Below are positions 1 through 64,000 of a stretch of DNA of 64,000 nt, one piece after another. The stretch lies in the NCBI RefSeq assembly GCF_044704955.1, contig NC_091979.1:271870001-271934000 (forward strand), in the 5' to 3' direction. Numbering within the stretch: the first letter of the stretch is position 1; the number at the start of each line of letters is the position of its first letter. The DNA comes from Pristiophorus japonicus. Lineage: Eukaryota. Under the pieces are notes generated by a model, which had not been told where the DNA came from, did no database searches, and was given only the letters and a program-made list of their open reading frames with translations. The translations under genes and the position numbers were made by a program.

Positions 1-839
1 GCCTTCTGTTGCCTAGCTCTGCTCTGAATTACAAACACTCTGTGACTCCTGGCTCTACTCTGAACTTGTTACTTCTTTGATTCATTGTGGTCCATTCAAC
101 TCTCCATTTTTTCTGAATTTCAAACTTAATATTAGCACAACACAGATTATCTTCATTAACTACGGATTTGCTGTTTAGTTAAAGAGTAGTAAACCTCAGT
201 TAAGTGCTGCAGTTGAGAACAAGCTGAACAACACAAGGCTGCGTAATAACAAATCATTTTATGAATGTACCAGAAAACTCTAGTTCTTGATGTCTAGTCA
301 GTTTATATTTGTTTTTATAACTTCGCTCTGTTTGTGGCCTGGCACAGCAGCATTTTAATGTATGCCAGTGTGTTGCAGATTGTGTGTAAGGATATGTATT
401 AATGGTCATGAAAGAAAGGATATGAAATTAAGCTTCACTTCATACCTGCAGAGAAGGGAGGAAAAATTGACTCATTTTATTGGAGTAAGATAGGCAAGCA
501 CTTATTCTTTCAACTGGTGGAATGGAATATGGTACAGGCAGAAACTGAAAAGGAAGACCTTTTTTAAAAGCTGTTGCATCACATAATTTAACAAATTTTT
601 CCCATGAATACATTCAACTCTTATAACTGGAGGCAAAATTGGGCTGGATCCATTATTTTACAAACCCTCTGTTAGATTAATTATGCCACATATTACCTTT
701 TTCAAGCGTAAATATATTGTGCTAAAATATTTTTGTTTTATTTTTCAAAGGGATTATTTTTCAAGACGGAAAGATTTGAGTCGTGATGTGGCATGTCGTA
801 AATAGGAAAACTTTAAAAAGGTTGTCAATCAGGTAATGT

Positions 840-1962
840 GCATTGTTGGATGCACATCATATTACAGTGGGATCTAGGTGTGTAAATGTGTTGGAGGACA
901 TCACTGATAAGACTGTATTGTGGGAAGAGGATCAAGTTTTAACAAAATGCCACAAGGCCTGTCATTGAGTATAGTTAGTGTGTATGACAGAGCAAGGTCA
1001 AGACTTTACTAGAGCATGGTCAGGTCAAGTAATGGAATGAGATCAAGATGTTGCTGTAGGGCAGCAAAGTTATAGCCTATAGTGAGAGTTGGACAACAGT
1101 CTTCCAGTGAGGTCTGCAGATTTATGGTTTAAAGCATTGCATTACAATTTACATTTATTATTTAAAATAAAACATCTCAGAATGTTAACAATGTGGAAAA
1201 GCTAGACACAAGAGGGAAAAATATAGAGAGAAAATTAAAGAAAGGGGCTTTGACGAGTTTTCTGAATATAGGTTGAGAGTTGGCAAGACCACATGGTTTA
1301 AGGAGACAATTTCAGAGAGCAGAAGCATAATAACTGAAGGAATGGTCTGATAATGGAACAGAAAAAAAGCCTAGCGATAGAGGAGCCAAGATGTGTGCAA
1401 CAACATATGGCAAAAAACAAGGTAGAGGGAGGCCGAGGAGGGACTTGAGGGCAATTTGGATCTTGAAGTCAATTTGCTGGGACACAAGGAGCCTATAAAG
1501 CTTGGGAAGGAGAGATGATTGGTGTCTGGAACTATATGCAGGAGCTAATTCAGTCTGTATGGTTCGTAATAGGTTGGGAATTTACAACATCAACTTGTAT
1601 TTATATAGCGCCTTTACCATTGTAAAATGTACCAAGGTGCTTCACAGAAAGCATTGTCAAACAAAATTTGACACTGAGCTACATAAGGATATAAAACGGC
1701 AGATGACCAAAAGGTCAAAGAGGTAGGTTTTAAGGAGCATCTTAAAGGAGGAAAGAGAGGTAGAGAGGTGGAGAGGTTTAGGAAGGGAATTCAAGAGCAC
1801 AGGGCCTAGGCAGCTGAAAGCACGGCCACCAATGGTTGAGCCTCAGATAGTTGCCAGGGAGAGGGATGGAGTTTATGAAGAGTGGAGGTGGGTGGCCCCA
1901 GAGAACTTAGGAAAATTGAAGTTTCAGGTGATAAAAGGATGGCATGGGCTTTCAATGGGGGA
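840..1962 (-). mobile_element. Old L2-like LINE remnants (3' parts)
   Basis: L2-type 3' tail on the minus strand near 1595-1615 (cttgtatttatatagcgccttt) followed by purine-rich decayed L2 sequence. Boundaries approximate. Confidence 0.5.
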
Positions 1963-1967
1963 GAAAT

Positions 1968-4900
1968 TATTGTGTTCCGAACACAGATGAGGCTGCACAC
2001 AGGGAGGTTAAAGTAACAGTGACCTCAGTCTTTAATAAGACACTCCAGAGTGAGGAACAGGCCTCAGGGGCTGGCTTATGTACAGTGCTCCCAGCATCCC
2101 TTGGGACTTCAGGGGATGAGCTCCCTAGTGGCAGAACATGGGAGTGCATGTTTTACAGAAACACAACATCACTCCCCCGCCAAAGTCAAAGTGAAAACTA
2201 TTTACAAGGTGAGGTGGTCGGGAGCCTTTCTTTCCCTGGTGGACAGCCTCGGTGCAAATGTTTGTTCTGGTGTGTTGGCTGTGCCCTTGCTGGGCTGGCG
2301 TGTTGTTGGCCCTGCAGGGCTGCTAGGTGAGCCTGGCCTTGCTGGGCTGTTGGGCGTGATGGGTTCGATTTCCTGGTCCGGTGTAGTGTCGTTGATCCTT
2401 TGGGTGTGAGTTGTGGGCTCGAAAAGGATGGTGTCTGCTGTGGGTTGTTCAGGGCAGTCTGTGAACCGCAGCCTCGTTTGGTCTAGGTGCTTTCTGCAAA
2501 TTTGTCCATTGTCTAGTTTGACTACCATCACCCTATTCCCTTCTTTAGCTATCACCGTGCCTGCGATCCACTTGGGACCATGTCCATAGTTTAGCACATT
2601 CACAGGGTCATTCAGATCAATTTCCCGTGACACAGTGGCGCGACCATCGTTTACATTTTGTTGCTGCCGCCTGCTCTCTACCTGATCATGCAGGTTGGGG
2701 TGAACCAGCGAGAGTCTGGTTTTAAGTGTCCTTTTCATGAGTAGCTCAGCCGGGGGCACCCCTGTGAGCGAGTGGGGTCTCGTGCGGTAGCTGAGCAGTA
2801 CTCGGGACAGGCGGGTTTGGAGTGAACCTTCTGTGACTTGTTTAAGGCTCTGTTTGATGGTTTGTACTGCCCACTCTGTCTGCCCATTGGAGGCTGGTTT
2901 AAACGGGGCCGAGGTGACATGTTTGATCCCATTTCAGGCCATGAATTCTTTAAATTCGGCACTGGTGAAACATGGCCCATTGTCACTGACCAGTATGTCA
3001 GGCAGGCCGTGGGTGGCAAACATGGTCCTCAGGCTTTCAATGGTGGCGGTGGCGGTGCTTCCAGACATTATTTCACATTCAATCCATTTTGAAAAAGCAT
3101 CCACCATCACCATGAACATTTTACCGAGAAACGGGCCCGCATAGTCGACATGGATCCTTGACCATGGTCTGGAGGGCCAAACTTAGTGGTGCCTTTCTGG
3201 GCGCGTTGTTCAACTGAGCACATACGGTGCATTGCCGTACACAGCACTCGAAGTCAGAGTTGATACCGGGCCACCACACGTGGGATCTGGCTATCGCTTT
3301 CATCATTACTATACCCAGGTGTGTGCTGTGGAGATCCAAGATGAACGTCTCCCTGCCCTTTTTTGATAGCACTACGCGGTTACCCCACAACAGGCAGTCT
3401 GCCTGAATGGACAGCTCGTCCTTTCGCCACTGGAACGGCTTGATTGGCTCTTGCATTTCAACGGGGATGCTGGCCCAGCTCCCATGCAGTACACAGTTTT
3501 TTACTAGGGACAGCAGAGGATCTTGGCTGGTACAAGTCCTAATCTGGCGGGCCATGACAAGTGATTTATCATTTTCAAATGCTTCCATGACCATCAACAA
3601 GTCTGCGGGCTGCACCACCATCAACAAGTTTGCAGGCTGCGCCATTTCCACCCCCGTGGTGGGCAATGGTAGCCGACTGAGAGCATCAGCACAGCTCTCG
3701 GTGCCTGGCCTGTGGCAGATGGTATAGTTATACGCTGATAGCGCGAGTGCCCACCTTTGTATGCGGGCTGAGGCATTAGTATTTATCCCCTTGTTTTCAG
3801 CGAACAGGGATGTGAGGGGCTTGTGATCGGTTTCCAGCTCAAATTTGAGGCCAAACAGGTACTGATGCATTTTCTTTATCCCGGGCACACACGCTAATGC
3901 CTCTTTCTCAATCATGCTGTAGGCCCTCTCGGCCTTCGACAAGCTCCTGGAAGCATAGGCGACAGGTTGCAACTTCCCCGCAACGTTAGCTTGTTGTAAT
4001 ACACACCCAACTCCGTACGACGACACGTCACATGCTAGCACGTCTTTTACACGGGTTATACAAAACAAGCAGCTTGTTGGAGCATAAAATGTTTCTGGCT
4101 TTCTCAAAAGCAATTACTTGGTTTTTTTCTCCATACCCAGTTCTCACCTTTGCGCAATAACACATGTAGGGGCTCTAAAAGGGTGCTTAACTCCGGTAGG
4201 AAGTTACCAAAATAGTTGAGTCCCAGGAACGACCGCAGCTCCGTGACATTCTGTGGCCTGGGAGCGTTCCTGATAGCCTGTCTTGGCATCTGTGGGCCGA
4301 ATGCCATCCGCTGCAATCTTTCTCCCCAAAAACTCCACTTCTGTTGCCATGAAGACGCATTTTGACCTCTTCAGCCGCAGCCCAACACGATCCAGTCGCT
4401 GGAGGACCTTCTCCAGGTTTTGTAGGTGCTCGGCAGTGTCCCGACCCTTGACCAATATGTCGGCCTGAAAGACCACCATGTGTGGTACCGACTTGAGTAG
4501 GCTTTCCATGTTTCTCTGGAAGATCGCTGCAGCCGACCAAATTCCAAATGGGCATCTGTTGTAGATGAACAGTCCCTTGTGCATGTTGATGCAGCTAAGA
4601 CCCTTCGAAGACTCCACCAGCTCCTGCATTATGCAGGCCGAAGTCAGGTCGAGCTTGGTGAACGTCTTGCCTCCTGCCAGCGTCGCAAATAGGTCGTCTG
4701 CCTTAGGTAGCGGGTATTGGTCCTGTAGCAAGAAACTATTAATAGTTACTTTATAATCACCGCAAATCCTGACCGTGCCATCACTTTTGAGTACTAAAAC
4801 AATCGGGCTGGCCCACTCGCTGAATTCCACTGGGGAGATGATGCCCTCACGTTGCAGCCTGTCCAGCTCGATTTCCACTCTCTCCCTCATCATGAGGTAC

Positions 4901-6554
4901 TGCTCGCGCCTTGTGGTGAATGGGTCGTGCCTCTGGGACCAAGTGGATCTGCACCTTCGCCCCAGAAAAGTTTCCAATGCCTGGCTCAAAAAGGGAAGGA
5001 AATTTGTTAAGAACCTGGGTACATGAGGCATCATCGACATGTGATAGCGCTCGGATGTCATCCCAGTTCTAACGGATTTTGCCCAGCCAGCTCCTTCCAA
5101 GCAGTGTGGGGCCATCACCTGGGACAATCCACAGTGGCAGTTCGTGCACCATGCCCTCGCAGGTGACCTTGACCATGGCGCTGTCCAGGACAGTGATAAG
5201 CTCTTTGGTGTACGTTCTCAGTTTCGTGTGGATGGGGCTCAGGGCTGGTCTGAATGCCTTGTTGCACCACAGTCTCTCAAACATCTTTTTACTCATGATG
5301 GATTGGCTAGCACCAGTGTCCAGTTCCATGGCTACGGGTAAGCCATTCAATTTTACGTTTAGTATTATAGGTGGATATTTCGTCGAAAATGTGTGCACCC
5401 CATGTACTTCAGCATCTGCCTCCTCTCTCTGAGGCTCGAAATTGCTTTGATCCACCATGGACCGATCTTCCTCTGCCACGTGGTGGTTAGCAGGTTTTGC
5501 AGAGCTTGCAGCTCATTTGCAAGCTCGTTGGAGGTGCCCCATTGTTCTACAGCTCTTGCAAACATGCCCTTTGAAGTGGCATGAATAGGCTGAATGGAAG
5601 CCTCCACAATGCCAAGAAGGTGTGAATTGCCTTGCATTCATCCTTTGTTGGGGACTCTGAGTCATCTGGGTCACCTGAGGCCTGCTGGCAGTTGCAGACT
5701 CGTGGGTTCTGCCTTGTACATTTCTGCTCGCAAACACAGTTCCAGTTAATTTATGAACATTGCTAGCACTTGTGTGCTGAGAGATTTGTTTGGTGTTATC
5801 ACTGGTGGACATTAACGCCTGTGCTATCGCACTGGCCTTACTGAGGGTCGGTGTCTCTACAGTCAAACGTTTTCGTAGGATGGTCTCGTGGCCAATGCCC
5901 AGTACAAAAACAGTCTCTAAGCATTTGCTCCAGGTAGCTATCAAACTCACATTGTCCTGCAAGTCGCCTTAGCTCGGCGACGTGGCTCGCCACTTCCTGA
6001 CCTTCAGATCGCTGGCACGTGTAGAACCGATACCTCGCCATCAACACGCTCTCCCTCGAGTTAAGATGCTCCCGAATCAGTGTACACAGTTCCTCATATG
6101 ACTTATCTGTGGGTTTCACCGGAGCCAGAAGATTCTTCATGAGGCTGTAGGTCGGTGCCCCACAGACTGTGAGGAGGACCGCTCTCCTTTTTACAGCGCT
6201 TCCTTCTCCGTCCAGCTCGTTGGCTACAAAGTACTGGTCTAGCCATTCGACATAGGCTTCCCAGTCCTCACCCTCTGAGAACTTCTCCAGGATGCCCACA
6301 GTTTGCTGCATCTTTGCGTTGGATTCGTATTCTCATCGCCAGTTATTGTGTTTCTAACACAGATGAGGCTGCACACAGGGAGGTTAAAGTAACAGTGACC
6401 TCAATCTTTAATAAGACACTCCAGAGAAAAGAACAGGCCTTGGGGGACGGCTTATATACAGTGCTCCCAAGGGATGCTAGAATCCCTTGGGACTTCAGGG
6501 GATGAGCTCCCTGGTGGCGGAATATGGGAGTGCATGCTTTACAGATACACAACA
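1968..6554 (-). mobile_element. Gypsy (Mag/K02A2.6-like) LTR retrotransposon, full length, decayed (element 1)
   Basis: LTRs at 1968-2168 and 6344-6554 (about 16 substitutions plus a 10-bp indel by eye). 5-bp TSD GAAAT at 1963-1967 and 6555-6559. PBS TGGCGATGAG at 6332-6341 (-), a tRNA-Ser(GCT)-type site. PPT at 2169-2181 (-). Confidence 0.95.
2202..6311 (-). pseudogene. gag-pol pseudogene of Gypsy element 1
   Basis: Frameshifted ORFs give gag with two zinc knuckles (..HCGGFHSAYSC..CKSCRTMGHLQRAC), protease LDTGAS, RT (catalytic motif degenerate, FQADILV), RNase H (CDVSSYGVG, IEKEALA, TDHKPL) and integrase (VDAFSKW, VSDNGPCF). Confidence 0.92.
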
Positions 6555-6559
6555 GAAAT

Positions 6560-8000
6560 AGGGGTGTAAACAGGCAATGGTCCAGAGATGCAAGAAAGTA
6601 GCCTTGGCAACAAACCGTATGTGATGTTGAGTGGTCAGGTCAGAGTTGAACAGAACATTGAAGGTGTTTGCCTGTGGATTTAGCCAGAGGGGCAACGAGG
6701 AGAAGTTAATGGAGTTGAGGTATGTAGGTGCAGTAGCAGCATCAACGGGTAGCTGTTGTTCTGCTGATATTGAGTTGAAGGCAATTTTTTCTTGTTGTTG
6801 GACAAATATCTGAAGAATGGAATTGTGTGGAAGCAGAAAAATAAGAGTTGGATGTCATTGGCATGTGTGTGAAAGCTGATCTGACGCTTGTAGATAATGC
6901 TGCCAAGGAGTAGAATGTAATCAATGAAAAGGAGGGAAGGAAAATGGAGCCCTGGGACACATCAGAGATGACTATGTGGGCACAGGAGATGATAGCCCAC
7001 ATTGGGATATGTATAAGAATGCACAGATATAGGCAGTGTGGGAGAATAGGGTGGTCAAGTATCTAAGGTGACAACAAAGTTGAAGAGGGCAAGAAAGAAC
7101 AACCAGCTGTGATCATAGTGGTGCAGGATGTCATTTGTGACTTTAACTAAGATGGTCTCAGTGTTGTGGATATGGCAGAACCCAGAATGAAGAGTCAAAA
7201 TGAGTGGATGGCATTGAGATATTCAAGAATTTTGGAGAGAAAGGATAGGTTACAGATAGGTATAACGAGGAATCGAGGTGTCAAGCATGGGCTTTTTAAG
7301 GAAAAGTTGATAAGTGTCAGGTGATATTGAAGAGAAAATTGGGCATTCAGACATTGGGTCAAGAGGGGATCAAGGGAGTAGGTAGTCATTTTCATAGAGG
7401 AGATACATTTATTGGGAGCTGGAGAAGAAGCATAGAATAGTAGAAATTCAAGTTTGGGAGAGGGCTGGGAAAGGGATAAATGCAGGTGAAAGAACCGAGA
7501 TAGCTTTGCAGATGCAACTTTGGGTACAGGAGAGTTCTATGAATACTGGGGTAGTATTTTTTAAGGTCGAACGAGCGGTTGGAAAGGTTTGGGGCAGTCA
7601 GTTAAATGTGTAGGAGAAAAGAGACAAGTACATAGTTGGAGATAATCTTGTTGGTCATCAAAACTTCCATAGTAGTGAGGCCTCAAGTGATATCAAGATC
7701 AAATCAATGGCCTTGAACATTGTAATTTATGAGAGGGCGGGGAAAGCGGAGTTTAGATAAGTTTAATTGCAGGTTAAAGTCAACAAGAATGTGTAAATGC
7801 TTACTATAGAGACTGACTAACAACAGAAGGGAGGAGATTTCAGTGAAGAATGCCAATGGGTTGAAAACAGAATAGAGCTTGAAGTGGAGGCAGGAAAAGT
7901 TATGTAAGATGATCAAACTTGTAGAAAGGAGCACTGGAATAAAGCAATAGGGCACGATCACCTCCAGATAATTCAAGCAGCAGAATTCATAGATCATGTA
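6560..8000 (-). mobile_element. Old L2-like LINE ORF2 remnant
   Basis: Decayed L2 RT peptides (VLFNSDLTTQHHIRFVAKATFLHL..IACLHP; PICNLSFLSKILE) and an endonuclease-like ILVDFNL. This appears to be the element Gypsy 1 inserted into. Confidence 0.65.
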
Positions 8001-8065
8001 GCTTGATGGGAGATGTCACTAACAGAGGTACCACATTGGTATGCCTCGTTTCAGTCAGACCCAAG

Positions 8066-9659
8066 GGGGCTGAAATTGCCCACCGCTGGAAATGGGGCGC
8101 ACCTATCCTGCTTCTGTTGTTTTGCGGTGGCCTCTTAAGTGAAATTCCGCTCTTTGGCTTTTTTTTCAGCGGACCGGAAGTCGGTCATAATGGGGGAGGA
8201 TGTGCCCGGTGAGCGTAAGTTTGCAGTCTAGGGGGGCGGGTGTAGTGGCCGCCGCAGTCAGTCATCAGCATAGCGCTGATGACGTCATAATGGTGCCACG
8301 TCACCACGGCTTTCCCCTTCACTTTAAGGGGATAGCCTGCGCGATTCTTTAAGTTTGGTCCACTGGGCTACGAGGGAGAGTTTCGGCTGAGCCAGTGGCC
8401 TGGCACCCAAGAGGGGTTGCCAGGCTGCCCCCGGCCGAACCCGAGGGTATACTTGTTGGCCCGACATAGCAGTCGGCCGACAAAAAAACGCACTGTTGCA
8501 GTGGCAGTAGACCATTTAATGGGAGCCGCACCGCCATTTTAGAAAGACTCCAAGCTCAGTGCACCGTCAGAAAAAGCTGCCCTTGGCACCGCGCGGTGGG
8601 AGCAAGATTTTTTCAGCGGAATTTCACCATCGGGGATGGGGAACATCAGCGGTGCGTGCTCCAATGATGCACTTAGGACGGATTGGCAGCAGCGGAGTGG
8701 TAGTGGGGGGGAGCGGGTCACCACCGGAATACCGCAGGAGTGGAACTTTCAAAATGCCGACCATGTGAGGTCATGCACTTTAGCAGAAAAAAATCAAAGA
8801 GCAAGTTATTATTTAAATGGAGAGAGATTGCAAAGTGCCGCAGTACAGCGGGAACTGGAGGTACTTGTGCATGAAACACAAAAGGATAGTATGCAGGTAC
8901 AGCAAGTGATCAGGAAGGCCAATGGTATCTTGGCCTTTATTGCAAAGGGGATGGAGTATAAAAACAGGGAAGTCTTGCTACAGCTATATAAGGTATTGGT
9001 GAGGCCACACCTGGAATACTGCTTGCAATTTTGGTTTCCATATTTACGAAAGTATATACTTGTTTGGAGGCAGTTTAGAGAAGCTTCACTAGGTTGATTC
9101 CGGGGATGAGGGGATTTACTTATGAGGAAGGGTTGAGTAGGTTGGGCCTCTATTCATTGGAATTCAGAAGAATGATAGGTGGTCTTATCGAAATGTATAA
9201 GATTATGAGGGGGCTTGACAAGGTGGATGCAGAAAGGATGTTTCCACTGATGGGGGAGACGGGAACTAGAGGGCACGATCTTAGAATAAGGGGCCACCCA
9301 TTTAAAACAAAGATGAGGAGAAATTTCTTCTCTGAGGGTTGTAAATCTGTGGAATTCGCTGCCTCAGAGAGCTGTGGAGGCTGGGACATTGAATAAATTT
9401 AAGACAGAAGTAGACAGTTTCTTAAACGATAAGAGAATAAGGGGTTATGGGGAATGGGCGGGGAAGTGGAGCTGAGTCCATGATCAGATCAGCCGTGCTC
9501 TTATTGAATGGTGGAGCAGACTCAGGGAGCCGTATGGCCGACTCCTGTTCCTATGTCTTATGTTCTTATTCGACGAAAAATCGGCGGCCGTTGCACTCAG
9601 CAGCGTGGCCGCTGATTTCCGGTGGTTACAGGCTTTAAAGGAAAGGGAAATTTGGCCCC
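8066..9659. mobile_element. PIF/Harbinger-type MITE interrupted by a CR1 fragment
   Basis: Imperfect TIRs GGGGCTGAAATTGCCC and GGGAAATTTGGCCCC, 3-bp TSD AAG (8063-8065, 9660-9662), GC-rich non-coding interior. Confidence 0.7.
8763..9569 (+). mobile_element. CR1 LINE 3' fragment
   Basis: RT C-terminus (LYKVLVRPHLEYC, LGLYSLEFRR), CR1 3' UTR and CTTATGTTCTTAT tail. Confidence 0.9.
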
Positions 9660-9744
9660 AAGGTGTCAGACCACTTATGCATTATGAGGTCATGACTATG
9701 GAGAGTCTTGTTCACAAGAGAATGGTTATTAACTGTGAAATATT

Positions 9745-11334
9745 GGGCCCAAGTTTCCACATGATTTGCGCCTGATTTTTAGGAGCAACTGGTGGAGAAC
9801 GGACTATCTTAGAAATCGCAATTCTCCACATTTTTTTTCCTGCAGTTCTAGTCAGGTAGAACAGTTCCACTTTGGAACAGAATTTTTTCTTCAAAAGGGG
9901 GCGTGTCCGGCCACTGACGCCTGATTTCAAAGTTTCCACAGTGAAAACATACTCCAAACTAACTTACAATAGAGCAAGTGAAGATTTTTGTAGAACTGAA
10001 AAAACCTGTTCTACACATTAAAAAATCAGGCGCAGGTTCCATATTAGGCGTAGGGAACGAGGGGGGGAGGGAAGGGAAGTCATTAAATTCTACAATAAAT
10101 CCTTAGTTATACTTATACAAATATTATACAAATAAATCCAACCTGAATAAACATTTATAAGCAAAGAAAAGATTAAATAAACCATGTTCCTAGCTGTGTG
10201 AAAGTTCTTCAGGCAGGCCTTTAGGAAGCGGTTTGCCGTCTGGACCGAAGGCTGAACGGGCCGGGCCCAAGATTTCGGGCAGGGCCCGTCTGCAGCACCA
10301 GAGGTAGGTGGCGTTGGGTCGGGTCGGGGAGAGAGGTTCGGTTCGGGTCAGCGGGCGAGGGAGGGAGAGAGGGGGAGGGAGGGAGGGAGGGAGAGAGGGA
10401 GGGAGAGAGGGAGGGGAGAGAGTGAGAGAGGGAGGGGGAGAGAGGGAGGTCAGGTCGGGGAGAGTGAGGTCAGGTCGGGGAGGGGGAGGTCAGTTCAGAT
10501 CCAGGCCGGGGGCGAGAGTAGAGTCGGGTCGAGTCGGGTGGGAGCGGGAGCGGCAGACGCAGACGGGTCGAGTCGGGTCCGGTCCGGTCGGGGGGGGCGG
10601 GGGGCAGAAGCAGGAGCGGCGGGGAAGCAGGAGCGGCAGCAACAGGCGGGTCGAGTCGGGTCCAGTCCGGTCGGTGGGGGGCGGGGGCGGAAGCAGGAGC
10701 GGCGGGGAAGCAGGAGCGGCAGCAACAGGCGGGTCGAGTCGGGTCCAGTCCGGTCGGTGGGGGGCGGGGGCGGAAGCAGGAGCGGCGGGGAAGCAGGAGC
10801 GGCAGCAACAGGCGGGTCGAGTCGGGTCCGGTCCGGTCGGGTGGGGGGGCAGAAGCAGGAGCGGCAGCAACAGGCGGGTCGAGTCGGGTCCGGTCCGGTC
10901 GGGTGGGGGGGCAGAAGCAGGAGCGGCAGCAACAGGCGGGTCGAGTCGGGTCCGGTCCGGTCGGCGGGGGGGAAAAGCGGGAGTCGGCAGGAAGCAGGAG
11001 CTGGCCATGGGAGGAGCCTTATTCACGCAGCCCCAGTGAGGCCATTCGGCCAGGGCTAGGGGCTGCGTGCTTCGGGCCCCTTCCACACAGTTTCGGGCGC
11101 CTGGAGCTACTGCACTTGCGTGCCCACTGTAGCGCGCATGTGCAGAGCTCCCGGCACTGTTTTCGGCGCAGGGTCCTAGCTCCGGCCCCTACAGCTCCTG
11201 CTGCGCCATGCCACGGGCCAGAAGACCTGCAAGGAGGTGGAGAATACGGAGGGTTTTTTTAGGCGCACTTTCTGGTGCGAAAAACGGGCGCCCAGCTCGG
11301 AGGGGCGCCCGTTTTTTATCGTGTGGAAACTTGG
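9745..11334. mobile_element. Harbinger-type MITE (GGGCCCAAGTTTCCAC family), copy 1
   Basis: Left TIR GGGCCCAAGTTTCCAC. Right TIR GTGGAAACTTGG lacks the last 4 nt. ATT flanks both sides. Closely similar to the inverted copy at 52926-54381. Confidence 0.85.
10310..10995 (+). repeat. GC/G-rich minisatellite inside MITE
   Basis: A GGGA/GAGA tract followed by about 8 variable 55-75 bp units of type GGGTCGAGTCGGGTCCGGTCCGGTCG(G)nCAGAAGCAGGAGCGGCAGCAACAGGC. Confidence 0.9.
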
Positions 11335-11545
11335 ATTTAATTGATAGTATTGATGATATTCTGCAGCTCCCCAGGTATATATGGCGTGCAATAATTTATT
11401 AAGACTTTGGTGCAGCCACTTCACTAAATAAGAGTAACTTTGATGAGTGTCTGCATCAACCTGGCCAAAACATGTAAATAGTAGTGTATCCAGTGCATGC
11501 ATTTGTGATTTCCCACAACATGAGTTCTTGATTTCAGTTATGTTA

Positions 11546-12026
11546 GAAACATAGAAACATAGAAAATAGGTGGAGTAGGCCATTCGGCCCTTCTAGCCTG
11601 CACCGCCATTCAATGAGTTCATGGCTGAACATGCAACTTCAGTACCCCATTCCTGCTTTCTCACCATACCCCTTGATTCCCCTAGTAGTAAGGACTTCAT
11701 CTAACTCCTTTTTGAATATATTTAGTGAATTGGCCTCAACAACTTTTTGTGGTAGAGAATTCCACAGGTTCACCACTCTCTGGGTGAAGAAATTCCTCCT
11801 CATCTCGGTCCTAAATGGCTTCCCCCTTATCCTTAGACTGTGTCCCCTGGTTCTGGACTTCCCCAACATTGGGAACATTCTTCCTGCATCTAACCTGTCT
11901 AACCCCGTCAGTATTTTAAACGTTTCTATGAGGTCCCCTCTCATTCTTCTGAACTCCAGTGAATACAAGCCCAGTTGATCCAGTCTTTCTTGATAGGTCA
12001 GTCCCGCCATCCCGGGAATCAGTCTG
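11546..12026 (-). mobile_element. CR1 LINE 3' fragment
   Basis: ORF 11639-12010 (-) is a CR1 RT C-terminus; (GAAACATA)n tail at 11546-11565. Confidence 0.9.
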
Positions 12027-12082
12027 ATGTTGTTATGGTAAGGCTCAACTGAAGAAGAGAGAAATTCCTCATCGGAAAGATA

Positions 12083-12524
12083 AGACTTGCATTTATATAG
12101 CGTCTTTCACATTCTCAAGATGTCCCAAAAGTTTCACAGCCAATAAAGTACTTTTTAAGTATAATCACTTTGTGTACATAAACTCAGCAACTAATTTGTG
12201 CAGAGCCAGGTCCTTTAAACAACAAATGCAACAATGATTAGATAATCTGTTTTGTTGATGTTGGTTGAGGGATGAATACTGACCAGGACATCAGGAAAGC
12301 TCCCTGCTCTTCGTTGAATAAGTGCCATGGATACCCAACTGAACAGGTCGACAAGACATCAGTTTAACGTCATGTCCAAAATACACCACCTGTGACAATA
12401 CAGCATTTCCTCAACACTGCAGTGAAGTATCAGCCTAAATTACATGTCAAATCCTGGATTATGGCATTGACTCACAAACTTCTGAGTTAGAGGTGAGAAT
12501 GCTATCAACTAACTCAAACTGATG
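12083..12524 (-). mobile_element. tRNA-derived SINE (SacSINE1/DeuSINE-like), decayed
   Basis: The reverse complement resembles the SINE at 26310-26541, with an L2-type tail (cttgcatttatatagcg) at the left end. Confidence 0.6.
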
Positions 12525-13628
12525 GCAAAGAAAGGAGAAACAAAACAAAATAAAAGACAGATGGAGAGACATAGTGCTATTTTTACGCAGATCCCATGGC
12601 CAGATAAAATCATCTACCTAGAGTAGAAAATAAGGAGAAGTCATTTCAAATCAAAAATTGAGAATCAAATTAAATGTATCTATAAAATTGATGACATAAA
12701 TACAGTGTGATACCGCAGTTTTTTTTACTCTCCTTTATTAATATTGAATCAATACTGAATACCTTGCTTTTTATTTCTAAGTATTGTTATTTGATAAATT
12801 ATTATTTTTTAAAGTCTCACACTTCAAATATAAAGCAGTCTGATATCTGACTGACTTCTAATTAATAATCAGTCATATTTTGATAATCCTGTACTTATTT
12901 ACCTGAATGATTCTAAGATAACTAACTAGCTTTGAACCTGTCTGGTCTATTTTTCCATGACTAATAGAATGTTTTGATGCAGTGGCAGAGCCTGGATTAT
13001 AATAATTCCTCGAAATCAGTCAAAACAATATAAATATATTGAAAATCTAGGCTAAAACTGGGCAACAGGATACATAAATTAAGATTATCTAATCCTGTGC
13101 ACATAAATTAACCAATTGGCGCTTTACATATTACAATATCAGTTTCCCAATGGCTTCAAGGCTATGATTCCATATAAACTGATCATTCTGGATTATGCAA
13201 CAGCTATCAGTTGTGATAGATATCTGTCCATTCATACTAGCAATTTCAAAACAAATACATTTCCAGAGTTCAGTTGGCATTATGGGGAATGATAGCCTCT
13301 GTGAGATTTGTTTTGGTAGGCAGATTTTTTGCAAATTGAAGGTGTTTAAAAATAATCACAGTACAAACATATTTTTGTGCATATATTAAATGTTACTTTT
13401 GTGACCAGCATGCTCCAGGGAGAATGAGCCCATGCAATGATATGACAGTATGACTTTCATCAGTATAGATTATGAACAGATGAGTTATAAGAAGAAGTGT
13501 GTCAAGGATCAAGAAAATTAATAGGAATCATATTACCATTCCATTTTACTAGCTTTACTGAGATTAGTGCAATTGATTTTGGGATGATAGAGATAAATAG
13601 TTTACCTAGGTCTTGTTTATTGTTTGAA

Positions 13629-13661
13629 TTATATATATATATTATATATATATATATATAT
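13629..13661. repeat. (TA)n microsatellite, interrupted
   Basis: Directly visible TA run. Confidence 0.9.
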
Positions 13662-13874
13662 GCACTGTAGAAGTACAGCCTGGAGTGACAGGTTCTGGGA
13701 AAACCATATGCTGAGCATGTATATGAAAATATCACCATGATGTTGCAGGTAGTTGATGCTGCACATGGTCTCCTTCTCCCTCATCACATAAAGCCCAGGA
13801 CATGAGCCAATTAACCAATTCACTCTTACCTGAAGCTATTCTATGAACATACAAACGCAGACAAGAAAAGACTG

Positions 13875-15502
13875 GGGCCGGAATTTTTTTGGGGGTCCAG
13901 CGTTTGTGATCGGTAGTGGGTTGGGTCAGAAATGTGATTTTTTTTTAATAGCAGGTCGGGACCCCGCGGACAATCCCACAGGCGCGTGTTTGATCTCCAA
14001 CCCAACCTGCAGAGGCAGGTGACCCAATTAAACCAATTATTGGGTTGTTGACAGATCCTTAATAATGCTTTTAACCTTACCTTTCAACTTTAACTGCTTG
14101 CCCACGGGTCCACGCTGCTCGGGGACCACGTCTGTGAACCTGAGGCGGGAGTTGAACAGCAATTGCTCCAGCTGCTTACTTGTGACAGCTTCAAATGTAC
14201 AGTAAAAGCTCCCACCTGACAGATCATCACTTTCCTTAGTCATAAGCTGTTTTTCAGTCCATTTCCAGCACAGATTCTGCTGGCTTTCCACTTTCCACTC
14301 TTACCTCATTGGAAGAACTCTCTCACCATTGACAGAATGCTTCTTTCATCTCTACTTCACCTGCCATCTATTCCATCAATATGGGCGCTATCTCACCTTG
14401 GTCTTCAGAATCCAACCACGATCAGCCCCAACACCAGCTGCACCAGGCACACCAGCAGAACCAACAACACCACCAACCTTCATCCACAATCACCTGATGC
14501 ACCCGAATTTTGCTGCCCGGGAGGCCAGGGATGGTCTCACCATGGCCAGATTTACTTCCCTTTACACTGTACACCCTGGCTGTCACATGATGCGTCAGAT
14601 TGGCACCACCCCACACCAACACCATAAAGCATCCTTACAACGTTCAAGCCATTCCTTTCACACTCACCACCATTGCGGGGGTACCATTATGTCTCACCAT
14701 TCATTGCAACTCACGAAGCCACTTGAAAGATGCACACAAATCTGTCCAAGAACACAAAATGTTGAAAATAAAGGTTTCAATGTTTGACACAGTATCAACA
14801 GAAACTTTACATGAACATTGGATAAAATACCCAAGTGGCTACCCTTGTGTGTTGTTAGTTGGTATGATTACACTAGGTTTAGGGTGAGTATGAGGGGTGG
14901 CTAGTGAGATGGGAATGTGATAATGTAGATAGAGAGGGATGGGTGGAGGTGCAAGGTAAGTTGGTGTGAGTCAGGATGTGCAGGAGTAAGGTAGGGAAGG
15001 CAGAGTAATGGAGATGTGATGAGAGGCACAGCAGGATGCGGTTGAGTGTGGCTTTGTACTAATGTTTCGTGATCTAATGAGATCACTGAAAGAGTTGTGT
15101 CACTGGACCCAGGTCCTCCAGACCACATCCCTGTTTATGCTCTCCCGTGCAATCCAAAACTAAGCATATGGAGGGAGTCATGGAGACCCTGGGTGCAGCC
15201 CTGCACCTCTGTGCAGTGATTGTCAGTATTTTCAGCACTTCAATGCTGTGGAACACTGACAGCACAAATGTCAAAAGAAAGTTGGCCATGGTCCCTTTAA
15301 GGAAACCAGCTGATGACGCGTCATGAATGATGTCACCAGACCCGCTTCCTCTAATTGGGCCGGGAAATGTGCTGGGCGGGCTTAACAAGCCCCATCAACG
15401 TAAATTAATTTTCCAGAGCGGAATGGAGCCAGCATTGGAGCCAGCATTGGGGCCGCAACCCGCCACCAACATCGCCTGCCGTGATAAGGAAAATCCTGGC
15501 CC
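13875..15502. mobile_element. Internally deleted Harbinger element with remnants of both genes
   Basis: Imperfect TIRs GGGCCGGAATTT and AAAATCCTGGCCC. A Myb/SANT remnant lies on (-) at 15065-15215 (RAAPR..., ..RTWVQ..FSDLIRS). A low-complexity transposase-like N-terminus lies on (+) from about 14381. TSD not clear. Confidence 0.6.
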
Positions 15503-17370
15503 AATTGATATATCATACCTATCCTTTTGTGACATGATGCAACCTTCACTTACCATCACCACCAACCCCCACCCTCCCCAGTAATGCACCCTCTGAGAAA
15601 AGGCAGAAAAGAACGGAGAAAAAACTGAGGCAACTTTAGGGAAAAATCTCTGAGAAATTCCTCTACGACCCCTGAAGGCACTCAACACAATTTGTGAAAG
15701 GTGTGGATTTTAGATTGGTAGCTTAAATTTTACGCAGATATTTTGGATGCCTTCACACTATAACTGTAGTATCTGAGCAATTCAGTTTTGCTTCACACCA
15801 GCATTGCAGGTATAGTGCAAATGCAGCTTGAATCCAGTGTCAGGATCTGACTTGACACAGGATAGAAGAGAAATCATACTCCCTGAATAAAGTACTTTCA
15901 CTCCACATTGCTTCAGTTAGTACAGCCTTGACGACCAATTTACACTACTCATTCACTTCGTAAGATTAGTATCAGCGTGAAACCACACCACTTAACAATG
16001 ATGTTAAACTTCTAAAGGGAAAGCATCAAATGCGAGATGAAACAAAAACACAGAAGCTCGCCATCAGCCCAGTGGGTGCAGTACTAAGCCAAATTCTGGT
16101 ATACTCCAATTGATCTCAATGCCTTGAACAATGGAGGAGAAAAGTCTAACAGAGCTCACATTTCTTATTGCCATCCAGTGATGCCCTACAAATTGTGTGT
16201 GTGGATAATGAGTGAAACCTGGATTGGGTTTGATTGTGATACCTTTGAAGGTTGAATAGCCTACCAAAACTAATTTTCTTGGGTGAATTTCCTTGTTGTT
16301 TTCAGCGTTTTTGCAGTAGAATTTTTTTTTCTGGCAAGGAAATCGTGCAGAAGCTGTCCTGTCTATTTTCTATCATTAAATTGCTTCCCACCAGTTTCCT
16401 CTTGCTTTTCACCCCTTCCCATGAACTGAGGAGTTTCTGAGCTTGAAATTTCTCGAGAGTTTGCCTAGCAATTTCTACAGTTGAGAAACACATTTACAAT
16501 GATTTTCTTTTCCCATTTCTGCCTATTCTGGACTTGTTTCTCACTGCTTCTGATGGTGTCAGACCACTACTAGACTTAAACCTCTGCAGTGAGAGCTCCC
16601 AGTAATGGGTATGGCATTCTCTATGAGCCTGCGCCATAAAAGTTGAGTATGGTGATCACCTTCATAGCCCTGGATAGATCAGTGCAGGCAAATGACAGTG
16701 GCTGTCAGACATCCTGCAGTAGGTGACAGAGTAAAGTTGCCATATTATCTTGTTTTAGTTGGGAGAGGTGGGGGGGATATATGTTGGGTCCATCCTCCTT
16801 ATAAGTGCCTGACTCTCCTTTGCTCCATCCTGTGCTGCTCCCTCTCCCCTCCTCCATGATATTAGGATACAAGGGTGTTCTAATAGGGAATGCCATACCT
16901 GCTCCTGAGAAGCTCACACTGTAGATGAGTGAGGGTGAGCAGAGGTGGAGAAAATCTCCTGGTGTTCTCTTTAGAAACAGTGAGAACTTACTCCCTGTCT
17001 CTGTAGGCAGAATGTTAAAATAATTGCTACAAAAAGTCATTCCCAGCTGCAGAAATCGCTCATTATACTCCACACTCCTCAGGCTCACGAACTTCTCACT
17101 TCCACATCGTGGCAACAGTTGTGCCTTATAATTGTCAGTCTAACTTATTCCAATTGCATTGCAAGTGTAATAGGAATCTCAGAGATGCAGTGTCACTGGA
17201 CCTCATTATAACTTATTCAAAAGAAGCCACTCTTGATTCGGCAGGCAGATCGCGAGTAAGGCTGAAAAATGAGAGGATTTGTGGAGTCGTCGATTTTGAA
17301 GTGGAAAACTGGCATAAACAGCTTCTGCCCCATTTTGCTGCCAAAAAAAGTTACTTGCCCTAATCATATA

Positions 17371-17708
17371 CAGGTTGAACCTCGCTTATCCAGAATTCTT
17401 TGGAACTGGCCTGTTCTGGATAAGGGATTTTTCTGGACGAGGGGTGGTCACGTTAAATTGGATGGTACAGGTACTGAGCAAGGGGATATCGGGGCTGGCT
17501 GGCTTGGGGCTGGGAGTGCGGCAGAGAGATCGTGGGGGAGGGCGGTGGATCGCAGGGTCAGGCCAGCGATTGCGGGAGTCAGCAGCGAGGAAGGACTTCA
17601 ATTTGTTCAGGTCGGAGTTCTGCACATGCGCCACCCAATGGCCAGGAATGGTTCTGGACGAGGGGTGGTTCTGGATAAGGGAGTTCTGGATAAGGGAAGT
17701 TCAACCTG
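17371..17708. mobile_element. Tc1/mariner (Tigger/pogo-like) MITE
   Basis: 25-bp TIR CAGGTTGAACCTCGCTTATCCAGAA versus TTCTGGATAAGGGAAGTTCAACCTG (2 mismatches), TA TSD on both sides, subterminal TTCTGGATAAGG repeats. Confidence 0.88.
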
Positions 17709-18209
17709 TACTGAAATTATGCTGGAAATTCCAGGCCATAAATTCTATCTACTGAAGTCATTTGAAATTCATTAAAAAAGTTACTTTTGTTAAATAAGAA
17801 GTGATTCAACAATCCCACACTTCCAGAGGACAGCTCCAGAAAGCAGTAGTCAGAGAATCAGGACTGCAATTTTGTAACTCTTTCTCTCACTCACATTCTC
17901 TTTTAGAATACCTCCCTGCTGGGATTGCAAATCATCAATTAAGTGTTTTGCAGCATAGTTTTGCCATTTGCAAAAATAAGGCATAATTTTCCAACTACAG
18001 ATGGTTGGAAAATCATGGCCAACATCGGGATTTCTGATATGTGGACTGAAATCCAAAGCTGAGCATTTTAGTCAGAGTTGCTATAGAAACAGAGCACACT
18101 CTCATTGAAAGTGTATGTGCCCAGCATTTCTGCAGCCTTCAGGATATAGTGCTGCTGATAGAGCACCCAAGGTGGAAGGCAGAAATGGAGATAGAGATAG
18201 AAAGACTAA

Positions 18210-18924
18210 GGGGGAGAAATCGGGCCGTTTGCCCCTCCCATTAGCGTCTCCGGGGACACTAACTGGACATGAATGACTTTTTGTCTGGACGTGGCATTGC
18301 TAACTCCCGCAAAATTCCGAGGGATTTTAGCGGCGGCGCTAACCAGTAGCGCCTGCTTCTGCCAGTAGTGGTCAGGGCTGCTGCACGGCAATGACGACGT
18401 CATCACCGTGCGCAGCGACCCGTTTTCACACCGGATTTGGTAGCGCCCTGTGAGGTTGCCGCGAGCAGCTTCGCGGGGATGTACAAGGCTTTAGGCTGCC
18501 CGCAGACGAAAATTAAGGGGAGGTGCAGTGCTGAAAATGTTAAAAATGTCCGACATATTTTTTTAAATGGCGGCCTTCTCATTTTTATATCGCAGGGTCC
18601 CTGCCATGATGTTGCAGCCTGGCACTCCACTTCTGTGCCAGGCTGTTGCCACACACCCCATTCCCTAGTAGTCCAGTGGTGGCCCTGTCTCCCTAATGCA
18701 GAGTCTGCAGTGTGAGCTCCCCTTTAATGGAAGGAGAGGGCCTTGTGTTCCCGCCAGCGCTATGCACCTCTCTGTGTAGCACTGGAAAATTTGCGATGGT
18801 TAGCGCCCTGGTCCTGCCCTCGAGGGGAAGTAGAGTGCGAGATTTTGCATTCCACTCACTCTCGGGGGCGTTAAGGCCAATTTAGCTCTGAGCTGTTACT
18901 GGGGCGGTACACAATTTCGCCCCC
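18210..18924. mobile_element. Harbinger-type MITE, old
   Basis: Ends GGGGGAGAAAT and ATTTCGCCCCC, with a GC-rich CpG-containing interior against AT-rich flanks. TSD not conserved. Confidence 0.6.
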
Positions 18925-19789
18925 TGCAACACTGACGGGATGAAATAGAAAAATGTTCACAATCTCCTTATCAACAGGCAACAGTATTCAAAGATTGATG
19001 TTGGAGACAGCAAAGAGATGTGGTCCTGTGACACTCCAATGTATAAATTATAGTCTGTACGACATTGGAAAAGCTTCCCCATCTTTGCAATTACGTGTAA
19101 TGTATATGACAATAAAAAACACCAGACCAGCTCTTCAGCTCATCTTTAGAGGTATTCATTCATAATGTTAAGGAATTCAATTATTAAATAAGATGCATAA
19201 AAGTTACTAACAATTTGGTATTGTCCAAATGCTAATGAAGGTTTAAAGCAACAAATGATCACCCACTACATTCACTCTTCAACAATACTTAAGGCAGAAT
19301 TCTTTGAAATCACCGCTGTGCAAAAACATTTCATTGCATGTATGTTCATCACTCTATGCATATTTTTATGCCTATAAGCATACATTACTTTATCATCACT
19401 TTGTATTTCCCACATCAGATTCTCATTGTACTGTATCAGTCCTAACAAAACATGCATAATTACTTCCAAAAAGAGGTGATAGACACTTTCCTGTTCACCT
19501 CCCCATCCAGGACTTGCATATGGGCTAGCACGGCGTCCAAACTGGCCAATTTTGGGAAGGTGCCACACCGGCATCGGGACGACCGATTGGCGTCCACAAC
19601 TCACTGGTATTATGGAAACGAGGGCCAAGGCCCAATTTGATATGAGCCTCGGGCACATGTTCCTGACGCAAAACTGTCACAAAACCTTCCCCCTAGTGTG
19701 TGTTGTGGTTTTAAAAACACTCAGACATATTTTAATGTTTATAGGATATATACATCCACAAGAATTATTTTACTGTTTCCAAGCAAACA

Positions 19790-20107
19790 GTATCAACTTG
19801 GCTCCTCCAAGTCAGAAGGTTATAGGTTAAAGCCCCAATGCAGGACTTGACCATTGAATCTGAACTGACAATCCAATTCTGAGGGCATGTTGCATATCGT
19901 TCAGTGGTTTGAGTGGACATCAAAGATTACACAATAATAAGCAATAAGGAGAGTTACAAGGCTCTCTCAATCAGCACCATCAAAAACATCCTATTGCCAT
20001 TTGTCGGAGCTCTCTGTGGGCAAAATGCCAGCTGCATTTGCCTACATAACAAGAAGTTTCTGGGAGATGTAATACCTGTAATACACTATTCAAATGCAAG
20101 TATTTAT
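19790..20107 (+). mobile_element. Decayed SacSINE1/DeuSINE-like SINE
   Basis: gtcagaaggttataggttaaagcccc head motif and L2-type tail (aaatgcaagt). Confidence 0.45.
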
Positions 20108-22419
20108 TTTCCCAACAGGTTTTGTCAATCGAGTTCCTATCTTCCAGTATTGACTCTAAGCTTTCTTCACTGTGCTAACCATCCCTTTCAGCATCTCATC
20201 CAATGACACTGCCACTGGAGTGCAATTAAATAAAAAAATATCTCCTGGTGGATCTAGCACCCACTTGTCATTTTTCTCATCCACCAAATGCAGACATTTT
20301 CAGTCAAACACTCTCTTCTCTAAGCCTCCTCCCAGTCTGTTCAAAATAAATAAAATCAGGCATTTGTTCATTAGAAAATGGATTCTTGCACATGTCAAGG
20401 AGGCCACTGGTTTTATTAGTGATTCTCAAACATTTTTCAGTCAGGTGGACCAAAATGTTTTCACAACCTCTCATGCCCCTCCAGCTAAAGATATACCACC
20501 AGTAAGTTTTCAAAAAAGTCTGCCTCTCTTCCCCTTGACTTCTGTTTCTTTCTTGCACATCGGCTCCTCATTCACTTCCATTTCTCTTTTGCTTTTTTTT
20601 TTACTTCAGCTTTCCTTTCACTCCTGTTTCACTTTTGGTTTGTTTCTCTCTCCCTCAATTCCCTTTTCCTCCCTGTGCTCCCTTATTTTCTCTCTTTCCT
20701 ATGATTATACAACTCCTGTGAATTTTGTTCATTTCCTTCAGGACCCTTACATTAGACTTCCAAATCAGTTAGCTGGCTGAGTGGCAATCATAAATTATTG
20801 GTGTTGGGGAACAGGTGTAACCAGAGTTCAGGATATTCAGAGATCTGGAAGAAAGGGCATTTTGCTGTTTGTGGAAGGAAGAGAGCAATTTAAGCCATGG
20901 TTATGTGTAAACTTGTGATTTTTGGGGAGTTTGTTTTATTTGCTTATTATGTAACTCAGCAGACACCTTGGTGTTCTATACATTAAGAAAGTTACTACAT
21001 AACTCAAACATATTATAAATCAGATCATTAACACAGAAAAATAAAAGTATCATCTATATTGGAGGAGTGGAATGGGACTCAAAGTTTATTATAAAGATGA
21101 ACAAATATATACATACAGATTATCTATAATTCATATTCTTCAAGAAGAATTTTTAAAACCTCTATAAATGTAGTAGGTACGAATGTAGAATAAAATGTAA
21201 CAGATAAACTGTATCCTATAAAAATTTTATGATCAGAAAACCTTCTTTCAAAGCCTACCATCTGTGAAATATCTATGAACATGAAAATATAGACAGCTAG
21301 TTTTTTCCTTAAAAGTGGAGGACTGTAAGGTCCTTCATTTCACGTTTATTATGCTTTCTGTGTCTTTCCTCATTTTTCATCAGCGCTGCATTAAGTATTG
21401 ATATTGATTTCTTGTAAATGTACTAAATGGATGGCCAGCAGTTTTTTGTTATTGTTCTGCAGTACTTGTATGTAATTTATTACTGCTGCTACCAATGCCA
21501 GCTCTCAGTGCACAGTGTAAAGCATCAGCTTTGTTCTGGTGCAGTCACAGGTAACACTTTGCTTTTGTTAAGCACCAATCTAAATTATTGTTGTGTACAA
21601 CATAAATTACAGTTAACAATTTAATTCTGTTATTGTCATTTACTGTCTAACATTTCAATTCCATACTTTATCAATTAAAAATGAATAGTAAGATCACAAA
21701 ATAATATACTTGACATATACAAATAGGCCTTGAAAATGCACTGCAAATATTAGCGTATGAATCCTTAACATGTTTGAATGAAATTACTTTGTCTCCTAGA
21801 ATCACTGGGTAAGTCAATGAGAGAAGCACAGAGCTATTTATGTTGCTTCATACAGGATTAGACTGGTGATATGGCCTTTGGGCTGGAGCTGAATCTGAAA
21901 TCTATAAGCCTGGGCAAAGACTTCAAGCCCAACATCAAACTTATATGACTTGGAACTGAAAAAGAGGTCCAGGATTCAGTGTGACCAGGATGGGGGGAGG
22001 GGAGTAGAGAGGTTAAAGGCCAGCGTGTGAGAAGGTGTTTTCCTCGGTAGAGAACCCTTTATTTTTTATCTGCAAACAACTATGTGTAGTATCATTAACT
22101 ACTAAACAATGTCATGTACATTTTTGGTTAATATTGTTTGCTTTTAAGGTGATAAAAGTTGTAAAAAGAAATCTCCTAGGCAACATATCAACTAGGCAGA
22201 TTTATAGCTCCACTATTTTCAACCAGTAAATGCAAATTAGGTATGTTATGGAAACAAGCAAATTGGGTGTGCTGTAGCTGTGTGAGAAAAGACTATGAAG
22301 TCCTTTCATTCCATAGTCTCACTGTTTTCAAATGACATGAACAAATTAAAAATAATACAATGATATATAACAGTACAATTTAAATTACAAATTTGCAGGA
22401 CACGTATTGTCTCCTTCCA

Positions 22420-22840
22420 GTTAGCTTCACTCAGTTGGTAGTTCTTACATCTGACAGAGGGTCATGGGTTCAGGCCTGAGCACACCTAAGCTGAGACTTC
22501 AATGCAATACTGAGGGAGTGCTGCATTGTCAGAGGTGCTGTCTTTTGGATAAGTTAAGTTGAAATCCAGTTTGGCTGCTCAGGTGGGCATAAAACATCTC
22601 ATGGCATAATTTAAAGTAGTTCTCATATTGTCATGGCTAACATTTCTCCCTTAGTCAATAATACCAAAACAGATTATCTGGCCATTCATTCACAGTTATT
22701 TAAGCGACAATGCTCTGCACAAATTAGCTGTCATGTTTGCTTGCGTAACAAAGTAACTATACCTCAAAAGTAATCGATTTGTTTGAAAGTGTTTTGGGAC
22801 ATTCTGACTACAAGAGAAGGCACTGTATAAATACAAGTTA
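22420..22840 (+). mobile_element. SacSINE1/DeuSINE-like SINE
   Basis: tRNA-like head, core tactgagggagtgctgcattgtcagaggtgc, and tail aaggcactgtataaatacaagtt. Confidence 0.6.
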
Positions 22841-23249
22841 GTTCTTTCTTTCTCTACTATGATTCAAGTTTTCAATTCACTGATACACAAAAATCATTCA
22901 GTGTATGTTTTGCAGTTTTTTTGGTAACTTAAAGATATGTAAAATTTAGATTTCTTGCACATTTGACAGGAATAAAGAATTTTAATTGCAGTTAACAATA
23001 AACAAGTGACTAAAAGCTTTACAAATAGCTAATTGTTTGATAAAAGTTCCAAAGCTGATGGCTGCGATTACTTCTGAACCCTGGGGCAATAGTTTATCAG
23101 TTCTCATTCAGAAGTTGAAGTCACTTTCAGTTTTACTGTACTGTTGAGCTAAATTTAGTTACTTACAGGGTTAACTGTTTTATCTAACTTGAGAAGTATT
23201 CAAGTACTCAAAAGTCAGTGGTTGGGATGTTGCCAGGGAAGAGACAATG

Positions 23250-23397
23250 GGGGTAGATTTTACAAATGAGCACTTTCAGGGCAGAAATTTGCGTGGCAGG
23301 AGAATATTGGGTATTTGGGGGCCAAAGTCAATACGTACCTCATGATTTTCCAATCATTAGCTTTGCATCGGGAGTGGTAATTCATCAAATCTACTCC
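23250..23397. mobile_element. Small MITE
   Basis: Terminal inverted repeats GGGGTAGATTT and AAATCTACTCC. Confidence 0.45.
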
Positions 23398-24007
23398 AAT
23401 AATTCAATTCATCTTTGATAATTTGTAACAACTACCACACTGTCAACTTGCTAGCCACAGTTCATCCATTCAAATCTGGCATTTTGTCTGAGGTTACATA
23501 AAATTACATTTTAGAATCCCTTTTAATATCTTTGTGAAATTTTGGGATTTATTTTAAACAGTCATGGGAAAGACTGAAAGGAACTATAAGAGATGACATG
23601 AGGCATGTTTTACTTACTGAGGTGACGAGTTAGCGGTTTAGTTTACTCTAAGCATACTAACTGCATCAAATCAAGAGTTCATTTCTTTCACTATTGCTTT
23701 ATGCACTTGCAGGAATGCACAGGTTTACTGACTGTGCATTCTCCGAGCTGGCACATTGCAATTAATGAACAACTGAGCAGCCAATCAGGGAAAAAACTGT
23801 AATAACCATGCAGAACCACCTATTAACTCCCTTAATAGACACGTAAACACTATAAATAACACTTAGTGCGTCAATCCAGCTGTGGAGCTTATGGAGGCAA
23901 TAAGGTGTAGAAAGTCTCTCATCGCAGATGAGGCAATATAAATCACTATGAGCACCACAGCCTAAATTTTCCAATTGGGATCACCTGATTTGTGAGCGTA
24001 GGGAGGC

Positions 24008-24328
24008 ATGGAGCAGATTTTCCTGTTCCTGCATCTGGGGCTATTGGATCGCCTGCGCACAGAAAATACAGGAAACTCAGGCAAAGAGGAGCACACACCC
24101 ATAAGCGAGCCTGCCCGACTTTCAATCTATTTAAATTAAATTAACGGACAGAAAATCGAGTGGGCTCCATTAGGGATGTAGTCTGCCCCTCATCAATTTT
24201 TCATCTATTTAAATTAACAGACGGAATATACGAGTGGGCTCCTTTAGAGCGTGTACTCCTCCCTGCCTATATTCAGAGCCCAAGCAATCCAATAGCCCCG
24301 GGCGCAGGAGCAGAAAATACTGTTCCAT
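24008..24328. mobile_element. Palindromic (foldback) MITE
   Basis: About 48-bp imperfect TIRs (atggagcagattttcctg...gctattggatcgc versus gcaatccaatagc...cagaaaatactgttccat) and an internally duplicated atctatttaaattaa...cgagtgggctcc motif. Confidence 0.7.
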
Positions 24329-24369
24329 AGACTACACCCACATGATCTCGTGTATGGTTTATTTCTGAA

Positions 24370-24910
24370 TGCCAACACTAACAGCAAAGGATTTCAGTCC
24401 CTCAACGAGTAGCAACACATTATGCAAGTCAGTGTGCTGTTCCCTGGCAGCTGTCATGATGGTCTACTGCCACTGTGACTTAAAAAGCCAAGTCTTGGGA
24501 TGGCTTTTGGGAGATGAAGGTTAATTTCTGCAGCCATGGCCGATGACACCTTGTCATATTTCAACACACAATCTGGACATGTAATAAGGTGCATTCATCA
24601 ACCAGAGTAATGACAAAGCACATCAACAAGCTGTATGGAGTAGTGCTTCAGATTCCTGGTTCAATCCGGGGGAGTCCTGCAATGTAGTCTGGCTAAGGTC
24701 TTCTAGATTGTGATTGCATGAAGCAATACATTGCCTTGCAGAAAGGCCTCGTCATAGAAATCCCAGAGGAGGAAGGTCCCCACTAACAACAAGAGGAGCA
24801 GCGGCAACCTAAAGAGGCTGCAGAGGATAAGTTGTTGCCAGCTGGAAGAGACATTTGCGCCACTCTCCTGCAGGGAAACGTCACTTAACTTTGACACCTG
24901 GTCACTGCAT
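24370..24910 (+). pseudogene. Old Harbinger (HARBI1-like DDE) transposase remnant
   Basis: Hand translation gives NSKGFQSLN, IMQVSVLFPGSCHD, GWLLGDEG*FLQPWPMTP, CFRFLVQSGGVLQ and an acidic tail, with stops and frameshifts. Confidence 0.7.
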
Positions 24911-25505
24911 TAAGAATTGTGTCAGATCTCCCCCCAACTCTCCAGAAACACCTTCCCTATGCAAAACAAAAAAACACCCATGCACACCACATGAAAGCAA
25001 TTTCCAACCTGTCTAATTACAATGTCTAGATGGATAACAAGTTTAGTGCAATCATCATTTTAATTAGAAACCATACTCTCTTGCTCTGTCTCTCTCCCTT
25101 TGTCTATCTTGCTCCGTCTAGATTTCTAGTACCGAGAGCTTATTACCATGGTACTTCCCATCGGTGTCAAGGTATGACATATGGGGGCTGAAATTGCTCC
25201 ATGCTGGGTTTGGGGCGCATAATTAGAATTAAGTGAAAAGTTAGTGTCGGCCGAGATGGGCGGGAGGAAGTTTGTAATTTCGGCATTTTGTTTCCCAAAT
25301 CAGAGAGCTGCATTGTTAGAGTGCTAAATGGCCTCCGCGTGGCGCTGGAGGGGTGCTACAGGGGCGATGTTGGAAATGTTCACCCAATTTCAGGTGAGTC
25401 TCATTCAGTCATAACGAGTTACCTGATCATTGGGCTTCTTAAAGAGGATGTCTTGCAGGTTTGTTCTGCTGATTCTCTTGCTCTTCACAGTTGAGTAGCT
25501 GCTGA

Positions 25506-26175
25506 GTGAGGGCTGTCGTGGCAGCTGGGAGAGGCAGCACAAGAACCACGTGTTTCTCAGACGCCAAATTGGAGACACTGGTGGGGGCAGTGGAGGACAG
25601 GAGGCGCATCCTTTTCACTCCAGCAGGGAGGTCGGCTCCACAGCTTCTCAGAGCTCTCTGGGCAGAGGTGGCTGCCGAGGTGTCGGGCACTTCCGTCGTT
25701 AACTGCACACATGCACAGTGTCATAAGAAGTTCTGCGATCTCACTTGTCTGGTCAAAGTGAGTACATGTTCCCCTAACTCTTACCTGTGAGCCTCTGTCT
25801 GTTGCCACAACTCTTACAAGACAGCCTCTGTGCAGACTCAACAAAGCAGCATTTAACTCAGGATGTGTGCCTACTCACAGTTATTGCCTCATTTGATGCT
25901 GTGCTTAGAATCACAGCTGCTTAAGCTGCCTGTGCATTTCTTCCACATAGATAACTGCGCTATTACTAAGCTTCCTTTCTTTTGGAAGCCAAGATGGCAC
26001 ACAACAGGCTGCTGCAGCAACAAACAGGAAGGTGGGAGGGGGCGGGGGGGGGGGGGGGAAGAGCCTGAACTGCACCAGCTCACAGACCTGGAGGAGCGAG
26101 TACTTTATCTTATGGGCCCGCAGGTCACTATTCCCATGGCAGTGGGGGCTGCCGAGCCCACTGGGGCCAACATTG
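25506..26175 (+). pseudogene. Harbinger Myb/SANT-like DNA-binding protein, spliced
   Basis: Exon 1 reads FSDAKLETLVGAVEDRRRILF...WAEVAAEVSG...QCHKKFCDL with a GTGAGT donor at 25758. Exon 2 (about 25988-26175) reads AKMAHNR...LTDLEERVL with a mutated acceptor, a poly-G frameshift and a GTAAGT donor. Confidence 0.85.
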
Positions 26176-26309
26176 GTAAGTGAAAGCCTTCCTCTCATCC
26201 CACCTGCCATTTAAATCAGAAGGCCTTATCATTTAGCCGCTCCACATTCTGACTACCTTACCACCTTTCTTCCTGCATTCCTGCACCCCTTCCCTCACCT
26301 TAACAGCTG

Positions 26310-26541
26310 TGTCAGCTGTGGTTCAGTGGGTGACACATTTGCCTCTTAGTTAGAAGGCTGTGAGTTCAAGTTCCACTCTAGGGACCTGCCACATAAATCT
26401 AGGATGACACTCTAGTGAAGTGCTGAGGGACTGCAGCACTGTCGGAGGTGCCATCTTTCGGATGAAACGTTAAACTGAGGCCCCGTCTGCTCTCTTAGGT
26501 GGATGTAAAAGATCTCAAGGCACTATTTCGAAGAACAGCAG
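26310..26541 (+). mobile_element. SacSINE1/DeuSINE-like SINE, 3' truncated
   Basis: tRNA-derived head (gtcagctgtggttcagtggg...gagttcaagttccac) and core cactgtcggaggtgccatctttcggatga. Confidence 0.7.
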
Positions 26542-26983
26542 TGGAGCAGGAACCTGCTGTCCTGTCTCAGGGCAACAGTATTTCATATCCCACAACTGCC
26601 ACTCCATCATTGCAACTAGCCAGCCCAGCCTGAGGTGCTTCAGTCTGCAGTCGGACCTTCCAGGTTCAGAGCTGGTTGAGGGCATCCTAGAAGGCCATCT
26701 GTAGTCTCTGGCCCAGAAACACAGTAGCCTTCCACCAGCCATGCTACAGCTACAGGGAAGACACTGCGGCGTGGTAGTAGAGTAGCTTTACTTAAAAGGG
26801 GATATAAAAAGATGCACAAGGGGGAATTATATGTTATGGTGATGTTGCACTTTTTACACAAATGTTGATTCTCATCTTTACTGTTTGGTGCTGTACCTCA
26901 TTTTATTTTTGGCCATGTGGTATGGAAGGAAGGGCTCGTTGATGTGTTTATGGAGAGGCACAAAGGAAACAGTAAGTGGTGAG

Positions 26984-29900
26984 TGTTATGTATGGAGAAA
27001 GAGTCAGACTGAACATTGTGAGCTCAAAGTAAAGTGTGACCTTAGTCTTTTATTGCAAGTCTTCAGAGTGCCTCTCCAACCTGTGTGGCTTCCTTAAATA
27101 CCTGTGCTCCCAAGGGATTATGGGATCCCTTTGGATGCCAGGGGATGAGTCCTCTAGTGGCTGTACAGAGTAAATACAAGTTCACATATATAACAACACT
27201 CCCCCACAAAGTCAATAGTGTAACTATTTACAATGTGATTCGATCTGGGGCCTTTCTTGCCCTGTTTGATCATCTTGGTATGAAACCTGGTATTGTTGAA
27301 TCATTTGCTGGGCCCTCGCTGGGCTGCTGTGCAGCTGGCCTTGCTGGGCTGCCTGGTGTGTTGGGTCCTGCAGGGCTGCTGTGGATGATGGGTTCTGCTT
27401 CGTGGTCAACCACGGTGCCGGTTGCCATTGGTGTGTGTGTTGGGGGATCAAAAAAGGTAGGGTCCAAGGTGGGTTGCTCAGGATAGTCCGTAAATCTGAG
27501 TTTGATTTGGTCCAAGTGTTTCTGGTGAATGAGTCCATTTGAAAGTTTGACCTGAAACATCCTGCTCCCCTCTTTGGCCACGACAGTGCCGGGAAGCCAC
27601 TTGGGACCTTGTCCATAATTCAATACAATACAGGATTATTGATTTCAATCTCGCATGTCACATTTGCGCTTTCATGGTATGTACTTTGTTGAAGCCACCT
27701 GCTCTCTACCTGTTCATGTAGATCAGGGTGAACTAATGAAAGCCTTGTCTTAAGTGCTCTTTTCAGAAGCAGTTCAGCAGGTGGGATCCCATGAGCAAGT
27801 GGGGACTCGTGCGGTAGCTAAGCAGGACTCGGGATAGGCGAGTCTGCAGCGAGCCTTCAGTTACCCTCTTCAAGCCTTGCTTAATGATTTGCACTGCTCT
27901 CTCTGCCTGACCATTGGATGCTGGTTTAAACAGGGCAGATGTGACATGTTTGATCCCGTTACGGGTCATGAATTCTTTGAACTTAGCACTGGTAAATCAT
28001 GGCCCCATTGTCGCTCACCAGGACATCGGGTAAGCCGTGAGTGGCAAACTTGGCCCACAGGCTTTCAGTAGTGGCAGCGGACGTGCTAAACGACATTATC
28101 TCACATTCAATCCACTTGGAATACGCATCTACAACCACATTTTACCCAAGAACGGGCCAGCATAGTCGACGTGTACCATAGACCACGGTTTGGAGGACCA
28201 AGACCATAAACTTAGTGGCGCCTCCCTGGGTACATTGCTTAACTGGGAGCATGTATTACATCTGTGAATGCAGGACTCTAAGTCCGCATCGATACCGGGC
28301 CACCACACGTGGGATCTGGATATCGCTTTCATCATTCCGATGCCTGGGCGACTACTGTGGAGGTCATTGATGAAGGTGTCTCTGCCCTTCTTGAGGACCA
28401 CTACTCGATTGCCCCACAGAAGGCAGTCTGCTTGTATAGACATTTCACCTTTGCGCCGCTGGAACGGCTTAATCTCTTCCTGCATTTCCACTGGGACACT
28501 AGACCAGCTCCCGTGAAGCACACAGCTTTTGACTAGAGAGAATTGGAGGTCCTGGCTTGTCCAGGTTTTTTATCTGCCGGGCAGTGACGGGTGATTGCTC
28601 ACTCTCAAATGCTTCCATAACCATGGCTAGATCTGCGGGCTGCGCCATTTCCACCCACGTGGTGGGCAATAGCAGCCTACTGAGAGCATCGGCGCAGTTT
28701 TCTGTGCCTGGCCTGTGGTGGATGGCGTAGTTGTATGCGGAGAATGTGAGCGCCCATCTCTGGATGCGGGCCGATGCGTTGGTATTTATCCCTTTACTCT
28801 CGGAAAACAGGGATATAAGTGGCTTATGGTCAGTTTCCAATTCAAATTTTAGCCCAAACAGGTATTGATGCATTTTCTTTACCCCATAGATACACGCTAA
28901 CGCTTCTTTTTCAATCATGCTGTCGGCTCTCTCAGCCTTAGACAGACTCTTGGATGCATAAGCAACCGGTTGCAGTTTCCCAGAACATACCCAACGTCAT
29001 ATGACGATGCATCACATGCTAGTACCAAACGCTTACATGGATCATACAACACAAGCAATTTGTTTGAGCATAACAATTTTCTCGCTTTTACAAAGGCACT
29101 TTCTTGGCTTTTGCCCCAAACCCATTCATCCCCTTTTCATAGTAAAACATGCAGTGGTTCGAACAGTGTGCTAAAACCCGGTAAGAAGTTACCAAAGTAG
29201 TTCAGGAGTCCATAAAACGACCGCAGCTTCGTCACGTTCTGTGGCCTCGGTGCGTTCTCGATTGCCTCCGTCTTCGTGTTGGTGGACCTGATGCCGTCCG
29301 ACACAATCCTCCTTCCTAAGAACTCCACTTCAGGCACCAGAAAAACGCACTTCGAGCGTTTTAACTTGAGCTCCACGTGGTTGAGTCGACTAAGAACCTC
29401 TTCCATGTGCTGCAGATGCTCGACTGTGTTCCGACCTGTGACCAAGATGTCGTCCTGGAAGACCACAGTGTGCGGGACCGACTTCAGTAAGCTTTCCATG
29501 TCTCTCTGGAATATCGCTGCCGCTGATCGGATTCCAAATGGGCATCTGTTATAAACAAAAAGACCTTTGTGCGTGTTGATGCAGGTGAGGGCCTTCGATG
29601 ATTCCTCCAGTTCCTGCGTCATGTAGGCTGAAGTCAGATCCAGCTTCGTGAACGTCTTTCCTACCGCCAGCGTTGCAAAGAAGTCGTCGGCCTTTGGTAG
29701 TGGGTATTGGTACTGCAGGGAGAAACAATTGATAGTTACTTTGTAATAGCCACAGATTCTGACGGTGCTGTCTCCCTTGAGGACAGGAACGATTGGACTG
29801 ACCCACTCGTTGAACTCAATCGGTGAAATGATGCCTTCTCTTTGCAGCCGGTCTAGCTTGATCTCTACCCTTTCTCTCATCATGTACGGTACTGCTCTCG

Positions 29901-31465
29901 TCTTGTGATGGATGGGTCGCGCCCCTGGAATTATGTGGATCTGCACTTTTGCTCCTTTGAATTTCCCGATGCCTGGTTTGAACAGCGAAGGAACTTTGTT
30001 TAAGATCTGGGCACACAAAGTGTCGTCAGCGGGTGATGGCGCTCGGACGTCATCCCAGTTCCAGCGTATCTTTCCCAGCCAGCTCCTGCCGAGCAGCGTG
30101 GGACCATCGCCCGGTACCACCCAGAGTGGTAGTTTGTGCACCGCTCCATTGTAGGAGACCTTTACGGTAGCACTGCCGATTACAGAAATCAGTTCTTTTG
30201 TGTAAGTTCTTAGTTTCGTGCGAACTGGAGTTAAGACTGGCCTTGAGGCCTTGTTGCACCACAATCTTTCAAGTCTTTTTGCCCATGATGGACTGGATCG
30301 CGCCCTTGTCCAGCTCCATTGACACCGGGAGTCTCTTTAGTTCAACATTCAGCATTATCTGATGACAATTCGTGGTGAATGTGTGCATCCCATGTACCAC
30401 TGCCTCCTCGGTCTGAGGCGCTGGTTTGTCGTGATCCTCCGTGGATCTGTCCTCCTCTGCAACATGGTGGTTTGCAGGTTTAACAGGATTTGCAGCTTGT
30501 CTGCTCACTCGTTGGAGGTGTCCCATTGTTCCACAGCCCTTGCAAACTCACCCTTTGAATCGGCATGAATGGAAACGATGATCACCCCCGCAGCACCAAC
30601 AAGGTGTTAATGGCCTTGCATTCTGAGACATCTGCGGATGTGCAGCTGCAGGTATATGTGCCCTGTATGTTACAATTCGAAAACAACATCACTTTGTTCA
30701 CAGTACTTGTAGCAGCACTTGTGTGCTGAGAGATTTGCTTCGTATTGTCACTGGTGGCAATGAACGTCTGGGCTATCGCTATGGCCTTACTCATGATTGG
30801 GATCTCTACAGTCAAAGGTTTGCGAAGTATGGTTTTGTGGCCAGTGCCAAGCACGAAAAAGTCTCTGAGCGTGTGCTCCAAATGTCCTTCAAATTCGCAA
30901 TGTCCTGCAAGGCGTCATAGCTCGGCGACATAACTCGCCACTTCCTGGCCATCAGACCTTTTGTAGGTGTAGAACGCTTTCCTTCCCGGTGTGCACAAAT
31001 CGTCGTACGATTTCTCCGTGGGTTTCGCTGGAGTGAGCAAATTCTTCATGAGGCCATAGGTTGGTGCCCCACAGATGGTGGGGAGGATCGCCCTTCATTT
31101 GGCAGCGTTCTCTTCCCCATCTAGCTCGTTGGCTATGAAGTATTGGTCGAGTCGCTCCACAAAAGTTTCCCAATCATCTCCCTCCGAGAATTTCTCCAGT
31201 ATGCCCACTGTTCTCTGCATCTTTGGGTTTGCTATCTGTATCTAGTTGCCAGTTGTTATGTATGGAGAAAGAGTCAGACTGAACACTGTGAGCTCAAAGT
31301 AAAGTGTGACCGTAGTCTTTTATTGCAGGTCTCCAGGGTGCCTCTCCAATCTGTGAGGCCTCCTTAAATACCTGTGCTCCCAAGGGATTATGGGATCCCT
31401 TGGGACTCCAGGGGATGAGCCCTCTGGTGGTTGTACAGAATAAATACAAGTTGACATATATAACA
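26984..31465 (-). mobile_element. Gypsy (Mag-like) LTR retrotransposon, full length, decayed (element 2)
   Basis: 212-bp TG..CA LTRs at 26984-27195 and 31254-31465 (about 16 differences), TSD GTGAG, degenerate PBS at 31242-31251, PPT after 27196. Fragmented gag, PR, RT (FQDDILV), RNase H and integrase. Confidence 0.95.
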
Positions 31466-31477
31466 GTGAGGACCTTA

Positions 31478-32913
31478 TTAGAACCGAGATCATATGAGAT
31501 GGTCTCGGACCTCCCTTGCAGTATCAGGACACTATTTGTGCATCCTGTCTGCCAGCTGTGGCTCCTCCTGCAGCTCCTCATTCTCTTCCTGTAGCTCCTT
31601 CGCCTCCTTCTGGTTCCCCTGCTCCTCCTCCTCCAGAGGTGCAATGGCTATGTCTTTGGGTAAGGGCTGTTTCCTCATGATTGCCAGGTTGTGAAGCATT
31701 CAGCTGATGACGACGAATAGGGACACCTGGTCAGGCGAGTACTGCAGGACTCCTCCGGAAGCGGCCAAGGCAGCGGAACCGTTGCTTCAGCACTCCGATG
31801 GTCTGCTCAATGATGCTCCTGGTGGCAGCAGGACTGTCATTGTAAGAGTGCTGGGCAGGAGTGGTGGGGTTACGGAGGGGACTCATGATCCAGGTGCATA
31901 GGGGGTAGCCCTCGTCTCTGAGGAGCCAGCCGGGAGCTGCATTAGGTGGCTGGAACAGAGCTGGCACACTGGTCTGGCGCAGGATGAAGGCAGCATGGCT
32001 GCTTACATGATAGTGGGCATTTACAACCATTATTGTGCATGTGTGGTTGCACACCAACTGCACATTGAGTGAGTGGTATCCTTCTCGGTTTCAAAAGATC
32101 TCAGGATTGCGGTGCAGAATCCTTAAGGCGATGTGTGCAGTCTATGGCACCCTGCACCATGGGGAAGCGCGCCATCCTGACAAAGCCAGTTGACCACTCC
32201 AGCTGCGTGTGCCTCATCATGGGAAATGAGATGTATTCCAACCTCCTTCTGTATAGAGCATCTGTGACGTTACAAATTGTGCAATGGGCAGCAAACTGGG
32301 AGATGTTTGAGATGTCTTCTGTGGCTCCCTGGAAAGATCCATTGGCATAGAAATTAAGACCAATGGTGACCGTCCCTGCCACTGAGAGAGCCGTTCTCAC
32401 CCTTGTTTGAGGCTCAACGTCTGGCTGCAGCAGATGGCACAGCTCCGTTACCACGTCTTTTGTAAATCACAGCCTTTGGACACACTGCTCCTCAATAAAG
32501 TGAATGTAGGAAAACTGTTGCCGAAACACCCTGGGTGCGTACGGCCTTCTGTTGACACGTCTGTGTAAATGAGTTCCTCTCCCCACATCCTCATGGACCT
32601 CTTCATGTTGGTCCAGCTGTTGCTGTCCCTCTGCTTCCTCCTGCTGCTGTGCCTCTGCCTGCTGCTCTTGTTCCCCTTGCCTCTCCCTGCCCCTTTCCAT
32701 CTGCCTGTGTCGGTCCCTCTCCCTCTCTCTCATCCTCAGTGCATGGACCTCTCCATGGGTCTCTCCCAGTGCAGGTTCCTCTCCCAGTGGGAGCCTTTCT
32801 CTTTTCCTCATCCGATGCCTCTGCCTGGCTAAATGACGGCGCCATTGTCTTATGCGAACCATGCTCCGATGGCGAAGTTGGAGGAGGCAGTCCACTGCCA
32901 GCACTGAGCCCAA
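31478..32913 (-). pseudogene. Harbinger transposase (HARBI1-like DDE_Tnp_4)
   Basis: Motifs RRPYAPRVFR, LNFYANGSFQ, FPMVQGAIDCTH, GWLLRDEGYPL, TRSIIEQTIGVLKQRFRCL. R/E/Q-rich N-terminus and acidic C-terminus. Several stops and frameshifts; start position inferred. Confidence 0.9.
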
Positions 32914-33013
32914 GATTGGCAAAGAATGTTGTTGTCTCCAACTGGACCTGACTAAAGCAGGAGGAGCGATGGAAGCCAAAGTAAACGGAGGGCCAGCAAT
33001 CAATGATGGCAGT

Positions 33014-33260
33014 TGATATGTCCTTACTATATAGTATAAATGCACACGAGGCCCATACTTGAGAGAAGGTCACTCTGTGACCAGTTGCCTTTATTACCAA
33101 GACCTCAGGTCATGAAGGTGGGTGGAGCTTCCCCTTTTATACCTGAAAGTCCAGGTTAGGAGTGTCTCCCACAAGTTCACCCTCTTATGGTCAATGTTCT
33201 CAAGGTGTACAACTTAGGTCAGCTTATACATGGGTTACAATGATAGTTGAATACATGACA
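33014..33260 (-). mobile_element. Solo LTR
   Basis: TG...CA ends, 5-bp TSD GCAGT (33009-33013, 33261-33265), TATAAAA and AATAAA on the minus strand. Confidence 0.85.
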
Positions 33261-33689
33261 GCAGTGGCACATGCGAAAAAAAAAATAACTGCAATCTTGG
33301 GAAAAATTTGGCCGACCAAAATACATCTTCAACAGCGCGCCTTTAAATATCACTGGTGCTGCAGCCTGACGACTTGAAACCGACAGCAAAAGCTGTTGTT
33401 TGCATTGGCAAGCGTTAGGTAGAGGGATGCGAGGTAATTTAATCTTCCGGGGCGGTCACGAGGAGACGCATATGGTGATGACCTCAGCACTGTGCACTGA
33501 GGAGCGTCACGAGCAACACCGAAGTGTGGTGCAAAGCTGTAACACTATCGGCAAAGCGGTGGGCTATTTTGCACGGGTCAATATGACCGTTGGGCCAGCG
33601 CGCTAACTCATTACCGCTCAGTTAGCGACAGGCGGAGGTGCTAACTGACACTCCGCAAAGGGGCAATTTCAGCCCCATGTTCTCTTAAC

Positions 33690-33870
33690 TCATGCCTAGC
33701 TATGCGTGGGTAGCGGAATTGGCATCCACTGCCTAGGAGATCTCCTTCCATTGTCCCCAAGCAACGCTCCTTCGGTCCTGCTATAGAGGGTATGCCTTCC
33801 TCCAGCAGCACATCCATTGCTCGATCAGAGGACCTGGGAGCTCAAAGGACCCCGGAGCTCACCTGCACAC
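33690..33870 (-). pseudogene. Myb/SANT remnant of an older Harbinger
   Basis: Hand translation APRSSDRAMDVLLEE...QWKEIS*AVDANS. It is convergent with the transposase remnant at 24370-24910. Confidence 0.5.
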
Positions 33871-34351
33871 ATTTTTCTCTGAACTTTCTTTTCTTGAGTA
33901 AACACAATTTAAAGACCTTTGGTAGCTTAAAGTGCTGGATAATGTCTGCCCCTTTAAGCTGTTTAAGGTTTTAAATCATGCAACAGCTTCATACATCGCA
34001 CCCTCTAACAAGCAAGCTCCAAAACAGGTGTTCATGACATTTGAAGCTAACCCAAAAATTTATAATAACAATCACAGAGGTTACGTGGGGTCAGTCATCA
34101 TGACATCGGGTGGGCGGAAATTACGGTCCACTTTGCTTCCAGTCAGCATTGTGTTAAATCAGAAAAAACAGGCTTATGAAGGAATGGAAAAATAGCTTCA
34201 CTGTGTTGAAAGGACAACCCATAACAAGGTGGAGGGTCCAGTAGGTGCAAGAAGCAATCACATGGAAGGAGAGGTCAACCCCGTGTCAACTGCCTGCCAC
34301 ACTTAGAATGATGCCTAGAACGTGTCTGATTTGAAAAAAAATGTTATGGTA

Positions 34352-34770
34352 AGAATTTAGAAGAATGAGAGGTGATCTCATTGAAACATATAAAATTCTG
34401 ACTGGGTTGGATAGACTGGATGCAGGGAGGATGTTTCCCCTGGTTGGGAAGTCTAAATCAAGGGGTCACAGTCTCAGGATACAGGGTAGGAAATTTAGGA
34501 CCGAGATGACAATTTTTTTCACTCAGAGGGTGGTGAACCTGTGGAATTCTCTATCACAGAAGGCTGTGGAGGCCGAGTCACTGAATATATTTAAGAGGCA
34601 GATAGATAGATTTCTAGAAACAAAAGACATCAAGGGGTATGGAAAAAAAGTGGGAATATGGTGTTTCGATAGAGGATCAGCCATTATCATATTGAATGGC
34701 GGTGCAGACTCGAAGGGCTGAAAGACCTACTACTGCTCCTAATTTTCTATGTTTTCTATGTTTTTCTATG
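34352..34770 (+). mobile_element. CR1 LINE short 3' fragment
   Basis: MRGDLIETYKIL...RVVNLWNSL and a (TTTCTATG)n tail. Confidence 0.9.
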
Positions 34771-34829
34771 TAAGCAGTGACAACTGTGTATGGCTTTAGC
34801 TATAAATTGTTTTGCACTGCTATAAGTAG

Positions 34830-36242
34830 ATATGTAATCCCACTATTTAAGAAAGAAGGGAGAGACAAAACAAGGATCTACAGATCAGTTAGCCTGACAT
34901 GAGTAGTAGGGTAAATGCTAGAATTTATTATTAAAAACGTGGTAACAGGGCACTTAGAAAAATAACAATAGGATTGGACAGAGTCAACACGGATTTACAA
35001 AAGTGAAACCATGTTTGACAAATTTTTTGAGGTTGTAATTAGCAGGATAAGGGGGAACCAGTGGATGTAGTGTATTTGGATTTTCAGAAGGCATTCGATA
35101 AGGTGCCACACAAGAGGTTATTAATCAAAATTAGGGCTCATGGAATTGGGGGTAATATACTAGATGGATTGAGGATAGGTTAACGGACAGAAAACAGAGA
35201 GTAGGAATAAATGGGTCATAGTCGGGTGGGCAGGCTGTAACTAGTGGGGTACCGCAAGGATCAGTGCTTGAGCCTCAGTTATTCACAACCTATATCAAAG
35301 ATTTGGATGAGGGGACCAAATGCAATATATTCAAGTTTGCTGATGATACAAAGCTAGGTGAGAATGTAAGTTGAGAGGAGGATGCAAAGAGGTTTCAAGG
35401 GGATATAGACAGGTGAAGTGAGTGGGCAAGAACATGGCAAATGGAATATAATGTGGAGAAATGTGAAGTTATCCACTTTGGTAGGAAAAATAGAAAAGCA
35501 GAGTATTTTTTAAATGGTGAGAGATGTGGCAAATGTTGGTGTTCAGAGGGACTGGGTGTCCTTGTACACGAATCACAACGTTAACATGCAGGTACAGCAA
35601 ACAATTAAAAAAGCAAATGGTATGTTGGCCTTTATTACAAGAGGATGTGAGTTTAATATGTCTTACTGCAATTATATAGGGCCCCGGTGAGACCACACCT
35701 GGAGTATTATGTACAGTTTTAGTCTCCTTACCCAAGAAAGAATATACTTGCCATAGAGGGAGTGCTTCGAAGGTTCACCAGACTGATTCCTGGGAAGAGG
35801 GGAATGTCCTATTCGGAGAGATTGAGTAGATTAGGCCTACATTCTCTAGAGTTTAGGAGAATGAGAGGTGATCTCATTGAAATATACAAAATTCTTACAG
35901 GGCTTGACAGGCTAGATGCAGGGAGGATGTTTCCCTCCAGAACCAGAGGTCACAGTCTCAGAATAAGGGTTTGGCCATTTAGGACTGAGATGAGGAGAAA
36001 TTTCTTCACTCAGAGGGTGTGAATCTTTGGAAGTCTCTTCTCCAGAGGGCTGTGGAGGCTCAGTCGTTAAGTATATTCAAGACAGAAATCGCTAGGTTTT
36101 TGGATATTAAGGTAATCAAGGGCTATGGGAATAGTGCAGGAAAGTGGAGTCGAGGGAGAAGATCAGCCATGATCTTATTGAATGGCGGAGCAGGCTCAAA
36201 GGGCCAAATGGCATATTCCTGCTCCTATTTATTATGTTCTAA
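34830..36242 (+). mobile_element. CR1 LINE, 5' truncated, decayed
   Basis: RT motifs ([21 protein letters not shown]) with stops, 3' UTR and tail. Confidence 0.9.
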
Positions 36243-36329
36243 TACAAGTGCCAACCATTTTATATTGTTAGTTATTTCTAACAAAGGAACTTGCAAGTGT
36301 CAGCTAAGTTTACTTGAAAAGTTTCTTAG

Positions 36330-36595
36330 AAGGGTATTGTTAATCTCCTTGGAGCAGAGAAGGCTAAGAGGATATTTGATCATGAAGGATTTAGATAGAG
36401 TAAATAAAGAGAAACTGTTTCCAATGACAGAAGAGTCGATAAAGAGAGGATATAGATTTAACATGACTGGCAAAAGCATCAGAGGCGACATGAGGAAAAC
36501 CTTTTTACGTAACGAGTGGTTAGGATTTGGATAGTGTGGTGGATACAAATTCAATAGTAGTCTTCAAAAGGGAATTGGATAAATACTTGAAGGAA
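36330..36595 (+). mobile_element. Older CR1 fragment
   Basis: SLEQRRLRG..DLDRVNKEKLFP. Confidence 0.6.
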
Positions 36596-37852
36596 CTGTA
36601 TAACAGGTGGCAGATGCAATACCATTCGTTTTGTGCTGCTGCCGAAGACAAGTTTCTACCCCAGTGTGTCTCAGGCAATGGTGTGGGGTAAAGTTGTTGA
36701 AAGCATTGAAAGAAAGATGTGAAGAAGTATGTTTTGAGGTTTTTTTTCAGAATTGTATTATTTATGTGTTTCTTAAGACATTTAAATAAAATACATGAAT
36801 TTAACTTTGATAATACGAGATTGCCACACACTCTATAATTAGGCAACACAGGGTCAACCTTAGAAGAGGGAATAAGTAGACAACTGAAAGCTTCTCCAGT
36901 GATTCCCACATTTAACCCAAAAATGTGTTTTCTTTTAGCAGCCCTAATAAAACCAGCTCAAAATATGAATTCTGCTTTTGGTACATATGAAACAAGACTC
37001 GAACATTTCCAGCTTATAACCAGAAGCCAACAAAACTGAACTATTAATGGCAGTCTAAAGTGGATTATTTTGTAAACAAGTTTGCTGCACAGAAAGATAT
37101 GTCAATCTCAACGTATCTTGCACATATAAATGAATTAAATGTCAGAATGACATTACACTGTCACACTTCAATGGTGCATTATGAGAAATTACAAGTCATC
37201 CTGTTGCTAAACCCATTACAACAATGTATTCTGCATATGAGATATCATTTTGTTTTATCAAGAGCACACTCTTGGTAAAAGCTGGGTTTAATATAGGTCA
37301 TTATGTTGTATGGAGATTTACAACTGCACTGGAACGACAGTTCTCAAGCGATACATCCTGCTCATAAATCCCTATACAGTGCTATAAGGGATTTATAGCA
37401 CAACCTCCTAAGCTTTGCACTTTGGCAGTATACTTTTAAGAAGTTACCAGTGGCATGTCGAAGGAAGCCACATCAATGAAATAAAGAAAGTACACAAATA
37501 CATGTTATTCAGCTCTAAACTGGGCTGACAAGGAGAGAGTGTAAATTAAATTAATTCAAAAATGTATTCAGTTCCACATGAATTGATGATAGAGAAAGGC
37601 TATTATGAGTCTGTTACTTTACTGATACCCTTATTTCCAAAAAAACATAACATTTGTTAATAATAATTTATGACTGACAAAACACACGCTATTATGGCTG
37701 CAGTCCCTGAGACGAACTTTTATATTGGAATGATTGAACAATGGAATGGTTTGGTTTGGAATGGTTTGCTATGCGGTGTACCCCAATCTGTGCAAGGTGA
37801 AAAAAAGCTTAACAGATGTTTAATATGATGTGATGAATGTGATTAAATAAAA

Positions 37853-38047
37853 GGGGTCATTTTCTGAAATTGCAAGATGGGCTTAGAACCTTGCCCACTG
37901 GGAATGCATTTTGGAAATTTCTGTGTGCGTCCCCATGAGTTTCTATACCAGTGCATGGAAAATCAGGGATTAGGATGCTCAGTTTCCTGATATGCACTCC
38001 AGTGGATGAGACTGCGCATCAGGAGCAAGATTTCAGAAAATTATCCA
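37853..38047. mobile_element. Small palindromic MITE
   Basis: TIR-like ends GGGGTCATTTTCTGAAAT and ATTTCAGAAAATTATCCA. Confidence 0.5.
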
Positions 38048-38352
38048 TAATATTGTCTTGTTTAACTTCGTGCTTCAGTTATTTATTTATGCCCCTTTTG
38101 GGACCCACATACCAATTAAGATTATGATTGTGCCCTGCTCGCAGTTATAAATGCCAATTCTGAGCTGTGCAAACTATGTCACTATTTGATTCAGCCTCCT
38201 CTTTTCCTCCTTCTGGAAGAACGCCTGAATCACCTCCAATATGATAAAGTTAACACCATCTGTTGTTTATTTGTTTCCTACTTCAACCTAGAGTTCATGT
38301 TCAGGAGAGAAACATTTAAAACTTATACCAAATAAGCAATTTGAAAGCCTAC

Positions 38353-38573
38353 CTGTGGTGAATAGCCTATAAGAGCCCAAAGGTATCCAGCAGTCAAATT
38401 CCTGTGATGTGAAAATTCGAGTTCATCTGCCTCTTCTCGATTCAGAGCTATGTGTAAACAGCCGTGGTAGTCGCCTATCAACCGTTGTCCACCATGCAGG
38501 TCCAAAATGTCCCACGTGCCGATTTTACCAAGCGCTCTTGTTAAATCACTAATGTGGCGGAATGATAAGTGAC
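38353..38573 (-). CDS. Internal coding exon of a host gene (probable NERD-domain-containing protein)
   Basis: Acceptor ttttttttcaatacatgttcAG and donor CAG|GTAGGC. 221 nt, phase 1 to 0, open: HLSFRHISDLTRALGKIGTWDILDLHGGQRLIGDYHGCLHIALNREEADELEFSHHRNLTAGYLWALIGYSPQ. Product call is from recalled similarity only. Confidence 0.8.
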
Positions 38574-40579
38574 CTGAACATGTATTGAAAAAAAAGTCTT
38601 TATTTTGTTCTTTAATATTATGAAAAATAAACATCACCCGAAATTCCTTTATTAAAAAACAAAATCACATAATCCCCATTTGGAACCGAATTGCTGTTTT
38701 TCAAGACAATTTTAAACGTGCATAATTTCCTTTAACACGTAGCAGTCTTCCCACATTATCTAGTACAGTACACCCTTGCTGCTTAGGAGCCAAGAAAATA
38801 CATATTATAAGAGGATTGTGCTGAAACTAAGAGTTCATTTACTTTAATATAGCAGCTGTCTCCAAGCATTTCTACTCAGATTGTAGTGTTTTGTGTAATG
38901 AAATCTAGCATATCGTCTGTTTTTTGAAAGACTATGTGGTGAATTGAATAAAGTATATGTCTTACTTATAGATTTATATACACTACCAACTCATGTTAAG
39001 AAAGTTGATACAACACTGCCATGCCTGTATTTCCTATATAGTAAACCATTAATAGGATGCTTTTGACTTATTTTCTAACAGCACATACACCATTATTTTA
39101 AAACAAATCTTTTACATTTCTGCTAAAAGAACCAGTGATTGTAACCAAAGTGGCAGAGGGTAGCTAGCACCTATGGAATCATGCATGCATGCATGAGTCC
39201 ACTATCTTCAGCAGAGGGGGAAAAAAACTTGAGGGAGGGGAAAGAGAACTAATTCCTTTTTTTAAAAAAAAAAACAGAAGAGATCAATTCAGACCAGTTA
39301 ATCTACTATACGTGTGGTGGATATTCATCTGACTTCTCCATTAGACAAGACATTGGAATTTAGAGCAGGAGTATTTGCCTCATTTATCAAAAATAAATGT
39401 GAACAGCTATTTTGGATAGTGGCTGGAAAAAGTACACTACATGAAATGTAATGCTGTAATGTCACAAATTTATCACTGGTAATCCTTCTTCAGCTCCTTC
39501 ATTCTTGCGACAACACGTTCGTTGTAAAAGGCACAATTTTAAAGAAAAGTCTAGACAGAATAAACTTCCAGCTTAAAGTACTCTCCACTCTTTTTAATAA
39601 AAAAATAAAAAAGTCACATAGCAAGGAGACCGTTTCAGTTTTGTTAGTCACTTGAGGCTTCCACTTGTACTTGGATCTGATCAATGATGTATCTTATTGG
39701 AATAGTCCTGAGTGGCTCAATTCAGCAGTACTGTAATTGATGCTTCGAATCAGCCTGGTGCCCGAGCCAGGAAAAGCTAGAACTGGCTGAGTGTGCAGAG
39801 TAGCTAAACAAAAATTCAGAAAGGAAATATTTTATGCAGCATATCTTGGAAATCTCCTTCATTGCTGCAGTATTCTAACAATGAAGTTGCTATAGAGATT
39901 GACCTGCAAATATATGTAAGATTGTTGTACTGGTCAGCAGGAAATACAAAAATGGTGGAAACCAACTTGATGTTTACAGATCAATTTGCTCACAGTACTT
40001 GTCGTATTGGATTTCAAAAAGTAGATGTTTATCACTTTCAGTATAACCTGCTCGTCACAGCTAGCTGCGTTTACTGATTCTGCAAATAACTTCAACTTAT
40101 TCCATGTAGGTTCGAATCCCAAACTTAATTAAAAACCTAATGTGATGTTTCAGTGGTGTGCTACAGATCCATACGGAATATTGAAGTCTCGGGTTTGATC
40201 CCTCCGTGGGGTAAGCTCGCTGATCTCAGCCAGGCAACTGCAGGATTGGCACAATTAGCATTAGTTGCCATATGGGGAAAAATCATCCAGGGTTCCTACT
40301 CTCGATCGCTAATACAGTAGGTCCCTACTGTAACACACGCATCCATGAATGAGGATACTGGATTTGGCTTGGATTTCTAATTATTTTCAGAATACATTTT
40401 CAGCTGTTTTAGGCTATGTGGAAAATGATGATGGTGGAATCCAAATTTATGAGACACCAAAAAACAATTGCTAGCCTTTATAAAATACCAACCACACTAG
40501 TCTCTGCTTCATTATGTATACAATTGTAGGTCTCTAACTTATTCTATAGAAGTACACTTAAATCTGCTTCAGTACTCAC

Positions 40580-40808
40580 CAGACAGCCAATGTGGTGTAA
40601 GAATATTGGTGATCCATGACGTATACCCTTCCTTAAAAGAACAAATAAAGGATTCAACGTTGCATGGAGCTATGACCTCATTTATCTGTGGCACTTCTGG
40701 GTCCAGTTCACAGATTGGATTCAGAAAGACTACTCGTGGGAAGAAGGCACTCTGGCGAAGACACACACCATTTTTCATCAAGTGATTCCACAAATTTAAC
40801 GTTTTGGT
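40580..40808 (-). CDS. Internal coding exon of the same host gene (upstream exon)
   Basis: Acceptor cctcctcctactatcttctatAG and donor CTG|GTGAGT. 229 nt, phase 0 to 1, open: TKTLNLWNHLMKNGVCLRQSAFFPRVVFLNP...WITNILTPHWLS(G). Phase matches the exon at 38353-38573. Confidence 0.8.
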
Positions 40809-43169
40809 CTATAGAAGATAGTAGGAGGAGGTAAGTGAGCAATGTGGGTAGGGAGGTGGTATTGAATGTAAAGGAACACAAAAAAATAGGGCAATGAGCT
40901 ATTTAAAAAGGTGAGAAATCAACCATACATGCAATACAGAATTACAGGCAAAGTTAAGATTAAAACCACTAAGATATGAAGTAGAAACAAGAATAGGTAG
41001 CACAATGGGTGAGTGCACTCAGAACCAAGTTTGATTCCAATCCAGATTAATGGCAAGAAAATCTTCTGTTGGTTTCAATATTTCTACATGAAAAATGAAT
41101 TTGGGCATGCTCAATTCAGTTCCTAATGCATGTGGGTCCAAAGCACAAAATTGCCCCTGTTTGGCACTAAAATAGCAATTTAATTCAGAAATAGTAGCAT
41201 ATATAGTAAATGGAAATGTCATGTTGTTGCTCCTGAAATTAGTGCGACAGCATATTCTTGAAGTATAATAGAGGGAGCATAATTTTGCATTTAAGAACAT
41301 AAGAATTAGGAGCAGGAGTAGGCAATTTGGCCCCTCGAGCCTGCTCCGCCCTTTAATAAGATCATGGCTGATCTGATCTTGGGCCTAGCTCCACTTCCTT
41401 GCCTGCTCCCCATAACTCTTCATTCCCTTATCGCTCAAAAACCAGTCTACCGCCATCTTAAATATATTCAATGATCCACCTCCACGGCTCTTTGGGGCAG
41501 AGAATTTGACAGCTTTATGACCCTCAGAGAAGAAATTCCTCCTCCTCTCAGTTCTAAATGGGCGACCCCTTATTCTGAAACTATGCCCCCAAGTTCTAGA
41601 TTCCCCCACGAGTGGAAACATCCTTTCTGCATCCACCTTGTCGTGACCCCTCAGTATCTTATATGTTTCAATAAGATCACTTCTCATTCTTCTAAACTCC
41701 AATGAGTATAGGCCCAACCTACTCAACCTATCTTCATCTCCGGAATCAACATAGTGAACCTTCTCTGAACTGCCTCCAATCCTTAAATAAGGAGACCAAA
41801 ACTGTACGCAGTAGTCTAGGTATGGTCTCACCAATACCCTGTACAGCTGTAGCAGGACTTCTCTGCTTTTATACTTCCTCCCCCTTGCAATAAAGGCCAA
41901 CATTCCATTTGCCTTCCTCATTACTTCCTGTACTTGCATACTAACTTTTTGTGTTTCATGCACAAGGATCCCCAGGTCCCTCTGTACTGCAGCATTTTGT
42001 AATTTCTCTCCATTTAAATAATAATTTGCTTTTTTATTTTTCCTGCCAAAATGGATAACTTCACACTTTCCCACATTATATCCCATCTGCCAAATGTTTG
42101 CCCACTCACTTAGCCTGTCTATATCTGTTTGCAGATTTCTTGTATCCTCCTCACAACTTGCTTTCCTACTCATCTTTGTATCATCAGCAAACTTGGCTAC
42201 ATTACACTCGGTCCCTTTATCCATGTCATTAATATAGATTGTAAGAAGTTAGGGCCCAGCACCGATCCCTGTGTCGCCCCACTCGTTACAGTTTGCCAAC
42301 CTGAAAATGACCCATTTATCCCGATTCTCTGTTTTCTGTTAGTTAGTCAATTCTCTATCCATGCTAATATATTACCCCTGACCCCGTGAGTTCTGATCTT
42401 GTGCAGTAACCTTTTATGTGGCACCTTCTCGAAACCCTTCTGGAAGCCCAAATACACCACATCCACTGGTTCCCCCTTATCCACCTTGCTCATTACATCC
42501 TGAAAGAACTCCAGCAAATTTGCCAAACATGATTTCCCTTTCATAAAACCATGCTGACTCTGCTTGACTGAGTTATGCTTTTCCAAATGTCCTGCTACTG
42601 CTTCCTTAATAATGGACTCTAGCATTTTCCCAATGATAGATGTTAGGTTAATTGGTCGATAATTTCCTGCTTTCTGTCTGTCTCCTTTTTAAAATAGGGG
42701 CGTTATATTTGCGGTTTTCGAATCAGCCGGGACCTCTCCAGAATCCAGGGAATTTTGGTTGTTTACAACCAATGCATCCATACATAGAAACATACATAGA
42801 AAATAGGTGCAGGAGTAGGCCATTCGGCTCTTCGAGCCTGCACCACCATTCAATAAGATCATGGTTGATCATTCTCTTAGTACCCTTTTCCTGCTTTCTC
42901 TCCATACCCCTTGATCCCTTTAGCCGTAAGGGCCATATCTAACTCCCTCTTGAATATATCCAATGAACTGGCATCTCTGCGGCAGGGAATTCTACAGGTT
43001 AACAACTCTCTGAGTGAAGAAGTTTCTCCTCATCTCAGTCCTAAATGGCCTACCCCTTATCCTAAGATTGTGTCCGCTGGTTCTGGACTTTCTCAACATC
43101 GGGAACATTCTTCCCGCATCTAACCTGTCCTGTCCCGTCAGAATCTTATACGTTTCTATGAGATCTCCT

Positions 43170-44967
43170 TAGAAGATGAAAAGGGGGATTTAATAATGGG
43201 AAATGTGGAAACGGCTGAGACCTTAAACAATTATTTTGCTTCCGTCTTCACAGTGGAAGACACAAAAACCATGCCAAAAATTGCTGGTCATAGGAATGTG
43301 GGAAGGGAGGACCTTGAGATGATCACTATCACTAGGGAGGTAGTGCTGGACAGACTAATGGGACTGAAGGTAGACAAGTCCCCTGGTCCTGATGAAATGC
43401 ATCCCAGGGTATTAAAAGAGATGGCGGAAGTTATAGCAGATGCATTTGTTATAATCTACCAAAATTCTCTAGACTCTGGGGAGGTACCAGCGGATTGGAG
43501 AGCAGCTAATGTAACGCCTGTGTTTAAAAAAGGGGGCAGGCAAAAGGCAGGTAACTATAGGCCGGTTAGTTTAACATCTGTAGTGGGGAAAATGCTTGAA
43601 ACTATCATTAAGGAAGAAATAGCGGGACATCTGGATAGGAATAGTGCAATCAAGCAGACGCAGCATGGATTCATGAAAGGGAAATCATGTTTAACTAATT
43701 TACTGGAATTCTTTGAGGATACAACGAGCATGGTGGATAGAGGTGTACCGATGGATGTGGTGTATTTAGATTTCCAAAAGGCATTCGATAAGGTGCCACA
43801 CAAAAGGTTACTGCAGAAGATAAAGGTACACGGAGTCAGAGGAAATGAATTAGCATGGATAGAGAATTGGCTGGCGAACAGAAAGCAGAGAGTCGGGATA
43901 AATGGGTCCTTTTCCGGTTGGAAATCAGTGGTTAGTGGTGTGCCACAGGAATCAGTACTGGGACCACAACTGTTTACAATATACATAGATGACCTAGAAG
44001 AGGGGACAGAGTGTAGTGCAACAAAATTTGCAGATGACACTAAGATTAGTGGGAAAGCGGGTTGTGTAGAGGACTCAGAGAGACTGCAAGGAGATTTGGA
44101 TAGGTTAAGCGAATGGGCTCAGGTTTGGCAGATGGAATACAATGTCGGAAAGTGTGAGGTCATCCACCTTGGGAAAAAAAACAGTAAAAGGGAATATTAT
44201 TTGAATGGGGAGAAATTACAACATGCTGTGGTGCAGAGGGACCTGGGGGTCCTTGTGCATGAATCCCAAAAGGTTAGTTTGCAGGTGCAGCAGGTAATCA
44301 GGAAGGCAAATGGAATGTTGGCCTTCATTGTGAAAGGGATGGAGTACAAAAGCAGGGAGGTGTTGCTGCAACTGTATAAGGTATTGGTGAGGCCGCACCT
44401 GGAGTACTGCGTGCAGTTTTGGTCACCTTACTTAAGGAAGGATATACTAGCTTTGGAAGGGGTACAGAGACGATTCACTAGGCTGATTCCAGAAATGAGG
44501 GGGTTACCTTATGATGATAGATTGAGTAGACTGGGTCTTTACTTGTTGGAGTTCAGAAGGATGAGGGGTGATCTTATAGAAACATTTAAAATCATGAAAG
44601 GGATAGACAAGATAGAGGCAGAGAGGTTGTTTCCATTGGTGGGGGAGACTAGAACTAGGGGGCACAGCCTCAAAATACGGAGGAGCCAATTTAAAATCGA
44701 GTTGAGAAAGAATTTCTTCTCCCAGAGGGTTGTGAATCTGTGGAATTCTCTGCCCAAGGAAGCAGTTGAGGCTGGCTCATTGAATGTTTTCAAGTCAAAG
44801 ATAGATAGATTTTTAAGCAATAAGGGAATTAAGGGTTACGGGGAGAGGGCGGGTAAGTGGAGCTGAGTCCACGACCAGATCAGCCATGATCTTATTGAAT
44901 GGCGGAGCAGGCTCGAGGGGCTAGATGGCCTACTCCTGTTCCTAATTCTTATGTTCTTATGTTCTTA
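43170..44967 (+). mobile_element. Young 5'-truncated CR1 LINE (C)
   Basis: Uninterrupted RT ORF, 3' UTR and (TTCTTATG)n tail. Confidence 0.93.
43196..44866 (+). CDS. CR1 ORF2 reverse transcriptase portion (556 aa, no endonuclease)
   Basis: [38 protein letters not shown], and no stops. Confidence 0.85.
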   Translation: MGNVETAETLNNYFASVFTVEDTKTMPKIAGHRNVGREDLEMITITREVVLDRLMGLKVDKSPGPDEMHPRVLKEMAEVIADAFVIIYQNSLDSGEVPADWRAANVTPVFKKGGRQKAGNYRPVSLTSVVGKMLETIIKEEIAGHLDRNSAIKQTQHGFMKGKSCLTNLLEFFEDTTSMVDRGVPMDVVYLDFQKAFDKVPHKRLLQKIKVHGVRGNELAWIENWLANRKQRVGINGSFSGWKSVVSGVPQESVLGPQLFTIYIDDLEEGTECSATKFADDTKISGKAGCVEDSERLQGDLDRLSEWAQVWQMEYNVGKCEVIHLGKKNSKREYYLNGEKLQHAVVQRDLGVLVHESQKVSLQVQQVIRKANGMLAFIVKGMEYKSREVLLQLYKVLVRPHLEYCVQFWSPYLRKDILALEGVQRRFTRLIPEMRGLPYDDRLSRLGLYLLEFRRMRGDLIETFKIMKGIDKIEAERLFPLVGETRTRGHSLKIRRSQFKIELRKNFFSQRVVNLWNSLPKEAVEAGSLNVFKSKIDRFLSNKGIKGYGERAGKWS

Positions 44968-46414
44968 TCCTTCTAAACTCCAGTGTATAAAGGCCCAGTT
45001 GATCCAGTCTCTCCTCATATGTCAGTCCAGTCATCCCTGGAATCAATCTGGTGAACCTTCGCTGCACTCCCTCAATAGCAAGAACGTCCTTCCTCAGATT
45101 AGGAGACCAAAACTGAACACAATATTCCAGGTGAGGTCTCACCAAAGCCCTGTACAACTGCAGTAAGACCTCCCTGCTCCTGTACTCAAATCCCCTAGCT
45201 ATGAAGGCCAACATACCATTTGCCTTCTTCATCGCCTGCCTGCATGCCAACTTTCAATGACTGATGAACCATGACACCCAGATCTCATTGCACCTCCCCT
45301 TTTCCTAATCTGCCGCCATTCAGATAAATTCTGCCTTCGTGTTTTTGCCATCAAAGTGGATAACCTCACATTTATCCACATTATACTGCATCTGCCATGC
45401 ATTTGCCCACTCCCCTAACCTGTCCAAGTCACCCTGCAGCCTCTTAGCGTCCTCCTCACGGCTCACACTGCTACCCAGTTTAGTGTCACCTGCAAATTTG
45501 GAGATATTACACTCAATTCCTTCATCTAAAACATTAATGTATATTGTAAAGAGCTGGGGCCCCAGCACTGGGCCCTGCGGCACTCCACTAGTCACTGCCT
45601 GCCATTCTGAAAAGGTCCCGTTTATCCCGACTCTCTGCTTCCTGTCTGCCAACCAGTTCTCTATCCATGTCAGTACATTACCCCCAATACCATGTGCTTT
45701 GATTATGCACACCAATCTCTAGTGTGGGACCTTGTCAAAAGCCTTTTGAAAGTCCAAATACACCACATCCACTGGTTCTCCCTTGTCCATTCTGCTAGTT
45801 ACATCCTCAAAATATTCCAGAAGATTCGTGAAGCATGATTTCCCTTTCGTAAATCCATGCTGACTTGGTCCGATCCTGTCACCGCTTTCCAAATGCACTG
45901 CTATCTCTGCAGCCATTTCTTTTAAGACCCTAGGATGCAGGCCAGCAGGTCCAGGGGACATGTCCATCTTTTGTCGCATTATTTTACAGATTACTGTTTC
46001 TTTAGTGATAGTGATTGTTTTAAGTTCCTCACTCCCTATAGTCCCTTGACCATCTATTATTGGGATGTTTTTAGTGTCTTCTACCGTGAAGACCAATACA
46101 AAATATTTGTTCAAAGTCTCTGCCATTTCTCTGTTCCCCATTATTAGTTCCCCAGTCTTGTCCTCTAAGCGACCAATGGTTACTTTAGCCACTCTTTTCC
46201 TTTTTATGTACCTGTAGAAACTCTGTTTTTATATTTCTTGCTCGTTTACCTCATACTCTATCTTCCCTCTCTTAATTATTTTTTTAGTTGTCCTTGTCTG
46301 GTTTTTAAAAACTTCCCAATCCTCTGGTCTTCCACTAATCTTAACAACTTTGTATGCCATTGTTTTCAATTTGATACCATCCTTTACTTCCTTAGTTAGC
46401 CACAGATGGTTCTC

Positions 46415-46556
46415 CTAATAAGGGAATTAAGGGTTATGGGGAGCGGGCGGGTAAGTGGAGCTGAGTCCATGGCCAGATCAGCCATGACTTTGTTGAGTGA
46501 CGGAGCAGGCTCGAGATGCTAGATGGCCTACTCCTGTTGCTAATTCTTATGTTCTA
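46415..46556 (+). mobile_element. Very short CR1 3'-end insertion
   Basis: Matches the last approximately 140 bp of CR1 C. Confidence 0.8.
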
Positions 46557-48159
46557 TGTTCTCCCTTCTTTTAAAATCTTTCCTTCTCACTGGAATATAT
46601 TTTTGTTGAGAGTTATGAACTATCTCCTTAAATGTCTGCCACTGTTTATCAACCATCCCACACTTTAATCTATTTTCACAGTCCACTTTAGCCGACTCTG
46701 CCTTCATACCTTTGTAATTGCTTTTATTTAAGATCAGGACACTGGTTTGAGATCCAACTTTCTCACCCTCCAACTGAATTTGAAATTCAACCATGCTATG
46801 ATCACTCTTTCCTAGAGGATCCTTTATTATGAGATAATTTATTAATCCTCTCATTACACAGTACCAGATCCAATATAGCCTGATCCCTGGTTGGTTCCGC
46901 AGAGTACTGTTTAAGGAAACCATCTCGGATGAACTCTTCTCCAAGGCTGTCTTGGCCAATTTCATTTGTCCAATTAATATGAAGATTAAAATCGCCCATG
47001 ATTATTGCTGTACCTTTCTTACAAGCCTCCATTATTTCTTGATTTATACTCCCTCCAACAGTGTAGCTACTGTTAGGGGGGCTATAGACTATGCTCACCA
47101 ATGAATTCATCCCCGCATTATTTCTTATCTCCACCCAAACTAATTCTACATCATGATCTTCTGAGCCAATATAATTTCTCATTACTGCACTGATCCCATT
47201 CTTTATTAACAGAGCTATCCCACCTCCTTTTCCTTTCTGTCTATCCTTCTGAATTGTCAAATACCCTTGAATATTCAGTTCCCAGCCTTGGTTACCTTGC
47301 AACCACGTTTCGATGCTATACCTGATCTGGAACTGCCTGAAGGTGGCATTGGCCACATGAAATGGGGAAGGTGTTCAATTTCCAGCATTAACATCTCTCA
47401 TTTTGACCAGCAATAAGAAGATAACAATAGAGATGTTACTGATTTAAAAAAAATAAACCATTTATGCTTTATAAAAGGGTATCTCATTCAGCATTAGTGG
47501 ATAGTCAGCAAAGCATGAACCTGAGTTTTAAGAGATCAAGTTCAAAATAGACTATGTAATGTAGTAAAGGCAACACTAAATGAGAGCAGAACTGCCAAAA
47601 GCCTCAGTGGCTCACATCACAGTAAAAACATGTCATGACTATATGAATCATTGAAGTTCACAGAATCAGTTCTGGCATCGGAATTCCTGAATAAATAATG
47701 AACCTAGCTGTTTGGATAGGATGCTGAAGGCTATAAATATCTTTTTTATTTTTGCAGAATAATATCATAAATATTAATTACATGCGGTTATCTATTTTTT
47801 GGTGGGGAATGTTATGAGCAGTGGATGTTTTCATTTTGCACGCAGCAGCAGCACAATATATACATGAATGTGTTATTCTGTGTATACTACTTCATGATGT
47901 GCCAAAACACACCATTCAATTAAAGGACACAAATTATACTTCCCGATGGCTTCTTGAGTTCATCTGATGAATAGCTGAGCATTACAGAGCAGCTAAACCA
48001 CTAGCCTACATTCATCCCCAGCCAGCCAATCAGTACCAGTGTAAGTGGGGATTGTGATCAGGTTCCCCAGATTATGGGAGCAGATGCAGTGGAATAATCA
48101 GGAATGCCTACAAGAGCAGGAGAGAAGCAGGATAGCCAGAATCACAGTTTGTAATGAGA

Positions 48160-48400
48160 GAGCAACCAGGAACAGGAGACGCAGAATAATTGAAAGCAGG
48201 AGAGCCACCAGGAGGGGAGGAAATGGCAGCGCACAAGCCACCAAGAATAGGAATAGGAATGGCAACACAAGAGTCACCAGGAACTGGAATGGAATTGGCA
48301 GCGCAAGAGCCACCAGAAGCAGTTATACGAAACACAACATTAGATGATGTGCTCGTAGAAGAACTACCAGGAGCAGGAGAATTGTCACCATAAACAGCAG
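48160..48400 (+). repeat. Degenerate ~36-bp purine-rich tandem repeat
   Basis: Reads as 12-aa units MAAHKPPRIGIG / MATQESPGTGME / LAAQEPPEA. Confidence 0.45.
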
Positions 48401-50256
48401 AAGCAGGGGAGAAATCTGATGCAGCACAGCAAACAGGAACATGAGGAATTGTTAGCAGAAACTGGCAGGAGTGGGAGAGCTAATGACAGAACCTGCAAAA
48501 GCTGTATAACCAGCAGGATGGGAGAGACAGATCAGGAGCTCAGGAAAGCCAGCAGGCCGGGAGTGATTTAAAGCCAGTAGACAAGAGCTAGAGATGTTGT
48601 AGCAACGAGATAGAAGGGTTTAGGATGACAGTGCAGCTAGAGGGCTAGCAGTAGCGGGAGATAGCACAAGAATGCAAGGCATAGTAGGTTTTTACTGAAA
48701 AATGCCTGGTTAAATCTTGTAGAACTTCTGTATTACGCAGGAACTTGATTATAAAAGCTGACTGTAATTCGTGCACCTTTCGTGCTCCGAATTCTTGTGT
48801 GTCTCTCGCTGCCACTGGCACTTTACATGCACTGCCATCCTGCTGCTGCTGGCTCTTTAGCTGCATTGCTGTCCTGCTACTGCAGCAAGGAATGAATTCG
48901 ATCAGCTCGGTGATCGAGGCAAACACATGATAGCATTTATAGCAGCTAAAAAGTGAGTATATATTTACCAGCAAGAATTATAAAGTGGAGATATGCCCTA
49001 TATTCACATATACACTCTATTACACCAGTCAAAGAACCCCAGAGAAAATCTTCATAAAGACATTGGTGATGTCGCTATATATAGGACCAGTGGCATTCTT
49101 ACAAGTGTTATTTATCAGAATGTGCTTTTATGATTAGAGCCTTATTAGAACTCAGGCTGAATATATCACGAGGGCATAATTGGCTTGAACCTTTTTGTAA
49201 CATAATAAAATACACTTCCTAAAAATTAATTCTCTGTAAATTCATAATTATTATATAAGAAAAATCGAAGTATGCTTTAAATTATGATTTCTTAATTCAA
49301 GAATTCAAGATAGCCATCGCGTAAACTAAAAAAATATCTGTGAACAGAGTGTGATAGACTCAACTGGAGTCCCACCCTAACTCTTGTGACCCTCAGAACT
49401 TTCCCTACCCATAAGCTTGACAGCTGGCAACAAGTCAGTCTGTACCTGCCCACAGTGAAGCAAAGAAGACATTTGTGCACCCCCAGTACCAACACTGGGA
49501 AAGTACTTTCCTCCCCTGCTCTCCCTGAGTCAGTGATTATGGCAGAATATTTCAATTGTCTTGGTGACGTTAAAAGGGAATAAGCAACCATAAAAATAAC
49601 TTTCATGTGACAAGATCAGGGATCAGGTCATAGCACATGACTGACATACGGAGAGAGGCATGTGTACAAGTAAGATTTCCAAGATTCTTTCAAGAGACAA
49701 TTTTCATTATGTTTGTTTTGAAGCTGTAACACAGAGTCCTGAGCACTACTGCATATATTGGATTTCAGTCTAATTTTAGTATCTAAACTACATTACTTGG
49801 AAACCACTTTGCATTCATTGGAACCAAGGTAGCAATAACAACATGCAAAAGAATCAAGATACAAGACATGGTGAAGCACTGACAGCTATATTATCAAATT
49901 AATTAACTCTTTGCAATCCAGAACTGCCTTCATTCACCTGCCATAATTAAAAATTCCAGGGCCACATATTCCTGTTTGAGGATTTTATTGAAAAAGTAGA
50001 TGAATAAAAAAAATGGAATGCCAGTAGAAAGTATTAATGGACCATTTGTCTGCCTTTAGATTTTTGCACCACAGATTAACAGACATGTGCATGAGTAAAA
50101 GGTAATTTTTACTAGTTAAGATCCTGTTAAAGATTACTCATGAGGAATGTGTAGAGCATTAAGCAGTTCCTTTATTTATTCAGTTAAAATTATTTAGTGA
50201 GGCCACATTTAACCTATATAAAGGTATATTTTCTAGTTGCTATCATTGGTGCTGTC

Positions 50257-50863
50257 AGAGTAGAATTGACACTCGGGGGTCAGGAAATTCACTGAGAGCT
50301 GAGTTCGCCCGTACAAAGTTCACCCGTACAAAACAAAAGATGGGGATTAAAAGATGGACTAAAAATTGGTTTAGATCCATTTTCGTGTGAAGAATGGTCA
50401 GCAGGCGCACCAGGAGCTGCACAACCAATTTGGGCACAGGCAGCCCTGACGTAAGTCCTCGGAGGATAACAGGAAGGGGGAAAGAAGAATGCAAGGATAA
50501 CTTCTAAGAGAACTAGGCTTTCCTCGTCAGTCTGGCTCCTGATACCTCTCATACAGCCACAAACAGGAGTAAAGAGTAGGTACAGCAAGGCTTTATCAAA
50601 CAAACTACAGGCATCTTGAAGAGGCACTTCAGATAATTTGCAGATTCGAGGGCATCTTACAATATAGCTCTATCAGGATCTTCAAGATGATCATAATCTG
50701 CAGAATGTTCCACAATTCTCCCATACAAAAAGGGCATAAGCATGAAAAAGATGGTCACAAAAGAAACCCATCCAGAGCAAGATGAAGGAAAGAAACCAGA
50801 AGAGGTTCCTACTGAACCAATTTTTACAGCAGCAAGAGCCATGCAGCTAGCTCTAATTGGGAT
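50257..50863 (+). pseudogene. Old Harbinger remnant (transposase C-terminus), interrupted by Gypsy 3
   Basis: Hand translation WLLIPLIQPQTGVKSRYSKA, IKQTTGILKRHFR*, LQYSSIRIFKMIIICRMFHN, acidic tail, ARAMQLALI. Left boundary approximate. Confidence 0.7.
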
Positions 50864-52925
50864 TGTTCTGTATGTATAATATAAGTATATACCCTGTACA
50901 CTCAATGTACATATGCATAAGACCACTGGATGTATCTTCACACTGTATACACTATGCTTGTACCACCAGAGGGTGCAACTGGTGGAGACCTAGGGGTCAC
51001 CTATACACTACAGGTAACCAAGTACAAAAGGGAGCTCACCATACTGTACCCTCACTCAGGAGCTGCAATAAATGGACTAAGGTCACCACAGTTCAAGTAC
51101 AATATCTTGCATCATGGGAGTCATTACTAGAGTGCTTACAGATACAATAACTGGCGACGAGATTACGAATTTCCACGTGAAAAATGGCTAATCTTGGCAA
51201 CTTTCAATAATTCGCCAATGGGGAAGATTGGGATGCCTTTGTGGAAAGCCTCGAACAATTTTTCATTGCGAGCGACCTGGCGGGAGACACACCAACCTCG
51301 CTGGCTGATAAGTGCAGAGCTATCCTGCTCAGCAGTTGTGGACCCACCATCTATGGCCTTGTCAGGGACTTGCTAGCCCCAGAGAAGACAACAACCAAAA
51401 CATATGTGGAGCTCATAACGATGATACAGGAACAGCTCAAACCTAAAGAGAGCATCCTCACAGTCAGACACCGGTTCTACACACACTGGCGGCCCAAAGG
51501 CCAAGAAATTGCAAAATATGCTGCAGACCTCAGACGATTGGCTGCACCGTGTGATTTAGGTGACCACCTCACCGAAGCTCTTTGGGACATCTTCGTTATT
51601 AGAATTGGCCACGAGGGCCTTCTCCACAGGCTGCTTTCTGCAAAAGCTTCTATAGATATGCGAAGAGAAAAAGATTAGTGAAGACAAACGTAGGTCCCTT
51701 GCAGTCAGATTCAGGTGAATTTATAATGGGGAACAAAGAAATGGCAGACCAGTTGAACAAATACTTTGGTTCTGTCTTCACGAAGGAAGACACAAATAAC
51801 CTTCTGGAAATACTAGGGGACCGAGGGTTTAGTGAGAAGGAGGAACTGAAGGAAATCCTTATTAGGCATGAAACTGTGTTGGGGAAATTGATGGGATTGA
51901 CCGATTAATCCCCGGGGCCTAATACTCTGCATCCCAGAGTAGTTAAGGAAATGGCCCTAGAAATAATGGGTGCATTGGTGATCATTTTCCAACAGTCTAT
52001 CGACTCTGGATCAGTTCCTATGGACTGGAGGGTGGCTAATGTAACACCACTTTTTAAAAAGGGAGAGAGAGAAAGCGGGTAATTATAGACCGGTTAGCCT
52101 GAGTAGTGGGGAAAATGTTGGAATCAATTATTAAAGATGAAATAGCGCATTTGGAAAGCAGTGACAGGATCGGTCAAAGTCAGCATGGATTTATGAAAGG
52201 GAAATTGTGCTTGACAAATTTTCTAGAATTTTTTGACGATGTAACTAGTAGAGTGGACAAGGGAGAACCAGTGGATGTGGTGTATTTGGACTTTCAAAAG
52301 GCTTTTGACAAGGTGCCACACAAGAGATTGGTGTGCAAAATTAAAGCACATGGTATTGGGGGTAATATACTGATGTGGATAGAGAACTGGTTGGCAGACA
52401 GGATGCAGAGAGTCGGGATAAACGGGTCCTTTTCAGAATGGCAGGCAGTGACCAGTGGGGTGCCGCAGGGTTCAGTGCTCGGATCCTAGCTATTTACAAT
52501 ATACATTAATGATTTAGATGAAGGAGTTGAGTGTAATATCTCCAAGTTTGCAGATGACACTAAACTGGGTGGCGGTGTGAGCTGTGAGGCGGACGCTAAG
52601 AGGCTGCAGGTGAATTGGACAGGTAAGGTGAGTGGGCAAATGCATTGCAGATGCAGTATAATGTGGATAAATGTGAGGTTATCCACTTTGGGGGCAAAAA
52701 CACGAAGGCAGAATATTATCTGAATGGCGGCAGACTAGGAAAAGGAGGTGCAACGAGACCTGGGTGTCATGGTACATCAATCATTGAAAGTTGGCATGCA
52801 GCTACAGCAGGCGGTGAAGAAGGCAAATGGTATGTTGGCCTTCATAGCTAGGGGATTTGAGTATAGGAGTAGGGAGGTCTCACTGCAGTTGTACAGGGCC
52901 TTGGTGAGGCCTCACCTGGAATATT

Positions 52926-54381
52926 GGGCCCAAGTTTCCACACGCGCCTAGAACGGCGCAGTCCCGACCTGGACGCCTGTTTCTCGCGCCACAAAGTGCA
53001 CCTAAAAAAATCCTCAGTATTCTCCACCTACTTGCAGGTCCTCTGGCCCTCGGCGCAGCCAGCACGAGCTGTGGGGGGGGGCGGAGCCAGGTCCCTGCAC
53101 TGAAAACAGTGCCGAGACCTCTGCACATGCGCGCTACAGTGGGCACGCAAGTGCAGTAGCTCCAGGCGCCGAACTGTGTGGGAGGGGCCCGAAGCACGCA
53201 GCCCCTAGCCCTGGCTGAATGGCCTCACTGGGGCTGCGTGAATAAGGCTCTTCCCACGGCCAGCTCCTGCTCCCCCCCACCCCCCCGACCAGTCCCGACA
53301 CTCGCTCCCCGCCCCCCCCCGCCTCCGGACCAGACCCGACACCCGCGCCCCCCCCCCCGACTGACCCGACTCGACCCGCGCTCCTGTTCCCGCTCCCCGA
53401 CTCCCCGACTGGACCCGACCCGACCCGCGCTCCCGCCCCCCGACCCGACCCCCCCCCCCCACTGGACCCGACCCGACTCCCGCTCCCGGACTGGATCCAA
53501 CNNNNNNNNNNNNNNNNNNNNNNNNNNNNNNNNNNNNNNNNNNNNNNNNNNNNNNNNNNNNNNNNNNNNNNNNNNNNNNNNNNNNNNNNNNNNNNNNNNN
53601 NNNNNNNNNNNNNNNNNNNNNNNNNNNNNNNNNNNNNNNNNNNNNNNNNNNNNNNNNNNNNNNNNNNNNNNNNNNNNNNNNNNNNNNNNNNNNNNNNNNN
53701 NNNNNNNNNNNNNNNNNNNNNNNNNTCTCCCCCCCCCCTCCCTCTCTCTCTCCCTCCCTCTCTCTCTCCCTCCGCCCCTCTCCCCCTCTCCCTCTCTCTC
53801 TCGCCCCCAACCCGACCCAACCCAACGCCACGTACCTGTAAATCTGGTGCTGGGGACGGGCCCTGCCCGAAGTCTCGGGCCGGCCCGTTCAGCCTTCGGT
53901 CCCGAAAGGCCTGCCTGAAGCACTTTCACACAGATAGGAAGATGGTTTATTTAATCTTTTCTTTGCTTATAAATGTTTATTCAGGTTGGATTTATTTGTA
54001 TAATATTTGTAGAAGTGTAAATAAGGATTTATTATAGAATTTAATGACTTCCCTTCCCCCCCACCTCGTTCTGGACGCCTAATTTGTAACCTGCGCCTGA
54101 TTTTTTAATGTGTAGAACAGGTTTTTTCAGTTCTACAAAAATCTTCACTTGCTCCATTCTACTTTAGTTTGGAGTACGTTTTCACTGTGGAAACTTTGAA
54201 ATCAGGCGTCAGTGGCTGGACACGCCCCCTTTTGAAGAAAAAATTCTGTTCCAAAGTAGAACTGTTCTATCTGACTGGAACTGCAGAAAAAAAAATGTGG
54301 AGAATTGCGATTTCTAAGATAGTCCGTTCTCCACCAGTTGCTCCTAAAAATCAGGCGCAAATCACGTGGAAACTTGGGCCC
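52926..54381. mobile_element. Harbinger-type MITE (GGGCCCAAGTTTCCAC family), copy 2, inverted relative to copy 1
   Basis: Perfect 16-bp TIRs, TSD ATT (52923-52925, 54382-54384), internal C-rich minisatellite. Confidence 0.92.
53502..53725. other. Assembly gap (224 N)
   Basis: Run of N within the MITE minisatellite. Confidence 1.
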
Positions 54382-56218
54382 ATTGTGTTCAGTTTTGATC
54401 TCCTAATCTGAGGAAGGACGTTCTTGCTATTGAGGGAGTGCAGCGACGGTTCACCAGACTGATTCCCGGGATGGTTGGACTGACATATGAGGAGAGACTG
54501 GATCGACTGGGCCTGTATTCACTGGAGTTTAGAAGGATGAAAGGGAATCTCATAGAAACATATAAAATTCTGATGGGACTGGACAGGTTAGATGCAGGAA
54601 GAATGTTCCCGATGTTGGGGAAGTCCAGAACCAGGGGACACAGTCTAAGGATAAGGGGTAAGCCATTTAGGACTGAGATGAGGAGAAACTTCTTCACTCA
54701 GAGTTGTTAATCTGTGGAATTCCCTGCCGCAGAGAGTTGTTGATGCCAGTTCATTGGATCTATTCAAGAGGGAGTTAGATATGGTCCTTATGGCTAAAGG
54801 GATCAAGGGATATGGAGAGAAAGCAGGAAAGGGGTACTGAGGTGAATGATAAGACATGACCTTATTGAATGGTGGTGCAGGTTCGAAGGGCCAAATGGCC
54901 TACTCCTGCACCTATTTTCTGTTTCTATGTTTCTGTGACACCACGGTCACGCTGCAGAAGGCAGTTAACGTCAGCCAGGCGTTCATGGCCTCGTCCTGTG
55001 ATTCCAAGCGGATGATGAGTCACCCCCAGGACTCTAACCCGGCAAGTACTGTAAACCAACTTGCCGCTTTTTAGAGGCAAGGCTGGTACCCCGAGTCCCA
55101 CAATCCTGAGTCCGCCACTTGGGGCCAATCGGCCAGCCCCATACTGGCACTGTGGAGAGAATCACAGGGCCCACCAGTGCCGCTACAAAGACTATACTTG
55201 CAAAGGCTGTAACGCAAACAGGTACCTCCAGCGAATGTGCAAGAGAAATTTTACTCACCGAGTCGCTGAAGAGTTGGCCGATCACCCGGGCTCCAGCACT
55301 GATGAAGAGGAAGAGAGAGTCCAGGAGGCAGCTCAGCCCCAGGAAGAGGTGTACAGAGTGTTTACCTGCTCCACTGAGAGTTCTCCATTGAAAATGGAAG
55401 TTGAAATCAACGGTGTTCCAGTCTCGATGGAGGTCGACACAGGGGCGAGCCAATCGCTGATGAATCAGGCGGCCTTTGAGAAACTCTGGGACAGTCCAAG
55501 TGAACGACCGAAAATGATTCCGATCCAAGTAAAGCTACTCACTTACACAAACGACACCATCCCAGTCGTTGGCAGCGTGGATGTCCAGGTGTCCCATGGC
55601 AGCGCGATGCACAAGTTACCTTTGTGGATTGTTGCTGGTGATGGTCCATCGCTGCTAGGAAGAAGATGGATGAAACAAATCCAAATCTGTTGGAGCCGGG
55701 AAAACCTCCAAGGCCCAGCGATCGACGACCTCTGCGGCCCCAAATTTGGATCCAGCACAACACCTAAAAATCCAACCGTCCAACTCGACTGCGTGCCGCG
55801 ACACAGACCGCTCAACCCAACTGCGAAATGATCCAGCCCAAACGACTTGACCTCATCTTCCAGGCTGCAGTGGCAGGACTCCGGAGGAAGAAGATCAGCG
55901 CAGAAGGCAACTTCCCTGTTTCCGTGGCAGAACCTGGGATAGAAAAGGATCACCGCAGCCTACCTCGTGGAGAGAAAGAAGATAGCGGCCACACCACGTG
56001 GTGAAGCACCTGAAGTAAAGATGGCGGCGGCCAGACCACAAGGGGCAGCGTTTATGGAGCAAAACGTGATGCCGAGCAGCGAACCGGATTGGGGTAAAGA
56101 TTGCAAGGCCCTGTTAAAGGAGACCGGCAACCCATCACAATTAAAGGGACAATTCCACTCTTTGTACAGCAATGCCGGTAATACACATGTAAAAGATGTA
56201 ATTGACAAATTCAAGTAT

Positions 56219-57447
56219 GAAACATAGAAACATAGAAATTAGGTGCAGGAGCAGGCTATTCGGCCCTTCGAGCCTGCACCGCCATTCAATAAGATCATGG
56301 CTAATCATTCAAGCTCAGTACTCCTTTCCTGCTTTCTCTCCATTCCCCTTGATTCCTTTAGCCGTAAGGGCCATATCTAACTCCCTTTTGAATATATCTA
56401 ACAAACTGGCCTCAACAACTTTCTGTGGTAGAGAATTCCACAGGTTAACCACTCTCTGAGTGAAGAAGTTTCTCCTCATCTTGGTCCTAAATGGCTTACC
56501 CCTTATTCTTAGACTGTGACCCTTGGTTCTGGAACTCCCCAGCAACGGGAACATTCTTCCTGCCTCTAACCTGTCGAATCCTGTCAGAATTTTATATGTT
56601 TCTATGAGATCCCCTCTCATCCTTCTAAACTCCAGTGGATACAAGCCCAGTCTCTCCTCATATATCAGTCCTGCCATCCCGGGAATCAATCTGGTGAACC
56701 TTCGCTGTACTCCCTCAATATCAAGAACGTCCTTCCTCAGATTAGGAGATCAAAACTGTACACAATATTCCAGGTGTGGCCTCACCAAGGCTCTGTACAA
56801 CTGCAGTAAGATCTCCCTGATTCTATACTCAAATCCCCTAACTATGAAGGTCAACATGCCATTTGCCTTCTTCACCGCCTGCTTTACCTGCATGCCAAAC
56901 TTCAATGACTGATGTACCATGACACCCACGTCTCATTGCACCTTCCCTTTTCCTAATCCGTCACCTTTCAGATAATATTCTGTCTTCCTGTTTTTGCCAC
57001 CAAAGTGGATAACCTCACATTTATCCACATTATACTGCATCTGCCATGCATTTGCCCACTCACCTAACCTGTCCAAGTCACCCTGCAGCCTCTTAGCAGC
57101 CTCCACACAGCTTACACCGCCACCCAGCTTAGTGTCATCTGCAAACTTGGAGATATTACATTAAATTCCTTCATCTAAATCATTGATGTATATTGTAAAT
57201 AGCTGGGGTCCCAGCACTGAACCCTGCGGCACCCCACTGGTCACTGCCTGCCATTCTGAAAAGGACCCGTTTATTTCGACTCTCTGCTTCCTGTCTGCCA
57301 ACCAGTTCTCTATCCACGTCAGTACATTACCCCCAATATCACGTGCTTTAATTTTGCACACTAATCTCTTGTGTGGGACCTTGTCAAAAGCCTTTTGAAA
57401 GTCCAAATGCACTACATCCACTGGTTCTCCCTTGTCCACTCTACTCG
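56219..57447 (-). mobile_element. CR1 LINE fragment inserted in Gypsy 3 internal region
   Basis: RT fragments on (-) and a GAAACATA tail at the left end. Confidence 0.9.
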
Positions 57448-58488
57448 TTATGCAAATATGTAAAGGCAACTAACAATGTCGAGTCGGGTGATTGTGGTCG
57501 GAGCCAATGTATTATGACTGTAAATGAAGAAATGATGTGCGATGCCGGGTTCTACATGTACGCCGACAAAATCAAGGGCAACCTCCTGTCTGAAGCACCC
57601 AGGTCTAGCAGGTTACCCGATCATGAAAACTGCGCCTCTTGGACCAATGTGATGCCCCAGGAAGCATGGCCACACACAGAGGGAGCATACCAACTGCAGG
57701 GCCAACAATCAGCAGACGGCAAAGGCACCACTCCTGCCACCCTCTCTACCTCTCGGGCCACTAGGGCCAGTACTGGGAGCAACAGGCTAGCACCCGCCAG
57801 CCCTCCCAATGGGACCTGTGTTGACCAGGCTCCCACCACCGCTTAAGGGCAGCAGGGAGACACTGCAGCCCTCAAAGGAGGACAGGGAGGCCACACATTC
57901 CTGTGGCTCTGCCCACCACCAGGCAACGGCAAAGGCCCTGAGACTCAGCCAGGTGAGCGATTCGAGCCCACACATCTGGCAGGGGGCGCAGCGCCGCCAT
58001 CAGACAACCTGGATTCAGTCCAGTTACTCTGGAATGAGTGTCCTCATCCACCTGCACCTACACCCCAGGGGCAAGATTGTGATACCATGTATGTACCTTA
58101 TCTGTAAAATGTACTTGTTCCACTACTACTAAACCCAGTGATGTAACTAATCCTTTTTTTTTCTGTACATGTATGCACATGCAAGTGTTGAGCCACACAC
58201 GGTCTATGTATGGGGGGGGGGCGGGGAAATGGATGTATGTAGCCATGGACACACATAGATCACACCCAAAACCCATTCAAACCCCACTGCAACCTCCAAC
58301 CGTCCACTGCTGACCATTTCCCAATGTTGTGGCAATAAGAACTTGGGGGTCTAGAGGGAGAGAGCCAGGCCAAAGCACAGACAAGGTACAAGGGCTTTGG
58401 GCACTCAAGTCGAGGGCCAGAGCAAACAGTGCAAAGGCCAGTGGCACAAGACTTAGGGGAGAGTGATATTGTGTATGTATAATATAAG

Positions 58489-59300
58489 GGTTATATATGT
58501 AAACCTGTAAAAACATTGTGTAGCCACCAGAGGGCTCGTCCCCTGGAGTCCCAAGGATCCCACAATCCCTTGGGAACACCTGTACTTAAGGAGGCCTCAC
58601 TGGCTGGAGAGGCACTCTGGACACCTGCAATAAAAGACTAAGGTCACACTTTACTTTGAGCTCACAGTATCTAGTCAGACACTTTATTCATACACAACAA
58701 CTGGCGACGAGATACAGATGATGAACCCAACGATGCAGAGAACAGTGGGCAGCCTGGAGAAATTTTCGGAGGGAGATGATTGGGAAACCTTCATGGAGCG
58801 ACTCGACCAATACTTCGTGGCCAACGAGCTGGAAGGAGAAGCGAACGCTGCCAAATGAAGGGCGATTCTCCTCACCATTTGCGGGGCACCAATGTAAGGC
58901 CTCATGAAAAATCTGCTTGCCCCAGCGAAATCGTGCGATGATTTGTGCACACTGGTCCGAGAGCATCTGAACCCGAAGGAAAGCCTTCTAATTGCGAGGT
59001 ACCGGTTCTACACCGACAAAAGGTCTGATGGCCAGGAAGTGGCGAGCTATGTCGATGAGCTAAGACGCCTTGCAGGACATTGCGAATTGGAAGGACATTT
59101 GGAGTACATGCTCAGGGACTTCTTTGTACTTGGCATTGGCCATGAAGTGATACTTCGCAAACTTTTGACTGTAGAGAGCCCAACCTTGAGTAAAGCCATA
59201 GCGATAGCCCAGGCGTTCATTGCCACCAGTGACAATACCAAGCAAATCTCTCAGCACACGAGTGCTGCTACTAGTACTGTGAACAAAGTGATATTGTTTT
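58489..59300 (+). mobile_element. Gypsy element 4 (same family as element 2): 5' LTR and gag, interrupted
   Basis: LTR 58489-58699 is homologous to the element 2 LTRs. PBS TGGCGACGAG at 58702-58711. Gag starts at ATG 58733 and has stops. The remainder is not in the window. Confidence 0.9.
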
Positions 59301-60014
59301 AACAAAAGAACATAAGAATTGGGAACAGGAGTAGGCCATCTAGCCCCTCGAGCCTGCTCCGCCATTCAACAAGATCATGGCTGATCTGGCCGAGGACTCA
59401 GCTCCACTTATCCGCCCGCTCCCCATAACCCTTAATTCCCTTATTGGTTAAAAATCTATCTATCTGTGACTTGAATACATTCAATGAGCTAGCCTCAACT
59501 GCTTCCTTGGGCAGAGAATTCCACAGATTCACAACCCTCTGGGAGAAGAAATTCATTCTCAACTCGGTTTTAAATTGGCTCCCCCGTATTTTGAGGTTGT
59601 GCCCCCTAGTTTTAGTCTCCCCGACCAGTGGAAACAATCTCTCTGCCTCTAGCTTGTCTATCCCTTTCATTATTTTAAATGTTTCTACAAGATCCCCCTT
59701 CATCCTTCTGAACTCCAACGAGTAAAGACCCAGTCTACTCAATCTATCATCATAAGGTAACCCCCTCATCTCCGGAATCAGCCTAGTGAATTGTCTCTGT
59801 ACCCCCTCCAAAGCTAGTATATCCTTCCTTAAGTAAGGTGACCAAAACTGCACGCAGTACTCTAGGTGCGGCCTCACCAATACCCTATACAGTTGCAGAA
59901 GGACCTCCCTGCTTTTGTACTCCATCCCTCTCGAAATGAAGGCCAACATTCTATTCGCCTTCCTGATTACCTGCTGCACCTGCAAACTAACTTTTTGGGA
60001 TTCATGCACAAGGA
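59301..60014 (-). mobile_element. Young CR1 LINE 3' part (same subfamily as C), interrupted by Tx1
   Basis: Open ORF 59398-60009, closely similar to 44250-44950. Confidence 0.92.
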
Positions 60015-62182
60015 GTTCCCAGGAGGCTGGTCTGTCGGTCGCCTTCCTATCCCTCGACCAAGAGAAGGCGTTCGACAGGGTGGATCACGACTATCTGCTC
60101 GGAACTCTGCGCGCTTTCGGGTTCGGGACGCATTTCGTCGCCCGGATCCGACTTTTGTACGCCGCCGCGGAGTGTCTGATTAAGGTTAACGGGTCCTTGA
60201 CGGCGCCCCTTCGCTTTAGGAGAGGGGTGCGCCAGGGATGCCCCATGTCCGGCCAGTTATACGCCGTTTGCGTGGAGCCTTTCCTGCGCCTCTTGCGGAC
60301 GAGGTTGACGGGACTGGCTCTGCAAGGGCCGGGCGTGGAGGTCGTCCTCTCGGCTTACGCCGATGACGTGCTCCTCGCGGTAGAGGATCCCGCTGACCTG
60401 CGGAGGATGCGTGAGTGCCAGGAGATTTACTCGGCCGCGTCCTCCGCCAGGATCAACTGGGAGAAATGTTCCGGACTCCTGGTGGGTCAGTGGCGGGTGG
60501 ACTCCCTGCCGGAGGAGCTCAGGCCTTTTGCCTGGAGCACGACCCATCTCCTCTATCTGGGAGTCTACCTTAGCCCCGACGAGGGAACCTGGCCGGCGAA
60601 CTGGCAGGAGCTGGAGGCCAAGGTCGCCGCTCGCCTAGGGCGCTGGACAGGACTGCTCCGAGTGCTGTCCTACAGGGGTCGAGCGCTAGTCATAAACCAG
60701 CTGGTGGCCGCAATGCTGTGGTACCGGCTGGTCACTTTGACCCCTCCCCCTGCGTTTGTCGCCAAGATACAGAAGAAGCTGGTGGACTTCTTCTGGAACA
60801 ACAGGAAGCACTGGGTCTCTGCCGCGGTTTTGAGTCTCCCGCTTGAGGAGGGCGGTCAGTCGTTGGTGTGCGTCAGCGCCCAGCTCGCGACTTTCCGTCT
60901 TCAGACCCTGCAGAGATACCTTTACGTCGAGCCCCCTCCTAGGTGGTGTGCTCTGGCGAGGTATTTCTTCCGCCAGCAGCTCGACCTCAATTATGACACG
61001 CAGCTCCTGTTTGTGAACTTGGGGGGTGCCAGGACCGCCCTCCGGGAGCTGCCTGTCTTTTACAGGGAACTCATCAGGGTCTGGAACAAAGTCTCCACCA
61101 AGCGCAGCTCTCCACCGGCTGGAGTGGCGGCCGTCCTGCAGGAGCCGCTGCTCGGGAATCCGTACCTCCACGGCCGAGGCTTCATGTGGCGGTCGGAAGA
61201 GAGGGCTGTGGCTGGTGAGGTGACCAGGGTCAGGGACCTGCTCGATGGCGGAGGAGCGGGCTGGATGGCGCCAGTCACGCTGGCGCGGCGCCTAAATTCT
61301 GCCAACGTCCGCCACGCGGCCGATGCCATCGAGTCGCTAAAAACAGCTCTGGGCCCTGACTCGGTTAGGTGTATCGAGGAGGCTCAAGCACGTGGGGAGA
61401 TCCCGTCCGAACTGACCCCCGTCCGGACGGAATTCCTCATCGGCGCCAAACCCCGGAACCTCCCTCGGGGGCCGGCGCCTCACAACTTGAGCCGCCTCGG
61501 GGAAATCCCCTCCGTGCCTTTCAGTTCCGCGCGGAGGGGTTTCCTGTACGGGCTGCTCCTGCACACCCTCAACTTTGCCATCCTCGCCGGCCGTCCGGAC
61601 ACGCCATGGCGTACCATCTTGCCGTCCGGAGGAGGCGGGGGTCCCCGATGGAGGGCACTCTACGCAGGGGTCCTCCCACTATTCATCGGGGACTTGGCCT
61701 GGAGGGTGGTGCACGGAGCAGTGCCGTGCAATAAATTTTTAAGCCGGTTCACGGACTCCCAGGCCGCCTGCAATTTCTGCGGTCTGGAGGAGTCCGTGTT
61801 CCATGTTTTTATTGAGTGTACGAGGTTGCAGCCCCTGTTCCATTATTTGAAGGGGCTGCTCCTGAAATTCTGGCTGCACTTCAGTCCCACACTCCTGATC
61901 TTTGGGCACCCTGAGCGGAGGGGAGCGGGTAGGTCCGAGGGCCTCCTCGTAGGACTGCTCCTGGGCACGGCCAAGGGTGCCATCAGCCGGTCCAGGCAGC
62001 GGGCGGTCGAGGGGGTCGTTCAACCTGACTGCCTGCCTCTCTTCCGCTCTTACATCCGGTCCAGGGTGTCCTTGGAGATGGAGCACGCGGTGTCCACCGG
62101 TACGCTCGCGGCCTTCCGCGAGAGGTGGGCACCGGAGGGACTGGAGTGCATCATCACGCCCGGCAACCAAATTTTAATTTGA
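60015..62182 (+). CDS. Tx1-like ORF2, C-terminal ~720 aa (partial RT + zinc finger), uninterrupted
   Basis: Part of ORF 59915-62182. The first approximately 33 codons of that ORF are antisense CR1 and not part of the element. Confidence 0.8.
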
Positions 62183-62410
62183 TTTTACGTTTTAAAGTTT
62201 AATTTGTTTTAATTGCCTGTGCTTTTAGTGTCCCCCTCTCCTTTTATAGGGGGCACTGGAAAAAGGAAAAATTTGATTTTAGTGCCCCAAAAAAAAAAAC
62301 CACAAAAAAAAATAAATAAAAAAGGGGCCTTGTAAATGTCTTGTGTGTGTCATCCAGGTCGGGTGGCACGGATACATGTTTTATGTTTTTGCAGTTTAAC
62401 TCAAAAGAGT
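60015..62410 (+). mobile_element. Tx1-clade (L1 group) non-LTR retrotransposon, 5' truncated, copy 1
   Basis: GC-rich. RT motifs LDQEKAFDRV, GVRQGCPMSG, YADD, YLGV; C-terminal CNFC..H..C zinc finger; 3' UTR. Flanked by the direct repeat TTCATGCACAAGGA (60001-60014, 62411-62424). Confidence 0.9.
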
Positions 62411-62424
62411 TTCATGCACAAGGA

Positions 62425-64000
62425 GTTCCCAGGAGGCTGGTCTGTCGGTCGCCTTCCTATCCCTCGACCAAGAGAAGGCGTTCGACAGGGTGGATCACGA
62501 CTATCTGCTCGGAACTCTGCGCGCTTTCGGGTTCGGGACGCATTTCGTCGCCCGGATCCGACTTTTGTACGCCGCCGCGGAGTGTCTGATTAAGGTTAAC
62601 GGGTCCTTGACGGCGCCCCTTCGCTTTAGGAGAGGGGTGCGCCAGGGATGCCCCATGTCCGGCCAGTTATACGCCGTTTGCGTGGAGCCTTTCCTGCGCC
62701 TCTTGCGGACGAGGTTGACGGGACTGGCTCTGCAAGGGCCGGGCGTGGAGGTCGTCCTCTCGGCTTACGCCGATGACGTGCTCCTCACGGTAGAGGATCC
62801 CGCTGACCTGCGGAGGATGCGTGAGTGCCAGGAGATTTACTCGGCCGCGTCCTCCGCCAGGATCAACTGGGAGAAATGTTCCGGACTCCTGGTGGGTCAG
62901 TGGCGGGTGGACTCCCTGCCGGAGGAGCTCAGGCCTTTTGCCTGGAGCACGACCCATCTCCTCTATCTGGGAGTCTACCTTAGCCCCGACGAGGAAGCCT
63001 GGCCGGCGAACTGGCAGGAGCTGGAGGCCAAGGTCGCCGCTCGCCTAGGGCGCTGGACAGGACTGCTCCGAGTGCTGTCCTACAGGGGTCGAGCGCTAGT
63101 CATAAACCAGCTGGTGGCCGCAATGCTGTGGTACCGGCTGGTCACTTTGACCCCTCCCCCTGCGTTTGTCGCCAAGATACAGAAGAAGCTGGTGGACTTC
63201 TTCTGGAACAACAGGAAGCACTGGGTCTCTGTCGCGGTCTTGAGTCTCCCGCTTGAGGAGGGCGGTCAGTCGTTGGTGTGCGTCAGCGCCCAGCTCGCGA
63301 CTTTCCGTCTTCAGACCCTGCAGAGATACCTTTACGTCGAGCCCCCTCCTAGGTGGTGTGCTCTGGCGAGGTATTTCTTCCGCCAGCAGCTCGACCTCAA
63401 TTATGACACGCAGCTCCTGTTTGTGAACTTGGGGGGTGCCAGGACCGCCCTCCGGGAGCTGCCTGTCTTTTACAGGGAACTCATCAGGGTCTGGAACAAA
63501 GTCTCCACCAAGCGCAGCTCTCCACCGGCTGGAGTGGCGGCCGTCCTGCAGGAGCCGCTGCTCGGGAATCCGTACCTCCACGGCCGAGGTTTTATGTGGC
63601 GGTCGGAAGAGAGGGCTGTGGCTGGTGAGGTGACCAGGGTCAGGGACCTGCTCGATGGCGGAGGAGCGGGCTGGATGGCGCCAGTCACGCTGGCGCGGCG
63701 CCTAAATTCTGCCAACGTCCGCCGCGCGGCCGATGCCATCGAGTCGCTAAAAACAGCTCTGGGCCCTGACTCCGTTAGGTGTATCGAGGAGGCTCAAGCA
63801 CGTGGGGAGATCCCGTCCGAACTGACCCCCGTCCGGACGGAATTCCTCATCGGCGCCAAACCCCGGAACCTCCCTCGGGGGCCGGCGCCTCACAACTTGA
63901 GCCGCCTCGGGGAAATCCCCTCCGTGCCTTTCAGTTCCGCGCGGAGGGGTTTCCTGTACGGGCTGCTCCTGCACACCCTCAACTTTGCCATCCTCGCCGG
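62425..64000 (+). mobile_element. Tx1-clade element copy 2 (tandem, runs off window)
   Basis: Same 5' breakpoint as copy 1, period 2410 bp, about 9 substitutions seen in about 1580 bp. Confidence 0.92.

What the first reader, a model, noticed from the sequence alone, without database searches (positions are those of the whole stretch)
60001..62424. Tx1-clade LINE inserted in a CR1 LINE: candidate retrotransposon that targets another retrotransposon
Seen: the element is bounded by a 14-bp direct repeat, TTCATGCACAAGGA, which is CR1 ORF2 sequence (the reverse complement occurs in intact CR1 C at about 44250-44263). The site is not the A-rich TT|AAAA type, and the element's 3' junction (...AACTCAAAAGAGT) has no terminal poly(A). 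Known: many Tx1-clade elements are sequence-specific (for example Xenopus Tx1L into Tx1D DNA transposons, Keno into U2 snRNA genes). Inference: this family may specifically target a conserved motif of the abundant shark CR1, an element-on-element parasitism with a very large supply of safe sites. Only one locus is visible here.
Basis: partly seen in the sequence, partly recalled or inferred. Interest (0 to 1): 0.75.

Follow-up and report, generated by a model that had tools for sequence, protein, structure and literature searches.

The report
Tx1 LINE that targets CR1 LINEs
A young jumping gene of the Tx1 group sits backwards at a 14-base motif in the coding sequence of the far more abundant CR1 jumping gene, and other copies carry the same motif at their ends, so the family likely targets CR1, a probably new landing site for a group already known to aim at other mobile elements.

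Summary
The 14-mer TTCATGCACAAGGA is at 60001 and 62411 and is antisense CR1 ORF2 sequence, and the 3' junction has no poly(A). A second copy of the Tx1 fragment follows, with the same 5' truncation and 9 differences in 1590 bases, so this is the left end of a head-to-tail array. The protein groups with Xenopus Tx1L (48% identity). Public contigs gave other copies. Of 14 shown joints at the element's 3' end, 12 run through 11-15 bases of the same motif and then into an element truncated at one of 11 different starts. The other 2 share only TTCA, and one of them spells a second antisense CR1 motif. The motif's background rate is 3e-5 per position. This supports sequence-specific insertion into CR1. 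Limits: the 12 joints come from one run, only 27 of 73 joint rows were shown, and CR1 resuming on the right was never seen. Tx1 targeting of DNA transposons and LTR elements is already published. I found no report of a CR1 target.

The parts
59301..60014 (-). 3' part of a young CR1 LINE (ORF2 C-terminus, open to its stop at 59398-59400, plus 3' UTR); the target element
   Evidence: 94.3% to CR1 at 44250-44963; open frame; the CR1 at 43124-44866 matches bird, turtle and ray RT proteins at 43-61% among named hits
60001..60014 (+). Left copy of the target motif TTCATGCACAAGGA (antisense of CR1 ORF2 codons around VLVHE, after the RT domain); inferred target-site duplication
60015..62410 (+). Tx1L-lineage LINE copy 1, 5'-truncated inside the RT domain; no endonuclease or ORF1
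   Evidence: upstream element letters (X5)
60017..62182 (+). Open ORF2 fragment, 721 aa: RT (aa 8-183, PF00078) and C-terminal zinc finger (aa 559-602, PF13966, below the curated cut-off)
62183..62410 (+). AT-rich 3' UTR with internal A-tracts, ending ...AAAAGAGT without poly(A); the last base or two could belong to the target
62411..62424 (+). Second copy of the target motif, between Tx1 copy 1 and copy 2
   Evidence: the same kind of junction in other copies
62425..64000 (+). Tx1 copy 2, same 5' truncation point, 99.4% identical to copy 1, runs off the window
59365..59378 (+). Unoccupied one-mismatch copy of the candidate second target motif (TTCAATAAGATCAT) in the CR1 3' UTR
   Evidence: (table 5c)
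44250..44263 (-). Unoccupied copy of the main motif in the longer CR1 (43124-44963, +); model of the empty site

Best explanation
This is a young, 5'-truncated Tx1L-lineage LINE lying antisense in CR1 ORF2 at a 14-base motif, with a second copy behind it, and it likely belongs to a family whose endonuclease would cut this CR1 motif sequence-specifically. Shown: the anatomy, the phylogenetic position, and the same motif between an element 3' end (or flank) and differently truncated elements in other copies. Inferred mechanism: the APE endonuclease of full-length members nicks the CR1 sense strand after ...GTGCATGAA (or one base earlier). Reverse transcription primes there. The second cut falls 11-15 bases away and duplicates the motif. 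Each insertion leaves an intact motif behind the element's GAGT end, which resembles the GTGT or GGGA upstream of the motif in CR1, so the site is reused and head-to-tail arrays grow. A weaker second site in the CR1 3' UTR shares TTCA...A.A. Untested: RNA that reads through into the motif would pair with the nicked strand and could replace a poly(A) tail in priming. The identical truncation of copies 1 and 2 most likely reflects a local duplication through the 14-base repeat, or retrotransposition of a read-through copy, and not two independent insertions.
For: (1) The CR1 breaks exactly at the end of the motif that also follows the element's 3' end. (2) In one search, 27 of 73 joint rows were shown and 14 start at the element's 3' end. 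Twelve start at 62421-62425 (11-15 motif bases), two at 62414 (TTCA only), none at 62405-62413. (3) The 12 land at 10 different listed places (11 different starts), and 6 carry 1-3 extra letters that do not match the element upstream, as expected of independent 5' junctions. (4) The first 11 motif bases occur 4 times in 120,028 strand positions of the first 60 kb, each time in antisense CR1. (5) One TTCA joint reads TTCAATAAGATCAT (depth 87). Its 4 exact window matches are all antisense CR1 3' UTR, and only 4 of 730 TTCA sites have this continuation. (6) In a second sample (X17), a diverged subfamily's loose end also runs AAAAAGAG-TTTCAT (5 contigs). A rough depth balance suggests 66-86% of 3'-end depth continues across the motif in X17. 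(7) The protein falls in a clade with Tx1L, SH-aLRT 100, whose endonuclease nicks almost only its target in vitro (PMC1950540 passages).
Against: CR1 resuming to the right of a final motif copy was not seen in the window or in any shown row. No loose-end row at 62410 or 62424 was among the 24 shown (560 hidden). All 12 main-motif joints come from one run (X2), which may be the assembly's own sample, and they could sit in a few arrays. Shorter sides are 22-28 letters at 85% likeness, which the tool flags as less reliable, and one landing point (62318) is in an A-tract. For table 5c rows the left side may be CR1 flank instead of element end. The depth balance is weak: contig depth is flat and summed, a plain CR1 variant can align over 25 columns of the junction, and in X2 the balance gives 0.58 with an assumed edge ramp and negative values without it. 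The endonuclease is absent from this copy and was not tested.
Confidence: 0.75

Rival explanations
1. The family has only a short preference (TTCA-like) plus a tendency to re-insert at its own 3' junction. A few founder insertions fell in CR1 because CR1 is abundant, and large arrays multiply their duplicated sites.
For: CR1 covers 21% of the first 60 kb. The junctions seen are array-type or of unknown left side, and come from one run. Two different flanks share mainly TTCA. The window itself is the left end of an array.
Against: A diverged subfamily in another sample also continues TTTCAT, and most X17 3'-end depth appears to cross the motif (weak). Under a TTCA-only rule a given flank is the main motif about 4 times in 730 and the second motif 4 times in 730, yet both identified flanks are conserved antisense CR1 motifs.
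Confidence: 0.15
2. The motif is part of the element's own RNA tail, captured once from a master copy in CR1. Head-to-tail junctions come from reverse-transcriptase template jumps, and genomic targets are otherwise not CR1-specific.
For: Variable 11-15 base lengths and extra letters also fit RNA-end template jumping (known for R2; recalled, and cited as a mechanism in PMC4494074). No poly(A) at the 3' junction.
Against: It does not explain why genuine CR1 runs into the left junction and stops exactly at the motif's end in a truncated, non-master copy, nor why a different flank is a second CR1 motif.
Confidence: 0.07
3. One chance insertion into CR1, with the second copy a local duplication or assembly artefact; no targeting.
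For: Copies 1 and 2 share one truncation point and differ by 0.57%, as haplotypes might. No contig bridging this exact junction was among those shown.
Against: Eleven other truncation starts follow the same motif in contigs built independently of the window's assembly. An artefactual copy 2 (about 15-20% by my estimate) would not remove that evidence.
Confidence: 0.03

Closest known systems
Tx1L of Xenopus laevis (target: Tx1D, a non-autonomous piggyBac-type DNA transposon)
   Same: Best named full-length relative: 48% identity over 99% of the fragment and the same SH-aLRT 100 clade. Inserts at a specific sequence inside another mobile element (PMC4494074, PMC1950540, PMC6719617 passages).
   Different: The target here is the coding sequence (and probably the 3' UTR) of an autonomous LINE, in antisense. 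The duplication is 11-15 bases. The endonuclease was not tested here.
Crocodilian Tx1-Mar, Tx1-8_Crp/Tx1-4_AMi and Tx1-9_AMi (Kojima 2015, PMC4494074)
   Same: Tx1 families that prefer other transposons: Mariner-N4 (two sites), LTR retrotransposons and Harbinger. Tandem insertion is reported for their SINEU partners. Two sites in one target element parallel the two CR1 sites here.
   Different: Old families (85-87% to consensus) with mostly DNA-transposon targets; no LINE target appears in the passages read. Figure 3 labels and supplements could not be seen.
Zepp-type self-nesting LINE clusters of green algae (recalled; also named in earlier scan notes)
   Same: LINE-into-LINE insertion that builds clusters.
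   Different: Zepp inserts into its own kind. Here the target is a different clade (CR1), and arrays seem to grow at the duplicated CR1 motif.

Membership tests
Tx1 clade, Tx1L lineage | RT/ORF2 phylogeny groups with Tx1L | tested here: met
   8-row clade (window, ray, ENA protein, sturgeon, Xenopus Tx1L, two turtles, one JGI protein), SH-aLRT 100. Quick tree only, no bootstrap, midpoint root; 30 of 226 listed homologues used.
Tx1 clade, Tx1L lineage | ORF2 with RT and C-terminal zinc finger | tested here: met
   PF00078 E 5e-23; PF13966 E 5e-5 (24.4 bits, under the 27.5 cut-off).
Tx1 clade, Tx1L lineage | N-terminal APE endonuclease and ORF1 | not testable with these tools
   Both copies are truncated inside RT and no genome is held. 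Full-length relatives carry PF03372.
Target-specific Tx1 family | One sequence type in more than 20% of flanks (criterion of PMC4494074) | tested here: inconclusive
   12 of 14 shown 3'-end joints carry the motif, but joints are a biased subset from one run and 46 of 73 rows were hidden. The result leans strongly towards met.
Target-specific Tx1 family | Target-site duplication at a fixed position in the target | tested here: inconclusive
   The motif flanks copy 1 on both sides and precedes other truncated copies at 11-15 bases, but target sequence resuming on the right was not seen.
Target-specific Tx1 family | Specificity set by the endonuclease | not testable with these tools
   Needs a nicking assay. 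The 11-residue hairpin of Tx1L occurs in 14 of 18 relatives scanned, in and outside the Tx1L clade, so it does not discriminate.
CR1 clade (target element) | RT similarity to amniote CR1 and a short tandem-repeat 3' end | tested here: met
   55 hits at E<=1e-200, mostly bird RT proteins at 43-52%, plus turtles and a manta ray (61%). No source labels them CR1. The name rests on CR1 being the dominant bird and turtle LINE (PMC4316615, abstract in listing) and on the TTCTTATG-repeat end (motif type recalled).

The most novel reading that the evidence does not exclude
A high-copy, recently active LINE family is a genome-wide hyperparasite of CR1. It cuts a conserved motif just after the CR1 RT domain, inserts antisense and breaks ORF2, primes through read-through target pairing instead of poly(A), and mobilises short tail-only derivatives to the same sites, thereby thinning the pool of active CR1 in a genome that CR1 dominates.
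Probability: 0.3. Interest if true: 0.72.

Novelty: new variant of a known kind. Interest (0 to 1): 0.5.

Why it matters
CR1-group elements make up 22-34% of shark and ray genomes (PMC13343379, passage), so a CR1 motif is an almost unlimited low-cost landing site. Insertion there would also break CR1 ORF2, which makes element-on-element control of the dominant LINE testable by counting occupied against empty sites by CR1 age. It adds a LINE coding sequence to the list of Tx1 targets and offers a young APE endonuclease with a definable target for studying how specificity switches. The general habit, Tx1 targeting other transposons, is already known, and this caps the interest.

Tried and rejected
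No whole genome was held, so the direct BLAST-and-tabulate test was not possible. A blastn of the element against the window found only the two copies. The metagenome scan with the 26-base 3' end found 0 matches. This is uninformative, because the pattern included a base at 62395 that most of the family depth does not share (table 3). Alignment scan of metagenomes: 26 pattern hits, 0 relatives. Viral contigs: 0 relatives and 0 junction matches. Prokaryote genomes gave 18 loci at 27-43% identity, probably eukaryotic contamination of MAGs; not used. Rejected: the 14-mer as internal element sequence (X5). Rejected: summed depth as copy number (tool caveat). Rejected: endonuclease hairpin length as a sign of specificity. 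Rejected: the low 'runs on unlike' share in X2 as evidence, because it is not a simple contig count. The careful tree did not finish; the quick tree is reported. Folding the 3' end gave no result I rely on (no shuffle control). Literature searches for a CR1-targeting Tx1 found none in titles or abstract starts. The library lacks most subscription papers and Repbase. Christensen 2000 was not held, and the supplements of PMC4494074, which list Tx1 targets, could not be read, so a CR1 target may already be recorded there.

Full report
Observation. The 14-mer TTCATGCACAAGGA is exact at 60001, 62411, 41955 (+) and 44250 (-). There are six matches at up to two mismatches, against 0.98 expected. Left of the element lies the 3' part of a CR1, 59301-60014 on the minus strand, 94.3% identical over 714 bases to the longer CR1 at 44250-44963. 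Its frame is open to the stop. CR1 similarity runs through the 14-mer and ends at 60014: only 3 of the next 15 bases match in three of four CR1 copies, and 5 in the fourth. The motif is the antisense of the codons around VLVHE, after the CR1 RT domain. The element's 3' end has no poly(A). The right-hand 14-mer therefore opens a second Tx1 copy with the same truncation, and CR1 does not resume in the window.

Identity. The frame 60017-62182 encodes 721 aa with RT (PF00078, E 5e-23) and a weak C-terminal zinc finger. The best near-full-coverage hits among longer proteins are Xenopus Tx1L ORF2 (48%) and a turtle protein (50%). An unnamed ENA protein reaches 67% and a stingray fragment 76%. A quick maximum-likelihood tree of 31 rows puts the window protein with the ray and ENA proteins (SH-aLRT 99), inside a clade with sturgeon, Tx1L and turtles (SH-aLRT 100; no bootstrap). 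The element is GC-rich (63%) with CpG o/e 0.83 against 0.41 in the adjacent CR1, consistent with youth. A shark host is plausible from these relatives but was not determined. The target's best named relatives are bird, turtle and ray RT proteins; the CR1 name is by that similarity.

Other copies. No genome was held and collection scans found no close relatives. A run search listed 20 runs from 9 studies. I laid 4 on 61950-62750, a stretch that spans the 3' end, the motif and the start of copy 2, at 85% likeness. In X2, 25,569 contigs were laid, so the family is large and diverse. Of 73 joint rows, 27 were shown. Eleven are internal to the element (10 skips and 1 back-joint), 2 are A-tract matches in X9, and 14 start at the element's 3' end. 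Of the 14, twelve start at 62421 (1), 62422 (3), 62423 (2), 62424 (5) and 62425 (1), that is after 11-15 bases of the motif. They land at 10 listed places (11 starts once the two rows at the stretch's edge are resolved). Six carry 1-3 extra letters that do not match the element upstream. Depths are 11-32. The other two start at 62414, after TTCA. One (X17) has unknown letters between. The other (X2, depth 87) reads TTCAATAAGATCAT, which has 4 exact matches in the window, all antisense in CR1 3' UTRs. No shown joint starts at 62405-62413, where unrelated flanks would appear. The first 11 motif bases occur 4 times in 120,028 strand positions, and TTCA 730 times. In X17, a different sample and study, a diverged subfamily's loose end runs AAAAAGAG-TTTCAT (5 contigs). 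A rough depth balance for bin 62409-62435 implies that 66-86% of 3'-end depth crosses the motif in X17. The same balance in X2 depends on an assumed edge effect (0.58 with it, negative without). An X5 contig shows the longer element upstream of the truncation point (...NIHLVRDLIH), so the motif is not internal to the element.

Limits. All 12 main-motif joints are from X2, the same sample as the best holder and possibly the assembly's source. They are other loci of one genome, may cluster in few arrays, and have short sides of 22-28 letters where given. For table 5c rows the left side could be CR1 flank instead of element end; either reading places the motif before an independently truncated element. 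No shown row displays CR1 resuming after the motif, and 560 loose-end rows were hidden. A plain CR1 variant can align over 25 columns of the junction and could inflate depth there, although in X5 and X9 that bin is fully explained by single Tx1 contigs.

Mechanism. Established for the clade: the endonuclease makes the first nick and largely sets target choice (PMC4494074, PMC1919474 passages), and Tx1L endonuclease nicks almost only its own site (PMC1950540 passages). Inferred here: a nick on the CR1 sense strand after ...GTGCATGAA or one base earlier, priming, a second cut 11-15 bases away, and antisense insertion that breaks CR1 ORF2. Both flanks identified put TGAA before the nick on the CR1 sense strand and share TTCA...A.A on the other. 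The element's last bases (GAGT) resemble the bases before the motif in CR1 copies (GTGT, GGGA), so the downstream junction would remain a target and arrays would grow, which matches the joints. Read-through RNA pairing with the primer strand would explain the missing poly(A); this is untested. The shared truncation of copies 1 and 2 is not expected from independent insertion. I favour a local duplication through the 14-base repeat or re-insertion of a read-through copy, and put an assembly artefact at about 15-20%. The 9 differences cluster in three close pairs (p = 0.002), hinting at conversion or distinct source variants.

Comparison and novelty. Tx1L targets the piggyBac-type Tx1D. Crocodilian Tx1 families prefer Mariner-N4, Harbinger, LTR retrotransposons or microsatellites (PMC4494074; abstract, passages and part 3 of 5 read; figure labels and supplements not seen). 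A retrotransposon aiming at another retrotransposon is therefore known. Nine searches (listings only) found no Tx1 family described with a CR1 target, but Repbase and most subscription papers are outside the library. Other papers seen: PMC1950540, PMC1919474, PMC6719617, PMC13343379 and PMC3747384 as passages; PMC4316615 as a listing abstract. Earlier unchecked notes of this scan describe Tx1L-like families aimed at Penelope tails and at satellites in other genomes. They suggest frequent target switching in this lineage and are not support for this locus.

Verdict. CR1-targeting family, confidence 0.75. New variant of a known kind; interest 0.5.

Noticed in passing
window 58898-64000: Nested stack: a Gypsy-type gag-like frame (58898-59302, by resemblance to other gag/pol pieces in the window) is cut by the CR1 3' end at about 59301, and the CR1 is cut by the Tx1 array.
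   Followed up: no
window 62121 (table 5c): Three joints with different left sides land at the same place, 62121, and X2 depth peaks just downstream. This may be a 5' truncation hot spot or a roughly 290-base non-autonomous derivative that uses both CR1 sites.
   Followed up: no
window 61950-62224 and 62425-62750 (runs X5 and X9): Runs labelled organisms B and C hold the element almost unchanged (0-1 differences in pieces of 139-326 bases) at low depth. Close kinship, carried-over host DNA or horizontal transfer could each explain it.
   Followed up: no
window 62182-62185 (table 7): Many contigs (78 in X2, 12 in X17) leave the reference right after the ORF2 stop, so related subfamilies have other 3' UTRs and may have other targets.
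   Followed up: no
window 60377-61363 against 62787-63773: The 9 differences between the tandem copies include three pairs within 7 bases (p = 0.002); 5 change amino acids and none makes a stop.
   Followed up: partly
proteins P0001, P0002, P0005, P0007, P0020: Sea-turtle gene models consist of the same Tx1 ORF2 pieces repeated many times, hinting at clustered or head-to-tail Tx1L-lineage copies in turtles too.
   Followed up: no
L001-L018: Several prokaryote MAGs contain Tx1/L1-like ORF2 sequences at 27-43% identity, some several per contig; probably eukaryotic contamination.
   Followed up: no
window 10256-11262 and 53134-54037: Two related GC-rich low-complexity repeat tracts; the second holds the window's only gap (224 N, 53502-53725).
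   Followed up: no
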